Below are positions 1-64,000 of a stretch of DNA of 64,000 bases, one piece after another. The position numbers and the translations under genes are program-made. The stretch comes from Candidatus Bathyarchaeota archaeon (lineage in GTDB: Archaea > Thermoproteota > Bathyarchaeia > Bathyarchaeales > Bathycorpusculaceae), in the NCBI GenBank assembly GCA_963775465.1, contig CAVZIW010000001.1:288001-352000 (forward strand). Reading direction: 5' to 3'. How positions within the stretch are numbered: the first letter of the stretch is position 1; each line of letters opens with the position of its first letter. The notes beneath the pieces are model-generated. The model was not told the origin of the DNA. It was given only the letters and a program-made list of their open reading frames with translations, and ran no database searches.

Positions 1-124
1 TTTCAAAGCGCCCAGTGCCCGAGAACACACGAAAACTCAACTCTACAGCATAAACGACAATAATAGCTGTTGCGATTACAGCCAACAAAAGCACTATCTT
101 TGTATTCACTAGCGGTTTTCCCAT
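1..124 (-). CDS. 5' part of a secreted/membrane protein, truncated by the window edge
   Basis: Manual translation from ATG at 124: MGKPLVNTKIVLLLAVIATAIIVVYAVELSFRVFSGTGRFE..., basic N-terminus plus hydrophobic helix, open to base 1. Confidence 0.6.
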   Translation of the reverse strand, partial: MGKPLVNTKIVLLLAVIATAIIVVYAVELSFRVFSGTGRFE

Positions 125-255
125 GCTGTTTACTCTTCAGTTTCTTATTTGTTTTTCTGACTTAAACATAAAAATCTGTTTGATTTTGACTTCTCTTAGA
201 AGACAGTTCCGCAAGTTTTATGAAATAGACGGCAATTAACCTCTTTCGATGCAGC

Positions 256-492
256 ATGACTGAACCAGATTTACCGTACATTACACCACCTCCGGAACTT
301 CCTGCTGGAACTAAGGGAGAAATAGATCCCTCACCAGACGTTGCAAACCCACTACCGGCTCATGAACCTCTCGAAGACACCGATACAGACCCTTTGGTTT
401 GTCCAATTTGTGGAAAAACCTTCAAAACCAAAACTGAACTTGATTTACATATAGCAACAAGCCATACTCAAACTAAGAAAACTGATGTATAA
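256..492 (+). CDS. Small C2H2 zinc-finger protein with acidic, Pro-rich N-terminus
   Basis: CPICGKTFKTKTELDLHIATSH fits C-x2-C-x12-H-x4-H. Confidence 0.85.
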   Translation: MTEPDLPYITPPPELPAGTKGEIDPSPDVANPLPAHEPLEDTDTDPLVCPICGKTFKTKTELDLHIATSHTQTKKTDV

Positions 493-652
493 CTAATAGA
501 AAAACTCGATTTTAATGGGTACCTAAAGCAATCTCTTCTGGTTTAACCCTTAAAACTGAACTGACCAGTTGAAACCAAGAACAACCGTTTAGTGTTCGAT
601 GGAATCATCCCAAAAGTTGGAAAATTTGAAGCTTGTTTTTGCGTCATTTACT

Positions 653-787
653 CTAATTAATCTTTTCGGGCTTTCGGCAAGGGCAATAAAAACTGTGATT
701 AGACTGCTTGTGTTTGTAACCTTCATCTGTCAACAAGATTAGATGCCCACAGTTCTTGCACCGAACAGAAACTACACGCTTATTCAT
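653..787 (-). CDS. 44-aa Cys/His micro-protein, putative Zn-binding
   Basis: Manual translation MNKRVVSVRCKNCGHLILLTDEGYKHKQSNHSFYCPCRKPEKIN*; CxxC...H...CxC; below the ORF-track cutoff. Confidence 0.55.
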   Translation of the reverse strand: MNKRVVSVRCKNCGHLILLTDEGYKHKQSNHSFYCPCRKPEKIN

Positions 788-881
788 CTAAAACCATTCT
801 AGAAATTACAGATACGCCTTATTGAAAATTTCTCCAAACTCTAACAGTAATAACATTTCAAAGTTTTACTTATTGCATCAG

Positions 882-1016
882 TTAGTCTATCCATTCTTCT
901 AATTTAAATTTGGATCCACACAAAGAACAGCGATAGGTCACAAGATAAAAACCACTGGTTTCTTTTGACTTTCTAGCTTTCGAGACTTCCTTGAAACATT
1001 TGGGGCAGTTAACCAT
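882..1016 (-). CDS. 44-aa basic Zn-ribbon micro-protein (CPxC...CxxCG)
   Basis: Manual translation MVNCPKCFKEVSKARKSKETSGFYLVTYRCSLCGSKFKLEEWID*; TATA-like TTAATATA about 35 nt upstream on the minus strand. Confidence 0.7.
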   Translation of the reverse strand: MVNCPKCFKEVSKARKSKETSGFYLVTYRCSLCGSKFKLEEWID

Positions 1017-1250
1017 GAAAGTTCATCTCAATTTATTTCTTTCCAGAGCAATATATTAAGAAAATTACTTTTTAGTAATATTGTGCTAAAAAGAATAGGA
1101 TGCTCTAACCATAAATTCAATAAAAAAAGCGCTCCAGCTTCTGCAAAATCTTTGAATTTTACTTATATGGTACATGTGAAAAGTATTTGAGACTCAAATC
1201 ATTTTTAGTAGATATTTTCATTAACATTCCAGCGGGGTTTACAAGAAAAT

Positions 1251-1505
1251 ATGACAGAGAAAAAAACAATACCAGAATGTATGGATCAAGAGGAATTGGT
1301 TTCAGAAAAGGTAGATGAACAAGGCAGGCGATGGGTAAAAAAATATGTTGGTGGGGGTGCTCATTTTGCGAACTGGTTAGAGCAATACATAGAAATCTAT
1401 GGAGAAAAAGATGTGGAGATAGAAGAGGTAGATACAAGTGGTTATAGTTGTTTTGAGATGGGTAAGGAAAAAATGTTTAGAATCTGGGTAAAAGAAAAGA
1501 AATAA
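1251..1505 (+). CDS. Hypothetical small acidic protein
   Basis: 84-aa ORF with natural globular composition (KKYVGGGAHFANWLEQY); no family recognised. Confidence 0.75.
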   Translation: MTEKKTIPECMDQEELVSEKVDEQGRRWVKKYVGGGAHFANWLEQYIEIYGEKDVEIEEVDTSGYSCFEMGKEKMFRIWVKEKK

Positions 1506-1588
1506 TTTCTAAGCGCTAATAGAAGACTGGTTTTCTGAAATATTCCAAGTCTGAAACATGACTTATATAATATTTCTAATAATATTTG

Positions 1589-1672
1589 ATTGGAGAAGGA
1601 CGAGGAGAAAGGAGAGTAACTCCATGCACCAAGGGATGGGAATCTTTCTATCTCTTGTCTCGCTTCTCCAAT
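1589..1672 (+). ncRNA. Candidate hairpin small RNA
   Basis: ATTGGAGAAG (1589-1598) pairs with CTTCTCCAAT (1663-1672); inner arms pair with G-U wobbles; TTATATAA box at ~1563-1570. Confidence 0.4.
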
Positions 1673-2224
1673 ATTCTAAAAAACTCAGTAGATGCCGTTA
1701 ACTCTGCTAATTTGAAAATTTTCTTAAGATCCAATTTTCACATGTTATTATTTGTTTAATGGAATGCTCCGCTCTTACTTTGTTTATCTAGGATTCATAA
1801 GGATTTTATAAGTTATTCATTATACTAAAAAAAGTAAGTTAATCATGAAGAACCAGAAAAAAAGAAATAAAGAAAGACGTCAAAGAATTCTATCTGAATT
1901 TCTCATCTGAGCCATTAGGTTTAAATTTCTTTATTTTGACAACACAACTCAAAATAATCTTGACCAAAAATGTTTTCTGATCCTACTTTATCGATAAAAT
2001 AATAGTGCTGTCAGCCTTGTTTCGGTTTTCTTTTGGGGGGTTAAAGGAAAGATTAGAAATTGACTTTTTACTAGTTGAGGGGGATAAAAGTTAAGATTAG
2101 AATAGCATTTGCAAGTATTTTTTAAAAAAGCAGAAATGGGTTGAGAAATTTCGCCTGGAAATTTCCCTAAACCCATGAAAAAAATATATTGCTATCTAGC
2201 AAATAATTCAAAGGCGTGTGAATT

Positions 2225-2719
2225 ATGAGTCCGAGAGCATCCAAGTTGTATTCGGTACTAATGATTGCTATATTTTTAATTCTTGTATTTCTGGTTACAG
2301 AAAGCAACCAAAACTTTGATGGCGTGCTAGCCAAGCCGTCATTGAGCCTAAGTTACTACAAGAATAATGGTTATGGGTTAGGCAACGATATTAATGGAAT
2401 TTGGACAATTACCGCTTTAGTTTCTCAAAACGTTTCTTACGTCAAATTCTACTTAGATAATCAGCTTCAGCAAAACGATTCATCCTCACCGTTTAGTTGG
2501 AATTTTAACACTGACAACTATACTTTGGGTTTACACACGATTAGTGTAACAGCCTATGATTCTTCGGGCGAAGCTGAAACCGTGTCGGTCCAACGTAACT
2601 TCGTAGGATTTCCATTAGAGCTAGTAATTGGAATAATCGGTCTTGTAGTCGCGATAATTGTAGTTCTTGTCCTTGTGGCAGTGTATCAAATAAGAAAAAA
2701 TAACAAGGAAAACAAATAG
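2225..2719 (+). CDS. Membrane-anchored Ig-like (Big_7-type) domain protein
   Basis: N-terminal hydrophobic segment, VKFYLDN...PFSWNFNT...GLHTISVTAYDSSG Ig motif, C-terminal TM plus basic tail. Confidence 0.85.
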   Translation: MSPRASKLYSVLMIAIFLILVFLVTESNQNFDGVLAKPSLSLSYYKNNGYGLGNDINGIWTITALVSQNVSYVKFYLDNQLQQNDSSSPFSWNFNTDNYTLGLHTISVTAYDSSGEAETVSVQRNFVGFPLELVIGIIGLVVAIIVVLVLVAVYQIRKNNKENK

Positions 2720-2807
2720 AGCATTGACCCTTAATAAAAAGCCCAATCGATGAAATTATATTTTCTAATATACAATAATCATGAAGGTAATAGTTCTCAA
2801 TATCTAT

Positions 2808-3638
2808 TTAACCGAAGAATGTCCTTAGCTGGGCTTGTTTAATCTTGGTTTTGTCCTTAACCTTGTGTTGGTTTGGTGATAGTAAGCCGAGCTTCTCAAG
2901 CAACAGCAAACAGTTTTCAGGAGCATATCCGTGATAGTGGTTGTTGAAATAGCCATAGACTTTTTTAACTTTTTTAGCTGTATCCTGGACTTTTGGTACC
3001 CAAGGCATCAATTCTTCTTCGCTGTATGAATAGTCAAACCATATTTCTTCTCCCCTGCCATGCCACCTAAAATATGCAAAATCTGTTGTTAATTGCACTT
3101 CTGGAGGCAAAAGCGGTTCATCGACAACCGTAAAGGCAACCTCATATTGCTTTAGAAGTTCAAATGTCTTGGTAGCGGGCATCAACCATGTCAAGTTTCT
3201 AAACTCAACCGCATAACGAAACATCGGGTCGAGCATTTGAAAGAATGCTTCAAGATTCTGAGGATTATAAGAGTATTTTGGTGGCAACTGAATCAATAAA
3301 CAGGCAAGTTTGCCTGCTAGCTGCAAGGGACGCATTAAGTCTAAGAAAACCTCTAAATCTGCCTTAACTTCTTTTTTTAGTCCAAGCATATTTTCATGGG
3401 TTATGGTTTTTGGCAGTTTAGCTGCAAACACAAAATCTGAAGGAGAATACTTTAGCCAACCCATGACTGCACTCTTTGATGGATTGCGGTAGAAAGTTGA
3501 GTCTATTTCAGCAGTTTTGAAGACTCTTGAATAAACTCTAAGCTTACTTTCCGAACTCTTCTTCTGGTAGAAAACACCTTCCCATTCCTTGTAGCTCCAA
3601 CCGCATGTGCCAAGAAAAATGTTGTTTTCTTTACTCAA
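2808..3638 (-). CDS. DUF72 (YecE-like) TIM-barrel protein with C-terminal PIP box
   Basis: GTCGWSY, EIDSTFYRNP, KLPKTITHE, LIQLPP, AVEFR, YFRWHGR, YFNNH motifs; ends QAQLRTFFG. Confidence 0.92.
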   Translation of the reverse strand: MSKENNIFLGTCGWSYKEWEGVFYQKKSSESKLRVYSRVFKTAEIDSTFYRNPSKSAVMGWLKYSPSDFVFAAKLPKTITHENMLGLKKEVKADLEVFLDLMRPLQLAGKLACLLIQLPPKYSYNPQNLEAFFQMLDPMFRYAVEFRNLTWLMPATKTFELLKQYEVAFTVVDEPLLPPEVQLTTDFAYFRWHGRGEEIWFDYSYSEEELMPWVPKVQDTAKKVKKVYGYFNNHYHGYAPENCLLLLEKLGLLSPNQHKVKDKTKIKQAQLRTFFG

Positions 3639-4549
3639 AAAACCGACCTCAACTCTTTCATAACCTCATCTAAGCTGGAGTACCTTTTGTCTGGTAGATT
3701 TGCAAGAACTTCTGAAATATGAACTCGCTTATCAGGCGTTAGGTCTATAACTTTCCAACCCTGTTTCGCCTTCAGCTCAGCTTTTGAAATTGGAAAAGTA
3801 ATATCTTCGGATAGGACAGCTTTAGCAGAATCAATCCCTGTATAAGCTGTTACTGGAAGAAAGTTCCCAGTTCCCTTATAGTGTTTGAAGCGTGCAGCAT
3901 CAGAGTTCATTCTCGCTCCATGATAAGATAGAATTACAGTCTTTGAATCTGTATCTTGGGCTTTTCGGTCAATCTCTGCAAGTTCATCATCGCTGAACTG
4001 GTAGATGTTATGTTGACCTTTCCCAAACAACCTTGAATAAGTAACATCCAAATCAAAACTTGGCTTCTGCTTTGAAAGATCAACACAATGAATTATACCA
4101 AAATCCTCCATTAGACCAACGACAGTTTGAGTTATTGGCGCCCGATACTCCCAAACAAGTCTCAACCCGTTTATGTTTAAAGAAGAAAAGAAATCCCGAG
4201 TTTCTTTTTCATTCTTCTGATTTATCAAATATGTGGCAGGTGTTTCTAAAACCAAATAGGGAGAATTAAGAATATCACAATATTGTCTCATTTGGTAAAA
4301 GATTTCGTAAGCCTGACTCGACGGCACAAAACCTATGTTATGGGTCAAGTCCTGGTGGCATCGAACAGAAAAAGTAAAATCGTTAGGCACTGTTTCTCTC
4401 CATCGCTTAACCGTTTGAAAAGACGGATATTGATAGAAAGTATAGTTAACTTCGACAAAGTTGAATAGTTCACTGTAGGCTTTCAGAGATGGTTTATTTG
4501 GAACTTTAAAGTAAGCCCAACCACCCGCGCCAATAAGAAAATCAGGCAA
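3635..4549 (-). CDS. Divergent DUF72 protein with extra C-terminal helical domain (DUF2795-like)
   Basis: IGAGGWAY, FVEVNYTFY, FSVRCHQDLTH; C-terminal FPISKAEL...LANLPDKRYSSLDEV; 4-bp overlap with the downstream DUF72 gene. Confidence 0.85.
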   Translation of the reverse strand: MPDFLIGAGGWAYFKVPNKPSLKAYSELFNFVEVNYTFYQYPSFQTVKRWRETVPNDFTFSVRCHQDLTHNIGFVPSSQAYEIFYQMRQYCDILNSPYLVLETPATYLINQKNEKETRDFFSSLNINGLRLVWEYRAPITQTVVGLMEDFGIIHCVDLSKQKPSFDLDVTYSRLFGKGQHNIYQFSDDELAEIDRKAQDTDSKTVILSYHGARMNSDAARFKHYKGTGNFLPVTAYTGIDSAKAVLSEDITFPISKAELKAKQGWKVIDLTPDKRVHISEVLANLPDKRYSSLDEVMKELRSVF

Positions 4550-4657
4550 ATACGCATTACCAGATTAAACATCTGTATTCTTCGCTTATTAGGCTTAAGA
4601 CTCCCCAAAACAAAAAAACATTCAAGGATAAAGGAAAAAATTTTCGTTCAGATAATT

Positions 4658-4682
4658 ATTAAAAAAAAGGAAAAGGAAAGTA
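4658..4682 (-). terminator. Archaeal oligo-T terminator after the PQQ-like gene
   Basis: Minus strand reads CTTTCCTTTTCCTTTTTTTT shortly after the stop at 4702. Confidence 0.55.
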
Positions 4683-4701
4683 TTGTTATTTGGTCTGTTG
4701 T

Positions 4702-7350
4702 TTATGGTCGTTTCTTCAGCATCAGCAATGCGAGTACCGCAAAGCCTACGATGATTAAGACAACAATGCCTGCGACTGCGGGAACAAAGTAGAGATCAGC
4801 TGGTGATTGTACTGGAGCATTTGTCGGAGCTGCGGTCGGTGCTGGTTCAGTTACGGTGAAGACTGTTTCTTGGTATGATGGCCAGTATCCGTTGGTTCCT
4901 CCGAAAGCAGCGATAAGGTTGTAGGTTCCAGTTATGTCAGGTGTCCAAACAAGGTTGAAGTTGCCCTTTGTATCTGTTGTCGCTGTGCCAATGTCTCGGT
5001 AGTTGCCGTTTGCGTCAACTACGCTTAAGCCGACTTCGACGCCTTGGAAGTTACTGGGTAAAGGTTGCTGCTGGTAAACGTAGCTCATCCATTCGGTCAT
5101 GCTTGTGTCAGAGGAGACTGGAACGCCGTCTGGGAATCTGGCTGCCTGTTCTGTTTGTTTTGTTCCAGCTGAGAGATCTGTGACCGAGCCTTCAATTACA
5201 ACACTGCCGCCTAATGCTGAACTTTTTGGCCCAGCTTGGACGGTTGTGTAACTTGGTCCTCTTCCAAGAGTGTAGATTTGGTGGTCGTAGCTGTTGAAGA
5301 AGTTGGTGTAACCGTCTGCGATGGCATAGCTTTCACCGAAGAATTCACCAGTGGCGCAAGGTAGAGTCCAGATTTCTGTTCCATCGGTTGCGTTGACTGC
5401 GCGTGTCAGTGCTCCTTTGTAGATTGGTGTTTCGAAAGTGTGCTCAGATGTGACTAAGTAGACTACATCATTTCCGATGGCGTTGATGAATGTTGGGTAT
5501 GGTCCTGGTGCTTGGAAGCCGCTGTATGTGTCGTTGCCTGGGACGCCGCCGTTGCCATATGTCCATAGCACGTTTCCTGTTGCCATGTCATAGCAGTATA
5601 ATATGCCTGAGTAGGCACTGCTGTAACATCGACCGTAAGCTACAACGTTTGAAATGGATCCTGGTCCGTTGCTGCCGTAGTAGTCTAGTGCTGCTTGGGG
5701 TTCAGCTACCTTGATGAGTGCCCCTGTCCGCAGGTTCCAGAAGACAAATTGTTGTGTTTCTCTGTAGGATTCACAGAAGTAGCCTGAAGGATCAAGTCCA
5801 GCGTATGAAATCGTGGTTACGCCATTTGCAGGGTTGGAAACGTCCTTACTCCACAATATTGAACCTATCGTTCCTTTTGAAGCGTTGAGGTTAACAGCAA
5901 AGTAGGTATAGCCCGTATAAGTGGATCCTTCTTGTATGTTGGTTAATGATGGGTATGAGCCGCTTCTGCATAGTAGAATGTCCCCGTATATTGCTCCAAG
6001 TATCGACGGTGATGAGCTCATGTCGTTACGCCAGGGTATTGATTGGTTCTGAGTCGTTGGGTTAAGCCAGTCATACATGAAACTACTGCGTGCAGGTATG
6101 TATGTTCCTGAGCTATCCGTAACTGTCATGAGAGTAAGTGCTCCCATAATTGCTTGACTCCAGAATCTACTAGAGTTCCATTGAGAGAGGTACCAGTCTG
6201 GATTTGAATTAGTGCCGTTGTTGTAGAAAACGTATTTTATCATCTCACCCATTGGTCCGATTACGTTTGTTCCAGAGGGAGGAGAAGACACGTTGAATAC
6301 GTTTTCGCCGGTTGCAGCATCGAATACTCTCCCAAAGTTACTTGTGCAGAGAAATGCTGGTCGAACTCCATGGTAGTCTGGGGTATCCATGTCCTGTATG
6401 TAAGCGAAGGATAGTGCGGGAACGTCGGCTCGTCTCCAAATTTCTTGTCCTGTTACTAGGTCAACACAGACTGTTGGTCCAGCGGCACCGCCGAAAAAGC
6501 CAGCAGAGCCAGTCATTGATAATGGTTCTTGGTAGTAGATTCTTCCATTCACTATTATTGGGTTGACATATCGTTGCGAGTATGCTGTTCCTTCAAACCA
6601 TGTGTCTCCCTGAACATTTGCGAGGTTTCCCCCGACGACTCCTCCGATTTGACCGTCTGGCTTAGTCCACATGATGTGCGCTGTCAGTGAACCAATAGCA
6701 TCCGGTGCAAATTGTCGTTGGTTTGGTACGTTACCACCACCGTAGCCTGGCATTCCGCTTCCGAGCCAATTTGAACTGATCGACCACCACATGCTGTTTT
6801 CTCCGAAGATAGGTCGTGTCCAAAACTCAGTTGGAAGAGGACTTAGAGGCAAGAACGAGATAGGTTCTTGCTGCACTGTCAGTGTTGTCGATGCACTGCT
6901 AGCTGCGTATGTGTCGTTCTCGTATTGAGAATTTGGGAGGTATGAATAATCGTTGACTGCTTGTCCTGGGAAGTTGAAGGTGAGGTTGTAGGTGCCTACT
7001 TGGTCGGGTGTGAAGGATGCAAATTGGTTTGACGTTGTGTCCACGACTGTTTCGTAGGTTTGTGTGGTTTGTTTCCCATCTGGTGCCGTAATTTGGAGTT
7101 GATAGTTGTGGAATCTGTAATCGTTGCCAGTGTTTGTGTCAGCGTAGGTTGGTGTTAGAAATATGTAGATGTATGCTGTTTGGCCGACTCCTATCGGGTT
7201 GGTTGCTGCGTATATATGGGCAAACGTCGGTATTTCCCATGGTGGGGTATGACCATCAGTAGATGGCAACTGCAACATTGAAGCGCTTATAGAGACTATC
7301 AATAGTAATACAAATGCAGATACTATTTTATTCAATTTTCTTTCAAACAT
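4702..7350 (-). CDS. Large secreted, C-terminally anchored PQQ-like beta-propeller protein (Bathyarchaeia-type family)
   Basis: Signal peptide; propeller motifs CVDLVTGQEIW, CYDMATGNVLW, AVNATDGTEIW; C-terminal Ig-like region, PT linker, TM and KKRP tail. Confidence 0.88.
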   Translation of the reverse strand: MFERKLNKIVSAFVLLLIVSISASMLQLPSTDGHTPPWEIPTFAHIYAATNPIGVGQTAYIYIFLTPTYADTNTGNDYRFHNYQLQITAPDGKQTTQTYETVVDTTSNQFASFTPDQVGTYNLTFNFPGQAVNDYSYLPNSQYENDTYAASSASTTLTVQQEPISFLPLSPLPTEFWTRPIFGENSMWWSISSNWLGSGMPGYGGGNVPNQRQFAPDAIGSLTAHIMWTKPDGQIGGVVGGNLANVQGDTWFEGTAYSQRYVNPIIVNGRIYYQEPLSMTGSAGFFGGAAGPTVCVDLVTGQEIWRRADVPALSFAYIQDMDTPDYHGVRPAFLCTSNFGRVFDAATGENVFNVSSPPSGTNVIGPMGEMIKYVFYNNGTNSNPDWYLSQWNSSRFWSQAIMGALTLMTVTDSSGTYIPARSSFMYDWLNPTTQNQSIPWRNDMSSSPSILGAIYGDILLCRSGSYPSLTNIQEGSTYTGYTYFAVNLNASKGTIGSILWSKDVSNPANGVTTISYAGLDPSGYFCESYRETQQFVFWNLRTGALIKVAEPQAALDYYGSNGPGSISNVVAYGRCYSSAYSGILYCYDMATGNVLWTYGNGGVPGNDTYSGFQAPGPYPTFINAIGNDVVYLVTSEHTFETPIYKGALTRAVNATDGTEIWTLPCATGEFFGESYAIADGYTNFFNSYDHQIYTLGRGPSYTTVQAGPKSSALGGSVVIEGSVTDLSAGTKQTEQAARFPDGVPVSSDTSMTEWMSYVYQQQPLPSNFQGVEVGLSVVDANGNYRDIGTATTDTKGNFNLVWTPDITGTYNLIAAFGGTNGYWPSYQETVFTVTEPAPTAAPTNAPVQSPADLYFVPAVAGIVVLIIVGFAVLALLMLKKRP

Positions 7351-7374
7351 TTTTTCTTTCTCATTTGTTTTATA

Positions 7375-7438
7375 TTGGGCAAAAAATCCAATTATTGCCC
7401 AACCAAGTAGCTATTTTCATCACTATTAGTATAAATAA
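7375..7438 (-). promoter_or_regulatory. TATA box plus 8-bp inverted repeat upstream of the PQQ-like gene
   Basis: Minus-strand TTATTTATAC at ~7429-7438; TTGGGCAA-N12-TTGCCCAA at 7375-7402. Confidence 0.45.
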
Positions 7439-7611
7439 TTTTTCAATACCACAATTTATTAACTTAATATCATAGCTATATTAGAATATTAAAAAATAAT
7501 TATGACCTAATAAATCGCATCATAAACAACTTTATCAAAAAATGAACTAAACCCAAAACCAGTGGAAAAGCAGTTTCTTTTGCTAACCGGATCTTCGCTT
7601 ATTCAGAAAAA

Positions 7612-7905
7612 CTAAATTAGGCTTGGAAATTCTGCACTATGCTGAATTAGATAAGCAATTGCCCAAACAAATATCACAATATACGCTACCCAAAGCCAAC
7701 TAGTCACTGGACCGTGCGAATCGCGTATTTCGCCTGCAAAGTCATCTGAGTTGTGCTCGGTTTCTTCTACAGTGAACTCATCAGAACTCCTAACCATTAG
7801 CCACATGAGGATAACACCTGCAGCGACGATGCCCAACGTTATGTATGCATAAGTTGGATCAACCATCACAATGAACGCTGTTAACAGAGCAGTATCAAGA
7901 ATCAT
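7612..7905 (-). CDS. Two-TM protein resembling the N-terminal membrane domain of CcoP (FixP_N), without heme domain
   Basis: FAGEIRDSHGPVTSWLWVAYIVIFVWAIAYL resembles the CcoP 'DGIxExdnPlPxWwlxlfyxtivfaxxY' pattern; last gene of the cco operon. Confidence 0.65.
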   Translation of the reverse strand: MILDTALLTAFIVMVDPTYAYITLGIVAAGVILMWLMVRSSDEFTVEETEHNSDDFAGEIRDSHGPVTSWLWVAYIVIFVWAIAYLIQHSAEFPSLI

Positions 7906-8053
7906 ATTCTTCGCTATCCTCCACTAAGGGCAAACGTTTCAAATGTTCATTTTCCTCAAACTGACCTGTCTTTAAAGCCCAAAATACGAAGCCTATCGAT
8001 ACGACTGCCATCAGAATAGAACCTATAATGTAGATCAGTATATCTATATTCAA
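7895..8053 (-). CDS. ccoS: cbb3-type cytochrome oxidase assembly protein CcoS/FixS
   Basis: Manual translation (TTG start overlapping the upstream TGA): MNIDILIYIIGSILMAVVSIGFVFWALKTGQFEENEHLKRLPLVEDSEEYDS*; FxWAxKxGQF signature. Confidence 0.88.
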   Translation of the reverse strand: MNIDILIYIIGSILMAVVSIGFVFWALKTGQFEENEHLKRLPLVEDSEEYDS

Positions 8054-9651
8054 AATAATCTCCTCGTCAACATTGATATCGAAACTATTATTCCCATTTT
8101 CGCGAATTCAAGAGTTTTTAAGAGCTTTCGATACTTTTGATCCCAAAGCAATATACCTGCAAAAATAGCCGTTGCCAAAGCAGCAGCAGTACTGGGTACA
8201 AAGCCACTAATTGTTGATCCTTCCATCAAGTCTCTACCGTAAGAATCGCTGTATAGCGGAGCCCATTTAGCGTTATAGTCTTGAGGTGTACTGAAACTCT
8301 GCTCGTAGAATATCACCTGATAGATTTCCTGGTCATTGAGGGACCATTTCCACGGAGGCATGTTCGTGGTTTCAACGCCCTCCCTAACTTTCCATACCCA
8401 TCGTCCGTAATTGGGGAAGTCGGAACCAGACTCTGTGAAGTTCGCAGGTTCTGGTGAGATGTAGCCGCCAGTTGTTTTAATCGAAGCAGGACCATCACCT
8501 TGCCCCCCATCTCCATGACATTGTGCACAGTAAAGAGTGAAAATCGCTTTTCCTTGTTCAAAATCCTGCATTGTTCCTGTTATCGGTGGAGAGTTTAGGA
8601 CATTGTTAGCGAAATTATCTCCCTCTGCATCTGAAATGTCACCTGAAACAGTTCTCACAGAACCTAATACGAAACTCATTTCGTAAATCGCCACTAGACT
8701 AATCTCTGTTTCATTAAGTGACAAACCCCATGTTGGCATTGCCGTGCCTGGCACACCTTCAGTTACTCGCCAAATATGATAATAGTCTCCAGGAAACGTT
8801 GAGATACGCTCATGCAAGTTGGCTGGTTGCGTCACTACATGTCTTGCGTATGGACCTTGAGCGTTACCTGAGCAACCATGACAAGCTAAACAACGTTGAG
8901 TATAATTGGCTTTACCAATTTCAAATATAGTTGCCCATTGTGCTCCCAACGAAGTACTACCATTATAGACATCGTTTTCAGCATCATAACTCACAGCTAC
9001 TTGTTTCATCAAGGGCGCGAAAAGGTTTGAGGCATTTACGAAATTCTCTGGAACATCTGGATGGTAAGAGCTTCCTCCAGTGATTGATAGGTCTACTCCA
9101 AGATCTTTTGAACCCAGGTTCTGAATGTATGCTGTCAAAGCCTCAATCTCGTGATCACTAAGAAAACCAAAATTAGGCATTATCGATCCAGGACTTACAC
9201 TTCTTGGATCTCTATCATGTAAATGATGCCAAATGGTTGGTCTCATTCCGCCGATTTGGGCAAGATCAGGACCTGTTCTCTCAGTACCTAGAGCGTTTGG
9301 GCTATCATAATAGTAGTCTCCGGTTTGCGATACGTTTCCTATGCCCCAGTCGGAAGGTCTTACTTGTTGGGAGTGACAGTAGAAGCAGCCATAACTCATG
9401 AAGAGGCTTCTGCCTTCAGCTTCAAGAGGAGTATACTCGTGAGATCTGTCACTGGGTGGAACATCCAGCAAGAACATGTAAGGCGCAAGTACCACCATGC
9501 TCACCATAAGCAGCATGACTCCTAAACCGCCAGCGGCAATAGGAAAGAGGTTATGTTGATGAGCCTTTTTTTCAATGACTTTGATTTCTCTTTCTACTGC
9601 TCGCTCAAGCCTTTCCAGCTCTTCCTCTATTTTCTTTTCTAGCCTGCTCAT
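8050..9651 (-). CDS. ccoO: cbb3-type oxidase subunit II (CcoO) fused to two extra class I cytochrome c domains (triheme)
   Basis: GCFYCHSQQVRP, GTERTGPDLA and SIMP are CcoO hallmarks; further CLACH...AMPTW and CAQCH...NMPPW. Confidence 0.92.
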   Translation of the reverse strand: MSRLEKKIEEELERLERAVEREIKVIEKKAHQHNLFPIAAGGLGVMLLMVSMVVLAPYMFLLDVPPSDRSHEYTPLEAEGRSLFMSYGCFYCHSQQVRPSDWGIGNVSQTGDYYYDSPNALGTERTGPDLAQIGGMRPTIWHHLHDRDPRSVSPGSIMPNFGFLSDHEIEALTAYIQNLGSKDLGVDLSITGGSSYHPDVPENFVNASNLFAPLMKQVAVSYDAENDVYNGSTSLGAQWATIFEIGKANYTQRCLACHGCSGNAQGPYARHVVTQPANLHERISTFPGDYYHIWRVTEGVPGTAMPTWGLSLNETEISLVAIYEMSFVLGSVRTVSGDISDAEGDNFANNVLNSPPITGTMQDFEQGKAIFTLYCAQCHGDGGQGDGPASIKTTGGYISPEPANFTESGSDFPNYGRWVWKVREGVETTNMPPWKWSLNDQEIYQVIFYEQSFSTPQDYNAKWAPLYSDSYGRDLMEGSTISGFVPSTAAALATAIFAGILLWDQKYRKLLKTLEFAKMGIIVSISMLTRRLF

Positions 9652-11075
9652 TTCACTTCGCCTCCATAGTTTTCGACAGTGTTAGGATGCACTAAATGTT
9701 TTGATAAGAATGTGGCAATGATTTCTATGGAAAAAAGAAAAGCTGAAACCACAACCATTCCGCCTCCTATTGCCCTTAAAATGTAGTAAGGTCTTAGCGT
9801 ATCTAATGCTTGAACTACTGTCAAGTGTTGATACCACTGCGAGTTGGCTACAAGTCCTGTGAGCATCATTCCCGCCATGAAAACTATGAAACCCATGAAA
9901 GTGACCCACCAAGTCACGTCCATTAGTTTCTTGCTGTAGAGTTTCTTTCCAGTTATTCGGGGCACTAGCCAGAACATGCAGCCCATGATCGATATTCCAA
10001 AAGCAGCATACAGCGATAAGTGAGAATGCATTACCGGCCATTGCGAAAAATGGAGGTACAAGTTCATGTCACGGAAGGCTTGAAATGTCCCTTGGATGGA
10101 GACGAAAATATAGTTAATAAAACCAAGCATTATGAACCTTAAAGGAACATTTGACCACACAATATTCCAAGCATTCCGAACAGTCATGCCAATGTTTACT
10201 CCAAAAGTCAGAACGGAAAACATCATTAAACCACTAGTAGCGACCGCTATTGTTTTGAGCCACTCTGGAATTGGAGCTTGCAGCAAATGATGCCCTCCCA
10301 CGCCAGTGTAGAAGAAAGCTAAAGCAAAGAAACTGATGTAAGATAATGTCACGCTATAAAGTGCCCGTTTAGTTAGTCTTGGTATGAAATAATACCATAG
10401 ACCAAACCCGAATGGAGTAAACCATAACCCTAAGACGTTGTGTCCATAGAACCAGTTAAATATTCCATCCGTTACGCCAAATAATGCTCCAGTTGGGGGC
10501 CTCCACATTACGTTACCAATGAAATACACTATTGGAAACCAGAGAAAAATAGCTACATAAAACCATAAGCTAACATATAGCTTGGGTTCTTTTCTTTTCA
10601 GAACTGTTCCTAAAACATTTACAAGCATTAAAATTAAGCCAATCATTATCGCAACATCGATAATCCACGGAAATTCTGCGTATTCCCTCGCTTGAGTATC
10701 ACCACTTAAAACCAGGAGCACTCCGGTGATAACTACAAGGTTCCAAAATACAGCTGTGAATTTTCCGATATTGGGCTTATAAAGAGGTGTTTTGCTAAGC
10801 CGAGGAACTATATAGTACATTATACCGATTAAACCAGATGAAAGGAAACCGAAGAGCAGGCCGTTAACGTGTGCCGGACGGATTCTTCCAAACGTATCAA
10901 AAGGCGAATCAACAAGAAATGTTGGTACGAAAAACTTGATTGCCATAATCATACCAATCGTGGTGAAAATGGGGAACCAGACCATAGCGAAATAGAACCA
11001 AAGTTTCGACACGCTATCTGCGTTTTTCAGATCAGTTGTCGTTTCACTAGTAGTTACTGCGTTGTCTTCAGACAA
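9648..11075 (-). CDS. ccoN: cbb3-type cytochrome c oxidase subunit I (C-family heme-copper oxygen reductase)
   Basis: About 12 TM helices; RPAHVN, REYAE, WFYGHNVLG, YTGVGGHH (Tyr six residues before the HH pair), HSH. Confidence 0.94.
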   Translation of the reverse strand: MSEDNAVTTSETTTDLKNADSVSKLWFYFAMVWFPIFTTIGMIMAIKFFVPTFLVDSPFDTFGRIRPAHVNGLLFGFLSSGLIGIMYYIVPRLSKTPLYKPNIGKFTAVFWNLVVITGVLLVLSGDTQAREYAEFPWIIDVAIMIGLILMLVNVLGTVLKRKEPKLYVSLWFYVAIFLWFPIVYFIGNVMWRPPTGALFGVTDGIFNWFYGHNVLGLWFTPFGFGLWYYFIPRLTKRALYSVTLSYISFFALAFFYTGVGGHHLLQAPIPEWLKTIAVATSGLMMFSVLTFGVNIGMTVRNAWNIVWSNVPLRFIMLGFINYIFVSIQGTFQAFRDMNLYLHFSQWPVMHSHLSLYAAFGISIMGCMFWLVPRITGKKLYSKKLMDVTWWVTFMGFIVFMAGMMLTGLVANSQWYQHLTVVQALDTLRPYYILRAIGGGMVVVSAFLFSIEIIATFLSKHLVHPNTVENYGGEVK

Positions 11076-11210
11076 GAAATCTCTTCCTGTTCAGTCATTT
11101 CCATTTAGTTTCTTTTTTAATCTTTGTAGTAGTCTAGCGACAACAACAACTCTTTTTTGGTCAATTCTAAGTAGCTCAAGGGTTTTATATTTTAGAAGTT
11201 CAAATACTAA

Positions 11211-11669
11211 GTGGTAGGTGTCATGTCTCTAACCTATTACGAAGTTCATGAGTGGATGGCCCTAGCAAATCTCGTGTCTTTCGTTATCGTGTTAAGTCTG
11301 CTAATCGGGTTAAGTTTTTTTCTACAAAAAAAGAGAAAATTTGTTTGGCACGGTAATGTTATGCTCGTGGTCGTTATGATTGCGGGCTTGCTAACGGTAG
11401 CTCATATGGGACCATCTTTATGGTGGATAGTTGCAGAAGCGTTGAAAAGCTTCGACGTGGTTGCCTTAATAGGCATAGTTCATGGCGCTGTTGGATTAGT
11501 GGCGCTTTCGCTCGGAATTTGGCTTGTAGGTGTCTGGGCGTACATTCAATCTGGAGAGACCCGATACTGTGCTCCAAGAAAAAAGTTAATGCGGAAAATC
11601 ATTATACTTTGGGTAGTGGCTTTAGCGCTTGGAGTGATATATTACCCCTTACATTTAATTTTGGGGTAG
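11211..11669 (+). CDS. Four-TM His-containing membrane protein, DUF420/CtaM-like
   Basis: Four hydrophobic helices with His at WHG, AHMG and VHG; divergent from ccoN and convergent on ccmF; family call is by resemblance only. Confidence 0.6.
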   Translation: MVGVMSLTYYEVHEWMALANLVSFVIVLSLLIGLSFFLQKKRKFVWHGNVMLVVVMIAGLLTVAHMGPSLWWIVAEALKSFDVVALIGIVHGAVGLVALSLGIWLVGVWAYIQSGETRYCAPRKKLMRKIIILWVVALALGVIYYPLHLILG

Positions 11670-11682
11670 TTGCACCCTTAGC

Positions 11683-13585
11683 TCATGATTCTTGCTTCGA
11701 CGGTCTAAGATCACCTAAGAATTGAACAGATATTCCAACAAGCATTAAGATGACTCCTCCCCAAACCAGATAGATCATTGGATTTTTCTGGATCGTGACT
11801 GTTACTTCTTCGGGGATTTTGCTATTTCCCTCATACGTTTGAACGAGTGCATTGTAAAGCGAATCTGAATACTCTAAGTGTATATACATATCGCCCGCCT
11901 CCGTGGTTATAATGAGAGGTCTAAGTATCAGGCCATAATTGGGGTAAAAGCTGCCTTCTATCACTCCCTTATAAATTCTCTCGGATTGAACAATAGCCAC
12001 ATCTGCTTCAAGGGTGGAGTGTTCAGGTATGACTGCTAGCGCCTGATCATTGTAGATTTTTGCTGAACTGTTGCTAATTCTCATGTTGGACAACGCGATG
12101 GTTTGTTGTGAAGTTTCCATTGGAGTATTGGTTGTCATGTTTATTGTGACTGTGGTTTTAGCTCCTGCACTTATGAAGACTCCAAGCAGCAGAACGATAA
12201 TTGCAATGCTCAGAAGACTTTGTCCAATTAGTTTTGCGGCTTTTCGCCTGATTGAATTGTATAGACCGTAGACGATGGCTGAACACCCCAGAACTAAAAG
12301 AGGAATAGTTAGAGTGGTAAGAATATTTACTTCAAAAAATCCGACTATCGATAGAGCAGCCCCAATCACTAAGGCAGCTATGGCAATTAGCAGAAGGCGT
12401 AAGTAATGGGTCTTAGGATCTAAGTTAAACCCTATCATTGCTGCTACAAAAATCAGCACGAACGGGAACGTCCACAAATTATAGTTAAAGTCTGAAAAAG
12501 CAAGTCCGACTAGACAAACAACTGCGATAAAAATCAACGCCCAAAAACCCAGAAAGGAGGAACGTGAAGTCAAAGATGTTTTGTCAACGTTAAGTTTGAA
12601 GAGAGGCAGCCTCCTCTTCTTCTTAAGATAAAAGAAATAGGCTATCATAACTACCGCAAAACTAAGCATTATCGGACCAACGGCAGAAACGGCATAAGAG
12701 TGAACTGACTGGGTAAATCCTCCGCGAGTTAATGCACTCAAAAAAACCAAGCTGGCGAATGTTATCATGATCATAAATTCTCTGGTTAGGCTAAACTTGC
12801 TCTTTGAAATTCCTCTCACGATGAAATATGCGGTTAAGAAAAGCCACGGCAACAAAGAAGCGGTTTCCACAGGATCCCACGCCCAGTATCCACCCCAGCC
12901 CAAGACTTCGTAAGCCCAAACTCCGCCCAAAGCTATCCCAAGGGTGAGAAGCAGCCAAGCCATGTATGTGGAAGTCTTAAGAAGCTTTGATGAGTCCAAG
13001 TCTTTGCCTTCCATAACACAGGCTAGAGTCAAGGCGTATGCTAAAACCACGAAGGCATAAGCGGAGAAAACTATTGGAGGGTGAATGGCCATCCAAAGTG
13101 ACTGCAACTGAGGGTTAAGCCCTCTGCCCTCAAGAGGGATGCCCTGAAAAGTTTCGAATGGATTTCTCAGCATGCAAACAATAATGAAAACCAAGAGGAT
13201 AAAACCAAACACTTGAGCGGCGTTCACACTAAACTTATCGGCTTTTCTAAGAGATTGAATTCTTAACGCGAAATAGACTGTACTTAAAAGAACAGTTAAA
13301 AAAAGCATAGAGCCCCCTGCTCCAGCCCAACTCGCGTAAATCTTGGAAAAGATAGAGGCACCTGACGAACTATAGGAGAATACCCCAATTATTTGAAAGT
13401 CATTACGAACGAAAGCTTAGCAAAAGCAATGCATAAGCCGTAATTATCAGCCCAAATGCTAAAGTCGTTGCTACAAAACCACTCGTGTTCTTTCGTTTGC
13501 TACCCGATTTCGACGTGACTAAAAATACGGTGTCTAAAAGAACCAATATGGCCGAAGTAAATAACAAGAATATCTCGTAAGCCAT
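11683..13585 (-). CDS. ccmF: Cytochrome c biogenesis heme lyase CcmF (System I), split by a +1 frameshift at ~13417
   Basis: GLNPQLQ...IHPP, WAYEVLGWGGYWAWDPVET, TRGG...SVHSY; the shifted frame between the two ORFs reads AFVRNDFQ...YSS...KIYASWAGAGGSMLF, the CcmF N-terminal motif. Confidence 0.9.
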
Positions 13586-13950
13586 TTTGTATGCAAGAAT
13601 AGTCCTAATCGCAGTTAATATTTAAAGTATGCTGCTAACAAACTAATGCCAAAAACAAATCATTACTTGAAAACAAGTAGACACTTGTTATCTATACTAA
13701 AGTCCTCCTTGTGCCATAGCCCTCCGTTAGACCTAACGATGATCGCCTCTGTTGCAAAACTTGTTTTATCAAAAAGACAATGTTTTCTGCTCTCCAGAAA
13801 ATAGCAGAATATAGGAATATCCTTACTTGAACATCTTTCGACGTTGAAAATTCCGCAGGTATATTCGTCTTCAGCAGCCACATAATTTTACAATAGTCGG
13901 CACTATTGGATAGAATTATATGCTCCATTTGACAGAAGAAATCGTAAAGG

Positions 13951-14478
13951 ATGAAGATGAGAAATTCAAAACTAATAATTTCAGTCACAATTGTCTCTGC
14001 TTTGATTGTTAGTATATTTTTGCTGTATTCAACCTCCAACTACTTCGATGCAATGGGCGCTATAAAAATTGACCTTGTTAAAAGCTATCAAGACTTCGAA
14101 ATAGGCGTACCACAAATTGAACAATTAAACGTAAAAAACCTCGCAAATAGGTCCTGGCAGATAGAGATCTCTGAATTTGACATCTGGGGTAGCGAAGGAC
14201 TTGATCCTTCGGGTGCCACACTAAAATGGAAACTCGAATCCGTTTCTCCAACCTTTGCAACAATTAAAACCTGCGAGCACGAAGGACTCATCGCCTATAA
14301 AGATTATCAAAAAATAGATTTGCCTTCGAACTACGATGGCGTTTTAGCGTTTGAATTGATTTTCAATAACGCTCCTAAAGGAAACTATACGCGTTTACTG
14401 ACCATTAGCATATATGACCCACAAGGCGAAGCTGACGTTTGGCAATGGCAAAGCACAACAAACTTTGCGATTACATAA
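13951..14478 (+). CDS. Hypothetical N-terminally anchored/secreted protein
   Basis: Basic N-terminus, hydrophobic helix and beta-rich extracellular domain. Confidence 0.7.
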   Translation: MKMRNSKLIISVTIVSALIVSIFLLYSTSNYFDAMGAIKIDLVKSYQDFEIGVPQIEQLNVKNLANRSWQIEISEFDIWGSEGLDPSGATLKWKLESVSPTFATIKTCEHEGLIAYKDYQKIDLPSNYDGVLAFELIFNNAPKGNYTRLLTISIYDPQGEADVWQWQSTTNFAIT

Positions 14479-14669
14479 TCTCTCAACAGTTAAGCATCGA
14501 AGAAATCATAGGCCGCATAATTTTACAGAGCTATTTAGTCAAGGCAGAATTATTTCCTTCAACCACATGCTCACTGATTCAAGATAACCAGAAGACATTT
14601 TATTCCATAAGTTTTCCCTTCTTTCAATTACGACCGCGCTAGACAAATCGGATTAAATTAACCCTACTT

Positions 14670-14873
14670 CTATAAAGTGCTTTTAATTTGTCCCGTAATG
14701 CTCTTGACTGTTTCTTCGCATACCTCTGGTTTCCAGGTGCATATGCCTTCGATTACTTCATCAAGATAATGGGCTAACTCTTCGCTTTTCACGTCGTTTG
14801 CGCAGTTAACTTTGTACATAATTTTATCGTTTTTTCTGCTAACAGTTATTTCTACAAGTACATCTTTATCCAT
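14670..14873 (-). CDS. Small hypothetical protein
   Basis: 67-aa ATG ORF with GAGG about 8 nt upstream; globular composition. Confidence 0.65.
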   Translation of the reverse strand: MDKDVLVEITVSRKNDKIMYKVNCANDVKSEELAHYLDEVIEGICTWKPEVCEETVKSITGQIKSTL

Positions 14874-15147
14874 TCTTTGCCCTCAAAAACTAATCTGAGA
14901 GGTATTAATTTAAGTCTTTCAGATATTTTGGTCAAGAAAAAGCTGATTGAATAAAAATAGAGTTGACGTGAGTTACCCGCCTTGACAAATGCTCTCAGCA
15001 TTTTAAGTTTTCTAATTTCGCAAAGGCTTCCAGTAGGCACTCTTTCTAACCGATTGCATTTTGAAAAGTTGTTTTAAATCAAAAACTTAGCATGTATATG
15101 TAAATGTTATAAAGCTTTATTAGCAAAATTAATTGCAAATAAAAAGT

Positions 15148-15285
15148 ATGGTTGAAAAAGCTAAATCTTTGGCAATCGCTTTTTTTCCTTTCGCAATTCT
15201 ATTTCTCCTAGTTGGTTGGCCTCTTTATTTTGTAGGCTCAAACAAACGAATAAGTGGTTTTGCGAAAAAGAAACTAAGCAGATAG
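15148..15285 (+). CDS. 45-aa single-TM micro-protein
   Basis: Manual translation MVEKAKSLAIAFFPFAILFLLVGWPLYFVGSNKRISGFAKKKLSR*; hydrophobic helix plus basic tail. Confidence 0.55.
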   Translation: MVEKAKSLAIAFFPFAILFLLVGWPLYFVGSNKRISGFAKKKLSR

Positions 15286-15476
15286 GAAAAAGCCTAAGCT
15301 CCCAAAAAATAATAGTCATTTTGCAGTTGCCACCTTTTGTTATTTGAAGTTTAACCAGAAAGATAGTAGAATTATCTTAGATCTCTTTCGGCACCATAGA
15401 AAAGTATATGCCATTTTCTAGAATAAGTGTTAAATAGTTCGCTGATAGCGCTAGAATAACAACCTGAGGATTCCAG

Positions 15477-15923
15477 ATGGAGCTACCAGAAGAAAAGGAA
15501 TCTCCGAAAACCAGCACTTTCGAGTCTAAAGCCCAAGCCCAAAAAAAATTAGTCGAGGAGCTTAAGGCTCAGTGGAAACTCTTATGGAGCGAAAGGTTTG
15601 AAGACAAAGTTAGAGCAGAAGGGATTTCAATCGATGAGTACATCGCTTTATCTGTTGAGCAAGGCACCGTAATCCACGCAACAAAAGACTTCAAAGCTCT
15701 AAACTTTAAAGAAATCTTACAAAAACACCTAATAGAAAACCCTGATCGCTACGTTGCGCCCGACGTTAATGTAGGCGGTTGGAAAAAATTCATAAAAACA
15801 GAGATCAATCACAACAATCAACATGGAAAAAACTGTGCACCTAATTCGGGAGACAAAAAAGTTCGAAAAAGAACTAGCCAGCAATCAAAGAAGGGAGGAC
15901 GCGGCTGGCTACATACAACTTAA
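15477..15923 (+). CDS. Hypothetical basic cytoplasmic protein
   Basis: 148-aa ORF with GAGGA upstream; Trp-containing motifs (QWKLLWSERF, GGWKKF, GGRGWLH). Confidence 0.8.
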   Translation: MELPEEKESPKTSTFESKAQAQKKLVEELKAQWKLLWSERFEDKVRAEGISIDEYIALSVEQGTVIHATKDFKALNFKEILQKHLIENPDRYVAPDVNVGGWKKFIKTEINHNNQHGKNCAPNSGDKKVRKRTSQQSKKGGRGWLHTT

Positions 15924-16663
15924 CATCTCCCCATTCAGATACAATTATTGGACCCGCACAAAATTTCTATGAAAGAGCGTCAAAGGATCAAATCACCTCA
16001 AATTCTTTATCAATATTTGAATTTTAAACTCTGATGAGGGTGATCATATTGCTCCCAACAACTGCCGTTAACAAAAGAGTCGTCATCGAGTACCCTCCAT
16101 TTAAGAAATGTTTTGTTAAACACCAGTCGTTGCCTTTTTGATTTGTCATACAAAATGCCTTATAGAAAGCTAAGCCTGCAAAAGTTGTGGCTGCAAATTT
16201 CACGGTGCTAAAAGTATCATGTTTGTGTTTGTTAACCCTGTTAAGAGTGGGGTTAGTTCAGTTGCGCCAAAGAGAAGAATGCCGATTGCTGTTGTTAGCC
16301 AATCAACTGTGCCTAAAAGCATGATGCTTACAAAGATTAGAAACTCTTTTTTCGGCATTTTTCTTGCTCTCGTTCGATGAGATTAATGGTTGTTTGACTA
16401 CTTGTGTGTTCGATATGTTGTTTGTCATTACTGTTTTGCTCTTGTACAAGTAGTTTGTTAGTTTTATGTTTATTTTAATTTTTTGTAGTGCAATATTTGC
16501 GTTTTTTGTGTTTGTTATGTTGTTTTTGTGTTGAACAAAAGTCAGGTATTGTTTGATTTGTTGCATTTGTGATGTACGAGTGATGCCGCGTAACTCGTAT
16601 GCAATAATGTTTATTAAGTCTTAATATAACACTTACTTTTCGTGGGCAAAAGAGGGACACAAA

Positions 16664-17116
16664 ATGATCTCAACAAAAACCACCAAACTAATAGTAATCG
16701 CACTAACAGTAACCGCACTAACGCTAGCGGCCACAACACTTGCAGCAATCAACATAAACAGAGATATACCATCCTCAGGTTCAGTCATAACCACTCCAGA
16801 CATCAACATCTACTCAAATATTGATTGCACAGAAAACCTCACAAGCATCGACTGGGGATCAATTGAAGCTGGATGCAACACTACACAAACCATATACGTA
16901 AAAAATACGGGAACAGCAACATTGACCTTGAGCTTAACTACAAACAACTGGACCCCAGTTGAAGCAGACGGTTGTATCACCATTTCTTGGGATGGAGAAG
17001 AAACTCAACTCGATCCAGGACAATCAACCCCTGCAGAATTGACCCTGATTGTAGCGTCAGACATAACAGACATAACAAATTTCAGCAACAGCATTACCAT
17101 CTCAGGAACCACATAA
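16664..17116 (+). CDS. Secreted/anchored Thr-rich single Ig-like domain protein
   Basis: Signal anchor then SIDWG...IYVKNTG...LTLSL..NW.P...ISWD; oligo-T tract after the stop. Confidence 0.85.
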   Translation: MISTKTTKLIVIALTVTALTLAATTLAAININRDIPSSGSVITTPDINIYSNIDCTENLTSIDWGSIEAGCNTTQTIYVKNTGTATLTLSLTTNNWTPVEADGCITISWDGEETQLDPGQSTPAELTLIVASDITDITNFSNSITISGTT

Positions 17117-17418
17117 ACCCATTCTTTTTTAAATCAGCTCATTCTTGAGTAGTTTCCAGTCTTTTTTGTAAAGAACCAGAGAGGCATCTTTCAGTATTTG
17201 TGAGGTAAGCCAATAGCAAAATTATTTTCATTTGAATAAGAATTATTGTTAGTTGATAAGACATTGTTTTTTCGATTATTCAAAATTTTCAGAGGTTAGT
17301 TTATCTTTTGCCAGAGGAGTTGGCTTTTGATATTTTAGTTTTCGATGTATTGCAAATATTGCAATGTCGTTTATATGCACTCGCGATAAAGACGATTAAA
17401 GAAAACGGTGAAGCGAAA

Positions 17419-18183
17419 ATGGAGTTAGAATTAGGAAAAGGCGCAAATGAAAGCTATTCGGTGGATGTTGTAATTGCAGCCTTAAACGAAGAGGTAGGAA
17501 TAGGCTTAACGGTCGATGAAATGTTACAGAATATTAGACCAAAAAGAGTCTTGGTAATCGACGGCCATAGCTGTGATCGAACGGTAGAAGTTGCAAAAGA
17601 CATGGGAGCAACAATCCTATTTCAAGACGGCATCGGAAAAGGAGACGCTATAGCAAAAGCTATCAACAATCTAGATCTAGATGTCGATTACATCGTGGTA
17701 ACAGATGCAGACTACACTTATCCTGCAGAGTTTGTACCCGAAATGATTCGCATTTTAGAGCAAAATCCAAAAGTGGGAATGGTTTGTGGAAACAGGTTTA
17801 GCCCACAGACTGAGGAAAAAATTTTTCGCGGAGTCTTCTATTTAGGCAACAAGTTGATAGCACTTTCTCACAACCTTTTAAACGGAGTCAGGTTAGAAGA
17901 TCCCTTAACTGGGTTGAGAGTGATCCGTTCAAGTGTTCTGCGAAATTGGAAAGTTCTGTCCAAAGGTTTTGACATTGAAGTTGAGCTAAATCAATGGGTA
18001 GAAAGGTCAGGCTATGAAATAAGAGAAATACCAATCAAGTACAGAAAAAGAATTGGTGAAAAGAAGCTAAAGATATCTGATGGAGCAACTATATTTAAAA
18101 GAATCCTGCAAAACCAAACCAGCTTGGAAGATCAAGCACACAAACCTCACTACCTTAATAAACGCGAATATTTCAATAAATAA
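17419..18183 (+). CDS. GT2 glycosyltransferase, DPM1/dolichol-phosphate glycosyltransferase-like
   Basis: VIAALNEE, DGHSCDRT, GKGDA, DADYTYP, GFDIEVE; ATG at 17419 after GGTGA is a more plausible start than 17308. Confidence 0.9.
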   Translation: MELELGKGANESYSVDVVIAALNEEVGIGLTVDEMLQNIRPKRVLVIDGHSCDRTVEVAKDMGATILFQDGIGKGDAIAKAINNLDLDVDYIVVTDADYTYPAEFVPEMIRILEQNPKVGMVCGNRFSPQTEEKIFRGVFYLGNKLIALSHNLLNGVRLEDPLTGLRVIRSSVLRNWKVLSKGFDIEVELNQWVERSGYEIREIPIKYRKRIGEKKLKISDGATIFKRILQNQTSLEDQAHKPHYLNKREYFNK

Positions 18184-18390
18184 AACTATGGAACTTAATT
18201 TTAGACCTTAACCATATTATTTTGCCAATTTTTCAATAGATTTAACATTACAAAGAGAGATTTACTTTTGTTTGGTCTATTCTATCCATGCTTTCAACAA
18301 CGCTAAAGGAGAATATTGTAGGACTGCTGATAAAGCCTCGCAGACACTAAAGAGATACCTTTAATTTTTTCACAAAGGAAAAAAAACAAA

Positions 18391-19092
18391 TCAATTTTTC
18401 TTTTTTAAGAAGTCCTTTTCACCATTGAACCACTTAACTAAATCAAGATATTTTCCGTATTTTCGATTGCGAGTTAAGTCAGAGACAGACGGCTCTCCAT
18501 AATAATCTTCAACGAAAACCACCCATTTATAGTTGGTTCTTGGCTTAGAGGAAAAAAAAATTTTATTTTCAAATGGTAGCTTATCGTATCTCTCAAGCAG
18601 ATCCTCCCGAAATTCCTCTGGCTCCGTATCTGAAAAAAGGATGAACAAATTATTGTAATTTATGCGTAATAGACGGCGATTCCATTGTTCAAGTGCTTCG
18701 GCCTCATTAATGTAATGCAAGAAATGAACCTCAACATCACCTCCTAAAATACCGATAGGATAATTTCGCTTGAGAGCCGTTTGGATCTTTTGAACGGATA
18801 TATGTGTAGATACGGTTGTAAATTTAAGAGGTTGCTTGAGGTACCATTCGAGGTTTTCTAAAAACTTTATGTACTCTTCTGGGAAGAAGAAGACACCTAT
18901 TGTTGGAGAAGAGAACTGCAAACCAAACTTGTGATACATGCCAATCAAATAACAATTATTGCCGATAATTGAAAAATTTGTGTTTTTAAGTTTTGATCGC
19001 TCAAATCTAGAAAACAATCGGTCTGTAATCTGCCATTTAATTAATTCCAGAATTTTGTCGCTTTCTCTTTTAATAAACGCTTTGATTGATAT
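18391..19092 (-). CDS. DUF1919 exopolysaccharide-biosynthesis family protein
   Basis: FSIIGNNC, SSPTIG, YPIGIL..DVEVHFLHY, W.RR..RIN; frame is open to an ATA at 19092 directly after GAGGG. Confidence 0.85.
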   Translation of the reverse strand: MSIKAFIKRESDKILELIKWQITDRLFSRFERSKLKNTNFSIIGNNCYLIGMYHKFGLQFSSPTIGVFFFPEEYIKFLENLEWYLKQPLKFTTVSTHISVQKIQTALKRNYPIGILGGDVEVHFLHYINEAEALEQWNRRLLRINYNNLFILFSDTEPEEFREDLLERYDKLPFENKIFFSSKPRTNYKWVVFVEDYYGEPSVSDLTRNRKYGKYLDLVKWFNGEKDFLKKKN

Positions 19093-19467
19093 TTTCCCTC
19101 AGAGGAATTTTTGGAGAAATAATAACTGTTAATCCTACTATCCCTTTGATAAAGTTTATCATGATCGCAGTCAGATCGAAGAGCACTCTAGAAATAGATA
19201 CTTGTATACACTCATAATCACATCAAACCACAAAAGCAGCAAGTCGAAAAACAAGCTCTCAAACTGATCAATTTTGTATTAAGGTGTTATAAATGTGCTT
19301 TTAGCTGATGGAAACTGTAGACAACTATTTAGCAGGTTTGGCAGTGGAGTTGAAAACTTTACTAGATATCTTTCGTTTCTCGAGTTACGTTTTGCTGTTT
19401 CAGCGCAAACAACTGATGTATTAGATTTGGATTAAAAAACTACTTGTTGCTTATTTTTATTTTTTAG

Positions 19468-22400
19468 TTACGCATTTTCAGGTTTTCGTTTTAATCGCCT
19501 GACTGCTATTACTGCGTAGATTAGAATGATTTCAGGGATAGCTATGCCAACGGCAAGAACTGGACCAAAGGTTATTGATTGGATTTGAGGTCCTGCAAAT
19601 TGTATTTTCATCTCGTGTGCACTAAAGTCTGTTGTGAACCAAACGTAGAAGGAGTTGGCATCTTGTGTATATCCTTGATTTGTACCCCTTAGACCATCCA
19701 CAAACAGAACAGGGATTGTTCCAAAAGGTATAGCGTTTTTTGGTATAGTCATATTGCAATAGCCCGAGTTGCCGTTTTCACCCGTTAATTTAAAAGATAT
19801 TGTAGTTGTGGCGGAATTATTTGTCGTTATAGCTACACTAGATATCTGCGAGTTTGTTATGTTTCCAACCATTGAAATATAAACTTGTGAGCCGCTCTCG
19901 GTCGTTGCAAATACGTTTGTTTTTAATTGATTGGGCGTAGGTGATGGGGCTGGAGAAGGAGTGATTGAAGGGTTAGATGTCCCCGTGGGAGTTGGTTTTA
20001 CTGTAGGAGAAGCAGTTTGGCCAGGAGAAGGGGTTGATGCAAGCGATACTGTAAAAGAATTACTAACGCCATTTATACCATTATCTGCAGCTGTAATTTG
20101 GGCGTTTGAATTTGCGACTGCCACTATCACTGAAGTTGTGCCTATTCCGTTAACAAACGGATTCATGCTGGTTGGACTAATTGTTCCAGCGGAGTATGTC
20201 AAAGAAGGCGTTCCAACATAATTTGTAACAGTGTTATTGTAGACGTCTTGAGCTGTAACTGTAATGTTAAAGGCAGAGCCAACTGTCTGACCACTGATAT
20301 CACTAATAGCAAAATGGTCAAGAGCACTAGGATTAACTGTGAATGTGCCGCTTGTTCCCGACATTCCGGAGCCAGAAGTTATAAGCCAAATTCCTGAACC
20401 AGCACCGGTTACGGTCACTGAACCGGTCCAAACACCGTTTACGAAGCTGCCAGTTGTAGCTGGACTAATAGTTCCAGTTGAAACATTCAAAATGTTAGTT
20501 CCACTATAGTTCGTAAGCGTATTATTAAATGGGTTTTTTGCTGTAATTGTAATGTTAAAAGGTGTACCTGCGGTCTGAACGCCAACAGAACTGAAAATAA
20601 AATGATCAAGCGGAGCAACATTCACTGCGACAGAAACAGCAGAAGAATTCACTGCTGCACCAGCAGTATCTGTTACTTGAAGAATGAAACTCCAAATACC
20701 AGTGGCTGTAGCACCTGAAGTAATAAAATTAAAACTTGCTGAGTTTGAGCCCACCGCAGCGTAGTTTCCATTAGAGAACTCTTTGGAACCATTGATACGA
20801 ATAAGGTGAGGTGCCTGTAGTAACATTTGTTGAGGTCAAATTGCTGCTTTGACCCTGATTTATCGTGCTTGCTGAAGCAGATATAGTCGGCGCAACCAAA
20901 GCAGGATTCGACGTAACAGATACAGCGTTTGAAGCGCACAGTTATCGGAGTCGAAGCACTATCAGTCACATTAGCAGTAAATCGAATGCGAAGCCCCAGA
21001 GCAGCGTTATAGATTATAAGCCGAAGTCGTCTGACCTGAAACTGCAGAATCATCCAAATACCACTGATAACTAAGGGCACCTGAACCACCAACAACCGTA
21101 GCATTAAACATCTGAATCTGGCCAACATCCATCTTCGAAGCAGCAGCGGGCGCCACACTAACATTTGGGGAGGCATTAACTGTAACAGATGCAGCAGTGG
21201 ATTGAGCAGAAGTCGTACCTAAACTATCAGTAACCGTCACAGTAATCAAGTAAGAACCCGCAGAAACAGCAGAAAAACTAAACGTAGAAGTTGTCTGACC
21301 ACTCTGAAGTGCCCCATTCACATACCACCTGTAAGAAGAATAAAAACCTGACCCACCAGATGCATTAGCCGTAAAAGTCTTAGACGGTTGACCAACATCC
21401 ATAACCCAAGAAGCAGGCAACACAACCACAGTCGGAACTGCTGCATTAACAGTAACCGTCACTGGGTTAGAAGTCTTCATGACCGAAACGGCGTCAGTAA
21501 CCTGAAGTTCAAAACTCCAGCCACCAGTAGATGTTGAAATCGAAGTAACAAAAGAATAGCTAGATGAAGTCGCACCACTAATCGTCGAGTAGGAACCCGC
21601 ATTAGGAGCCTTTGAAAACCACTGATACGTATAAGGAGAAGTACCCGTAGAAACATTAGTAGAAAACAAATTACTAGTTCTGACCCTGGGTAATCGGGGA
21701 GGGAAAAGCAGACACAGTCGGAGCAACCAAAGCAGGATTCACCGTAACAGACACAGAGTTTGAGCGCACAGTTATCGGAGTCGAAGCACTATCAGTCACA
21801 TTAACATAAATCGAATGCGAAGACCCCAGAGCAGCGTTATAATAATAAGCCGAAGTCGTCTGACCTGAAACTGCAGAACCATCCAAATACCACTGATAAC
21901 TAAGGGCACCTGAACCACCAACAACCGTAGCATTAAACATCTGAATCTGGCCAACATCCATCTTCAAAGCAGCAGCAGGCGCCACACTAACATTTGGGAA
22001 GGCATTAACAGTAACAGATGCAGCAGTGGATTGAGCAGAAGTCGTACCTAAACTATCAGTAACCGTCACAGTAATCAAGTAAGAACCCGCAGAAACAGCA
22101 GAAAAACTAAACGTAGAAGTTGTCTGACCACTCTGAAGTGCCCCATTCACATACCACCTGTAAGAAGAATAAAAACCTGACCCACCAGATGCATTAGCCG
22201 TAAAAGTCTTAGACGGTTGACCAACATCCATAACCCAAGAAGCAGGCAACACAACCACAACCAGAGGAGCTTGTACTGTAAAAGCAGCAAGACCTATATT
22301 GTTGTTGAGGTCTGTTGCAGAAATAGAGTGACTCCCAACCGCCGCAACCGGAATGGTGATGTTAGCAACAAAAGAGCCAAAAATATCAGCAGTCACTTGA

Positions 22401-22624
22401 CTCGGTGTAGTAGTCAGTGTTGTGCCATCAAATTTTATTGTTATTGATGATCCGGAAGCAAAACCGCTCAAGAAGGCAGCTGAAACGGTAACTGTGTCAC
22501 CAACATAACCAAAATTTGTACTTAGACTTATGGTCGCAGTGGCAGCCTTTGCTGGCATAGTCACGAATACTCCTATTGACAGCAAAACAAGAATTACACT
22601 CAGCAGGATTGATAATTTCTTCAT
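19468..22624 (-). CDS. Large anchored surface protein with IPT/PKD/Ig-like repeats, broken by several frameshifts
   Basis: Signal peptide at 22624; SGGSG..SYxWY repeats; PT linker, C-terminal TM and basic tail at 19468; four track ORFs join across shifts at ~21678 and ~21010-20820. Confidence 0.8.
20870..22260. repeat. Near-identical intragenic direct repeat, ~420-bp clean core with 829-bp offset
   Basis: ~21015-21430 matches ~21844-22259; similarity continues with indels over ~20870-21010 versus ~21705-21840. Confidence 0.9.
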
Positions 22625-22853
22625 TTTTAATCATTCTAGTTTTTCTATTTCAGATACATTTTGAATATTTATCTATAATTTGGAGCTATTATAGTCTTTA
22701 ACCTTTCCTTACTTGCCCTTTTGGATTAGACTAATTAGATGTTGGAGAACTATTAAACTAAATATATATGTGTGTCTAAAAAACTAAGTCATTTAATGAA
22801 TAAATCGACGCAACTTATAAAAATTGAGGTTAAAAGTTTTTTCTATAATCTTA

Positions 22854-23075
22854 TTAAGGTGGAGAGCTGAAGATTATGTTGAATATCGTTATTGCGACAG
22901 TCACTAAGAACATTACGCCGGTTACTATTGCTAAGTCGCGAAGTTTCTTAATATCTGATACCGATGTTTTTTCGCCAAATAAGTGAGGCACAATTTCAGC
23001 GGAAACAAGAAGAAGAATCGCACTAATAGCTAGCAGAAAACTCAAGTCTTCGATACTTAACGGAGGAAATATCAT
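22854..23075 (-). CDS. Small two-TM membrane protein
   Basis: 73 aa, two hydrophobic helices, starts immediately after the upstream stop with GGAAG upstream. Confidence 0.8.
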   Translation of the reverse strand: MIFPPLSIEDLSFLLAISAILLLVSAEIVPHLFGEKTSVSDIKKLRDLAIVTGVMFLVTVAITIFNIIFSSPP

Positions 23076-23865
23076 TTAGACTTCTTCCATACGATACTGT
23101 ATAACGAAGGTTTTGGCATCGGAGTCTAATGTATGCTTTTGGATTGTTACGGGTTGATCTGAAGATTTTGCCAAAGCACAAGCGAAAGCGCTTGCTAAAA
23201 TACATCCAACTTGGTCGTGTGTTCGGGGTTGACTAATTCTCGTTTCGTCACAAAGTGTGTTAAAAATGCTGCCAGTTATTTCCATGGTTATTGTTCTATC
23301 CTGGATTTTAACTTAGTGCATCTTCTGCAATTTTTAGATCGAGGAATAGTTTCTTAACCAAACTCTGAAGTTGAGGCAGAGAAATTTTTCTGAAAGACAA
23401 GCCGATTTCGTCTTCAAACATTTCGCAAAGGGCAAGTCCAGGAGGAGTGAAAAACAAACCGGTTTTTGCATCGTTGACCATTTTTGCGGCTGTTTCGCGA
23501 GATGTAGGCAGAGCAGCCCCAGCTTTTTCAGGTACGAAGACGAGACTTGATTCGAAGTTCCGAAGATTTTGAGGAGGCAAGTATATTCCTTTTTCAGTCA
23601 AATTATACTCTATAAGAGCTCGTTCAATATTGGTTCCGCTTGAATTTGCGGCAGCCTTAAGCAACGAAAGAAAGGTACGTTTCGTTGGTGTAAAAAAGAG
23701 AAGTAACATACTCCAGAAAGCTATAGAAACGCCTAGAATAGCCAGAAAGGATGAATCATTAAAAGCTGAGAGCACAACCATTATTACTCCAGTAATCAGA
23801 GCCAGACCTATCATGACGACTGTGATTATGTCTTGATTGACGTTCTTTTTCTTAGTTTTGAGCAT
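23076..23865 (-). CDS. Two-TM protein with C-terminal V4R-like Cys domain, split by a +1 frameshift at ~23314
   Basis: Track ORFs 23308-23865 and 23076-23285 join via QVKIQDRTITMEITG; LC...HDQVGC.LASAFAC pattern. Confidence 0.7.
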
Positions 23866-24341
23866 TCAGTAACCTTTAGTGCTAGTTTAATTAATATCTT
23901 ATTCTAAAGAATGATAGTTATTAGAATAGGAATTGACGGCTTTTAACTCGTCAAAACAGAGGTAGATTTCTTAAACTTTCAATGATCAAGCGATTCGTCT
24001 CTAATTGGTTTTGTGATTCGATTTTCATTAAGCAGCTTCAAAAACAGCAGCCTTATCGTACAAAAGCTTAGTTATCACTATTCCCGTAGATGCAATGGCA
24101 AGAGTATGTAAAGATTATACAAAGGCCGATTTCAGCATCAGTACGGAAACAAATCTTGAATCTTTCAGATACCGCTCTCGGTTGGCATAATATTTTCTAG
24201 TAACGAACTGTTTCTATCAAGATATATCCCGAATTTGTTTGGCTTCAGAAAAATTTCTCAATTACAGGAAAATACAAAATACGAATAATCTATTGATTCA
24301 TCATGTAAATAATATGCAATAAAAAAAGGAAAAGAGCTGGT

Positions 24342-26519
24342 TTACTTGCCCAGCTTTGGCTTTTTTATTATTAGATACACCACTATCACAACTATAATTA
24401 TGGCGATTACAATTGCTATTCCAATTAAAGCCTCTGCAGATAACCCTTCGTTAGTTGGTTCTGGTGTTGGCGAAGATGTTGCTGTAGTCGATGGTGTAGG
24501 TGAAGCTGTTGCTGTTGACGAGGGAGTTGCTGTTGGTGTTGCTATGGGAGTGGGTGTAGGTGTAGGAGTTGATGATACAGGGGGGTTGGTCCAAGTTACG
24601 CTTACTGTGTTGGCTGTAAAAGTAACGAGTTCTCCAGTAACAACATCGTACAAAGATGAAACTCCATATGTGCGTTGGACAGCTGCGCTTTCTGTGTCTT
24701 GGAAGCTGGCTACCGCGTTCTCCTGGAACAAAGATCCTCCTTTAGTTACATTAGCTAAGTAATTGCTGAAAGGCAAACCATTCTTCATAACACTCAGGCT
24801 TATAGTTACTGTATTTAGTCTAAGAAGGCTAGAGGGACTTGCAGATAAAGTGACCTGATATGTGCTTGCAGCCCAAACTACGTTCAGTGTATTAGTCGAA
24901 AAAGTAACGTTCTCACCGGTAACCGCATCATACAAAGACGAAACATTATACGCATGTGTAACAGCATGAAGGTCCATATCAGTAAAGCTTGCTGTCCGGT
25001 TATTTAGGAACAATGATCCATCCTTAGATACGTTAGCTAAGTAATTGCTGAAAGGCAAACCATTCTTCATAACACTCAAAGTAACGTTCACTGTATCTTC
25101 TTGAGTTAGACCAGTCTGATTAGCCGACAAAGTAACACCGTAAACACTTGCAGCCCAAACTACGTTCAGTGTATTAGTCGAAAAAGTAACGTTCTCACCG
25201 GTAACCGCATCATACAAAGACGAAACATTATACGCATGTGTAACAGCATGAAGGTCCATATCAGTAAAGCTTGCTGTCCGGTTATTTAGGAACAATGATC
25301 CATCCTTAGATACGTTAGCTAAGTAATTGCTGAAAGGCAAACCATTCTTCATAACACTCAAAGTAACGTTCACTGTATCTTCTTGAGTTAGACCAGTCTG
25401 ATTAGCCGACAAAGTAACACCGTAATTACTCAATGCGAAATCGACTTGGTTTCCAGCTGCCCAGTTATTTGAAGTGTCATTTGCATAAAATCTTGCAGAG
25501 ACTATAGTTCCAGGAGTGTTATTCCAGTTGCCCATTAACGTTGCTGTGTAGTTTGTGCTTCCTTGTGCATCTATGGCTGTTTGGTTGACCCAGGTGCCTG
25601 TATTATTCCAGCTTGGGATGATGTAGTCAATTCCAAAATCGTCAGTTATCGAGCTGCTTAGTGTAACAGGTGCGCCAATGGATTGTGAAGTTGCAGTTAT
25701 TGGTCCAATTGCTGGGGCTGTGAAATCTCTTGGTCCTATCCTGGAAGAATCTGAGACTATTACGCTATCAGAGTATATGTGAGTTGGAGCGGGATAGCTT
25801 GTTCCAAATATATATCCGCCAAAAAATACGGCGCCTATAGGATTTGCATCATTCACAAGATTTGGGAGGTCTATGGTTGGTGAAGACTGGGTAATATTAG
25901 TTAAGTCTTCAGCTATCCAAACGGATACCTGCCCGGTGCCTGAGCCTGATTTAACCATAATTTCGATATAATACCAAGTATCAGTTTTTATGTTAGCTGG
26001 AGATGAGTATGCAATTTCATCGCTTCCATTATAGTATTTAACCCTCCAAAGGTAATTTGACGAATCACTCCGTATTCCTATTGTTCCTAAATGATGCCCT
26101 GAACCGATAACATCCATTATACCGAAAAGGTCAGTTTCAGTTCCAGCCGGCGGCAAATCAGAGACTCTTATGTATTCTCTATGATAAATTGTAGTCGGAA
26201 GAGGTGAAGTTAAATTTGTATAAGCAAACGCATAAGTACCATTTGTGCCGTCCAGCGCACAATCTGCAGAGTAGTTACCTGCGAAGACGATAGAAGTGTT
26301 TGAAGTTATTTGCATTGAGCTTGGACTCCAAATTTCAGTGCCACTCCAATTTGAGAAAGTTCCTGTTTCATAGTCATCTGTGAAGACAGTAGCGGCAAAG
26401 ACTCCTTGCTGTGGTAAAAATATTAGAGTACTAGCTAAAATTGAAATAACTAGAATAATCGCGATTGTATCTTTGGTTTTCAATTTGAACACCTGATATC
26501 TTGTCATTGAATTATCCAT
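24342..26519 (-). CDS. Anchored surface glycoprotein: N-terminal beta-sandwich (lectin/lyase-like) domain, three 94-aa repeats, PT linker, TM
   Basis: Signal peptide, FTDDYETGTFSNWS, DTWYYIEI; many N-x-S/T sequons; C-terminal TM plus KKPK. Confidence 0.85.
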   Translation of the reverse strand: MDNSMTRYQVFKLKTKDTIAIILVISILASTLIFLPQQGVFAATVFTDDYETGTFSNWSGTEIWSPSSMQITSNTSIVFAGNYSADCALDGTNGTYAFAYTNLTSPLPTTIYHREYIRVSDLPPAGTETDLFGIMDVIGSGHHLGTIGIRSDSSNYLWRVKYYNGSDEIAYSSPANIKTDTWYYIEIMVKSGSGTGQVSVWIAEDLTNITQSSPTIDLPNLVNDANPIGAVFFGGYIFGTSYPAPTHIYSDSVIVSDSSRIGPRDFTAPAIGPITATSQSIGAPVTLSSSITDDFGIDYIIPSWNNTGTWVNQTAIDAQGSTNYTATLMGNWNNTPGTIVSARFYANDTSNNWAAGNQVDFALSNYGVTLSANQTGLTQEDTVNVTLSVMKNGLPFSNYLANVSKDGSLFLNNRTASFTDMDLHAVTHAYNVSSLYDAVTGENVTFSTNTLNVVWAASVYGVTLSANQTGLTQEDTVNVTLSVMKNGLPFSNYLANVSKDGSLFLNNRTASFTDMDLHAVTHAYNVSSLYDAVTGENVTFSTNTLNVVWAASTYQVTLSASPSSLLRLNTVTISLSVMKNGLPFSNYLANVTKGGSLFQENAVASFQDTESAAVQRTYGVSSLYDVVTGELVTFTANTVSVTWTNPPVSSTPTPTPTPIATPTATPSSTATASPTPSTTATSSPTPEPTNEGLSAEALIGIAIVIAIIIVVIVVYLIIKKPKLGK
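24865..25424. repeat. Two virtually identical 282-bp tandem units (94 aa), with a third diverged unit adjacent
   Basis: CTTGCAGCCCAAACTACG at 24865 and 25147; protein repeat YGVTLSANQT...VVWAAS. Confidence 0.95.
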
Positions 26520-26647
26520 ATTTAAGACTTACTCATTTGGAGTAAGCTTTCAGGCAACACCAAATATTTTGGCGAACATGATAATAGGATAGAGGTTTTC
26601 CAGCAAATTTTTCGATTAGACTTAATTCTGGCACTAAATAGAAGAAG

Positions 26648-26823
26648 ACATATCAAAGCCGGAGTCCTTGTGACCTCTCCAATCGGAGGCCGTTACCACC
26701 CACTCATAATTGGACAAGCGACTGCAACTATAGACAACTTATTTCCCGGTAGATTCAAACTTGGTGTCGGCTCTGGAGAAGCAGTAAACGAAAGCAACTT
26801 CTTTGAAAATAGATGGCCAAAAT
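26648..26823 (+). pseudogene. 176-bp exact copy of an internal segment (27897-28072) of the LLM oxidoreductase gene
   Basis: ACATATCAAAGCCGGAG...AGATGGCCAAAAT is identical at both sites; no start codon, followed by unrelated sequence. Confidence 0.9.
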
Positions 26824-26919
26824 AGGTTCAAAACGTTAGAAATCTTATTTTGAGACAAAATTGATAAAGAAGCGTTATTAATAGGTCAAGAATTGGTGTA
26901 AGACAGAAGAGACCTCGCA

Positions 26920-27552
26920 ATGGCCCATTACGATGAGAAATTCTTTGATTGGCAAAAGAAAATCGGTGAATTTGCTGCAATTGTCGACCTCTACAAGTTC
27001 AAAAGATATGTAAAATCAAGTGATAACGTGATTGATTTCGGATGTGGTGGAGGGTTTATGCTTAAAGTATTGACGTGCTCAGACAAAATAGGTGTCGAGA
27101 TCAACGATGTTGCAAGGAATTTTGCTTATAGGAATGGCATTCTAGCAGTAAAAGACTCAAGTGAAATTAAAGACGAATGGGCTGACGTTATTATTTCTGA
27201 CAACGCTTTAGAACATACCTTGTCGCCTTTTGCTGAACTAAGAAAATTATTTTCAAAACTAAAGTCTGGTGGAAGAATAGTCTTCATTGTTCCTCATGAA
27301 AAGAAAATGCCTTGGAAGCCAAACGACAAAAATCAGCACCTATACACGTGGAGCCCCATGAACATTGGAAATCTGTTCGTAACAGCAGGCTTCGAGATAG
27401 AAGAAATTAGCAATTTACCATTATGGCCCCCCATTGGAGCCAAACGCATTAGGAAATATTTGGGCTTTAAAGTTTTCTTCATAATAGGTAAAATATACAC
27501 AGCATTATCTGGGAAATGGTCTCAAATAAGAATTGTCGCCAGAAAAAGATGA
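26920..27552 (+). CDS. Class I SAM-dependent methyltransferase
   Basis: VIDFGCGGG motif I, DVIISDNALEH, LKSGG. Confidence 0.92.
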   Translation: MAHYDEKFFDWQKKIGEFAAIVDLYKFKRYVKSSDNVIDFGCGGGFMLKVLTCSDKIGVEINDVARNFAYRNGILAVKDSSEIKDEWADVIISDNALEHTLSPFAELRKLFSKLKSGGRIVFIVPHEKKMPWKPNDKNQHLYTWSPMNIGNLFVTAGFEIEEISNLPLWPPIGAKRIRKYLGFKVFFIIGKIYTALSGKWSQIRIVARKR

Positions 27553-27699
27553 CCTAAACAAAATACAAATTGTTAGGCTTAATCCGATTTTTTGGTCAAC
27601 AGCCTGTTACTTATCGCTAAAGCTAATGGCCAATGCATTAAGTTATTAATATTTACGCAATTGCATGATATGATCGTTACTGGGTTGACTTAAAGGAGT

Positions 27700-28701
27700 T
27701 GGAATAGAGTAAAGATCAGTGTTAATTTAGGAGAAGGCTACAATGACCCAATGCATTTTGTTGAATGCACAACTATTGCTGAGAGATATGGTTTTGAAAC
27801 AGTTTGGTTCGGTGATCATCTTTTACCGTGGATTCATAGTCAGAATAAATCGGCATTTGTTTGGCCCATAATATCCGTAGCGTTAGATAGAACAAAACAT
27901 ATCAAAGCCGGAGTCCTTGTGACCTCTCCAATCGGAGGCCGTTACCACCCACTCATAATTGGACAAGCGACTGCAACTATAGACAACTTATTTCCCGGTA
28001 GATTCAAACTTGGTGTCGGCTCTGGAGAAGCAGTAAACGAAAGCAACTTCTTTGAAAATAGATGGCCAAAATGGACCGAGAGAATGAACAGATTAACTGA
28101 AGCTGTCAGTCTAATGAGAACAATGTGGAAGAGCAACGAATATTTTTCACATAGAGGAGAATACTTTAAGGTAACCAACTTTTTTTTGTACACGAAACCT
28201 AAGATGGAGATTCCAATTTATTTTGCAGCTCAGGGAAAGAAATCGGGAGCATATGCAGGAACTTATGGAGATCACCTTGTCACCATTAATTCCCCTGAGA
28301 TCTGCAGAGATGTTGTTTTTCCTGTGTTTGAGAAGGCGGCAAAAGAAGCGGGAAAAGACCCATCAAAAATGGACAAGATGGTAGAAGTGCAACTTCATTT
28401 TTCTGATATGGTTTCAGGAGTAAAAGATATTATAAAGTCAGGAGAGGCAGGTTTTCTTGCAAGAGACGCCTTCAGCGAATCTGACCCAAGAAAAATACAG
28501 AACATGTCACATATGGTTAGTGACCAAAAGATTGCTGAAAACTGGTGTTTTGTCTCCTCAGCTGACGATATTATTGATTTTATTGAGAAATATCAACGAG
28601 TAGGAGCAACCCATGTCGAACTAGTCACAAACACGTTTTCTGATCGAATAGAATTTGTGGGCAAGAAAGTCTTACCGTACTTCAAAGACCAAACTCATTA
28701 A
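27700..28701 (+). CDS. LLM-class (luciferase-like) flavin/F420-dependent oxidoreductase, G6PDH(F420)-like
   Basis: GFETVWFGDHLLPW, RYHP...QATATID..FPGRF.LGVGSGEAVNE; frame is open from ~27694 and the first beta-strand (RVKISVNL) lies upstream of the track's ATG, so the start is uncertain. Confidence 0.88.
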   Translation, partial: WNRVKISVNLGEGYNDPMHFVECTTIAERYGFETVWFGDHLLPWIHSQNKSAFVWPIISVALDRTKHIKAGVLVTSPIGGRYHPLIIGQATATIDNLFPGRFKLGVGSGEAVNESNFFENRWPKWTERMNRLTEAVSLMRTMWKSNEYFSHRGEYFKVTNFFLYTKPKMEIPIYFAAQGKKSGAYAGTYGDHLVTINSPEICRDVVFPVFEKAAKEAGKDPSKMDKMVEVQLHFSDMVSGVKDIIKSGEAGFLARDAFSESDPRKIQNMSHMVSDQKIAENWCFVSSADDIIDFIEKYQRVGATHVELVTNTFSDRIEFVGKKVLPYFKDQTH

Positions 28702-28956
28702 TCCTGAGTCAAAAACGAAGATTTTATTGACAATCTGAAGTATTGAGAACTAACAAAAAGTAAAAAGATAATAACTCATAAGTTTTGGTTTTGTTCAGAT
28801 ATTGGATTTGTTGTTGATTACATAACTAAAAGTTAAAAAGGGTTCTTCTGAAAGGAAAACATGGAGACGTTTTTCTTTTATGAGTAATATTAGAGTGCTA
28901 TTGTAATCTATTTGATTTGGACCAAAATGACCATAAATCTGCGATAGAAAAAGTGA

Positions 28957-30579
28957 TTATTTACCTCGCTTGAAATTAGCAATTGAAGATTTTCTTTTAA
29001 CGATGATTTCAACCAATGTAAGGGGAATTTCTATTATTTTAGAAATAATGCCTAAGCCATGAAACATGGCTCTTAGATTGTTAATGTCATTTTGTTTTAT
29101 TGTTCCAATTAATGAAATAGAGGGCAGATAGATAATCAAGAAAAGCAGAAGACCTAAACCGAGCTTTATCCAATCCGACAGCGAAAAAATAGCTAGAAAA
29201 GCATATACTACCGTTGCGGAGAGCAATGATGAAAGAAATATTTTTGCAGAAGAGCCATAATCTATTTTGACTCCGTACTTTTTCCATGCTAAATATAAAT
29301 AAATAAACAAGCCTGGAACGCTCGAAATCAGCAAGCCTATTATCATCCCGTTTATACCTGCCAAGGGAATTAATATGAGCGCTAGAGGGACTCCAACTGC
29401 AAGTTGAATTATGGTCAATTTAAGTACTATTTTTGTGTCGCCTATTCCTGATGCGAAATTCATTACTGTCAGAGCGCCTAAACAGGAGAATAAATTTGTC
29501 AGAACGCCTAATGCTAAAAACTGTGGAGCAATTGCCCATTTGTCGCCGTATAATGCTCCGATTATGGGAGTTGATAACACTATTAGAATCATTGTTGCTG
29601 GAACAAGTAACAAAGCAGTATATTTAATTGAAGATGAAAAAACAGTTTTAACAAGTTCAAGTTCCTTTTTCGGGTCGAGTTTAGAGAAAGCTGGAAATAG
29701 AACAGTGTTTATTGGAACAGTAAAAAAAGCTAGCAAGATTGCGAAATTTGTTGAGACCTTGTAATTTCCTATCAACGTCAAATCTTTTATATTTGAAGCC
29801 ATAAGCAGAGAGTTAAATTGGATTAGCAGCCCAGCTAATATCCCCCCGATTGCTAGAGGGATACCATAACGAAGAAGAGGTTTTAGCGTTTTAGATAAAT
29901 CAGACTTATTAATTGTGACGTGTGGAATCTTTTTGAAGATTAAAGCGTATAAAAGAACTGCTGAAATTAGACACCCAACAACAGAAGTCAACACAAAACC
30001 AATCATTGCGCCTAAAGCCCCATAACCCAATATTATAAGAACTGGCGCAGTAACACTCTGCACTATTGCTTGAATAATAGATACCAAAGCGATAAGTTTC
30101 ATTTTATCGAAACCCACGAAAATACTTTGAATTACTGTAAATACCGAAGCTGAAAGGATACTAATTGAGGCAATTACCATTAGGAAAGCTGAACTTGGTT
30201 GTCCGAAGACAGATGTTGCTATATAAGTGGCTGTTAAAATGGATATAATACTTAGGAATAATGCAGTTGCTATTTCAAAAGTCAAGCCAGCAACTATCGT
30301 TTTGCGCAAATTCCCCTCATTCTTGTTGGCTCTAAATTGGGCACATTGTCTTGTAATTGCTGGACCAACACCCCAATCTTGGAATAATAGAAAAGTTGCT
30401 GAGGGAATCAAAGCGACAGCAAAAAGCCCATAGTCACTCTCAAGAATTAATAACCCTAAGATGATCGTTCCTATAGCCGCAATGACTGTTGAGGCGATTC
30501 TTCCTGCAAAAAGATAGAAGCTTCCTGAAGCAGAAATTTTGCCAATCTCAGCCACTTTGTCAGAAGATTCTTTTTCCAT
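28957..30579 (-). CDS. Oligosaccharide flippase (Wzx/MOP superfamily)
   Basis: About 14 TM helices; DYGL, YGIPL, IGNY, LFPAFSK, LYGDKW motifs. Confidence 0.92.
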   Translation of the reverse strand: MEKESSDKVAEIGKISASGSFYLFAGRIASTVIAAIGTIILGLLILESDYGLFAVALIPSATFLLFQDWGVGPAITRQCAQFRANKNEGNLRKTIVAGLTFEIATALFLSIISILTATYIATSVFGQPSSAFLMVIASISILSASVFTVIQSIFVGFDKMKLIALVSIIQAIVQSVTAPVLIILGYGALGAMIGFVLTSVVGCLISAVLLYALIFKKIPHVTINKSDLSKTLKPLLRYGIPLAIGGILAGLLIQFNSLLMASNIKDLTLIGNYKVSTNFAILLAFFTVPINTVLFPAFSKLDPKKELELVKTVFSSSIKYTALLLVPATMILIVLSTPIIGALYGDKWAIAPQFLALGVLTNLFSCLGALTVMNFASGIGDTKIVLKLTIIQLAVGVPLALILIPLAGINGMIIGLLISSVPGLFIYLYLAWKKYGVKIDYGSSAKIFLSSLLSATVVYAFLAIFSLSDWIKLGLGLLLFLIIYLPSISLIGTIKQNDINNLRAMFHGLGIISKIIEIPLTLVEIIVKRKSSIANFKRGK

Positions 30580-30879
30580 TTTTTACACGTCTAAATTAAA
30601 TTTTTTGAAAGGAGTCTAATAATTGCTTTTTGTTCTTTTTGCTATTAAGATCCTGGTTGATTGTTTGTTTTAAGAGTGAACTCTAAGAGGTGATAGCTCA
30701 ATTTATTTAAAGTAAGGCGAAACAAACATACCCTTTGACCGGGGCAATCGGGTAGTTCGCAGGGTTCAAAATTTTCATGATTTTCCTGAAAATAAATAAG
30801 TTTAGCTAAAAATAGGCTGCAAATGATCTGTTTTCCCAAGAAAGACCAAAACAGTGGGCAATAATGCTTTAAAACTTTT

Positions 30880-31794
30880 TTAAACGGAACGCCCAAGTAA
30901 TCGCGCTTGAAAAGGGCAAAACTCCATTTGATTGAGAGTGTTAAAGGTATCAGGGCTATTTACATTAAATACCGTTGTTTTCGACCAAACAATCCCCTTT
31001 TTAGAAAGAATTGTCGACAACTTGTTTAATACGTGAGGGATAACAGAGTCAGATGAAACATATAGTTCTACCGAACTAGTGCTAAGAAAAGGGCGTTTGA
31101 AAATCAATGCAATGGAATTTGCTGAATCAAAACTAAACGCATCTTTGATAAAAAAATGTTTGAACTCTTGCGAAAAACCGTTAATTATGTTACTGGGACT
31201 AAGCTCAAAGAAATCAACCCAATTAGAACTCATATATTCTTTGCATAGACTGAAAATTCTATCCTTATTCTTTTCAGGTCTAGCGGTTGCTGTTACTATT
31301 TTACCATTTCGTTCATAATGCATCTTTTCTGGAGATTGCCCACCCCACAACATTAAGCTGTCAACAATTAAATTGAAACCTCGTTCAAGATAAAAATTCA
31401 ACAATACACTATCATTGAAATCAGGGTTTAAATAAATCTTCTTTGCTCCATGTTCTTTTGCATAAGTCATTGAATAATTAAGTAGCTCAGTAGCCAAACC
31501 CATTCTCCTGTAAGTCGGAGAAACAAAAACAAATTTAATGCTATAAAGATATGATGTATATTTGATTAATGAGAGATAGCCTACCGCAAGGTTTTCTTGC
31601 GTATTAAAGATAACAAATCCAGTTGTATCAGGGGCTAAGCCAATTATTTTATTTAATCTGTTTGCCAATGTTTGATCTAGGACATGTTTGTAAACAAAGC
31701 CTGCCTTAAGCAAAGCATTCACATCTGTAGGGATCAACCTTCTAATAACGAATTTTTTGTTAATAGAAGAAGTATATTGCTTTTTCATTGTCAT
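30880..31794 (-). CDS. GNAT family N-acetyltransferase
   Basis: VFVSPTYRRMGLATELL acetyl-CoA motif A; NFYLERGF. Confidence 0.88.
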   Translation of the reverse strand: MTMKKQYTSSINKKFVIRRLIPTDVNALLKAGFVYKHVLDQTLANRLNKIIGLAPDTTGFVIFNTQENLAVGYLSLIKYTSYLYSIKFVFVSPTYRRMGLATELLNYSMTYAKEHGAKKIYLNPDFNDSVLLNFYLERGFNLIVDSLMLWGGQSPEKMHYERNGKIVTATARPEKNKDRIFSLCKEYMSSNWVDFFELSPSNIINGFSQEFKHFFIKDAFSFDSANSIALIFKRPFLSTSSVELYVSSDSVIPHVLNKLSTILSKKGIVWSKTTVFNVNSPDTFNTLNQMEFCPFQARLLGRSV

Positions 31795-31869
31795 GACTCA
31801 TTTAAACATGATTTCTAATTCCTAAACAAAATCTTGCTTGCAGATTGAAAATCCTAATTTGATCTTTAT

Positions 31870-33410
31870 TCAAGGCTTCCATTTCTCTATTCTCCGGTAT
31901 GCTACGATGGATATAATAGTAGATATTATCGCGACCCCACCAATTAAAACGAGTGAAGAAGGGGCTGAAACGGTAAAATCGGAGATAGATTTTGGAGAGA
32001 AAGTAGGCGAAGGAGAAGGAGTCACAGAAGGACTCGGAGAAGGCGAAGGAGAAGGAGTCACAGAAGGACTCGGAGAAGGAGAAGGCGAAGGAGTCACAGA
32101 AGGACTCGGAGAAGGAGAAGGAGAAGGAGTCACAGAAGGACTCGGAGAAGGCGAAGGAGAAGGAGTCACAGAAGGACTCGGAGAAGGCGAAGGAGAAGGA
32201 GTCACAGAAGGACTCGGAGAAGGCGAAGGAGAAGGAGTCACAGAAGGACTCGGAGAAGGCGAAGGAGAAGGAGTCACAGAAGGACTCGGAGAAGGCGAAG
32301 GAGAAGGAGTCACAGAAGGACTCGGAGAAGGCGAAGGAGAAGGAGTCACAGAAGGACTCGGAGAAGGCGAAGGAGAAGGAGTCACAGAAGGACTCGGAGA
32401 AGGCGAAGGAGAAGGAGTCACAGAAGGACTCGGAGAAGGCGAAGGAGAAGGAGTCACAGAAGGACTCGGAGAAGGCAGAAGGAGAAGGAGTCACAGAAGG
32501 ACTCGGAGAAGGCGAAGGAGAAGGAGTCACAGAAGGACTCGGAGAAGGCGAAGGAGAAGGAGTCACAGAAGGACTCGGAGAAGGCGAAGGAGAAGGAGTC
32601 ACAGAAGGACTCGGAGAAGGCGAAGCAAGATTAAGCGCTTGATTAACTGTTAAGATTTGTGCACCAGAAGTTTTTGCATAATCTAAGAACGATGCAAAAT
32701 CATCTATACTAATGCCGCCATACTGAATAGCTGTTTGTGTATTCACAACGTTATGAATATAAAAAATGGACCATTCGTTATTTCTTACTGTTCGGTCAAT
32801 CCAATTTTTTAGTGTCGGAAGCAAGTTTGGATATTGCGCACCTGAAGATTCACTATCTATACCAGGTAACTGGAATGGATGATTATCGACGGTTATAGGA
32901 GTATAAAATACTATGCGGGAAGAACGGTAATACTGGGAAACAATTGTGTCGGCGTGACTAAAATCTCCTGTACCAAAAGGATAAGCTAAGTTGTTCACAG
33001 TTAACCCATAAGACTCTAAAGTTGCTTTAGAACCTACACATTCAAATCTAATTTGCTCATCGGTTAAAGTGTTGAAATTGCTGTGGGTTACACCGTGACT
33101 GGCAATTTCGTTCCCAGCGCTTTGCATTTGCAGTAGTTCAGAAGGGCTTATTTGGTTAAACTGATGATAGGGATCATTGGCAACGTTTGTTGGAATATAG
33201 AATGTTCCCACAATACCTCTGTTCTGCATCATCGGAAATGCAACGGTGTATTGGTTACGTGTTCCATCATCGAAAGTAATTGAAATTACACCATGGTTTT
33301 CTTCTGACCTAACTATGCTTCCCAAAAAAGATAAGAAAAAGATTAAACAAAGTAATACAACAGCCAGATATTTTTTGTTCAATCCAAGAAATCTAAAATC
33401 GATATTCAAA
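31870..33410 (-). CDS. Membrane-anchored polysaccharide deacetylase (CE4/NodB) on a long Ser-Pro stalk; +1 frameshift at 32477
   Basis: [25 protein letters not shown]; removing A32477 joins the catalytic domain to ([12 protein letters not shown])n and a C-terminal TM. Confidence 0.88.
32005..32625. repeat. 17 x 36-bp coding tandem repeat
   Basis: Unit GTCACAGAAGGACTCGGAGAAGGCGAAGGAGAAGGA from 32021 to 32598 in 36-bp steps, with one 37-bp step. Confidence 0.97.
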
Positions 33411-33499
33411 TTTCCTTTACCAAAGGGTAAACACTCATGGTTAGGTATAAACCTAATTACCAATTTTGATAATAAGCCCGCGTAGAGCCGTCAAGCGAT

Positions 33500-34540
33500 T
33501 TAATTGTTTTTATTTAGTTTAATTACTCTATAAATATATCCGTAATCTATTGTCGCGGTATTTTCAAGTATAAATTTATGGTTCGGATCAAAGTTTATCT
33601 GCCAAAATTCACATTTACGGCAAATAGAATCATTCGGAAAAGCATTCTTTATTGCCGCTAAACGCAAAGCCTGATATTTAGGACCAAGCCAGATCTTTTT
33701 TAAAGATTCTTTTTTAGCATCTCCCAATTCCATTTTAAAAACATAGTCCAAGCAACAACCTGTTACTTTTCCATCCCAGCTAATTGCCATCGTTTCAAAT
33801 GGGAAAGAACAAAATGCAGGAGGCGCTCTCATTCTAAACTTGCCACTAATTTCAGACTTGTTCTCCCAAGTATTATCAGGTAAGATTGAAGGTATCAACG
33901 TTATCGAATCAACAAATTGAACCCATTCCCGATATACATCCAATTCTTGCTCTTCAGTCTTGCCATAATCACAAGTGCTCAAATGTATTTCAGGTTTTTT
34001 AGCACTACCACGTTTCTTAATTAGATATTTAATATTCTGCTCAATAGTGGGGTAGCTGGCGCCAATTCTTATTTTGTCATTAACTTCACCTACACCATCA
34101 ATACTAAAACCAATTGAATCAACTTTAAGGTCAACTACTAAATCTGACATAGCTTGATTGAAAAGCATACCGTTATCAATCCAAGAGACTGATCTTATTT
34201 TTCCTTGATCGCGTTTTATGATAGCATATTTTAAAAACTGTTTGAAGTCAGGATGAATTAGACTCTCTCCTCCAAAATGCAAATATAAGTTTTCAACCCC
34301 CATTTCAGATAGCTGATCTACACAGGCTTCAAACATTTTTCTAGACATGTAACCGGTTGTCTGCTTCAATTTTGAATAAATACACATTTTACATTGTAAG
34401 TTGCACTTGTTTGTTACCTCTAAGTAAGCGTTTTTCAGATCAGGGTAAACCATTTTCCGAAGCAAACTATTCTTGTAGATAAAAGGAAGAATAATATTCT
34501 TAAGCCGACCAAACACAGGTTTAGTACGCATAGAATCCAT
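33500..34540 (-). CDS. Radical SAM protein with SPASM/twitch domain
   Basis: CNLQCKMC (CxxxCxxC), GGESL, C-terminal CSFPF...WDGKVTGCCLD...CRKC. Confidence 0.93.
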   Translation of the reverse strand: MDSMRTKPVFGRLKNIILPFIYKNSLLRKMVYPDLKNAYLEVTNKCNLQCKMCIYSKLKQTTGYMSRKMFEACVDQLSEMGVENLYLHFGGESLIHPDFKQFLKYAIIKRDQGKIRSVSWIDNGMLFNQAMSDLVVDLKVDSIGFSIDGVGEVNDKIRIGASYPTIEQNIKYLIKKRGSAKKPEIHLSTCDYGKTEEQELDVYREWVQFVDSITLIPSILPDNTWENKSEISGKFRMRAPPAFCSFPFETMAISWDGKVTGCCLDYVFKMELGDAKKESLKKIWLGPKYQALRLAAIKNAFPNDSICRKCEFWQINFDPNHKFILENTATIDYGYIYRVIKLNKNN

Positions 34541-34732
34541 CTAGTTATAATTTAATAGTTGCTTCTTTCTTAATAACTTATATTCCGAAAATGAAAGTTT
34601 TGCTTGATCCCATTAGTATGTCTCGCTTGAGTTCTCATTTTTTATGAATTATTATTTTTTTCAAAAATTGTATTTTTTAATAAATGTGGTTTCTGGAGAG
34701 TATGAATAGAAGCAAAATAGCAAATGCTTAAT

Positions 34733-35695
34733 TTAGGAATCAAGTTTAGCTGATCCGTAATGCAGTTTAAATCGACGAAGCTCAAACTCATTTATCAAGT
34801 CCCATTTAAGTAGACCTGAGCCTTCTCTTAGAAGCCACCTACCTATTTCTCTATAGCAAAGCAGTCGGTCTGACAAATCTAATGACACGCGATTTACGGA
34901 TTTGAAATATTCTAAACAATTTTTCCAATGTGGTAGGACAATGATAGCATTGCTTCTTTTTCCTGTCCACCAGGCTAACTGCTTTCTATAATCTTGAAAG
35001 GCCATTATTTTTGAATAATAAACATTTGTGTATGCTTGTGGATGGTCTCTTCTGAAAAAAAGGTGTTCAGGAATTTCGTAAATGCGACCTAATAGACTTA
35101 GTTCAGCTAGTAAGTTCCTATCAGCATCAAGGTATTTTCCATGCAATGGAGTTTTCCTTAAACAACTTGAGCGCATAAGAGCGTGAATTGCCCAGCATGT
35201 GTTCCTCGGACTAATCATATCGCTAAAACGTTCATTTATTTTGTTGGAACTAATTTTGGTTAATGTTCTGTCATCGTAATTGCCTATTAACCTACCATTT
35301 TCATCAATGCGGCTTACTTTTGAATGACATAAAACAACAGAGGGGTCAGTGTCAAGAACATTTACACATTTTTTCAAATACTCTGGAGATAGTACATCAT
35401 CGTAAGCTGCCCACTTGAAATAATTACCGGATGATAACTTAAAAGACAGGTTATAATTCTCAGGTCCACCCAGATTTATTTTATTACGATAATATCGAAT
35501 ACGATTATCTTCTTCAGCGTATTTGCGACAAATCTGCTGGGTCTTATCTGTTGATGCATTGTCGGAAATTATCAACTCGAAGTCTGTATATGTCTGAGAA
35601 AGAATCGAATCTACTGCTTCGTTAAGATATTTTTCACCGTTGAAAACAGGAAGACCTATACTTACAGAGGGTTTGACAACATTCATCTTAGACAC
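34733..35695 (-). CDS. GT2 glycosyltransferase
   Basis: VSIGLPVFNGE, ISDNASTDKT, WAAYDD, FFRRDH. Confidence 0.93.
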   Translation of the reverse strand: MSKMNVVKPSVSIGLPVFNGEKYLNEAVDSILSQTYTDFELIISDNASTDKTQQICRKYAEEDNRIRYYRNKINLGGPENYNLSFKLSSGNYFKWAAYDDVLSPEYLKKCVNVLDTDPSVVLCHSKVSRIDENGRLIGNYDDRTLTKISSNKINERFSDMISPRNTCWAIHALMRSSCLRKTPLHGKYLDADRNLLAELSLLGRIYEIPEHLFFRRDHPQAYTNVYYSKIMAFQDYRKQLAWWTGKRSNAIIVLPHWKNCLEYFKSVNRVSLDLSDRLLCYREIGRWLLREGSGLLKWDLINEFELRRFKLHYGSAKLDS

Positions 35696-35789
35696 CTAAA
35701 GTGTTTTTTATTTGACAACAAATTGAAAAAAAATAATTCCTTTTTCTTTATGTTGCAGAGTATAATTGAATTAGGGTAATTTTGAAAAA

Positions 35790-36692
35790 CTATGTAATCT
35801 TTTCAAAAACAGCAATAAATTTTACATAGCATGAAGGATTTACTTCTTTTTCGTTAGTTAGAAATAGAAGGCTTAATTCTAGGTCGCCCAAATTATCCCT
35901 TATCCTTTTTGTGAAATGGGCAACATCGTAGAATCTTCCATGTCGATTCCCGTAACCTAATGTTGCATATAACAGTGCATCATCCTCAAAATCTAAGCTC
36001 TTTCGAAATAGCACAGAAGGGTCAGTTTGAATTGCATATTTATTGAAGAGATATAAAGGAATTATACAAAGCTTACCGCCCTTGCAAAGAACTCGGCTTG
36101 CTTCTTTAACAAATCTAATATCAGCGTCTTGTTCGAAATGTTCGAAGGAGCAATGCAAAGCCATTTTTGATGCACACCCATTTATAAGCGGCAAATTTCC
36201 AGCGTCTCCAATAATCATGTTACTTTTTGTTTCCTTCGAAGAGACTAAATCTATCCTGTATGTTTTGCAAGAAAAGACATTTCGATATATTTCAGCTACT
36301 GGTGAACTTGAGCTTGCCACATCGATGTAAATATCTTTGAATGATAAATCTAAAAGTTTAGCGGCCAGATAATGTTCTAAGGATTTTTCTACAATATTAT
36401 GCGCGTAAAATGGATAATTGCTGTAATTTGCTTTTTCCATGTAACGTTGATAGTCATTAATATCAACAGATATGTCAGTTATAGTGTATCCGCTCTTTTG
36501 TAACTCCTGTTTGATCGCAGCTTGAATTTTGACATCATGCGGAATTTGCCCTTTTACTTTTGGTTCCCTTAGTCTTAACCAAGAATATTCTCCTTTCAAT
36601 CTTATCTTGGCAGTATAGAGTTTTATCTTAAACTTTTCAGCTAAATTCAAATTAATTTCACTCATTTTTCTACGAATTACTCTTATACTCAA
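35790..36692 (-). CDS. Methyltransferase-fold protein
   Basis: YIDVAS, GDAGNLPL, HCSFEHFE, EASRVLCKGG. Confidence 0.75.
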   Translation of the reverse strand: MSIRVIRRKMSEINLNLAEKFKIKLYTAKIRLKGEYSWLRLREPKVKGQIPHDVKIQAAIKQELQKSGYTITDISVDINDYQRYMEKANYSNYPFYAHNIVEKSLEHYLAAKLLDLSFKDIYIDVASSSSPVAEIYRNVFSCKTYRIDLVSSKETKSNMIIGDAGNLPLINGCASKMALHCSFEHFEQDADIRFVKEASRVLCKGGKLCIIPLYLFNKYAIQTDPSVLFRKSLDFEDDALLYATLGYGNRHGRFYDVAHFTKRIRDNLGDLELSLLFLTNEKEVNPSCYVKFIAVFEKIT

Positions 36693-36694
36693 CT

Positions 36695-37909
36695 TTAAAA
36701 GAAGACATCAGTCGTCTTTTTTAGCTCCTTCTGCTGCTTATCAGCCAATGATATAGCCGTTTTCCTGTTTTGAATACCCATTTTTGTTATCTCTTCTCTT
36801 CCTAAAGCTACTAATTGTATTATTTTAGCCGCCAAGTCATAATAATCAAAATAAGAATATTCACACGGAAGAAAGTCGCCTCTAGCCCCGAATTTATCTG
36901 ACAAAACAACAAGTTCTGCAAGGGCATAATCATATTTTCTTTGGTTTGATCCGCCACCATGAATCCCAAGATTGATTCCAAACCACGACCTACTTAGAGT
37001 TTTTAGAAAGTCGGATCTACTTTCCAAATTAGAAAAATGTATTAGGTCTATATTTTTAGGGATTTTCTCCGGTTTCATGCCAATGACATAAACTCTAATG
37101 CTCTTACCAAAGCACGCCAAAGCCTTCAATACTTCTTCAAGCGTCTCAACAGCTAAAGAACCCCAATGGGCCCTCATTACTATACTTATGCTTGGTTCTT
37201 CATCTTTGGTTAAAAGAGAGATTTCTGACATAGGGTAAATATTTGGGTAAAAAATTGCTTCGTTAGCACCCATCTCAAGATACTTGAGCCTGTCTCTTTC
37301 GCTACAGGCGACTATCAAGTCAGGAATATCAATTGTTTTTTGCTCAAATTTTGCCATTATTTTAGATGTCGCCAAGCTGCACCCATAAAAGTCGCGAGCA
37401 ACGTCTGAAGTGACATAAATAACAGACCCAAACTTTTGAAGCAGCCGCAAGTCTACAGTTTTTAAGCTGAAAAACTCATCTACCAAAAAAATTTTCTTGG
37501 AGCTTGACCTTTCCAACAATTCCTTTAGGCCATCTGACTTTGAGGACCTCCCAAAATATTGATAGAGTACATTAAAAAGAGTTGTGACAAAACCGCCTGC
37601 ACGGATACGACCCTCAAGTTTCCCGTTAGTTAAACGCCTGACAAACCCATCATGCAGATCTTTGGGGCTTTTTAAAAAGTACAAGAAATAGTACATGAAT
37701 ATTCCGAATGTTGAAGAAGCTAATTCGATCTCATTGCCTGCACTTTTTTCATTAAATTGGTTTTTTCTGAAAACATGTATAAAACTAGCGTCATGATTTG
37801 ATTTTAAAATCCTTGCAATAAAATCTGCTTTAAGCGAAATATCTGTACCATCTCTAATGATAATTACTAATACCATTTTTCTGAGACCAACATTTGAAAT
37901 ATTATTCAT
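36695..37909 (-). CDS. Divergent GT-B fold glycosyltransferase-like protein
   Basis: DLIVACSERD, YPN, GGSNQRKYDYALAELVVLS...GARG resembles the GT4 G...K..E/D motif. Confidence 0.6.
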   Translation of the reverse strand: MNNISNVGLRKMVLVIIIRDGTDISLKADFIARILKSNHDASFIHVFRKNQFNEKSAGNEIELASSTFGIFMYYFLYFLKSPKDLHDGFVRRLTNGKLEGRIRAGGFVTTLFNVLYQYFGRSSKSDGLKELLERSSSKKIFLVDEFFSLKTVDLRLLQKFGSVIYVTSDVARDFYGCSLATSKIMAKFEQKTIDIPDLIVACSERDRLKYLEMGANEAIFYPNIYPMSEISLLTKDEEPSISIVMRAHWGSLAVETLEEVLKALACFGKSIRVYVIGMKPEKIPKNIDLIHFSNLESRSDFLKTLSRSWFGINLGIHGGGSNQRKYDYALAELVVLSDKFGARGDFLPCEYSYFDYYDLAAKIIQLVALGREEITKMGIQNRKTAISLADKQQKELKKTTDVFF

Positions 37910-38018
37910 TTCATACTGAATAAAGTGGTTTACTACAAAATAAATATCCTTTGAAACTAGTGCAAATTACCTAAAGCCAAATATATTAAAACATGAAGCA
38001 TGCTCAGGGTTTATCTTG

Positions 38019-40269
38019 TCAAGTATATGGCACTCGAAAATCTATTTCTCCGGCTCCATTCGAATAAATTTTATTTACAAAAGCATCCTGTGCTATTAAG
38101 AGCTGGAATTTGGCTAATATTAAAATGGAAGTCTACTTGAAAATCATAGGTTATAATTCCACTTATGCCATTAAACTCACTTAAGTAAATGTATGTAACG
38201 TTTGAATCAAAAGAAAAAGTGTTCTCGTGACGAATATAGGTCCCTTCAGCAACAGTTCCACTCGTGGTATTGGATAATATGAGCAACATACTTCTATCTA
38301 TTGTACTGTAACTATTCAAAACAAGGTCTAGAGACCCTCTATCACTAAACGTCCATTTTGATTCAATATCTCCATATCTTGAAATCCATGCAGCGCTAAA
38401 TACATCTCTTTCATGAATCAACCCATAAGAATTTTCCATTTTGCTTTTGCTTAAAGTAATTGAGGAAGGAATAGGATCATTGGTAACCTCGTAAACAAGT
38501 CCAGTTTGGAATAGGAAAAACGGAATCAATATTATTAAAGTCAATAGAAAACCGTAGTTCTTTTTTGTCTGTTCTGAGCTTACATTTGGAAAATTGTTTT
38601 GTGTAGATCGGCGTAATCGAGAAAATATCTTATAAACCGCAACAGTTCCTAAAACAAAGAGAGGTGCCAGAAACATAAGTATGATTTCATATAACCTTCC
38701 GAGTTCGAGCAACCCTGAAAAACGAGGAAGAACTACGGCAGAAATAAGCAAAACCAAACTTGCGAAAATGATCGAAAAGAATGTGGAGTCAAATTCTTTT
38801 TTTCGCCATTTGACTAATAATGAAATAAAACCAACCAGAATGAAAAGTACTGTAAGGTCATAAATTATTGTTCCTGCATAGTGCATTGTACTTGGTCTTG
38901 ATACGAGTCCAATTGCAGCTTGGACATCGCCGCCTCGAGCTGCTGACGAGAAAAATTCTGATAAGAAACTGCTAACAGTTGTCTGAATAACCCCGATAAA
39001 TTTAGAGAAGGGTCCTCCTGCGCCATAGGAAGCTTGAACTACAAATATATACCATAAGAACGTGAAACATAATGGGAATATAATAAATGTTGAACGAATT
39101 TTCGTAACAGCAGTCTTCCAAAAGACTTTTCCCCCAAGCCATGCAAAGACAATAAAAAACAAAAACATGAAATTCATTGAATAGTGCGAAACCAGCAAAC
39201 CAAAGAAGGCAATAATGAAGACGGCCCATTTACGGCCACCTTTAATCTCCCTGCTGAATAGAAGCAAGAACAGCATTATGAAAAATAACTCAGCAATCAT
39301 TTGTTTGACTTCGGATAGAATTAGCGTGAAGAACGCATAATTCGATACAAAGAAAATTACTGAGAGAAAAGCAATTTTTTCGCTCCAATATTGCTTGTAC
39401 AATAAGTACAAACCGAGTGGAAGTAGGGAAAAAAGAACAAGATATACAATTTTAAATATCCAGCCAGGATCAATATTCAACAAATTTGATAATACAGTAG
39501 GAAGAACAGTTATACTTAGCATGGCATTATCTGAAGATTGCTGGTAATTTGCGTTATTTTGTAGGTTCCAGAAAGAAGAGTTCTTTGTAGAAATAAAAGT
39601 GTTATATTCACTCTGAATGTCTGCACCATACTGATAATTTGAAATTAGAGTTTGACTTAATAAAAGAGCAATTGTTATTGAAAGTATAATCAAAGGATAG
39701 TAAAATGAGATTCTTGAAGATATATAAGAACTGAGAACGCCTAATACAACGATCGCTGCAATGGCGATTATTATGGAAACTGAAAGAAGATTGTTATTGT
39801 ATTCTCTAATTAATAATACTCCAACCATACTCAAAATTGGAAGAGCGAAAAGAGATAACAAGGGCCATAATTTTACGCCCTTTAAATCTAAGGGCGCCAG
39901 AGTTCTATTTTTAAGATAATCAACGATAATCAGTACAAAAACAGTTACATTAACTATTATTGCCATTGGCACAGTTGACAAAGGATTTAAAACAAGCTGT
40001 AAAGTTCCTAAGCTATTTATCAAAACTCCAACAAGCGATAAAAAGGCTACACTTAAACCTACAGAAAAAAGAACAGTTTCTACAATATTACTATGTCTTA
40101 TACCAAATAGACGCAGAAGAAGAAAACCAGGAATAATTGAAAAAAAAATGAACCCTAGAACCTGACGAACGAATGGAATATCAAAAACCAGTGAGATAAT
40201 GACTACTACCTGTATTGAAAGCAAATACGTCAATACAGAGAGATTTCTTTTTTCCATCCAATTTAGCAC
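38019..40269 (-). CDS. DUF2206 family multi-TM protein; +1 frameshift near 38088
   Basis: PGFLLLR, FSVGLS, G.DI..EY, NAMLSITVLP, SHYS; the shifted frame gives the terminal NKIYSNG motif ending at 38019. Confidence 0.85.
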
Positions 40270-40340
40270 TCTATTTAGATAAGGTTAATTCAAGCTCTTA
40301 AAAATCAATACCAAAAATATTCATTGTTGATCTTTAAATG

Positions 40341-41534
40341 CTAAGATAGCGATTGTTTTTCCATTCTACACTTAATCTCCTGCAACCAGTCTCCAAACAA
40401 TTTGTCCCAATCATAATCTTGAACATAGCTTAACCCTTTTTTATGAAAGTCTTCCCAAATTCTTCTATTTGTTATCAACGTTTCAGTTTTTTGAACAAAT
40501 TCGTCAACATCCCATTCTATCGCAAATCCACTATCACTATCTCGCAAAATTTTTCCAATATTACCAATATCTGTGGCGACTATAGGTAGACCTGCAGCCA
40601 TGTAATCAAATAACTTTAAAGGTGAAGCAAATGCTGCTGCCTTACCTGGTTTGAAGGTTGCTAATCCAACACTGGATTTACACAAAAATTTTGCCATTTC
40701 GTTATAAGGAAGTTTACCTGTAAAAGAAATTGAATTCTCTAAAGACAGACTTCTAACAAGGTCTTCCAACTCAATCTGCATCGTTCCCGAACCTACTATT
40801 TTCATTGTTATCCCAGGAATTTTCTTTCTTAACAATGCAAAACCTTTAATCGCTACATCAAGACCACACCATTCAACAATAGAACCTGCATAAATAAGAG
40901 ATAAATCTCGACACAGTTCTTGAGATTTCTTGAAGTATTTTAGGTCTGCTCCATTTGGAATAACAATACAATTCGAATTTCGCAAAAGAGCTCTTTTTTG
41001 AAGGGACCAACTTACTGAAACTACAAGATTCGCCTGTTTTAGAGCAGCATCTTCCAACATGGAGATAAATTTGCTTCGAGTCTGTCCAGCCTGTAGGTCT
41101 TCGAAGAAATCTAGGTTTTCGTAGACAAAAAAAGTTTTTGATTTTTTATTGGCTGCCCGAGCAATAAAAGCGCTAATTGGGTCTGTTGCAACCACAACGT
41201 TGTAATCGAGAGATTTGCTGATAAATTTGAATAATAAAAAATCTAAAAGTGAAAATACTACGTGCATCAATGCACTTGAATTGCCATTGTTAGAACCAAC
41301 TGTCGGCATGGAAGGAAAATGTATTATTTTGTTAGATGAAATTGACGCTCTTGATGGGAATAAGAAAATGTTCTTCAAAAATCTGATAATGCTCTGATTT
41401 TCATGACGGAAACTGAGGTCAAATATTTTGGTATCTATATTTTTTTTATCTAGAAAACGAATCAAGTATTGAACTCTGTGTGTCATGTGACCTAAATCAA
41501 TTGATAAAAGTAATATCTTTAGATCCATATGCAA
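40341..41534 (-). CDS. GT4 glycosyltransferase
   Basis: IPNGAD, YAGSI, SPLKLFDYMAAGLPIVAT. Confidence 0.92.
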   Translation of the reverse strand: MHMDLKILLLSIDLGHMTHRVQYLIRFLDKKNIDTKIFDLSFRHENQSIIRFLKNIFLFPSRASISSNKIIHFPSMPTVGSNNGNSSALMHVVFSLLDFLLFKFISKSLDYNVVVATDPISAFIARAANKKSKTFFVYENLDFFEDLQAGQTRSKFISMLEDAALKQANLVVSVSWSLQKRALLRNSNCIVIPNGADLKYFKKSQELCRDLSLIYAGSIVEWCGLDVAIKGFALLRKKIPGITMKIVGSGTMQIELEDLVRSLSLENSISFTGKLPYNEMAKFLCKSSVGLATFKPGKAAAFASPLKLFDYMAAGLPIVATDIGNIGKILRDSDSGFAIEWDVDEFVQKTETLITNRRIWEDFHKKGLSYVQDYDWDKLFGDWLQEIKCRMEKQSLS

Positions 41535-41618
41535 GGTTCTCCAGGCAGTAATTATTTTTAGTCAAAGAGTATTCGATTTTTTTCAGAATAAGAAAACAAG
41601 TACATTCTAATTTTTATT

Positions 41619-42720
41619 TTAATTTCTTGCTAAATGTGCATTTAGGAGGCCAATGAATTGTTTCGAGAAATTATTCTCGCTGAACTTTTCAGCAAATAGT
41701 GAGAGCTCTGTTCGCCTGTAATGGAGACCAAGAATCAATTGCTTTTTCCAACTTTAACACAGCATCTTCTATATTTCTAAACCGAAATTTTTCTGGGACG
41801 AATTCTCTTGGCCCCCCCGAATCATGCACAATGGGAATACAACCTAATGACATAGCCTCTATTATTGCGATGCCAAAATGCTCTTTTTCCTTTGTATGCA
41901 GAAAAACTTTGGAATTTAATAGTATTTCTTTTGTTTGTTCTCTGGTCAGGTTGGTTAATACTTTTACTCTATCAGATACCTTAAGATCTCTAATTAAATT
42001 AATGAGAGAAATCAGAACTTTTCTTGAGCTGAGAAGCCCTGCGATTGTAAATGAAATATTTTTACTTGCTAGTTTGGCAATGTAGGGAATTATTTGCAGA
42101 TTTTTTTCGGCAGATATGCGAGCGATGATTGCCACGTTATTACATCGGGGCTTGTGCAAGTTTGCCATGGCGGTTGTTAATGTTTGATTTGGAAATGACG
42201 GATATAATACTGGCACATCTACACCGAATTCGGCTCTAGCAGCTTGAGCCGTAAACTTGCTATTTGCTAAGATTAACTTCTCAGCATTTTTGATCTTATT
42301 AGAAATTAAAGAGTGTTGATAAGGTGAAAAGAAAAGTTTATTTCGCCAGTAAGACAGCCCTTGCTTTACACTTGTTAACAATGGAAAATGAATATAAGCA
42401 ATGTCGGCTCCAGGAAGAATTGCATTTGAGTAGGTGTCGATTAAAACCTCGCACTTTGCTTTTAAAACCATTGATCTCAGCGCATCAACATATAAATTAT
42501 GAGGATCAGTCTGAGAAAAAAACCTTAACGGGAAAATTAACTGTTGATCCACAGAGACTTTTCTATCAAAAATATGAGCAACCTTTTCCTGATTGATTGG
42601 ACTGTCAGACAAAAGGATTACTTCGTGTCCTTGCTGTTTTAAAGCACTAATAATGTTTAGCGCTACCCATTCTGCTCCACCACACAAATTTATTGAGGGA
42701 GAAAAAACACCAACTATCAT
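41619..42720 (-). CDS. GT4 glycosyltransferase (ALG11-like mannosyltransferase motifs); +1 frameshift at ~41697
   Basis: GGAEWV, YIHFP, ANSKFT, EHFGIAIIEAMSLG..P..HDSGGP; the shifted frame gives FAEKFSENNF...* ending at 41619. Confidence 0.88.
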
Positions 42721-42969
42721 GTTTTCGCCAAAGCTATATTGTTATTCTATTAAGTATTGGGAAGTTATACGACCGTTCTTTGAATAGCGGATACTTTAAG
42801 AGAAAAATAAATACATATTGAAGAGTTTATGCTTCAATTCATAAATCATTTTTGCAATTAAGAATAATATTTTGTTGAACCGTTTGTGCAATAAAGGTTT
42901 GAAATTTTTTTGCATTCAATACATTAAAATCTTATCAAATAGTTGGTCAAGTACGTTATGTTATTTTTT

Positions 42970-44157
42970 TTAAGGATAACTTGATGCATGAATGGCTGAA
43001 ATCTGCGCGTTCATTTCGCTTGGAACACCGAGTCCTGCCCAAAGATTAAAGCTGATTCCATAATGTGCGCTTTGATTTATTATAGCTACAAGCCAACGCT
43101 GTTGAAGACTCGGAGTATATCCTGAATCTACCCATGCGAAGGATTCACCTGCATAACATCTTGTAGCACCCAGCGCATTAACACATGGAGCAATCCAAGC
43201 ATCCGCATACCACTGAGCCGTTCCTTCAGGAGTTTGTGGATAACCTGAATGATAATCCCATGATGGATTTTCAAAATAGTATGGATGAAGAATATCAAAG
43301 ACAACATTTGGTTCGTTTTGTATTCCTGTTTTAAGAAGGTCCGGCAACCATTGAGACGCAAAATCATAATCTAATTGCCCTGTTGGAAACATAACAACTC
43401 TATCAGGATCAATAGCGTGGATAGCCCTTGTTAATTTTGCCCAATGACTAACAATCCAAGCTGATGAATGACCGTTATGAATTCCGGGATACATTTCATT
43501 AAAAATCTCAAAAGCAGCAATCCTGCTATCACCTTTGTAATAAGAAGTCATGTCAAGCCATTTATTCCACCAAGCAGTGCTATCCCAATACGTGTCTCCA
43601 TAATCAAAGTTCGCAATGATAACTTTGCCATCAACGCTGCTAAAGAGTTCAAGCACACGATCAAAAGCAGCATAGCCCATTATGCTATGGTCAATAACCA
43701 TGTGAGGATTAAATGTGAAACCTAACCTTGTTACAGAATATCCATTAAAGTAAGTCGACCATGCATACCAGGGTTTTGTAACACCACCATTGGTATAGGT
43801 ATTTGTCCAATCGTTTGCACTGTTTGCATTAGGATTTGTAACCCCATAAATTAAAAGATAGTCAGCGCCGAGCCCAGTGAAGGCAAACATTGATTCTGGG
43901 TTTGGAGTTGGCGTATTTATAGGAATCTGAACTTCATCAGTCCACGGATCAGAAGAAGATCCATCAGATGGAGAATTTGGATATAGAATCAATCCGCCAG
44001 ACGAAAAAGAAGTGGATAACTGAACTTGAGCATCTGCAGTGACATTAATTGATCCGATAATTTGTTCTTCAATGTTAATAGAGAGAACAACAAATGTTAT
44101 TAAAAGAATCAACCATTTTTTATTGACCACTATGTTGACCATTAGCCACCACTGCAA
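42970..44157 (-). CDS. Secreted GH5-like (clan GH-A) glycoside hydrolase
   Basis: Signal peptide; AFEIFNE (acid/base), AIHAIDPD, HPY, AGES (nucleophile). Confidence 0.82.
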   Translation of the reverse strand: MQWWLMVNIVVNKKWLILLITFVVLSINIEEQIIGSINVTADAQVQLSTSFSSGGLILYPNSPSDGSSSDPWTDEVQIPINTPTPNPESMFAFTGLGADYLLIYGVTNPNANSANDWTNTYTNGGVTKPWYAWSTYFNGYSVTRLGFTFNPHMVIDHSIMGYAAFDRVLELFSSVDGKVIIANFDYGDTYWDSTAWWNKWLDMTSYYKGDSRIAAFEIFNEMYPGIHNGHSSAWIVSHWAKLTRAIHAIDPDRVVMFPTGQLDYDFASQWLPDLLKTGIQNEPNVVFDILHPYYFENPSWDYHSGYPQTPEGTAQWYADAWIAPCVNALGATRCYAGESFAWVDSGYTPSLQQRWLVAIINQSAHYGISFNLWAGLGVPSEMNAQISAIHASSYP

Positions 44158-44307
44158 ATATTAAATATTAAGTATCAATATACAAGTCATGCATATAAAT
44201 TTGCTCTATTTCACAGAATACTGAAATAAAGCCTCACAAACTTATTAAATCTCAATTGAAGGAGTATCTGATTTCAAACAATCTGCTTGAGACTTAAAAT
44301 TTCTTTA

Positions 44308-45456
44308 TCAGGCATTATTCGAAGCAAATTTTATTGCTTGCTCGAAGCCCATTAGCATGTTTTCGTATTTGAAGCTCTCTTGTATGATCTTGAAAGATTC
44401 TTGACCCATGGTTTGGCGTTTACGAGCATCGGCAAGCACCAATCTAATTGCATTAGACAAAGCATCAGGATCTTTGTCAGGCACTATGTAGCCATTCTTT
44501 CCATTTTGAATCAGGTCGTATGCTGATCCAACAGCTCTGGTAGCAACAACTGGTTTGCTTACCGACATAGATTCATTAACTGCAAACCCCCAAACTTCGT
44601 ATTCATCACCCAAGAAGATTGAGGGAACAACAGTTACATCAGCTATCAAGAAATAGGCAGCTTTCTCCGGATTAACTTTTGTGCCTGCAAAGTGTACTTT
44701 GTCACGACCAAAAACTCGATAAATTTTTTCTAATTCCTCAATACCATACTTATTTCCGGTACCATAGATGCCTCCAACAACTATGAGAATCGTTTTAGGA
44801 TTAGACTCTTGAAGGTTTGAAAACGCTTTAAGCAGATACTCGAAACCTTTAACTCTTACCAATCTGCCACAATACAAAATGACTTGCTTATTTTCTAAGG
44901 ACAATTCTTTTCTCAATGCATCAGCTCTATGTTTGACCACATTATTTTGCGGCAACACACTAACATTTGGTGCTATGAAAATTTTGTTTTCTATTGAAGG
45001 ATTAATTGAAACATAGAACTCCTTAGATCGTGACCCCGGGACAATGATGGCATCTGAACTTTTCAAAATTCTTGATAGAAACGGCCAAATTAAGTGCCTC
45101 CATTTTGTTCGAGGCCAAAACCAATTTTCATCATAAAAAATAAAGGGTTTCCGAAGCAATTTAGAGACGAAGAATGTAATGTATGTATTTAATTGACCTA
45201 CTGCTCCAGCTACAAAAAAATTGTATTTGCCCTTAATAAGGTGGATGAGAAGCGTTGGCGAAAAACTGTATTTGCTTGTTATTTTGACGCTAGAAAGAAT
45301 CTGGAATGAGACTATAGACTTGTTCTTGTTTATTGATGAGTCAAACCATTCGAAGAAAAAACGCGTGTTATATTTTGAAGATAGCTTGTCAAAAAGCGGA
45401 GTACGGTATTCAATATAGGCGTTGTGAACAAACGCTATCTTTAGATTTGAATTGAT
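44308..45456 (-). CDS. GT4 glycosyltransferase; true N-terminus lies ~99 codons upstream of the track's start
   Basis: LYCGRL..VKG, EVWGFAVNESM; open upstream frame INSNLKIAFVHNAYIEYRTPLFDKL has no ATG/GTG/TTG. Confidence 0.88.
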   Translation of the reverse strand: MNSNLKIAFVHNAYIEYRTPLFDKLSSKYNTRFFFEWFDSSINKNKSIVSFQILSSVKITSKYSFSPTLLIHLIKGKYNFFVAGAVGQLNTYITFFVSKLLRKPFIFYDENWFWPRTKWRHLIWPFLSRILKSSDAIIVPGSRSKEFYVSINPSIENKIFIAPNVSVLPQNNVVKHRADALRKELSLENKQVILYCGRLVRVKGFEYLLKAFSNLQESNPKTILIVVGGIYGTGNKYGIEELEKIYRVFGRDKVHFAGTKVNPEKAAYFLIADVTVVPSIFLGDEYEVWGFAVNESMSVSKPVVATRAVGSAYDLIQNGKNGYIVPDKDPDALSNAIRLVLADARKRQTMGQESFKIIQESFKYENMLMGFEQAIKFASNNA

Positions 45457-45623
45457 ATTTTTCCCTCAGAGGATTGATTAATTAATGGACCAAACCTAAA
45501 TTTTGGGCTCTATAGTAACCAGTTTTTTATAATTCAAGCTTCATGGGTCGATTCATCTTTTTAATTTCAATAAGTCCTAATCAAATTAAAAACTTTTTTT
45601 AGTCTCGGGATAACTTTCATGAT

Positions 45624-46808
45624 TTAGTTTTTTTTTAAACGTGCAATACTTTCATAGACGCTTTCAATTTTTTTTCCGATAACCTGCCAACTATAATTAT
45701 CCATCACAAATTTTTTTCCTTTTTCTCCTAGTTCATTAGATAAATTTGAGTCGTTAAGAAGGTTCTCAAGAGCGGACTTAAGTTGAGTTACATTTCCATA
45801 TTTAACAATTAATCCAAATCCTCCTTTGCGTACAAAATCCATTGCTGGGATATCGGAAACCACAATAGGTCTACTAGCCATCGCTGCTTCGAGCGGAACT
45901 AAAGGGAAACCTTCTTGGGCACTAACATAAACAACAACTGTGCATGCATTGTAAGCGGCTGCGACTTTTTGACGGTCCAATGACCCGGTAAATAGCACTT
46001 TAGATTTTAAGTCAAACTCTTCAATCATTTTGCGCAGAACGACTAAAAAACCATCATCTGGACCTGCCAAAACTAGCTTGACATCATTCCTATCTTTGGC
46101 AAGAAGAGCAAATGCTTTCAAGAGGATGTCCACACCTTTGTCCTTATTTATTCTACCTATGTATAGGACAATTTTTTCCTCCTCTATGCCGAATAATTCT
46201 TTGAAGGACTTAATTGGATGAGAATGGTGAAATTCTTCAAAAGAAACGCCATTGGGTATAACTGCAATTTTATCTTTTTTTACCCCTCCATGCATGTATT
46301 GACTTTGCTCAAAATCTGTTAAAGCTATCAGTTTACTTGCATCTCTAATCATTCTTTTCCCAACGTTAACTTCATAAGACTTTCTTAACAGCAACTGAGC
46401 CAAGGACTGGCGATTGTAAAATAGCTCGCCATGGCATGATAAAACATATGGAATATGCTTAGTGTTAAAACAATGAAATGAAAGATTCTGAAAAGTTCTA
46501 TACTCATGAAGATGAACTACATCAAATTTATACAGGTTCTCGTTTAAAGCTTTAATTATACTAGGACTTACAAAAAAATCTTGATAAAATCTTGCTATGT
46601 TACGAAAATAGAAAACTTCAATTCCGTCTATCCAACGATGTGTTTCCTTAATACGTATGTTTGAGCTTATATCTAATACGTCCGTCGCATATACTGTAAC
46701 TTTATGCCCTCTGTTTACTAGGTACTTTGATAAATTGTAAGTGCATTGAACTGGCCCCCCAAAGCTTACAGCCGGATAGAAGTATTTAGTAATTTGAAGG
46801 ATATTCAT
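45624..46808 (-). CDS. GT4 glycosyltransferase
   Basis: MNILQI...YPAVSFGGP, IPNGV, YIGRINKDKG, EGFPLVPLEA. Confidence 0.94.
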   Translation of the reverse strand: MNILQITKYFYPAVSFGGPVQCTYNLSKYLVNRGHKVTVYATDVLDISSNIRIKETHRWIDGIEVFYFRNIARFYQDFFVSPSIIKALNENLYKFDVVHLHEYRTFQNLSFHCFNTKHIPYVLSCHGELFYNRQSLAQLLLRKSYEVNVGKRMIRDASKLIALTDFEQSQYMHGGVKKDKIAVIPNGVSFEEFHHSHPIKSFKELFGIEEEKIVLYIGRINKDKGVDILLKAFALLAKDRNDVKLVLAGPDDGFLVVLRKMIEEFDLKSKVLFTGSLDRQKVAAAYNACTVVVYVSAQEGFPLVPLEAAMASRPIVVSDIPAMDFVRKGGFGLIVKYGNVTQLKSALENLLNDSNLSNELGEKGKKFVMDNYSWQVIGKKIESVYESIARLKKN

Positions 46809-46897
46809 AGGATTACCTTGTTTCTAATTTACTTGCTGCATTTTCTTGTCCACGTTAAGACCAATGGAAAATATGTAATAACGAAATTATGGTAAGT

Positions 46898-47512
46898 TTA
46901 GCTAGGTTCATTCAACACTTTGAAGCCCATGTAAATAGAGGCAGAAGAAACCCCGTTTCTGGAATCCCATTCAAAGGAGTATTGTCCATTACTGCTTTGA
47001 ACCCATAGTTCAAAGATTATTGTAAACGTAGAGTTCGAATCTGAAATTTGAACCTCAAACAGGTTATTATTAATCATTATGCCATCAATAATAGTCGAGT
47101 TGTTTTGTCTTTCTGCTTTAACAATATTCCAAAAGAAAGGAATAAGCACAGTTTCATTCGCCGAAAGGGAGACAGGAAAGTCTTCAAGAGCGGTAACATT
47201 GCTTGGTTGGTGTGTTTGGTCGTCAGGCAATTTCATAGAGGAGTTAAGAAGTTTTGACTTAATACTCACATTTTGTGTGGTACCCATATGATTGTAGACG
47301 TAAATAAACCAAGTATTTAGCGCACCAACTTCTGCGATTGAGTTTTCATTTGAAAAATACGCGTCAGCCGTTTTGTTTTTACCGAGTAAACCTAACTCGA
47401 AAAACCATTCTTCTTGTTTAGGCCAAATACTGCCTATAATAGCCACAACAAGTATGAGTATACAGATTAAACCTGCAATGACCAGAACGGTCTTGTGTGA
47501 TTGAAGTTTCAA
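46898..47512 (-). CDS. DUF1616-like membrane-anchored protein
   Basis: TM then E.FFELGLLG....A..Y, VYNHMG, IIFELW; GGTGA upstream of TTG. Confidence 0.75.
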   Translation of the reverse strand: MKLQSHKTVLVIAGLICILILVVAIIGSIWPKQEEWFFELGLLGKNKTADAYFSNENSIAEVGALNTWFIYVYNHMGTTQNVSIKSKLLNSSMKLPDDQTHQPSNVTALEDFPVSLSANETVLIPFFWNIVKAERQNNSTIIDGIMINNNLFEVQISDSNSTFTIIFELWVQSSNGQYSFEWDSRNGVSSASIYMGFKVLNEPS

Positions 47513-47618
47513 TAAATCACCAAACTAAACAATTAATGAACAATATAACCCATAGAAAACGTAAAAATCATTTTTGTTCGAAGCGCGCAAAGCATTTTTT
47601 CTAACACAAAACGTTTGT

Positions 47619-48771
47619 TTATCGTCTTGTTGACTTGACAGTGTCAATCTGATCATGCTTTGTTTTAGTAAATGCTATCTCAAACAATGCCTTGAGAAGG
47701 CTAACTTCGAGATCCACAAACGTTGAAAGGAGATTTCTCGAAATCCCAAAGGTAAGCAAAGCAGCTACTCCAATTGGAACCCAAATAAACATCGAAAAAA
47801 AGGGATCAAAAAGAGTCAAGACAACTAGTAGAGATCAATCCCGCTAATATAGCAATGGGGGTTACTAATAGCATACCAAAGTTCGCGGGCATAGTAAGCA
47901 AACCAAATTTACCATATCTATTTCGAAAAGCCATTCCCTTAAATTGAAACAAGATCTTAATCCAGTTAGCTGCTCTAATTGTCTTCTGCTTAATTCTTTC
48001 ATCGCGAGTCTCAGGTGCATATTCATAGAATTTAGCATCAGAGTCAAATATCGTCTTGTAACCTTTTTGCCTAATGAATAAAGCTGTCGCCGTATCAAAC
48101 GTGGCACTGCAACCCTCAAAATCAGAAATTAGACTCTTTCTAGCTGCTGAGGCTTCGCCCTTGAAATAGAACGTGGAGTCCATGTTAGTTTCAGCTTTTC
48201 TAACAAAATCGAGAAATTTCATATACAAAACTTCAGAACTCCCGACCGCCTCATTATCGTTTAAGATTACATCTTTTCCTGTAACAGCACCAACTTTAGG
48301 GTCGCGAAAATGTTTGACAAGATTGCCTATAGTATCGGCGTCGTGAAATGAACCAGCATCGCTAAGGACTATTATTTCTCCGATGGAGGCCTTAACACCC
48401 GCAAGCATGGAAGGACTGTAACCCATGCGTTCTCCAAAACTAATCAAACGAATGTTGGGATTTTTCTCAATATAATCTCGAATAATGTCGGGGGTGGAAT
48501 CATTCGAGTCATCAACGAAGATTATTTCCAGTTTATCTTTAGGATATTTGGTTGCAAGTAAGTTTTCGATCTTCTTGTGCATTATCGACGATTCATTGTG
48601 AGTTGGAGTCACCACAGAAACCATTGGTTCAAACGTATCTGCATTGTAGCTGTCTCCGTTTAATCTTCGATTGTGCCTATAATAAAAAAGAATTAAGCCG
48701 TAAGTACCGAAAACAAAGAATGGAATAGCAAAGCAAGCTATCACAAGATACTGTAGTAGCTGAACAATCAT
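47619..48771 (-). CDS. Membrane GT2 glycosyltransferase (processive-type motifs); +1 frameshift at ~47833
   Basis: N-terminal TM, PTHNES, VDDSND, DAG, FKGE, FD, QKTIRA (degenerate QxxRW); C-terminal TMs continue in ORF 47619-47819. Confidence 0.85.
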
Positions 48772-48930
48772 TCTTACATCTCCATAGATATCAATAATAA
48801 ATGCATTTTTATGAGTGAATCAGATTTTTGGATGAAGAGATAGAAAAAGAACCAGCCTAACTAAAAATTGATGCATCCTGGTCTGGTTATCTCTTCTATC
48901 AGTTTAAGTGAAAGAGAGTTCAAACGAGCA

Positions 48931-49836
48931 CTAGTCTCTGAACTTTTCTCTAAGAAAATTGAATGTCTCGTAAGCATGTTGCTCCTTGGATACTCCTACA
49001 ACGACTCCTTTAATGTTTGAAAGGCTCTTAGAATATTGTGCAGCTTCAGGCAACTTCAGGTATCCAGATGCAAGTATACTCATTGCAATTACATTAGACT
49101 CGGGAACTCTGGTTAAAGCGGCTTCGCAAATTTCCTTTGAAGGGTTCATCTGAAAACCAGCGGCATTAAAGGCTGAGGTAATGACTATTTTTTTGAAGTC
49201 AATACCCCACTCTTGGAATTTATCAACTAAATAGGCAAAATTACGTGTTTCAAATCCAGGTTTTATCCCGAGGTCTGACACATATTTTATGTAGGATTTT
49301 GCAAGCCAATCCAAGTTGAGGGCTATAATCATTTCAGTAACTACTTCATGAAGCATAATAGACTCCAAAGAAAAAGACTTACCGATAGCAGACCTAATCC
49401 TTGATACCTCATAAAGTAAATAGGCTTTAAGGATGTCTTTGGGATCCATCGTTATAATGCATTTTAGACCAGCTCCAACAGCTCTTAAATTAGCTGAGAA
49501 AATTACTTGTTTAGCGACCTTTCTAGCTAATCCAACAGTGCCCAAATGAGTTGCTAGTCTAACGTATTCGTAGGCATAGGGTACGATAGCATATAGTAGA
49601 GGAGAATTATTATCCATATTCTTACGGAGGGTCCGCAATATTGAAAGAGTGGTCTCGCTCACTGAGAACATAAAACCATCTGCCCCATTCTCAAGCGAAA
49701 CCTGGACTAATTTAGCAGCAAAATCAGGCATGTTTATCTCGCTCCCCCGTGCTCGTGCCCTGTCCTCAGAGAGATGGCTAATCCCATGGAAGGGGTTGTC
49801 ACCAACTAGCAAAAGTTTCTTTCCTGATCCAGACAA
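48931..49836 (-). CDS. Hypothetical TIM-barrel / aldo-keto-reductase-like protein coupled to the Gfo/Idh/MocA gene
   Basis: LLVGDNPFHGISH, PGFETRN, NAAGFQMNPS, IAMSILASG, VVGVSK; starts 4 nt after the upstream stop. Confidence 0.65.
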   Translation of the reverse strand: MSGSGKKLLLVGDNPFHGISHLSEDRARARGSEINMPDFAAKLVQVSLENGADGFMFSVSETTLSILRTLRKNMDNNSPLLYAIVPYAYEYVRLATHLGTVGLARKVAKQVIFSANLRAVGAGLKCIITMDPKDILKAYLLYEVSRIRSAIGKSFSLESIMLHEVVTEMIIALNLDWLAKSYIKYVSDLGIKPGFETRNFAYLVDKFQEWGIDFKKIVITSAFNAAGFQMNPSKEICEAALTRVPESNVIAMSILASGYLKLPEAAQYSKSLSNIKGVVVGVSKEQHAYETFNFLREKFRD

Positions 49837-49840
49837 TTTC

Positions 49841-50815
49841 TTATGCCTCTTTCTTAACCTTATCTATTATATAATCAACCTTAGACGCAGTCCTAAAACT
49901 CGGCTCTGCTGAATCACCATTTAATATCGATTTTATGAAGTGCTCATCTTCGCGATAGTACTCTGGATCGCCTAGCAGAAAAGGAACGTTATCATTTAAA
50001 GCAGGTCGATACAAAATTAAGGGTTTCTTTCCAGAAGACTCCACAATGACGTTAGAATCGTTAACTGTCAAAGTTCCCTTGTCTCCATGAACAGTTAACG
50101 CAAAATTTGGCAAACGATAATTCTCCTTACACCATGAAACATCAAACTCTCCAGTTAAGTTTGACCCTCTTACCTTGAAGGTGACTTCATCCTCAGAATT
50201 ATTCATTGATGATTTTATAACTGCGTCCTCTACCTTAAAATCCCCGAAAAACCACAGGGCCAAGTCTATAATGTGAGACCCTAAATCACTTAGCACCCCG
50301 CCTCTGGAAAGACCTTGCGAAGCTTGGTTAATATTAGCAAAGTCCGATGAATATGCAGACCCTCTAAAAGAATCTAACTCACCCAAAATGTTCTCTTCCA
50401 AGAGACTTTTCGCTTTTGAAAAGGTTACGCTAAACCGCTTCATGTAGCCAACCATGTTAACACCGCGATTCTTTTCAGATAAGGCACATAATTGGTCCGC
50501 GTTGTTCCAACTTGATGCCAAAGTTTTCTCTACAAAAACGTTAGAAACTGAAATCTTTGAATATAAATCATTAACAATTGGGAAATGCGCAGGAATGGGA
50601 GCCGTGACGTAGGCACAATCTAAAGATAAATTTTGCAGCTTCTCCAAATCATCTACAACTACAGAACGTTTAAACAATTTCTTAGCAATTCTACGAAGCA
50701 CGAAACTTTTGTCGCATAAAGCCACAACCTCAACGTTAGGAATTATACCAAGAATACTTGAATGAAGCAGACCCATCTTACCTAAGCCCACTATAGCTAC
50801 CTTAAGCTTGCTCAT
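49841..50815 (-). CDS. Gfo/Idh/MocA family oxidoreductase
   Basis: IVGLGKMG, FVEKTL, VGYMKRF, GGVLSDLGSHIIDL. Confidence 0.93.
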   Translation of the reverse strand: MSKLKVAIVGLGKMGLLHSSILGIIPNVEVVALCDKSFVLRRIAKKLFKRSVVVDDLEKLQNLSLDCAYVTAPIPAHFPIVNDLYSKISVSNVFVEKTLASSWNNADQLCALSEKNRGVNMVGYMKRFSVTFSKAKSLLEENILGELDSFRGSAYSSDFANINQASQGLSRGGVLSDLGSHIIDLALWFFGDFKVEDAVIKSSMNNSEDEVTFKVRGSNLTGEFDVSWCKENYRLPNFALTVHGDKGTLTVNDSNVIVESSGKKPLILYRPALNDNVPFLLGDPEYYREDEHFIKSILNGDSAEPSFRTASKVDYIIDKVKKEA

Positions 50816-51481
50816 ATTTTATAATCTCCAATATGCCTTACTTAACATTTAGTATTTCTATACACATGCGGAGTAAAAATGTCAATATATTATACAAATT
50901 TTTCTCATGAAAAATTGCTGGTCTGAAAGATCGATGTAAAGATACAAGCAGTTTATTATCAATCATGTTTTGCATTCCGAATCAAAATGAAAGATTAACC
51001 AAATTTTCAATAGCTAATCCCTCTTTGACAAGAGCGGATAGGAAATTCTAGTGTAAACATATGAAATAACGACTCTTATAACGAGCAGTTCTATTTAACA
51101 ATTATTAACCATAGTTTAACATGCAGAATCAAATTTCTGCATCCATAACAAAATAGAAATCTGTTTATGGCTTTTCTATCTCGTTAGAAATATCTAAAAA
51201 CACCATTTAGAAAACTATTAGGTTATCGATGAGGTCTAACGAGTTAAAAAAGTTCGACAATATTTGCTTAAAAAATCCCGGCTTTGAGATAATATTTGTA
51301 AATATTACAGTAAATAAACAAATCAATATTAGGTGAACCTTATCTATTTTTTCACAATTTATAGCTGAGCAAAATCAACAAGCACATATTTTGATTAACT
51401 TATTCTTTAGAGACATTTAACATTCTTAAATAGAAAAAAAGGATTATTTTTTCAAATAATCATGTTCGATTATAGTGTATG

Positions 51482-52459
51482 TTATTCTTTGGTGGACCAG
51501 TTATTCCATACAGTCCATTCTGAAGAAGCCGTAGAGGCAAACCAGAAAATGTCTATTCCAGCTAAATTCGCAGTTGATGAAGAAACCAATTGTGTATCAA
51601 CCCACTGCATAGACGTTTTTATTGTTGGACTGTACCAAGAACAAGGCGTATAGGAAGGTAAGGCTAAGCCAACAGTTGAAGTAGCGTGAGTTAAGATTTT
51701 GTCCATGGTCGTTTTAAAGATTAATTCATAGTTTCCCCATAGGTCATAGAGCATAGGTTGAATTCGGTCCACATGAATCGATGCTATTTGGGTAGGGCTC
51801 ATTTCTTGCAACCAGTAAGCTATAACAGCTGTAAAATATTCTTTACCGATAGCATTTAGGGCTTTTGTAGCTTCATTGAAGTATGTTATTAAAGTAGGAT
51901 ATGGATGCCATATTTCTATGTCGTCTGCAATGCCGTCAAAACCATATGTTTTAACAACATTAACTAAGTTATTTATTGCAGTTGCACGTTGCCCAGATGT
52001 CGTTAAAGGTACATTTCCGCCTTCATCTATAATCCAAGCATAAATTTTTAGCCCTGCCGCATGAGCATTCGCAACAGAAGCATAAAACATGCTGGGTGTT
52101 TGACCATGAGAACTTAAGTCTATTGAACCGTCAGAGCGCCAATCTCCAACTTGGAGATAAATATTCTTAACATTATTTGCAGCAAACAAAGCACAATTTG
52201 AACGTGTTGGATCACCTGGTTGAGTCCAAATACCGTTAACCATTTGGTTCATTTCTCCTGAATTGGAGCTGAAGGTTTGCATAGCAGTGGGTGATGGAGT
52301 CGGAGTTGGCGATGGAGTAGCAGTATATGAATGATAGCGCCAATAACTTCGAGCTTGAACTGTATCTATCCCTGAAGACAAACTAAGAAAAGTAGAAGAC
52401 AACAGAATAGCAGAGATTAGTAGAGCTATTAAGACTACACTTTTTTGATTCACTGACAA
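51482..52459 (-). CDS. Secreted GH18-like TIM-barrel glycoside hydrolase
   Basis: Signal peptide, PT linker, AHAAGLKIYAW, YGFDGIADDIE, PMLYD. Confidence 0.75.
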   Translation of the reverse strand: MSVNQKSVVLIALLISAILLSSTFLSLSSGIDTVQARSYWRYHSYTATPSPTPTPSPTAMQTFSSNSGEMNQMVNGIWTQPGDPTRSNCALFAANNVKNIYLQVGDWRSDGSIDLSSHGQTPSMFYASVANAHAAGLKIYAWIIDEGGNVPLTTSGQRATAINNLVNVVKTYGFDGIADDIEIWHPYPTLITYFNEATKALNAIGKEYFTAVIAYWLQEMSPTQIASIHVDRIQPMLYDLWGNYELIFKTTMDKILTHATSTVGLALPSYTPCSWYSPTIKTSMQWVDTQLVSSSTANLAGIDIFWFASTASSEWTVWNNWSTKE

Positions 52460-53006
52460 TACCCTCTACTGCTAGTGAATGTTCTTTTTAGGCAAACTTT
52501 TGAATTCATAGAGTCTATTCGAGGATTCTTGCTGGGATATTTTATTTAAGTTGTGGGTTTTCATTTTTTCATTCTCTCTCTTCCTGATTTTTGCCTCTTA
52601 GAGGTTACATAGAATTTATGTTTTTTTGCGAAATCCAATAACGTTGTTTGCAAATTCCAATCAGAGTTGCCGAGAAGAATCATGTTTTAGAAAGACAGGG
52701 TAAGCTTGCTAAGCTCGTGATAGCATGGTGCAATTTGATTCTATTATTTTAATACCGTTATTGAAGCGACTTTGATAGCAAATAATTCCGGTTATTATTG
52801 TGAATCTGGGTGCATTTTTTGGCAGAAAACACGAATAGAAGCTTGAACCACCTCTCTAAGGATTGAAATTTAGTTTCTTCAATGAATTCAAAAAGCAAAG
52901 TTTGCTTGAAACATAAGGTCGCTTTAACTGGAAATCATTCAACCAAGTTCCGTTGAACCGCACAAATAAAGATCAAAAGCCACATCCACTTAAAACTTGC
53001 GACGGC

Positions 53007-55025
53007 TTAAAAATAGACATTAGTTTTTTTCGAAGTTTTTCTTTTCCTTAGTACAAATATGCCTACTGTACCACCGATTAACACAACTCCAAGAACTACT
53101 ACTTCCAAAACTAGAGTATTAGCATTAAGAATAGGAACATTAGTAGGAGAAGGAGACAACGAAGGAGGAGTGGGTGAAGGGGAAAAAGACGGAGCAACAG
53201 TTGGTTGAAGCGTTGGAGTGGTTGTTGGAGTAACTGTAGGTCTATGAGTGGGGGTTGGGGTCGGTTTAGGAGTGGCAGTGGGAACTGGTGACCAGTTTGC
53301 AATAGCTGTTTTGGGGCCATCCATAACAATAATGTTTGAAGTTGAAGAGCTGCCAGAAGCGCCGCCGCTCCATCCACTAAACGTGTATTGAGCGCCACCA
53401 CTTCCAGTTGCAATTGTAGAACTGAGTGTAGCGTAGGCGGAGCCACCAGCATCATACCAGCCTTCTCCACCAGTATCTCCGTAAGGGGAAGATACTGTCA
53501 AGTAGAACTGATGAGTCCATGAAGCAGTCTCAGTAACAGGACCATTCATAACAACTAAATTCGTGTTGTTATCCACGCCAGTGTAACTTCCTGAGCCTGA
53601 ACCAGCCCACCCGTTCCAAACATAACGCTCACCAGCGCCAACACCCGAAGAAACTGCATAAATATTTACAGATGTCCCTGCATCATACCAGTTGCCAGAC
53701 GCTGGACTAAGAGAGCCAAAGTTGGTATTCATAGTCAACTGAAACTGAGTTAAATAGTTACCAGTTACCGTGGTGAAACCGGAAACCACAATTGGAGAAG
53801 TTAAACCAGTAATGCTGTTAAGTCGATAGTGTTTGCCAGTCATACCACTTGTGACAGAATCAACATAAGAATATGTGACAATAGCACCATTGTCAACCCA
53901 AATAGAGCCTCCTGATATACCAATAGGACTAATGGCACCAGAATATGAACCATTACTAACGTTGAAGCTCGCTAGGTTTCCAGTCGAATCAGCACCAAGA
54001 CCAGAACTTGTAAAGAATAACAAATATTGATGAGCCCATGAAGCAGTTTCATTAATAGGACCATTCATAACAACTAAATTCGTGTTGTTATCCAGCCCAG
54101 TATAGCTTCCCAAGCCGCTGCCAGTCCAACCAAGCCAGACATAGCGGTCATTAGAGCCATTAGTTGGAGAGAAAGAAGCAATAGTCACTATGGATCCTGC
54201 AGGGTACCAATACTCACCCACTGTGGGGATCGTGGTTCCAAAGTTAGTTGTAACAGTTAACTTATAGCCCAAGATTTTAATCAAAGCATTATACCACACA
54301 TCAGCCATCTTTTCATATCCTTCAGCAGTTGGGTGTATGCCTGGGTACATGCCATCCTGAACCAAATCATCAGGGTAATTCAAAGCATGTTCCATATCCA
54401 CGATAGTGATATTATCACCGCTTGCTGTGCGGTTCGAAGCCATCGCTTCAAGCGCATCATCAAACTCTATTGTCTTAGTATTCAAACTCACATTGTCTGA
54501 ACGCAGGATAATGCGCGCAAGAAAAACTGTAACCGACTCACCAGAAACAGATTCCCAGAGATCAATATTGTCAAGTATGCCTTTAATTTCAGAGATTATT
54601 CCAGCGACATCTTGACCACTCGAGATATCGTTGGTTCCTATATGAAGTAACACAACATCAGCTGGATTGTTAATAAGCCAATCATACACTCCATCTCTAA
54701 TGTTACTAGCATTGTATCCGATGTGCCCCTCATGATTAGGGTCAAAACCCGTACCATTAGATTGTGAGCCGACAAAATCTACACTAAAACCGGAGTTATT
54801 CAAATCCAGATAAAGATCTTTTCTATAACCATCCAAACCTGGATACCCTAAAGTTATCGAGTCCCCCAAAGGCATTATCTTATGAGTCGTTGTCTGAGCT
54901 TTTACTACAAACTCAGAATCGTTTGCTGTTGCTGCAAATGTCATTCCTATGACAAGAGTTAGCAATAAGATAACCAAGAGCTTTCTCATAATATTAACAC
55001 CGTTTGCCGAGGGTGCGATTGCCAA
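53007..55025 (-). CDS. Anchored SGNH/GDSL esterase (CE3-like) with InlB B-repeat-like domains
   Basis: IMPLGDSIT, HEGHIG, LLHIGTND, GIHPTAEGY; repeated W.GW.GSG.GSYTG...M.GP..ETASW; PT linker and TM. Confidence 0.9.
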   Translation of the reverse strand: MAIAPSANGVNIMRKLLVILLLTLVIGMTFAATANDSEFVVKAQTTTHKIMPLGDSITLGYPGLDGYRKDLYLDLNNSGFSVDFVGSQSNGTGFDPNHEGHIGYNASNIRDGVYDWLINNPADVVLLHIGTNDISSGQDVAGIISEIKGILDNIDLWESVSGESVTVFLARIILRSDNVSLNTKTIEFDDALEAMASNRTASGDNITIVDMEHALNYPDDLVQDGMYPGIHPTAEGYEKMADVWYNALIKILGYKLTVTTNFGTTIPTVGEYWYPAGSIVTIASFSPTNGSNDRYVWLGWTGSGLGSYTGLDNNTNLVVMNGPINETASWAHQYLLFFTSSGLGADSTGNLASFNVSNGSYSGAISPIGISGGSIWVDNGAIVTYSYVDSVTSGMTGKHYRLNSITGLTSPIVVSGFTTVTGNYLTQFQLTMNTNFGSLSPASGNWYDAGTSVNIYAVSSGVGAGERYVWNGWAGSGSGSYTGVDNNTNLVVMNGPVTETASWTHQFYLTVSSPYGDTGGEGWYDAGGSAYATLSSTIATGSGGAQYTFSGWSGGASGSSSTSNIIVMDGPKTAIANWSPVPTATPKPTPTPTHRPTVTPTTTPTLQPTVAPSFSPSPTPPSLSPSPTNVPILNANTLVLEVVVLGVVLIGGTVGIFVLRKRKTSKKTNVYF

Positions 55026-55102
55026 TTATAAATTCTAACATAGCCAAAATTGCATTTATCCACTTTGTAATTAAAATACTCTTTTGGTCGAAAAGCATCT
55101 TT

Positions 55103-55753
55103 CTATACCACGATTTTACGGCAATAAAACGCTTCAGCATATTTGCTGTGTGAATTAGACTCTATTCCACGTATTCGCATTATGGATCGGAAAGATTCTT
55201 CATCAAACCAACCTTTTTCAAATTGACTTTGAAATATTTCACATATATTTGCTATTTTCCTATGGACTAAACTTTCATCTAAGTGAACGTATAAGTTGGG
55301 AATCCCTAAATCTGCGTCATATTTCTCTATCTCATATTCCAAAATTACGTTGTCACGAAACGCATTCCAAGTAAGTTCAGAAATTAGTCGATGATCTTGA
55401 TGGGCATCATTAGAATAATGTGTAAGTATTAAATCTGGAGAAAATTCCTTCTTCAAATCCACGAAATAATCCTTTATGGAAGCACCGATATATGGAAAAT
55501 AAGAATCTCTAAACTTCTCAACGTGAATAGACTTTGAGTTAACCTTGCCAAGAAATGATTCTGCGCTCTTATAAGCTTCCTGTGCTCTTTGGTCTTTTGC
55601 TGAAAAAACAACCCAGTGGAATTCAGCTCTTGGATATTCTTGGACAAGCCTTAGAATTGTTCCTCCGCACCCAATTTCTATGTCATCTGAATGAGCACCT
55701 AGGCAAAGAATTTTTGGTTCTGGATTATCAACAAATAGACGGAATTTATTCAT
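55103..55753 (-). CDS. PIG-L/LmbE family deacetylase
   Basis: LGAHSDDIEIGCGGT, DAHQDH. Confidence 0.92.
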   Translation of the reverse strand: MNKFRLFVDNPEPKILCLGAHSDDIEIGCGGTILRLVQEYPRAEFHWVVFSAKDQRAQEAYKSAESFLGKVNSKSIHVEKFRDSYFPYIGASIKDYFVDLKKEFSPDLILTHYSNDAHQDHRLISELTWNAFRDNVILEYEIEKYDADLGIPNLYVHLDESLVHRKIANICEIFQSQFEKGWFDEESFRSIMRIRGIESNSHSKYAEAFYCRKIVV

Positions 55754-56558
55754 GCATTATACCGCCGTTTTTACAATGGCTACGATTATTCCATATTTCC
55801 CAAGATGAAGCATTTTTTGAAGCCAACTCGTCTAAGCGTTGTTTATCTTTGTATGTATCTAAACTCGCCCAGAAACCGTCGTATTTGTAAGCTAGCAACT
55901 CTTTTTTCTTGATGAGCCTTTGAAATGGTTCATTGACTAAATCTTCTCCTGGATTTATGTAGTCAAATATTTGGTTTTTAAAGACAAAGAACCCCCCGTT
56001 GATTCTAAGAGGCGTTTGATTTAATTGGCAAATGTCTTTAACGTAGTCATCTTTGGTTGTTGACACATAATGAAATACAACTGATGGTTTAACGGTTATG
56101 AAAACCCCTATTTTATCTCTTTTAACGAAAAAATCTATCAGAGTGGGTAGATGCAAATCAGTGATACCATCAGAGTAATTCGCAAGAAACATTTCATCCT
56201 TGTCAACATATTTCTTGACGGCTAGCAACCTTTCACCTAAAGTTGAATTTAGTCCAGTCTCGGCAAAAGTTATTTTCCATTCGTCGATATCACTTTTGAA
56301 GAGTTTACGTTTCTTTTTTCCACTGGATAAGACAAAATCACCCGTTAAGCACTCATCATAATTTAGGAAAAATTCTTTTATGGTCTCACCCTTGTAGCCA
56401 AGACAGAGAATGAAATCCTTGTGCCCAAAATAAGAGTAATATTTCATTAGCTGCAACATGATTGGCTTTCCACCCACAGAAACTAACGGTTTAGGTATGG
56501 TCTCAGTTGATGGATGCAACCTCATACCCAAACCACCACAAAACAGAACAACTTTCAC
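55746..56558 (-). CDS. rfbF: Glucose-1-phosphate cytidylyltransferase-like nucleotidyltransferase
   Basis: VVLFCGGLGMRL, IPKPLV, FILCLGYKG, NYSDG, INGGFF, GFWASLDT. Confidence 0.85.
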   Translation of the reverse strand: MKVVLFCGGLGMRLHPSTETIPKPLVSVGGKPIMLQLMKYYSYFGHKDFILCLGYKGETIKEFFLNYDECLTGDFVLSSGKKKRKLFKSDIDEWKITFAETGLNSTLGERLLAVKKYVDKDEMFLANYSDGITDLHLPTLIDFFVKRDKIGVFITVKPSVVFHYVSTTKDDYVKDICQLNQTPLRINGGFFVFKNQIFDYINPGEDLVNEPFQRLIKKKELLAYKYDGFWASLDTYKDKQRLDELASKNASSWEIWNNRSHCKNGGIMHE

Positions 56559-57844
56559 ACAACTTCCTCCTTAAGAACCGTACTTGTTAATTCATTTCCT
56601 TGAGCATCATACATTTCCAATTTTGGGATAGGCACTATAAAGCGGCCTTCCCAGCGTCCTATTTGCGACATTTGATTTATAATTTCCTTTTTTATACTCC
56701 AAGGCAAAATTAGAACATAATCAGGCTTGGTTTCCTGAATTTTGTCAGAACTAAGAATTGGCAAGTGTGTACCAGCCTGAAATTTTCCTTGCTTGTTCGA
56801 GTTACGATCAACTAAATAATCAAGAAAATCTGTTCGAATGCCACAATAATTAAGCAAAGTATGAGCTTCGGCATGTGCACCATAACCAGCCACAGATTTT
56901 CTTTTGCGCTTAACTTTTATTAGAATATCTAAGAGGTTGCGTTTGGTCTCCTTAACCTTTTCATTAAATGAAAGGTACTTTTGAATTTCCAAAAAACCAG
57001 TTTCTCTTTCACTCTCTCTAACTTCATCAGGACGGTTCGTTTTAGATATCTGCTGATTTTCAGAATGACAAGCATAAATTCTCAAAGAACCACCGTGAGT
57101 TGGAATTTCCTCGACATCAAAGATTGACAAATCATGCGATGTAAATAATTTTTCAATAACAGTAAAAGAGAAGTATGAGAAGCGCTCATGACTTAATGTG
57201 TCAAACTGGTTTTTCTCAATTAAATTTTTCAGATAGTGAAACTCCAAAGTAATTATCCCTGATGGTTTGAGCAAAGCTTTCATACAATCTAAAAAACCAT
57301 GAATATCAGGAACCTGAGCTATTATGTTGTTTCCAATTAAAAGATCCGCTTGCTTATCTTGCTCAACCAGGTAATTCGCTGTTTCTTTATCAAAGAACTC
57401 GATTATGGTTGGAATTCCCTTTTTAATTGCTTCTTCTGCCACATTGCTTGCTGGTTCGACGCCTAAGACAGGGATGTTTCGTTGAGCAAAGAATTGCAGA
57501 AGATAACCATCGTTACTTGCAATCTCAATAACTTGACTTTTGGAATCTAATTTTAGCTTATTCGCTATCATCTCGGCATAGTTCTCAGAATGCTTCAACC
57601 AACCCTTTGAGGAAGATGAAAAATACGAATACTTCTTGTAAATTTCTTTGGGGGTAATAGACGCCTCCAATTGCACAAGCAAACATTTTTTGCAGAAGTA
57701 AATGTGTAATGGATAAGTTGGCTCCATTTTATTTAATTGATCAATAGAAAGATAACTTTCACATAACGGTTGCACACCTAGATCAGCGAAGGTATACTTA
57801 AGAGGTTCACCGCAAGACCGGCAATTCAAGTTTTTTGCTCCCAT
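56555..57844 (-). CDS. NDP-hexose C-methyltransferase-like protein with degenerate active site
   Basis: CRSC...C..C Zn domain, EIASNDGYLL, THGGSLR, NYCG; the usual NVLAHVP and YHEH motifs read NIIAQVP and SHER. Confidence 0.85.
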   Translation of the reverse strand: MGAKNLNCRSCGEPLKYTFADLGVQPLCESYLSIDQLNKMEPTYPLHIYFCKKCLLVQLEASITPKEIYKKYSYFSSSSKGWLKHSENYAEMIANKLKLDSKSQVIEIASNDGYLLQFFAQRNIPVLGVEPASNVAEEAIKKGIPTIIEFFDKETANYLVEQDKQADLLIGNNIIAQVPDIHGFLDCMKALLKPSGIITLEFHYLKNLIEKNQFDTLSHERFSYFSFTVIEKLFTSHDLSIFDVEEIPTHGGSLRIYACHSENQQISKTNRPDEVRESERETGFLEIQKYLSFNEKVKETKRNLLDILIKVKRKRKSVAGYGAHAEAHTLLNYCGIRTDFLDYLVDRNSNKQGKFQAGTHLPILSSDKIQETKPDYVLILPWSIKKEIINQMSQIGRWEGRFIVPIPKLEMYDAQGNELTSTVLKEEVV

Positions 57845-57877
57845 TATTCTCCGCCTAAAAAATATTTTTCTTAAATG

Positions 57878-58921
57878 TTAACCTACTAAGCGTCTCAATG
57901 TCTTGTCAACCCCACCAGATTTTAGACTATTTTCGAGGTGAGTTATACGTCTGTATCTAGGACCCTCAAACTCTTCAACTAACAAACCAACTTTTTTGTA
58001 AGCGTCATATAGCTGTTTGGCGCCCAAAGGAACGGTCCATTGCGGTTTAAATTCAGGCAACGCGGAAGCTATCTTATCAAATTCAACTCTGTAAGAACGT
58101 TGATCAGCTTCAGCACCCTCAACATATTTGATTTCTGAGTCGGGAACAGTTTGCTTAGCAATCTCTGCAACCTCACGGATTCTAAAATTTTGATCATTTC
58201 GCCCTACGTTGAAAATCTGATTGTGAACTACGTCCCGAGGTGCATTAAGGACAGCAATGAAAGCGCGAGAGATATCTTGAATGTGAACAAACGGTCTCCA
58301 TGCAGTTCCATCGCTTTTTAGAAGAACAATACCTTTTGTAAACGACCAAGCTATGAAGTTGTTTACGACAAGATCAAAACGGAGCATAGGTGAGAGTCCA
58401 TATGCTGTCGATGAACGCAGCAAAGTCGGGCTAAAATTCGAGTCAGCTAATTTTGAAATATCTCTCTCAGCGAAAACTTTGGACTCTGCGTAAGGAGTAA
58501 CTGGTTTTGGTATTGACTCTTCGTTCACAATTTCATCTGTAGTAGCGCCATACACACTGCATGATGAGGAAAGAAGAAAACGTTCCACGCCTGCACTTTT
58601 GGCGAGTTTCGCCAATCTAACTGACCCTTCATGATTAATTTCATAGGTAACTTTTGGGTTGAGATTACCAAGAGGATCGTTTGATAACGCACAAAGATGT
58701 ATAACTGCGTCAAAGCCCACTAAATCAGAACGTTCTATATCCCGTACATCCTTTTTTAGATAGGGAATATTTGAGATAGCTCCAGTTATAGATGGATTAC
58801 CAAATACACAGTCTTTGAAGAGATCACTATCCAGACCGGTTATATCGAAACCTTCAGCTTGTAACATGGGCACCATTACAGTTCCGATATATCCGTTATT
58901 TCCTGTAACCAATATCTTCAT
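57878..58921 (-). CDS. NAD-dependent nucleotide-sugar epimerase/dehydratase (extended SDR)
   Basis: TGNNGYIG, ALSNDPLG, SSCSVYG, YAESK, DGTAWRP. Confidence 0.92.
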   Translation of the reverse strand: MKILVTGNNGYIGTVMVPMLQAEGFDITGLDSDLFKDCVFGNPSITGAISNIPYLKKDVRDIERSDLVGFDAVIHLCALSNDPLGNLNPKVTYEINHEGSVRLAKLAKSAGVERFLLSSSCSVYGATTDEIVNEESIPKPVTPYAESKVFAERDISKLADSNFSPTLLRSSTAYGLSPMLRFDLVVNNFIAWSFTKGIVLLKSDGTAWRPFVHIQDISRAFIAVLNAPRDVVHNQIFNVGRNDQNFRIREVAEIAKQTVPDSEIKYVEGAEADQRSYRVEFDKIASALPEFKPQWTVPLGAKQLYDAYKKVGLLVEEFEGPRYRRITHLENSLKSGGVDKTLRRLVG

Positions 58922-59082
58922 TCTTAACCCTTGCTTTCTTAGATAATAAGTCTTAATATATTAACCATATTCCGAAATTAATTAAATTTGATTTAGAAAG
59001 AACCTTGCTTGTTAATGCTTTTTTGTGAGGCATGATAAATAAAATTATTTTTGATTGGATATTTCTAATGCACCATTGTTTC

Positions 59083-60273
59083 TCAAGAGCACAGAAGATA
59101 TTCAGCTTCAATATCCATGGTTTCCACCATTTTCCTAATTTCATTAAGGTATACTGGATTCATTATAATTATGACCTCAGGTTTGTAGTCTTTTAGAAAG
59201 CTTGGCGAAACTATTTGCTTACCAACACCTGGAATAAATTTGCCATGCCTGTTGGGATTAATATCAACTATGTATTGAATTTCATCCTTAATTTTCAAAG
59301 TAGTCATGAAAGCGACACATTTGGACCCTGATCCCCAGATAATAGCCTTTTTTTTCCCATCCTTAATTCTCATCAATTCTTTTTTCCAAGTATTTAATTT
59401 ATCTTGACATCTGGCGGAGAATAGATCCACCATCTTAGCTGTCTCTTCAACACTTTTTTCTTTTTCAAATATTATACTTGATGGTTCATTTACAGGCTTT
59501 CCTTCAATGAGAAGATACTGATCAAAGTAGTCTTTAACTAGATTTGTTACTTCAAAATTGCACAAACGAAATATCTGTGCCAAAGATTTGAGACTAAAAT
59601 AAGAACAATGTTCATAGTAAATGTCCCAAAAAGCAACTTCTGTCAAAATGCGACCAACATCAGGTACTTCGAAAAACACAGGTGTATGGTTAGTATTGAT
59701 GGATCTCTGAACGCTATTTATGAATTGTGCGGTATTGGGAATATGTTCAAGCGTATGACGACAACAAACAAAATCGCCCAGGTATTTTGCGTAACGTTCA
59801 GAGTAATAATCTCTGATAAACATTATTCGATCTGAAGCAGAGCTTTGGACACCGCCACTAACAGTTGAGGGGTCTATTCCAACTCCATAATTGTTACCCA
59901 ACTCACAGAGCATTGCCAAGAAATCACCTCTACCGCAACCAATTTCTGAAACATGCTTTCCGTGCAGATCATAAGTATCAATTAAATGAGTAGCCAATTT
60001 TTGCGCATACGTCATAAATGTAGCTGAAAAACCTTGTTCTTCAGGAGCGAGCGAGGCGTAATCAACCTTTGAAGGATCAAAAGCCACATTGGAAATAAAA
60101 CCACAAGACTTGCAAAAACCAAGAACTACATCACCACGAGGAAAACTAATAGCCTCATGTTTTGTTGAAAACATCAAACAACTGTTAATCGGAACGCTTT
60201 CAGCTTTATAAAAAATTTCCATTCCGACCGTGCTACAACTTGGACAAATATTTTTTGTTGCCGATGACATCAT
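59083..60273 (-). CDS. NDP-hexose C-methyltransferase family protein
   Basis: CPSC...CKSC, EIGCGRG, RHTLEHIP, WDIYYEHCSYF, WGSGSK, VDINP. Confidence 0.9.
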   Translation of the reverse strand: MMSSATKNICPSCSTVGMEIFYKAESVPINSCLMFSTKHEAISFPRGDVVLGFCKSCGFISNVAFDPSKVDYASLAPEEQGFSATFMTYAQKLATHLIDTYDLHGKHVSEIGCGRGDFLAMLCELGNNYGVGIDPSTVSGGVQSSASDRIMFIRDYYSERYAKYLGDFVCCRHTLEHIPNTAQFINSVQRSINTNHTPVFFEVPDVGRILTEVAFWDIYYEHCSYFSLKSLAQIFRLCNFEVTNLVKDYFDQYLLIEGKPVNEPSSIIFEKEKSVEETAKMVDLFSARCQDKLNTWKKELMRIKDGKKKAIIWGSGSKCVAFMTTLKIKDEIQYIVDINPNRHGKFIPGVGKQIVSPSFLKDYKPEVIIIMNPVYLNEIRKMVETMDIEAEYLLCS

Positions 60274-60329
60274 CTCTAACTCCAGTTCAACTTTATTACA
60301 TTAATCTTAATTTTAAGCAATATTTCAAA

Positions 60330-60716
60330 TCATAACATCTCTTTTGGTTTTGCCAAGAATTCGGAATAGTCATACACTGATTCTGGGGGCACATGATCAA
60401 ACCAACAGTATTCTTGGCTTTCTTCATTAAGCTTCACTCTACCCACAGGGTTATACACTTGGAAGACGACAATGAGCTTAATCCTATCAAAAGTCTCCTC
60501 AATTCTCCCACCCAACAATTCTCCAATGTGAACATCGAGATCTGTTTCTTCTTTAAACTCTCTCCTTAAAGCTGCTGCAAGAGTCTCGTTTTCTTCTACA
60601 TGTCCTCCAATAACATGCCAAAAACCTCTAAATGGTTCGACATTACGTTTTAAGAGCAGGATTTTTTCATCTTTGATTAATATGCCATCTACACAGATAA
60701 AGATCGGTTTTGGCAA
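60330..60716 (-). CDS. Nudix hydrolase (possibly nucleotide-sugar hydrolase)
   Basis: GGHVEENETLAAALRREFKEET Nudix box; downstream of the GME-like gene. Confidence 0.9.
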   Translation of the reverse strand: MPKPIFICVDGILIKDEKILLLKRNVEPFRGFWHVIGGHVEENETLAAALRREFKEETDLDVHIGELLGGRIEETFDRIKLIVVFQVYNPVGRVKLNEESQEYCWFDHVPPESVYDYSEFLAKPKEML

Positions 60717-60799
60717 GAGGTCTTCACCATGATTTTATTATTTTTGTTTCTTTCTAAATAAAAAAAGAGATGTATTTACGACTTTTATCAAGAAAAAAA

Positions 60800-61753
60800 T
60801 TAGGTCATTTGTTCTTGAATCCATTTATACGTTTTAGCCATACCGTCTTCTAGAGAGACTTTAGGTTCCCAATGAAGCACATTTTTTACAAGAGTAAGGT
60901 CTGCATTTCTACCGCGAACTCCCTGAGGCGCGGATAGATTATAGGTTTTTGCTATTTTTTTTCCGGAAAACTTGATCGCCATATCAGCAAGGTCATTGAT
61001 GCTTATGAGCCTGTCTGAACCTATGTTTATTGGTTTGTCATAATCTGATTCCATCAGTTTAATGGTTCCCTCTACTGCATCGTCTATGTAGCAGTAAGAT
61101 CGAGTTTGTTTTCCATCACCCCAAATTTCTATTGACCCGGGGTTTTGGGCTTCTACAACTTTTCGGCAAATAGCAGCCGGAGATTTTTCTCGTCCGCCCT
61201 TATATGTTCCTTCTGGCCCATAGATATTGTGGTAGCGTAACATCCGAATGTTCATTTTGTAATCGCGCTGATATGCTTCACACATTTTTTCGGTAAATAA
61301 TTTTTCCCAACCATAAAAATTGTCAGGATCTGCAGGATAAGCATCCTCTTCTTTTAGTCCCTTTATATTTGGATCTGTTTGACGGTAGGTTGGGTATACA
61401 CACGCAGAACTTGTGTAAAGATAACTGTTAACGTTGTTTTGTCTTGCACCTTCAAGCATCAACGTATTTATCAAAATGTTATCGCGCATTACCTCCGCAC
61501 CTACTTCTGTTATGAAACCTATTCCCCCCATGTTTGCAGCTAAATTGTAAACTTTATCAATATTCTCAGTGGCTTTAAGACAGTTTTCTTGATTGCGTAA
61601 ATCGATTAAGAGTTTCTCAGAGCAATACTGTTCTTTTATGTAATCATCATACTTTATGTCGGCGGTACGTACAAAATTACCTTCCAAAAACAATCGTCTG
61701 GCTAGATGACTTCCAATGAAACCACCGCCACCTGTAACTAAAATTCGATCCAT
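60800..61753 (-). CDS. GDP-mannose 3,5-epimerase-like extended SDR
   Basis: LAANMGGIGFI, SSACVYP (catalytic Cys), YGWEK, HNIYGP.GT..GGREKSPAAICRK, GVRGRN. Confidence 0.85.
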   Translation of the reverse strand: MDRILVTGGGGFIGSHLARRLFLEGNFVRTADIKYDDYIKEQYCSEKLLIDLRNQENCLKATENIDKVYNLAANMGGIGFITEVGAEVMRDNILINTLMLEGARQNNVNSYLYTSSACVYPTYRQTDPNIKGLKEEDAYPADPDNFYGWEKLFTEKMCEAYQRDYKMNIRMLRYHNIYGPEGTYKGGREKSPAAICRKVVEAQNPGSIEIWGDGKQTRSYCYIDDAVEGTIKLMESDYDKPINIGSDRLISINDLADMAIKFSGKKIAKTYNLSAPQGVRGRNADLTLVKNVLHWEPKVSLEDGMAKTYKWIQEQMT

Positions 61754-61915
61754 GTATTTTTCCTCAACTTTTATTTTAGAAAGTTTTGTTTAATCCTCTT
61801 TATTAGCTTTATTCCTAAGACGTCATACAAGAGACAACAGAAACCTCGTTTGTAAAACCGCAGAGTTAAATTATAAAAAGACGTTCTATGTTAACGAAAT
61901 CAAATTCATACTAAC

Positions 61916-62716
61916 TTATAGTAGTGGATGAACAGTTTCATGAATTAATTCAAGAAACATTCGTTTAAAGATCTCGCCCCCATTACGAACCCTAAGCTTC
62001 TTTCTACCCAATCTTTCACGATAGCCAATCGGTATCTCCAGAATTCCAAAGCCTTCCTGCTCTACGTGATGATTAAGTTCCACCTCAATATCGAAGCCCT
62101 TAGACTGTACCTCCCAGTTTCTCAGGAGTTCCAAGCGCACAACTCTCAACCCAGTCAAAGGATCAATCAACTTAACACCATTAAGAAGATTATGGGCAAA
62201 TGCAATAAGTCGATTCCCAAAATAGAAAACATCACGTAACGCCTTTCTATCAATGTTTTCTGTGAACCGGTTTCCACAGACCATCCCAACTTCAGGATGT
62301 TCATCTAGAATCCTAATCATTTCCGGAATATACTCAGCTGGATACGTGTAATCCGCATCTGTGATAACAATGTATTTAGCTTTAGGCTCCAGGTATTCTA
62401 TTGCTTTTGCAACAGCATCTCCTTTACCAAACCCATCTTGCAAAACAATTTGCGCCCCCATTTCTTTGGCTACCTCAACTGTTCGATCAGTACTTCTTCC
62501 ATCCACTACCAAAAAATCTGGGTTACACAAGTAAGTTCTAATTTCAGCTATTGTAGGCCCGATTCCCTCTTGTTCGTTTAGTGCAGCAATTATGACCTGT
62601 GGAGATTGAAAACAATTATTTGCTTTGGCTTGAGACAAACACTTTCGTAAGGTATTCGTAGAAAGTCTGGTTGAAGAGCCACAAAGCTCTGAAGGGTAAA
62701 TTTGCATCAGGGCCAA
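61916..62716 (-). CDS. GT2 glycosyltransferase, DPM1-like; paralog of 17419-18183
   Basis: IIAALNEQEGIG, GKGDA, TDADYTYPAE, DPLTGLRV, SKGFDIEVELN; start codon uncertain. Confidence 0.9.
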   Translation of the reverse strand: MALMQIYPSELCGSSTRLSTNTLRKCLSQAKANNCFQSPQVIIAALNEQEGIGPTIAEIRTYLCNPDFLVVDGRSTDRTVEVAKEMGAQIVLQDGFGKGDAVAKAIEYLEPKAKYIVITDADYTYPAEYIPEMIRILDEHPEVGMVCGNRFTENIDRKALRDVFYFGNRLIAFAHNLLNGVKLIDPLTGLRVVRLELLRNWEVQSKGFDIEVELNHHVEQEGFGILEIPIGYRERLGRKKLRVRNGGEIFKRMFLELIHETVHPLL

Positions 62717-63464
62717 ATCATCCGTAATATTTTAAGATTCCACATTTTTAGCTGGGATTGTACTTTGTAGCTGAAACCTAGTTTGAAATTACAAGCATTT
62801 ATGTTTTCTGCAGAAAAAAGGAAATTGGCTTGGCTAATGCAATCAAAATACGGTGAGTCTGCTGAATTTTGAATGAGCAGGTCGTCTTCAAACCAGGTGA
62901 AGGAGTCATTAAAAGCTTTGATATGAAAACAATCTCCTTCATCTCGAACTAGAGAAAACAGACCTTAACATATAATTAAGCACTATTTCAAAAAAAGAAA
63001 TATGCCAAAAATCATTTTACTGAAGTTTTACTTCTTAAGCATAACACTACAAAATCCCTTCCTGAAGGAAGTGGACAAGGAAAAAAAGTTAACTTAATTA
63101 AGCTCTAACCTAACCGATTGCTTCGTCTGTTGTATTTCCTAGTCATTTAAGGGTTCTGGACAACTAAACCATATTCTATATTAATAAACTCTTGAGACTT
63201 TAAACTGAAGTTGGGAGAATTTCATCTAATTTTTATTCTCACTGCTCGCTTGAGCGATTTCTTTCATGCCTAATTTCCCTCAAACCTTGAGATTTTGAAG
63301 ATTAGAAACATGTAAAAAATATTTCTTAAACCCAAACGCTAAAAAATTTTTGAAAGAAATTGAAAATTAGTGATAAAATTAAAAATCGTTGATTCAGGAT
63401 TCATTAGACTTAAATGTATCAAGAATTAACATTGACTAACCTTTGCCTTAACCGCGTGAATTTT

Positions 63465-63650
63465 ATGCAAAAACAAAAAACCACAAAAGAAATACAAACC
63501 ATACTTGAAAACGCTAACATAGATTTCGATTTAACCGTCAACGAAGCATTAAACGCCTATCTACCTAAAATAATGTTCAGCTGCCCCTTCACTGAAGATG
63601 TCTGTAACAAAAAACAATGTATCGGCTGCGAATCATCCAATGCCCCATAA
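63465..63650 (+). CDS. Small protein with helical N-terminus and C-terminal four-Cys cluster
   Basis: NANIDFDLTVNEALNAYL then CPFTEDVCNKKQCIGC; ATG 63465 preferred, 63414 possible. Confidence 0.7.
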   Translation: MQKQKTTKEIQTILENANIDFDLTVNEALNAYLPKIMFSCPFTEDVCNKKQCIGCESSNAP

Positions 63651-63756
63651 TAATAGTTTATTTTGGATTGAGTTTGACAAGATAGGGAATATGAAATAGT
63701 TAGGGAAAGAACGGGCAAACTAAATTAACAGCTATACAGGTTTCGCTAAAAGTGAA

Positions 63757-63888
63757 TCATTTGGAGGGTATTAATTTAAGTGCTGGGTGGTACCATCGCT
63801 GGATCAACTTGGCAACTTCTTTTGAATAACCGTAGTCGATTAGGCTACTAAAGATTTGTTCTGTTGAGTGGCGATTTGAGGCTTCCAT
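63757..63888 (-). CDS. 43-aa micro-protein, probably leaderless
   Basis: Manual translation MEASNRHSTEQIFSSLIDYGYSKEVAKLIQRWYHPALKLIPSK*; TTTATA box ~25 nt upstream of the ATG. Confidence 0.6.
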   Translation of the reverse strand: MEASNRHSTEQIFSSLIDYGYSKEVAKLIQRWYHPALKLIPSK

Positions 63889-64000
63889 AAACTTTGCTTC
63901 GTTCTATTCTAATATAAATATTGTTAATAAACAGTAAATATGTACACTTGCACATCATGAATACACATTTTCCTTTTACGTCATTTTGAGGTTGGAAATC

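Follow-up and report, generated by a model that had tools for sequence, protein, structure and literature searches.

Two DUF72 paralogs, here called A and B, lie side by side on the minus strand of the window, which is the whole stretch of 64,000 nucleotides that was analysed and which comes from a Bathyarchaeia MAG with one PCNA. Gene A (3635..4549 including the stop) encodes a diverged DUF72 paralog of 304 amino acids with a C-terminal DUF5789 domain, and gene B (2808..3638 including the stop) encodes a canonical DUF72 protein of 276 amino acids which ends in a PIP box. Both genes use a TTG start. According to the list of open reading frames and our reading of the sequence, the TTG of B lies on the TGA stop of A, since the plus strand reads tcaa at 3635-3638 (TTGA overlap, 3635..3638, minus strand). 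A tandem, translationally coupled DUF72 pair had been described here in a first-pass annotation made from the sequence, and both reading frames were recovered at these positions, each with a Pfam DUF72 match. A and B are a two-gene operon of this Bathyarchaeia archaeon. Reading of the sequence upstream of A (150 nt) revealed no more than weak, AT-rich candidates resembling a TATA box, and no promoter is claimed.

The DUF72 TIM-barrel domain of B (residues 26-248; 2895..3563, minus strand) matched Pfam DUF72 (PF01904) with 214 bits against a cut-off of 25.3 and contains the invariant polar residues of the family. By sequence, B matched PDB 1vpq with an E-value of 2.5e-37. The AF2 model of B (pLDDT 88.9) was also matched to 1vpq by Foldseek (TMq 0.79, E-value 1.3e-19), which reproduces the TIM-barrel fold of the solved DUF72 members. 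Fifteen residues were invariant over 65 orthologues of B: E44, K74, T80, H81, Q117, E145, R147, D173, E174, Y189, R191, H193, N232, N233, and H234. B is a canonical member of the DUF72 TIM-barrel family and probably an enzyme.

The C-terminal end of B is KIKQAQLRTFFG, and a longer view of the C-terminus is ...NQHKVKDKTKIKQAQLRTFFG. It consists of a variable Lys-rich linker (residues 254-267; 2838..2879, minus strand) and the PIP box QAQLRTFF (residues 268-275; 2814..2837, minus strand), after which come G276 and the TAA stop codon. When read codon by codon, QAQLRTFF fits the PIP motif Q-x-x-(L/I/M)-x-x-(F/Y/W)-(F/Y/W), and the exact Q-x-x-L-x-x-F-F that had been reported at this C-terminus is indeed present. 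The same annotation had made its reading depend on conservation of the motif in orthologues. The PIP box was retained in 114 of the 120 nearest homologues of B (74-98% identity), and in its strict form it was found in 34 of 50 short-form B orthologues from species-level genomes; QxxLxxF persists in most of the other 16. Of 170 distinct sequences, 148 could be aligned on the PIP motif. All 148 had the Q and the L, the first aromatic position was occupied by F (139) or Y (9) and the second by F (136) or L (12), and the linker columns before the motif contained 9-13 residue types. Judging from these alignments, the PIP box of B is under selection. In the AF2 model, pLDDT over the last two blocks of ten residues was 69 and then 50, and a short helix was predicted at residues 271-275; the tail of B is thus predicted to be flexible and exposed.

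Orthologues of B also occur in a long form (at least 370 amino acids), and none of the 53 long-form sequences has a C-terminal PIP box. In 22 of them, a narrow pattern detected an internal [ST]xLExF-like motif. After the internal motif, long-form orthologues have a Cys/His domain of about 120 amino acids with the signature HDCxDW...CKH. A SWIM zinc finger was considered for this extension and rejected, as Pfam gave an E-value of 0.16 and 12 bits (cut-off 19.6) in one of the two extensions scanned and no SWIM match in the other.

The clamp and the other tailed proteins of the host were also analyzed. A single PCNA_N match (68.4 bits) was found, in a 251-aa reading frame whose best PDB matches were archaeal PCNAs (E-value 3e-46). 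Among the 2780 reading frames of at least 100 amino acids, five, including B, had a tail fitting Qxx[LIMV]xx[FYW][FYWL] inside the last 12 residues, compared with 2.1 +/- 1.6 expected from shuffled tails. The tail of B is beyond chance. The other PIP-tailed reading frames include a Y-family polymerase with IMS domains, whose tail is NQRQLTTFFQST, and Endonuclease Q (E-value 2e-66 to PfuEndoQ), which ends in EQKNMVDFF. The tail of host Nre is QKRITDFFTSQTI, with the PIP-type motif slightly further in.

We also analyzed the distribution of clamp-type tails in the DUF72 family. Of 301 genomes sampled from the archaeal phylum of the host, 259 had DUF72, as did 9 of 14 control organisms; within the host genus, only two of six other genomes had a match. 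Among 150 DUF72 representatives (50% identity), 12 had PIP tails and 10 had QxxLF tails, versus 0.15 and 0.29, respectively, when the tails of the same representatives were shuffled (maximum of two each). The named cases with PIP or PIP-like tails were archaeal (Helarchaeota, Methanofastidiosia, Marsarchaeota, and Undinarchaeales), and the named QxxLF cases were bacterial (Latescibacterota, Armatimonadota, and "bacterium"). Bacteria lack PCNA, and the consensus for binding to the beta clamp is a C-terminal QL(S/D)LF-like pentapeptide. In a sample of one bacterial phylum, 7 of 29 loci encoded the tails QLGLF, QLRLF, QMKLF, or QSALFE. In the Enterobacteriaceae, all 80 YecE orthologues have Q[ST][STA]LF at the C-terminus, preceded by a variable stretch, and Escherichia coli K-12 YecE itself ends in QQSSLF. 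It is a new observation, made by sequence comparison, that archaeal DUF72 proteins beyond this phylum have PIP-like tails and that many bacterial DUF72 proteins have QxxLF tails of the beta-clamp type. No report tying DUF72 or YecE to a clamp was found in the open-access literature searched. The archaeal/bacterial split of the two motifs is not clean, because another family in the same phylum (f12) has tails of both types (QxxLxxF in 8 of 14, QxxLF-like in 3, and neither in 3).

PIP-like peptides are promiscuous, and the QxxLxxFF of B might therefore dock on a partner other than PCNA, such as the DUF5789 domain of A, RPA, or a polymerase, and resemble a PIP box by convergence; the internal LExF motif and the Cys/His domain of the long forms could also mean a different interaction logic. 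We consider this quite improbable, since the motif of B matches the tails of the host Y-family polymerase, EndoQ, and Nre, and the bacterial homologues have a beta-clamp pentapeptide at the same place. Such a switch between PIP and beta-clamp motifs is explained by the clamp and not by the other candidate partners. The conservation of the tail, the presence of PCNA in the host, the same tails on known PCNA clients of the host, and the beta-clamp motif in bacteria instead all suggest that B is a PCNA client. The PCNA-tethered module proposed in the first-pass annotation is partly supported by these comparisons, and binding of B to PCNA may be expected.

The partner gene is more diverged. The DUF72 TIM-barrel region of A (residues 16-207 by Pfam; 3929..4504, minus strand) scored 97.6 bits against the cut-off of 25.3. 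BLASTP aligned A with B at 27% identity (E-value 4e-15), and hhalign gave a probability of 99.7. In these alignments, YSRLFGKG of A is paired with YFRWHGRG of B and LSYHGA of A with YFNNHYHGY of B, so the earlier observation that A lacks the R-x-HG and FNN-H motifs reflects real differences. A has an invariant Phe (F175) where YxRxHG has its His, and S/F-x-H takes the place of FNNH. On the other hand, A retains E33, T69/H70, E134/R136, D157, and Y171/R173. An alignment of 70 A orthologues, from which two loci (L023 and L062) were excluded because of an internal stop in the A frame, contains 27 invariant columns; the invariant features specific to A include the motif YSRLFGKG and the residues H210, M214, D217, and R220. 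An extra C-terminal domain of about 70 amino acids had also been noted in A, and it corresponds to Pfam DUF5789 (about residues 246-303; 3641..3814, minus strand), which scored 26.3 bits on the last 70 residues alone and 21.9 on the whole protein (cut-off 21.7). A match of the A C-terminus to DUF2795 was weak (19.7 bits, under the cut-off of 25). The AF2 model of A had a pLDDT of 95.5 and a pTM of 0.91, and its best Foldseek matches were 1vpq (TMq 0.60) and 1vpy (TMq 0.58).

A and B were adjacent in all 69 related loci where both were recovered, a count that skipped B matches below 45% identity and reading frames that leave the locus or contain X. The two genes are in tandem in 53 loci (gap of -10 to 200 nt), overlap by 14-26 nt in 4, are spaced by 729 nt in one, and lie on opposite strands in 11. 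Since the genes remain adjacent in the opposite-strand and spaced arrangements, the linkage between A and B survives rearrangement; it spans the whole class and some Asgard-labelled MAGs. A is a conserved, diverged partner of B. Prediction of an A-B complex gave ipSAE values of 0.01 and 0.00 (mark 0.32) and, with controls not run, counts neither for nor against an association.

The role of A can be read in two ways. As most of the conserved polar residues are kept, together with its own invariant residues as in a working active site, A may be an active enzyme of other specificity and not a partner subunit. B would then be the PCNA client and A an independent enzyme of the same pathway with its own substrate or step, the operon reflecting co-regulation only. 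The confident, compact fold of A modelled alone would agree with this, as would the loci with opposite strands, where the two genes are not co-translated. However, an independent A would leave the adjacency in every locus holding both genes to be accounted for, over so wide a taxonomic range, and the His and the Asn-Asn that are invariant in B-type proteins have been lost from A. A homodimer interface was also described for Tm1631 by a PISA analysis that PMC3828134 cites. We consider an independent A possible but rather unlikely, and favor A as a subunit that would work together with B.

Behind the DUF72 structures, Foldseek placed UVDE, AP endonuclease family 2, and sugar epimerases, with TMq values of 0.45-0.49. 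Because epimerases and nucleases scored similarly, fold likeness does not single out nucleases, and no AP_endonuc_2 or UvdE Pfam match was found in A or B. D-psicose and tagatose epimerases ranking level with AP endonuclease and UVDE (TMq 0.45-0.50) would also suit a different proposal, in which DUF72 enzymes act on small molecules (sugars or phosphoesters), have xylose-isomerase-like TIM barrels, and play no role on DNA, their tails being incidental; E. coli yecE, whose neighbors yecD, yecN, and cmoA are unrelated genes, could be cited in its favor. This proposal appears very improbable in view of the excess of clamp-type tails over shuffled ones and the retention of the tail throughout the Enterobacteriaceae orthologues. 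A third DUF72 paralog of the host further argues against it: its gene lies 4 nt downstream of a gene for a LigD-type ligase and 3'-phosphoesterase, and adjacency to a ligase or to a phosphoesterase alone was observed in 8/8 orthologous loci (at least 40% identity, own genome included). In addition, DUF72 was reported to be enriched near polB2 (PMC11791011). Both associations connect the family with DNA repair and also speak for a DNA-acting role of B.

Previous work on Tm1631 described a sulfate site of conserved Tyr/His/Arg/Glu/Arg and predicted an Endo IV-like function (PMC3828134). No binding or activity data for any DUF72 protein were found in the searchable literature. Three AP_endonuc_2 matches and a UvdE are present in the host genome, and the idea that B replaces Endo IV or UVDE by non-orthologous displacement was therefore rejected; B thus fills no obvious gap. 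No Exo_endo_phos match was detected in the host genome, which is only 92% complete.

Taken together, the reading that we think somewhat more likely than not is that B is a PCNA-docked DUF72 enzyme acting on DNA and that A is a partner in the same pathway, probably a non-equivalent subunit. The flexible Lys-rich linker would carry the PIP box, and the PIP box would dock B onto PCNA. Docking in this way might hold the conserved phosphate-binding face of the barrel beside the DNA that threads the PCNA ring. B would most likely process lesions in DNA or damaged ends at nicks by a phosphodiesterase-like reaction, as in Endo IV and UVDE. A, a co-expressed paralog in which the YxRxHG His and the FNN have been lost, DUF5789 gained, and invariant residues of its own kept, would act in the pathway of B, probably as a non-equivalent subunit of a putative A-B complex.

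The logic of clamp tails appears to be family-wide, the tails being of the PIP type in archaeal DUF72 proteins and of the QxxLF type in many bacterial ones including YecE. Judging from the occurrence of the two tails, DUF72 proteins probably act at the clamp, on DNA. A broader hypothesis, to which we give an even chance, is that DUF72 proteins are sliding-clamp clients in both prokaryotic domains, through PIP and PCNA in one and QxxLF and the beta clamp in the other, and that the A/B pair is a heteromeric elaboration. If so, E. coli YecE would be an unrecognised partner of the beta clamp that acts on DNA where replication or repair takes place. DUF72 (COG1801, YecE) is a widespread family with solved structures and no function, and the domain-dependent switch of tails offers direct experiments in E. 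coli or with any archaeal PCNA.

Several known proteins may be compared with B. TM1631 (1VPQ) and EF0366 (1VPY/1ZTV) belong to the same family and have the same fold; both come from bacteria, were structural-genomics targets, and have no assigned function. In the 1vpq alignment, which stops 8 residues short of the TM1631 C-terminus, B and TM1631 share YxRxHG and FNN. UVDE and Endonuclease IV are, like DUF72 proteins, TIM barrels with the active site on the C-terminal face of the barrel, but their resemblance to B is remote (TMq 0.46-0.49, 9-11% identity). An analogy of this type for DUF72 was proposed earlier (PMC3828134, PMC11791011).

E. coli YecE (b1868) resembles B in its Pfam DUF72 domain and in a short clamp-type peptide at the extreme C-terminus. 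In YecE-type proteins the stretch before this peptide is variable and Pro/Ala-rich, and the motif is a bacterial pentapeptide, Q(S/T)SLF or QLGLF, instead of QxxLxxFF. The motif of the last strand is FLHTPD in YecE and YFNNH in B, and, unlike B, K-12 yecE has no A-type partner gene annotated next to it. With archaeal PIP-box repair enzymes such as EndoQ, Nre, the Y-family polymerase, and FEN1, B shares a C-terminal Qxx(L/I/M)xxFF and a flexible tail. Unlike these enzymes, B has a DUF72 barrel as its putative catalytic domain, and a diverged paralog is always encoded alongside.

The window carries two tandem DUF72 genes, both encoded on the minus strand. The upstream gene A (3635-4549) encodes a protein of 304 aa and the downstream gene B (2808-3638) one of 276 aa, both from TTG starts; the B start codon overlaps the TGA stop codon of A in a shared TTGA (3635-3638, minus strand). 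An AT-rich spacer of 150 nt precedes A, followed by the gene for an unrelated 882-aa secreted protein, and the gene 3' of B is convergent and encodes a membrane Ig-domain protein, indicating that A and B form a separate two-gene unit. Pfam matched DUF72 in both proteins (B, 214 bits; A, 97.6 bits), and a DUF5789 domain was detected at the C-terminus of A when this region was scanned alone (26.3 bits versus a cut-off of 21.7). The two are paralogs with 27% identity (BLASTP, E = 4e-15; hhalign probability 99.7). B ends in ...NQHKVKDKTKIKQAQLRTFFG, which includes the PCNA-docking motif (PIP box) QAQLRTFF at residues 268-275 (window 2814-2837, minus strand). Elsewhere in the window, a 533-aa protein (8050-9651, minus strand) contains a FixO domain (cbb3-type oxidase mono-haem subunit) and two cytochrome c domains according to Pfam, which is unexpected for a Bathyarchaeia genome.

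The first-pass annotation had viewed B as an active subunit and A as its degenerate partner. The motif differences that it reported were recovered (YSRLFGKG in A versus YFRWHGRG in B; LSYHGA in A versus YFNNHYHGY in B). A retains counterparts of B residues E44, T80/H81, E145/R147, D173 and Y189/R191, and has an invariant Phe in place of H193 and S/F-x-H in place of N232/N233/H234. Thus, A has indeed diverged, but it is not decaying: 27 columns are invariant over 70 orthologues, including Y171, R173, F175, G176, G178, H210, M214, D217 and R220. Including its DUF5789 domain, A folds confidently as one unit (pLDDT 95.5, pTM 0.91). The label 'degenerate' is therefore only half correct, A being a diverged but conserved paralog. 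Both genes were recovered in 69 related loci, 53 of which have A followed by B in tandem (gap -10 to 200 nt); the rest comprise four overlaps of 14-26 nt, one spacing of 729 nt and 11 pairs on opposite strands. Persistence of the linkage through inversion points to a functional reason and not just to inheritance of an operon.

The window belongs to contig C1 of a 2.4-Mb genome (92% complete), whose nearest public relatives are MAGs with Bathyarchaeia or Bathyarchaeota labels. A PIP box is meaningful in this host, which encodes PCNA (one gene, 251 aa; top PDB matches are archaeal PCNAs). DUF72 matches were found in 259 of the 301 genomes of the phylum sample, with a patchy distribution in the window's own genus (2 of 6 other genomes, E<=1e-10). 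Bathyarchaeia-like A/B pairs (55-74% identity) were also present in MAGs labelled Limnocylindrales, Cytophagales, Acidiferrales and Acidoferrum (loci L020, L031, L076, L077; genomes G301, G303). G301 and G303 hold the full set of the pair plus a solo DUF72 gene, pointing to contig mis-binning or wrong MAG labels.

To assess specificity, the last 12 residues of all ORFs of at least 100 aa in the genome were searched with the pattern Qxx[LIMV]xx[FYW][FYWL]. Only 5 of 2780 ORFs matched, compared with 2.1 +/- 1.6 for shuffled tails. Besides B, these included a Y-family DNA polymerase with IMS domains (tail NQRQLTTFFQST) and Endonuclease Q (tail EQKNMVDFF; E = 2e-66 to PfuEndoQ), and the remaining two look like chance matches. 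A slightly wider tail window also picked up Nre, which ends in QKRITDFFTSQTI. B therefore has the same type of tail as recognised clamp clients of this organism. Separately, a 149-aa protein without a Pfam match (L090, G000:C10:53512-53961 of the same genome, minus strand) has a PIP-like end, ...SQVTMGNFLQKNQEK, and may, from its sequence, be a small PCNA-binding protein.

Conservation of the motif among orthologues, proposed earlier as a check, was borne out: it is kept in 114 of the 120 nearest homologues (74-98% identity). A broader set of 109 loci from species-level genomes (80 + 29) yielded 105 complete B ORFs, including 50 short forms of 255-300 aa and 53 long forms of at least 370 aa. 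The strict motif occurs in the last 14 residues of 34 of the 50 short forms; the other 16 mostly have a weakened QxxLxxF (e.g., KQSQLGTFST, QQSRLSQFMH and KNLTLDEF). Anchoring on the motif was possible for 148 of 170 distinct short-form sequences. Q and L are invariant in these (148/148 each), the aromatic positions are F139/Y9 and F136/L12, and the preceding Lys-rich linker has 9-13 residue types per position. This pattern is characteristic of a selected short linear motif carried on a variable tether. In the AF2 model of B, the barrel is confident (mean pLDDT 88.9), and pLDDT over the last 20 residues is 69 and then 50, with a short helix at 271-275.

The strict motif was found in 0 of the 53 long forms. 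These proteins (~390 aa) make up about half of the B orthologues (loci L048-L085, L092-L118) and come from the deeper lineages of Bathyarchaeia and from further families within the phylum. Their barrel is directly followed by an internal [ST]xLExF-like motif, which a narrow pattern detected in 22 of 53 (0.7 by shuffling), and then by a SWIM-like extension of ~120 aa with the signature HDCxDW...CKH, for which Pfam SWIM gave only a sub-threshold hint (E = 0.16). Two architectures of B thus exist, differing in a variable C-terminal module, and the short form ending in a PIP box is one of them.

Five DUF72 matches were detected in the genome: A and B, a second pair A'/B' on contig C6, and a solo paralog on contig C4. 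The second pair (L006, G000:C6:17671-21237, at about 1400-3230) consists of decaying pseudogenes: a TAA interrupts the B' frame within FNNH*HG, beyond which the PIP tail KNKQAQLGSFFG is still encoded, and the A' frame is broken by a TGA and by a frameshift near the N-terminus. The solo paralog (248 aa) has KYYSG instead of FNNH and lacks a PIP box. Its gene follows, after a gap of 4 nt, that of a LigD-type ATP-dependent ligase with a fused 3'-phosphoesterase domain (1480-3649 of L004, G000:C4:125506-129171, minus strand). It adjoins the full ligase or the phosphoesterase alone in 8 of 8 loci (orthologues of at least 40% identity, own genome included). One study reports that DUF72 is enriched in the vicinity of polB2 and describes the domain as functionally unassigned (PMC11791011). 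For the DUF72 barrel Tm1631, another study describes a sulfate site of conserved Tyr/His/Arg/Glu/Arg on the C-terminal face, predicts Endo IV-like chemistry, and notes a homodimer interface predicted by PISA (PMC3828134). In our fold ranking, DUF72 structures came first (TMq 0.75-0.79), and AP endonuclease family 2 and SacUVDE then scored in the same range as sugar epimerases (0.45-0.49), so that the modelled fold alone makes a weak case for DNA repair. The genome also encodes UvdE and AP_endonuc_2, and B is therefore not their replacement.

A reasonable hypothesis, which we consider moderately probable, is that B is a clamp-tethered DNA-processing enzyme. Anatomy, conservation, context and folds were observed here, and its binding, substrate, chemistry and complex with A are inferred, as follows. 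The PIP box would insert into the hydrophobic pocket of PCNA, and the Lys-rich linker (~15 residues) would give the barrel reach to the DNA passing through the ring. A backbone phosphate might then be bound by the conserved face of the barrel (Y-x-R-x-H, E-x-R and N-N), which would cleave or trim at a lesion or damaged nick end. A, from the same transcript, could act with B as a second, non-equivalent subunit or in an adjacent step, its DUF5789 domain possibly contributing to DNA or lesion recognition.

In the searchable literature, no paper was found that links DUF72 or YecE (COG1801) to a sliding clamp. YecE appeared there almost solely as a Stx-phage insertion site, and no mention was found of its beta-clamp-type pentapeptide. 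The family-wide tail pattern is new with this analysis. In the 150 best representatives at 50% identity, 12 have a strict PIP end and 10 a QxxLF end, versus 0.15 and 0.29 (maximum 2 each) when the last 25 residues were shuffled. Where the organism is named, PIP or PIP-like tails are archaeal (Helarchaeota GQRRLDRFFK, Methanofastidiosia PQEKLERWF, Marsarchaeota GQPSLDDYMRG, Undinarchaeales GQKTLTSFTGR) and QxxLF tails are bacterial (Latescibacterota HQMSLF, Armatimonadota AQPRLFE, 'bacterium' VQGELFA). In a sample of the bacterial phylum that holds a Cytophagales-labelled genome, seven of the best 29 DUF72 loci have QLGLF, QLRLF, QMKLF or QSALFE ends. This split is not perfectly clean, since the 14 tails of family f12 from the window's own phylum are mixed: eight QxxLxxF (e.g., KKQKTLGSF), three QxxLF-like (e.g., DQVKLF) and three neither.

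A C-terminal QL(S/D)LF-like pentapeptide is the classical beta-clamp-binding motif. YecE of E. coli K-12 (L091, 6396-7214) ends in ...AIPQQSSLF. Of 80 orthologues retrieved from Enterobacteriaceae (78-97% identity; L158-L237), every one ends in Q[ST][STA]LF, with variation in the preceding 18 residues. With the clamp reading, DUF72 gains a function that can be tested in archaea as well as in E. coli. B would belong to a known kind of protein, the clamp clients that dock through a terminal peptide, and YecE of E. coli and its Enterobacteriaceae orthologues end in a pentapeptide of the beta-clamp type.

Follow-up and report, generated by a model that had tools for sequence, protein, structure and literature searches.

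The oxygen reductase cassette and its genes

The DNA analysed here, hereafter the window, is a 64,000-nucleotide stretch of a contig assigned to a Candidatus Bathyarchaeota archaeon. It carries a compact group of genes for a predicted oxygen reductase and for cytochrome c maturation. The gene coordinates given in a preliminary description of this locus, including 11683-13585 (minus strand) for the whole of ccmF, proved correct, and the features are as follows.

7612..7905, minus strand: stand-alone CcoP N-terminal-like (FixP_N-like) two-helix subunit; 97 aa; PF14715 E 3.8e-4, under the cut-off
7895..8053, minus strand: ccoS (FixS) maturation peptide; 52 aa; PF03597 E 2.5e-8, above the cut-off
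8050..9651, minus strand: CcoO fused with two CcoP-like cytochrome c domains; 533 aa; PF02433 and two PF13442
9648..11075, minus strand: ccoN, predicted C-family heme-copper O2 reductase catalytic subunit of the Gln328 subfamily; 475 aa; PF00115 E 4e-78
11211..11669, plus strand: DUF420/CtaM-like four-helix membrane protein; 5 His, 3 Met and 1 Cys conserved
11683..13404, minus strand: ccmF main reading frame; PF01578 and TIGR00353; WWD, P-His1 and P-His2
13403..13585, minus strand: ccmF N-terminal piece, in frame with the remainder in the genome G022

The overlapping stop and start codons described for the oxidase genes are genuine (ATGA, TTGA and 11-nt overlaps), and the base composition is indeed like that of the host, as expected of an ameliorated module: among 1368 genome ORFs, GC3 falls at the 40th percentile for ccoO, the 78th for ccoN and the 83rd for ccmF. 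Two gene labels held up in part. The FixP_N-like label corresponds to a weak match (20.5 bits against a cut-off of 24.9), with a homologue also lying behind the oxidase in Methanoperedens and Syntrophales loci. As for the DUF420-like label, PF04238 matches 10 of 15 orthologues at E<=1 (best 2.4e-4) and leaves the window protein unmatched. CcoS is kept across Bathyarchaeia loci, and none of ccoQ, ccoG, ccoH and ccoI was found in the cassette. A beta-propeller gene at 4702-7350 was rejected as a cassette member, since it adjoins the cassette in G022 and in the genome of the window (G000) only; distant paralogues of it were seen near three other loci.

Catalytic and cytochrome c subunits

Alignment of CcoN to Pseudomonas stutzeri 3MK7 bore out the active-site motifs originally noticed: the six histidine ligands (H69, H212, H262, H263, H350 and H352), completing the set for heme b, heme b3 and CuB, the EYAE motif (E131/E134), and Tyr256, six residues ahead of the HH pair (YTGVGGHH). 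From the position of this motif a His-Tyr cross-link at Tyr256 is to be expected. At the first CuB histidine the sequence is HNVLG instead of the A/B-type HPEVY, and there is no tyrosine there. Nitric oxide reductases of the cNOR and qNOR types have a glutamate (FeB Glu) four residues past the first histidine, where this motif has glycine (HNVLG versus HLWVE), and they lack the active-site tyrosine; in a search of PDB sequences NorB (E 4e-7) ranked far behind the cbb3 enzymes (E 4e-61 to 2e-51). The earlier assignment as a C-family O2 reductase and not a NO reductase thus stands: by its ligands, its tyrosine and its cytochrome c subunit, the predicted enzyme is of the C family (cbb3 type).

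Two substitutions had been overlooked. Gln328 occupies the position of the canonical Glu323, and serine that of His243. The proton-channel residues T220, Y228, S245 and Y322, whose roles, like that of position 243, we take to be as in the canonical enzyme, are present. CcoN is thus predicted to hold a single proton channel in addition to the CuB/heme b3/His-Tyr site, and the glutamine may alter its chemistry. The score for the canonical CcoN equivalog TIGR00780 is 255.6 bits, falling far short of the 583.15-bit cut-off.

The CcoO-CcoP fusion contains three CxxCH motifs, each followed by a candidate axial methionine (residues 89/156, 254/303 and 375/429). This triheme subunit would form the electron entry on the outside of the membrane.

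CcmF and the DUF420-like protein

A 1-nt insertion near 13419, missed in the preliminary description, splits ccmF into pieces of 60 and 573 codons. Five intact, near-identical copies exist and the frameshift occurs in the present assembly only; in the 90% cluster of CcmF, five of seven members are full-length (633 aa), and a 541-aa form is also found. The site is not a homopolymer. An independent X1 DNA contig over this region (12453-14274) contains two gaps, and X10 has near-zero cover at 12012-14015. The break is probably an assembly error, the alternative being a private, recent lesion.

The WWD domain, P-His1 and P-His2 are retained in all 120 close CcmF homologues. The two transmembrane histidines were located by alignment, TM-His1 to 6ZMQ and TM-His2 to outgroups and to the distant relative G233. 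Both are missing from all 19 CcmF copies of carriers that lack CcmE, whereas both are present in G233, which has ccmABCE. TM-His1 occurs in 50/50 parsable outgroup loci (of 80); among the 120 close homologues TM-His1 is found in 9 and TM-His2 in 21, and one subclade has the two together. A metagenome scan with P0189, a CcmF with TM-His retained, gave no close relative. Within the 120 genomes of the genus, CcmF at E<1e-28 is confined to the 16 cassette carriers. A weak PF01578 match elsewhere in the host genome (contig C4) was discarded as a further lyase, because it sits in an ATPase-subunit gene, judged by neighbours that we take to be an ATPase operon.

In the DUF420-like protein, each of the conserved 5 His, 3 Met and 1 Cys is kept in 117-120 of 120 homologues. 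DUF420-annotated proteins make up 28-32% of the members among its atlas neighbours. The structure is predicted as four helices (pLDDT 76.9), and fold searches with this model returned generic four-helix bundles only.

Host, distribution and evolution

The host genome is 92% complete, with 3.45% contamination. An archaeal, non-chimeric origin of the locus, which the preliminary description wanted confirmed, is indicated by a 99%-identical CcoN in G022, of the same genus, and by DNA contigs of the independent run X1 that bridge both borders (6770-9860 and 12453-14274). DNA runs holding the cassette come from wetland, salt marsh and soil. The anaerobic character ascribed to the host agrees with the presence of acetyl-CoA synthase in all five carriers inspected.

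A search for the same synteny recovered the cassette from 16 of the 120 genomes sampled for the genus; altogether, five genera carry it. The six genes form a unit with varying flanks in 15 of the 16 (in G113 it is interrupted at a contig end), and the same unit occurs in three further genera with complete loci. Heme-copper oxidases are present in 46 of the 120 genomes, 16 with the C family and 30 others.

The nearest relatives of CcoN are those of Syntrophales and Methanoperedens (52-56% identity). In a FastTree phylogeny, which included a single NorB and omitted five loci with no long ORF (L030, L043, L052, L077 and L239), the Bathyarchaeia sequences form one clade (support 0.999). Lateral acquisition, as first suggested, is supported as an exchange with other anaerobes; the direction of transfer is not fixed (root support 0.244). 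Monophyly of the genus for CcoN was not rejected (p-AU 0.20), and a grouping of G103 with G126, which the rpoB DNA tree places as sisters, was rejected (delta logL 150.6, with only 2000 replicates). The 98-99.6% identity of the G000 and G022 cassettes was discounted as evidence of a recent transfer between them, since the two genomes already have a median background identity of 95.75%, and 16 of the 102 fragments compared reach 98% or more.

It had been proposed that the module brought its own heme-c lyase. However, ccmF was seen beside none of the 11 nearest oxidase loci of Methanoperedens, Syntrophales and others (two of them only ~3 kb long), and CcmF nests within archaeal System I CcmFs. 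Thus, the cassette appears to have been assembled within Bathyarchaeia.

Heme supply, maturation partners and electron donor

The locus is not self-contained, as had been supposed. CcmE (PF03100) was found in 0/120 genus genomes, with positive controls that included Methanosarcina acetivorans and G233, and the System II partner ResB/CcsB (PF05140) likewise in 0/120. True CcmB was found in none of five genomes tested; a CcmB-like match in G000 is an ABC-2 permease, and CcmC, CcmE and CcmB queries from G233 matched only the WWD domain of CcmF there. A genome without heme supply and with untranscribed genes had been named as evidence against the module; half of this evidence is at hand, no heme synthesis gene having been found in G000. 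As for transcription, RNA contigs at 99-100% identity lie on ccoO, ccoN and ccmF (13 and 6 of 30 bins for X19 and X20), but they are few, at depth 3-6, from one study without a silent-DNA control, and we do not count them as proof.

A WWD-only mini-lyase of 131-135 aa, beside or fused to a monoheme protein, occurs in 20 genomes. The monoheme protein itself is found in 22 genomes; 20 of these have a mini-lyase of their own, and the remaining two (G000 and G022) have the cassette CcmF only. This tie between the two proteins suggests that the genus may attach heme without an exporter. A di-heme peroxidase, a further candidate client for heme attachment, is present in 3 of the 120 genomes, all carriers.

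No bc, NrfD or bd complex was found in G000. A bc-type cytochrome b occurs in 0/16 carriers, compared with 13/30 of the other oxidase-bearing genomes; by contrast, G233 has full ccmABCEF and quinol-oxidising cytochromes. NrfD and HdrE-like proteins were found in 0/4 genus carriers and the quinone genes MqnA/D in 0/5 genomes. UbiA matches resemble lipid prenyltransferases and were set aside as quinone genes, and one split ORF has a weak MenA match (E 2.6e-6). An RnfD-type gene is present in 5/5 genomes checked, all of them carriers, so that no enrichment can be inferred. With heme-delivery proteins, heme synthesis and an electron supplier all missing, the enzyme would be built and fed in an unusually minimal way.

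Proposed function and alternatives

We favour, with some confidence, the view that the cassette encodes an accessory high-affinity O2 reductase. Its host, a Bathyarchaeon of wetland or soil that is otherwise anaerobic, would use it to remove O2 in micro-oxic episodes, with some gain in proton-motive force on the side. The enzyme would probably be assembled by CcoS together with the FixP_N-like peptide and the CtaM-like protein, the last exporting copper in place of CcoI/CcoG. According to passages in PMC10663686, the transmembrane heme of CcmF reduces the heme of holo-CcmE. Here, although the essential role of CcmABC and CcmE in Methanosarcina (PMC9084895) counts against it, a lone CcmF would plausibly join heme c to the cytochrome at the WWD/P-His site on its outer face, taking free ferrous heme from membrane or medium; its accessory heme site would have been lost because no oxidised holo-CcmE was left to reduce. 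Heme is likely to be scavenged in G000. Electrons would bypass a bc or ACIII complex. Our best guess, a tentative one, is a quinone-independent path: cytoplasmic F420H2 or ferredoxin would reduce an RnfD-type membrane flavoprotein, and this in turn the outer hemes. Reductants from outside the cell, such as humics, Fe(II) or sulfide, rank second and seem only slightly less likely. Somewhat short of an even chance is the broader proposal that the genus matures c-type cytochromes at a bare outward WWD/His site, either CcmF without accessory heme or the mini-lyase, with free or scavenged heme and neither CcmABCE nor CcsB, and runs this oxidase without a quinol:cytochrome c reductase.

The DUF420-like protein is likely, from its residue pattern, to be a copper-handling assembly factor. 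It might instead bind heme, as a transmembrane wire or a heme shuttle replacing the missing quinol oxidase or CcmABCE. His65 and His148, which 118-120 of the 120 homologues from cassettes share and which are absent from the G233 copy and from three aligned A-family-linked copies, would fit such a role, as would the locus L157, where a DUF420 gene with a weak cytochrome b561 match adjoins a ccm cluster on a contig without an oxidase. However, the His/Met/Cys pattern suits copper, the G233 gene follows the cco operon, the fold searches gave no standout cytochrome b fold, and the histidine contrast depends on a single G233-type genome. CtaM, moreover, has been put forward as a copper exporter, and its genetics point the same way (PMC13344008). 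We consider a heme-binding role unlikely.

Less probable again is a cassette in decay or already silent, left over from a full G233-type respiratory island, with CcmF useless without CcmE and the ccmF break a true pseudogenisation. The gaps in donor modules, ccmABCE and heme synthesis in G000, the insertion outside a homopolymer and the frameshifted cassette genes of five among the 16 carriers in the genus (G000, G103, G113, both copies of G115, and G121) would agree with decay, although part of these assemblies have breaks in rpoB and hemB too. Against it, synonymous divergence is saturated (pS 0.69-0.90) with low pN (0.11-0.33; four genes, 15 pairs per gene), catalytic residues are invariant across genera, the intact near-identical copies of CcmF number five, and the ccoN genes of the window and G022 differ by 19 synonymous and three non-synonymous changes.

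Equally improbable, in our estimate, is an enzyme of altered C subfamily that mainly reduces NO or detoxifies other compounds and does not respire O2. Glutamine replaces Glu323 in every subfamily member examined, the relatives of CcoN are largely anaerobes, and NO reduction by C-family enzymes is possible in vitro (PMC11214002). Nevertheless, the cross-linking tyrosine and channel residues are kept, glycine takes the place of the NOR glutamate, and cNOR-type architecture is absent. Contamination or chimerism is scarcely credible: C-family oxidases are, to our knowledge, mostly bacterial, and the genome has some contamination, but the cassette lies inside a 431-kb contig with bridged borders, 16 genomes of the genus have it, and the Bathyarchaeia sequences fall into one clade.

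In paddies and wetlands Bathyarchaeia are the dominant archaea, and models treat them largely as anaerobic. A C-family oxidase in 16 of 120 genomes would supply a mechanism for their reported micro-oxic niche. Current models hold CcmE and the CcmF accessory heme to be essential, and these natural CcmF proteins occur without both. If maturation at a bare WWD/His site is confirmed, it would be an undescribed minimal route, joined to an undescribed electron input; a one-gene heme lyase would clarify the requirements of the WWD domain, and it could make cytochrome c easier to express in archaeal hosts.

Comparison with known systems

Our literature search found no paper with cbb3 in Bathyarchaeia or with an archaeal CcmE-less CcmF. 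The cbb3 passages in PMC13503563, PMC7565565 and PMC13502194 concern bacteria, and 'cbb' and 'Cco' are absent from PMC7327174. None of the 127 Bathyarchaeia rows in Murali 2024 has the C family. A-family oxidases are already in print (Hou 2023, genus Houtuousia; 18/127 rows in Murali 2024, Dataset S6), so that the surprise of an oxidase is narrower than the preliminary description implied. They too are heme-copper O2 reductases from the class Bathyarchaeia, with DUF420 genes beside the inspected loci, but the present enzyme has a c-type subunit, not COX2 and blue copper proteins, and no adjoining heme O synthase or GMC oxidoreductase.

Like CtaM (DUF420) of Bacillus subtilis and Staphylococcus aureus, the window's DUF420-like protein has four helices and is tied to a heme-copper oxidase; unlike CtaM, it has extra conserved outer-face histidines and a C-family partner, and lies under the Pfam cut-off. 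CcmF resembles that of archaeal System I (CcmABCEF; Methanosarcina acetivorans, Gupta 2022) and of T. thermophilus (6ZMQ) in fold family, WWD domain, two periplasmic histidines and two conduit tryptophans. It differs from archaeal System I in that CcmE is missing from 120/120 genomes and both TM-His are lost in 19/19 genome-resolved copies.

With canonical cbb3 CcoNOQP (3MK7/5DJQ; 9G6B, 9G83, 6XKW and 8SMR) the enzyme shares metal ligands, EYAE, the helix-VII tyrosine, most channel residues, c-type electron entry and CcoS. It departs from them in Gln for Glu323, Ser for His243, a score below the TIGR00780 cut-off, CcoO fused to two CcoP-like hemes, the CcoP N-terminus as a separate gene, the lack of ccoQ, and carriers without a bc complex. 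The fused CcoN-O-P oxidases of Syntrophales, of Methanoperedens (scored C=1 in Dataset S6 of Murali 2024) and of a Chloroflexi/Actinomycetota subfamily have the same glutamine, three hemes and a FixP_N-like gene downstream; unlike them, the window splits CcoN from CcoO-P and packages the oxidase with ccmF and DUF420.

The oxidase cassette in Bathyarchaeia

The window sits within a 431-kb contig of its own genome, G000 (2.42 Mb; 92% complete), and the nearest named records are from Bathyarchaeia. Judging by habitat and by the size of the genus, it is probably Bathy-6/Baizomonas. The preliminary description called for a check of this contig; an independent DNA run (X1) covers 30/30 bins and spans both cassette borders. 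Gene calls and profile searches recovered all six genes it had claimed: ccoN, a CcoO-P triheme fusion, ccoS, a FixP_N-like peptide, a DUF420/CtaM-like gene and ccmF. In the genus sample, PF00115 is present in 46 of the 120 genomes and the C-type oxidase in 16 (each checked at locus level), with two cassette copies in G115; G015 and G115 carry the other oxidase type as well. Six loci read from the other 30 PF00115 genomes look A-family (COX2, heme O synthase-like, blue copper and GMC genes), the remaining genomes being typed by score only. Across the class, PF02433 was found in 11 of 401 genomes, from five genera, three families and two orders. The flanks of the cassette vary from genome to genome, and its genes have saturated synonymous sites against a pN of only 0.11–0.33. 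Of 24 sequencing runs listed, 17 (wetland, salt-marsh and soil metagenomes) contain at least half of the sampled words.

CcoN matches solved cbb3 oxidases with E-values of 4e-61 to 2e-51, compared with about 1e-10 for ba3 and 4e-7 for NorB. Alignment upheld the six His ligands, the EYAE motif (E131/E134) and the helix-VII Tyr (Tyr256) noted previously; R66 and the channel residues T220, Y228, S245 and Y322 are also retained, and Gly occupies the position of the NOR glutamate. Two residues depart from the canonical enzyme, namely Gln for Glu323 and Ser for His243. Glu323 forms a hydrogen bond with the ligand of heme b3. Gln at this position is common to all aligned relatives from Bathyarchaeia, Methanoperedens, Syntrophales, Chloroflexi and Actinomycetota and marks the subfamily; it is not damage. 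It also occurs in one Paraburkholderia plasmid copy, and Glu323 is retained in the two alphaproteobacterial sequences aligned. The window contains a real, conserved and divergent C-family oxidase cassette of Bathyarchaeia.

Several other features were recorded. Over window 4700–8000, identity to the related genome G022 is 76–91% in a beta-propeller gene and rises sharply to about 99% at the border of the cassette, which suggests either the edge of a recombined segment or a surface gene that evolves fast. Two overlapping PKD/Ig-domain ORFs at 21007–22624 may be one frameshifted gene, and 28957–62716 holds an extended glycosylation gene cluster of low GC. A-family operons of the same genus (loci L092, L093 and L104–L107; up to 30/120 genomes) encode a heme O synthase-like protein, copper proteins of sulfocyanin type, a DUF420 protein and a GMC pair resembling gluconate 2-dehydrogenase.

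Origin of the cassette

A CcoN phylogeny (FastTree, 96 sequences), proposed in the preliminary description, recovered a single Bathyarchaeia clade (0.999) with G233, a distant relative from another order, at its base; its sister is Syntrophales (0.989), followed by Methanoperedens (0.987). The root lacked support (0.244), and therefore no donor can be named. Comparison with rpoB indicates at least one replacement inside the genus; for CcoN, topology tests rejected the grouping of G103 with G126, and genus monophyly stays acceptable. CcmF has a history different from that of CcoN: its nearest outgroups are CcmFs of archaeal type, and three of the top four adjoin ccmC and ccmE.

A 42.7-kb contig of G233 bears a whole respiratory and maturation set:

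G233 island (L125 and L133; G233:C13:1-30000)
NrfC/NrfD-like module with an 11-heme cytochrome
10-heme MtrC-like cytochrome; 12-heme NapC-like cytochrome
ccmF, ccmC, ccmE, ccmA, ccmB; tatAC
cco genes with DUF420; NiFe hydrogenase

With this one genome as the guide, the window cassette looks like a reduced form of such an island.

CcmF and a minimal WWD protein

One extra base near 13419 splits the window ccmF, which is unbroken in G022 and encodes 633 aa in five of seven members of its 90% cluster. The view of the module as self-contained, with its own heme-c lyase, was not supported, CcmF having the separate history described above. CcmE was found in 0/120 genus genomes and in 0/4 carriers of other genera in the order, and ResB in 0/120. 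Both transmembrane His that ligate the accessory heme (TM-His1 and TM-His2) are missing from 19/19 CcmF copies of CcmE-less carriers; both are present in G233, and TM-His1 in all 50 parsable outgroup loci (of 80). Against a strict rule, among 120 close database homologues TM-His1 occurs in 9 and TM-His2 in 21. One proposed role of the accessory heme is reduction of the oxidised heme carried by holo-CcmE (PMC10663686), and a joint loss of the two makes sense in that light. Methanosarcina, by contrast, cannot do without ccmABC and ccmE (PMC9084895). Kletzin 2015 lists 17 archaeal species that have candidate cytochromes but zero or one ccm gene, and gives no mechanism. CcmE-free maturation of c-type cytochromes is a real possibility that falls somewhat short of probable. 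At L124:3386-6916 (G476), ccmF and an amino-acid permease share one reading frame of 1176 aa, which is probably an artefact of the assembly.

A second PF01578 protein is found in 20/120 genus genomes. In the loci read, this putative mini-lyase is a domain of 131–135 aa with IHPP, WGSYWSWDPKET (the WWD motif) and GLHS, devoid of the TM His. A secreted monoheme CxxCH protein that has a Pro/Thr stalk lies next to it or is fused in front of it:

Mini-lyase loci
L151:4742-5137 (G081), free
L146:5097-5504, free
L147:5243-5647, free
L155:4850-5248, free
L156:5115-5519, free
L129:5061-6215, fused
L149, L150, L152, L153, fused

The structural model of the mini-lyase has weak similarity to the cores of CcmC, CcsBA and CcmF (TM 0.60–0.62; E 0.02–0.14), and the protein may be a lyase or a CcmC-like loader. 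The monoheme protein is found in 20/20 mini-lyase genomes, its sole further holders being G000 and G022, one lineage in which the cassette CcmF is the only WWD protein. CcmF is absent from 13 of these 20 genomes, and neither CcmE nor CcsB was found in any of them. The pair is a candidate for a minimal cytochrome c system or one that matures itself, and gives a separate hint of CcmE-free maturation in the genus.

Heme supply and electron input

HemB is present in 8/16 carriers and AhbA/B in 4/16; neither was found in eight, G000 among them. The search for heme synthesis called for previously found no such genes in G000, where tblastn queries taken from the hem/cbi clusters in G014 and G129 did not detect hemA, hemB, hemC or hemD. 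The site syntenic to these clusters is interior to contig C8 and is occupied by an ABC uptake cluster together with a radical-SAM-like gene (G000:C8:99530-104067). Heme clients are still coded in G000, namely a di-heme peroxidase, the monoheme protein and a catalase (by motif); the peroxidase gene was seen only in three cassette carriers (G000, G022 and G125).

Redox genes of G000
L132:5152-6468 (G000:C8:73151-74467), membrane-anchored di-heme cytochrome c peroxidase/MauG-family gene
L134:7885-10056 (G000:C3:179884-182055), RnfD-FeS-FrhB fusion, membrane flavoprotein

The earlier statement that the window has no quinol:cytochrome c reductase was followed into the carrier genomes, where bc-type cytochrome b was found in 0/16. 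NrfD and HdrE-like proteins were found in 0/4 genus carriers tested, and MqnA/D and bd each in 0/5. The complex I-like cluster retains both CxxC motifs of the hydrogenase large subunit, and acetyl-CoA synthase is present in 5/5 carriers. RnfD-like homologues occur in 5/5 genomes tested, all of them carriers, and the RnfD-FeS-FrhB fusion is a possible path for electrons from F420H2 to the outside. Electron input is the weakest step of the mechanism proposed below. A bc-like module at L115:134-3268 combines a cytochrome b5-Rieske fusion, cytochrome b and a blue copper protein replacing cytochrome c1; PF13631 occurs in 18/120 genomes, none of them a cbb3 carrier.

Proposed mechanism and comparison with known systems

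The oxidase would serve as a micro-oxic O2 sink, possibly with energy gain. CcoS, the FixP_N-like peptide and the CtaM-like copper factor would assemble it, and solo CcmF would mature its c-hemes with free or scavenged heme. Bathy-6 is described as tolerant of micro-oxic conditions in a 2025 review (PMC12694404) and a paddy study (PMC10908009), neither of which names an enzyme of this sort in the passages concerned. Hou 2023 (PMC10321748) reports cytochrome c oxidases in Houtuousia only. Murali 2024 (PMC11214002) describes the C family as sparse among archaea, and the rows listed from its Dataset S6 give C in 0/127 Bathyarchaeia and A in 18/127, two of these PALSA-986. The window oxidase is predicted to work in a cbb3-like manner, yet it is no canonical member of the CcoNOQP type. 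Its CcmF departs from System I in two defining features, the CcmE/CcmABC partners and the ligands of the accessory transmembrane heme.
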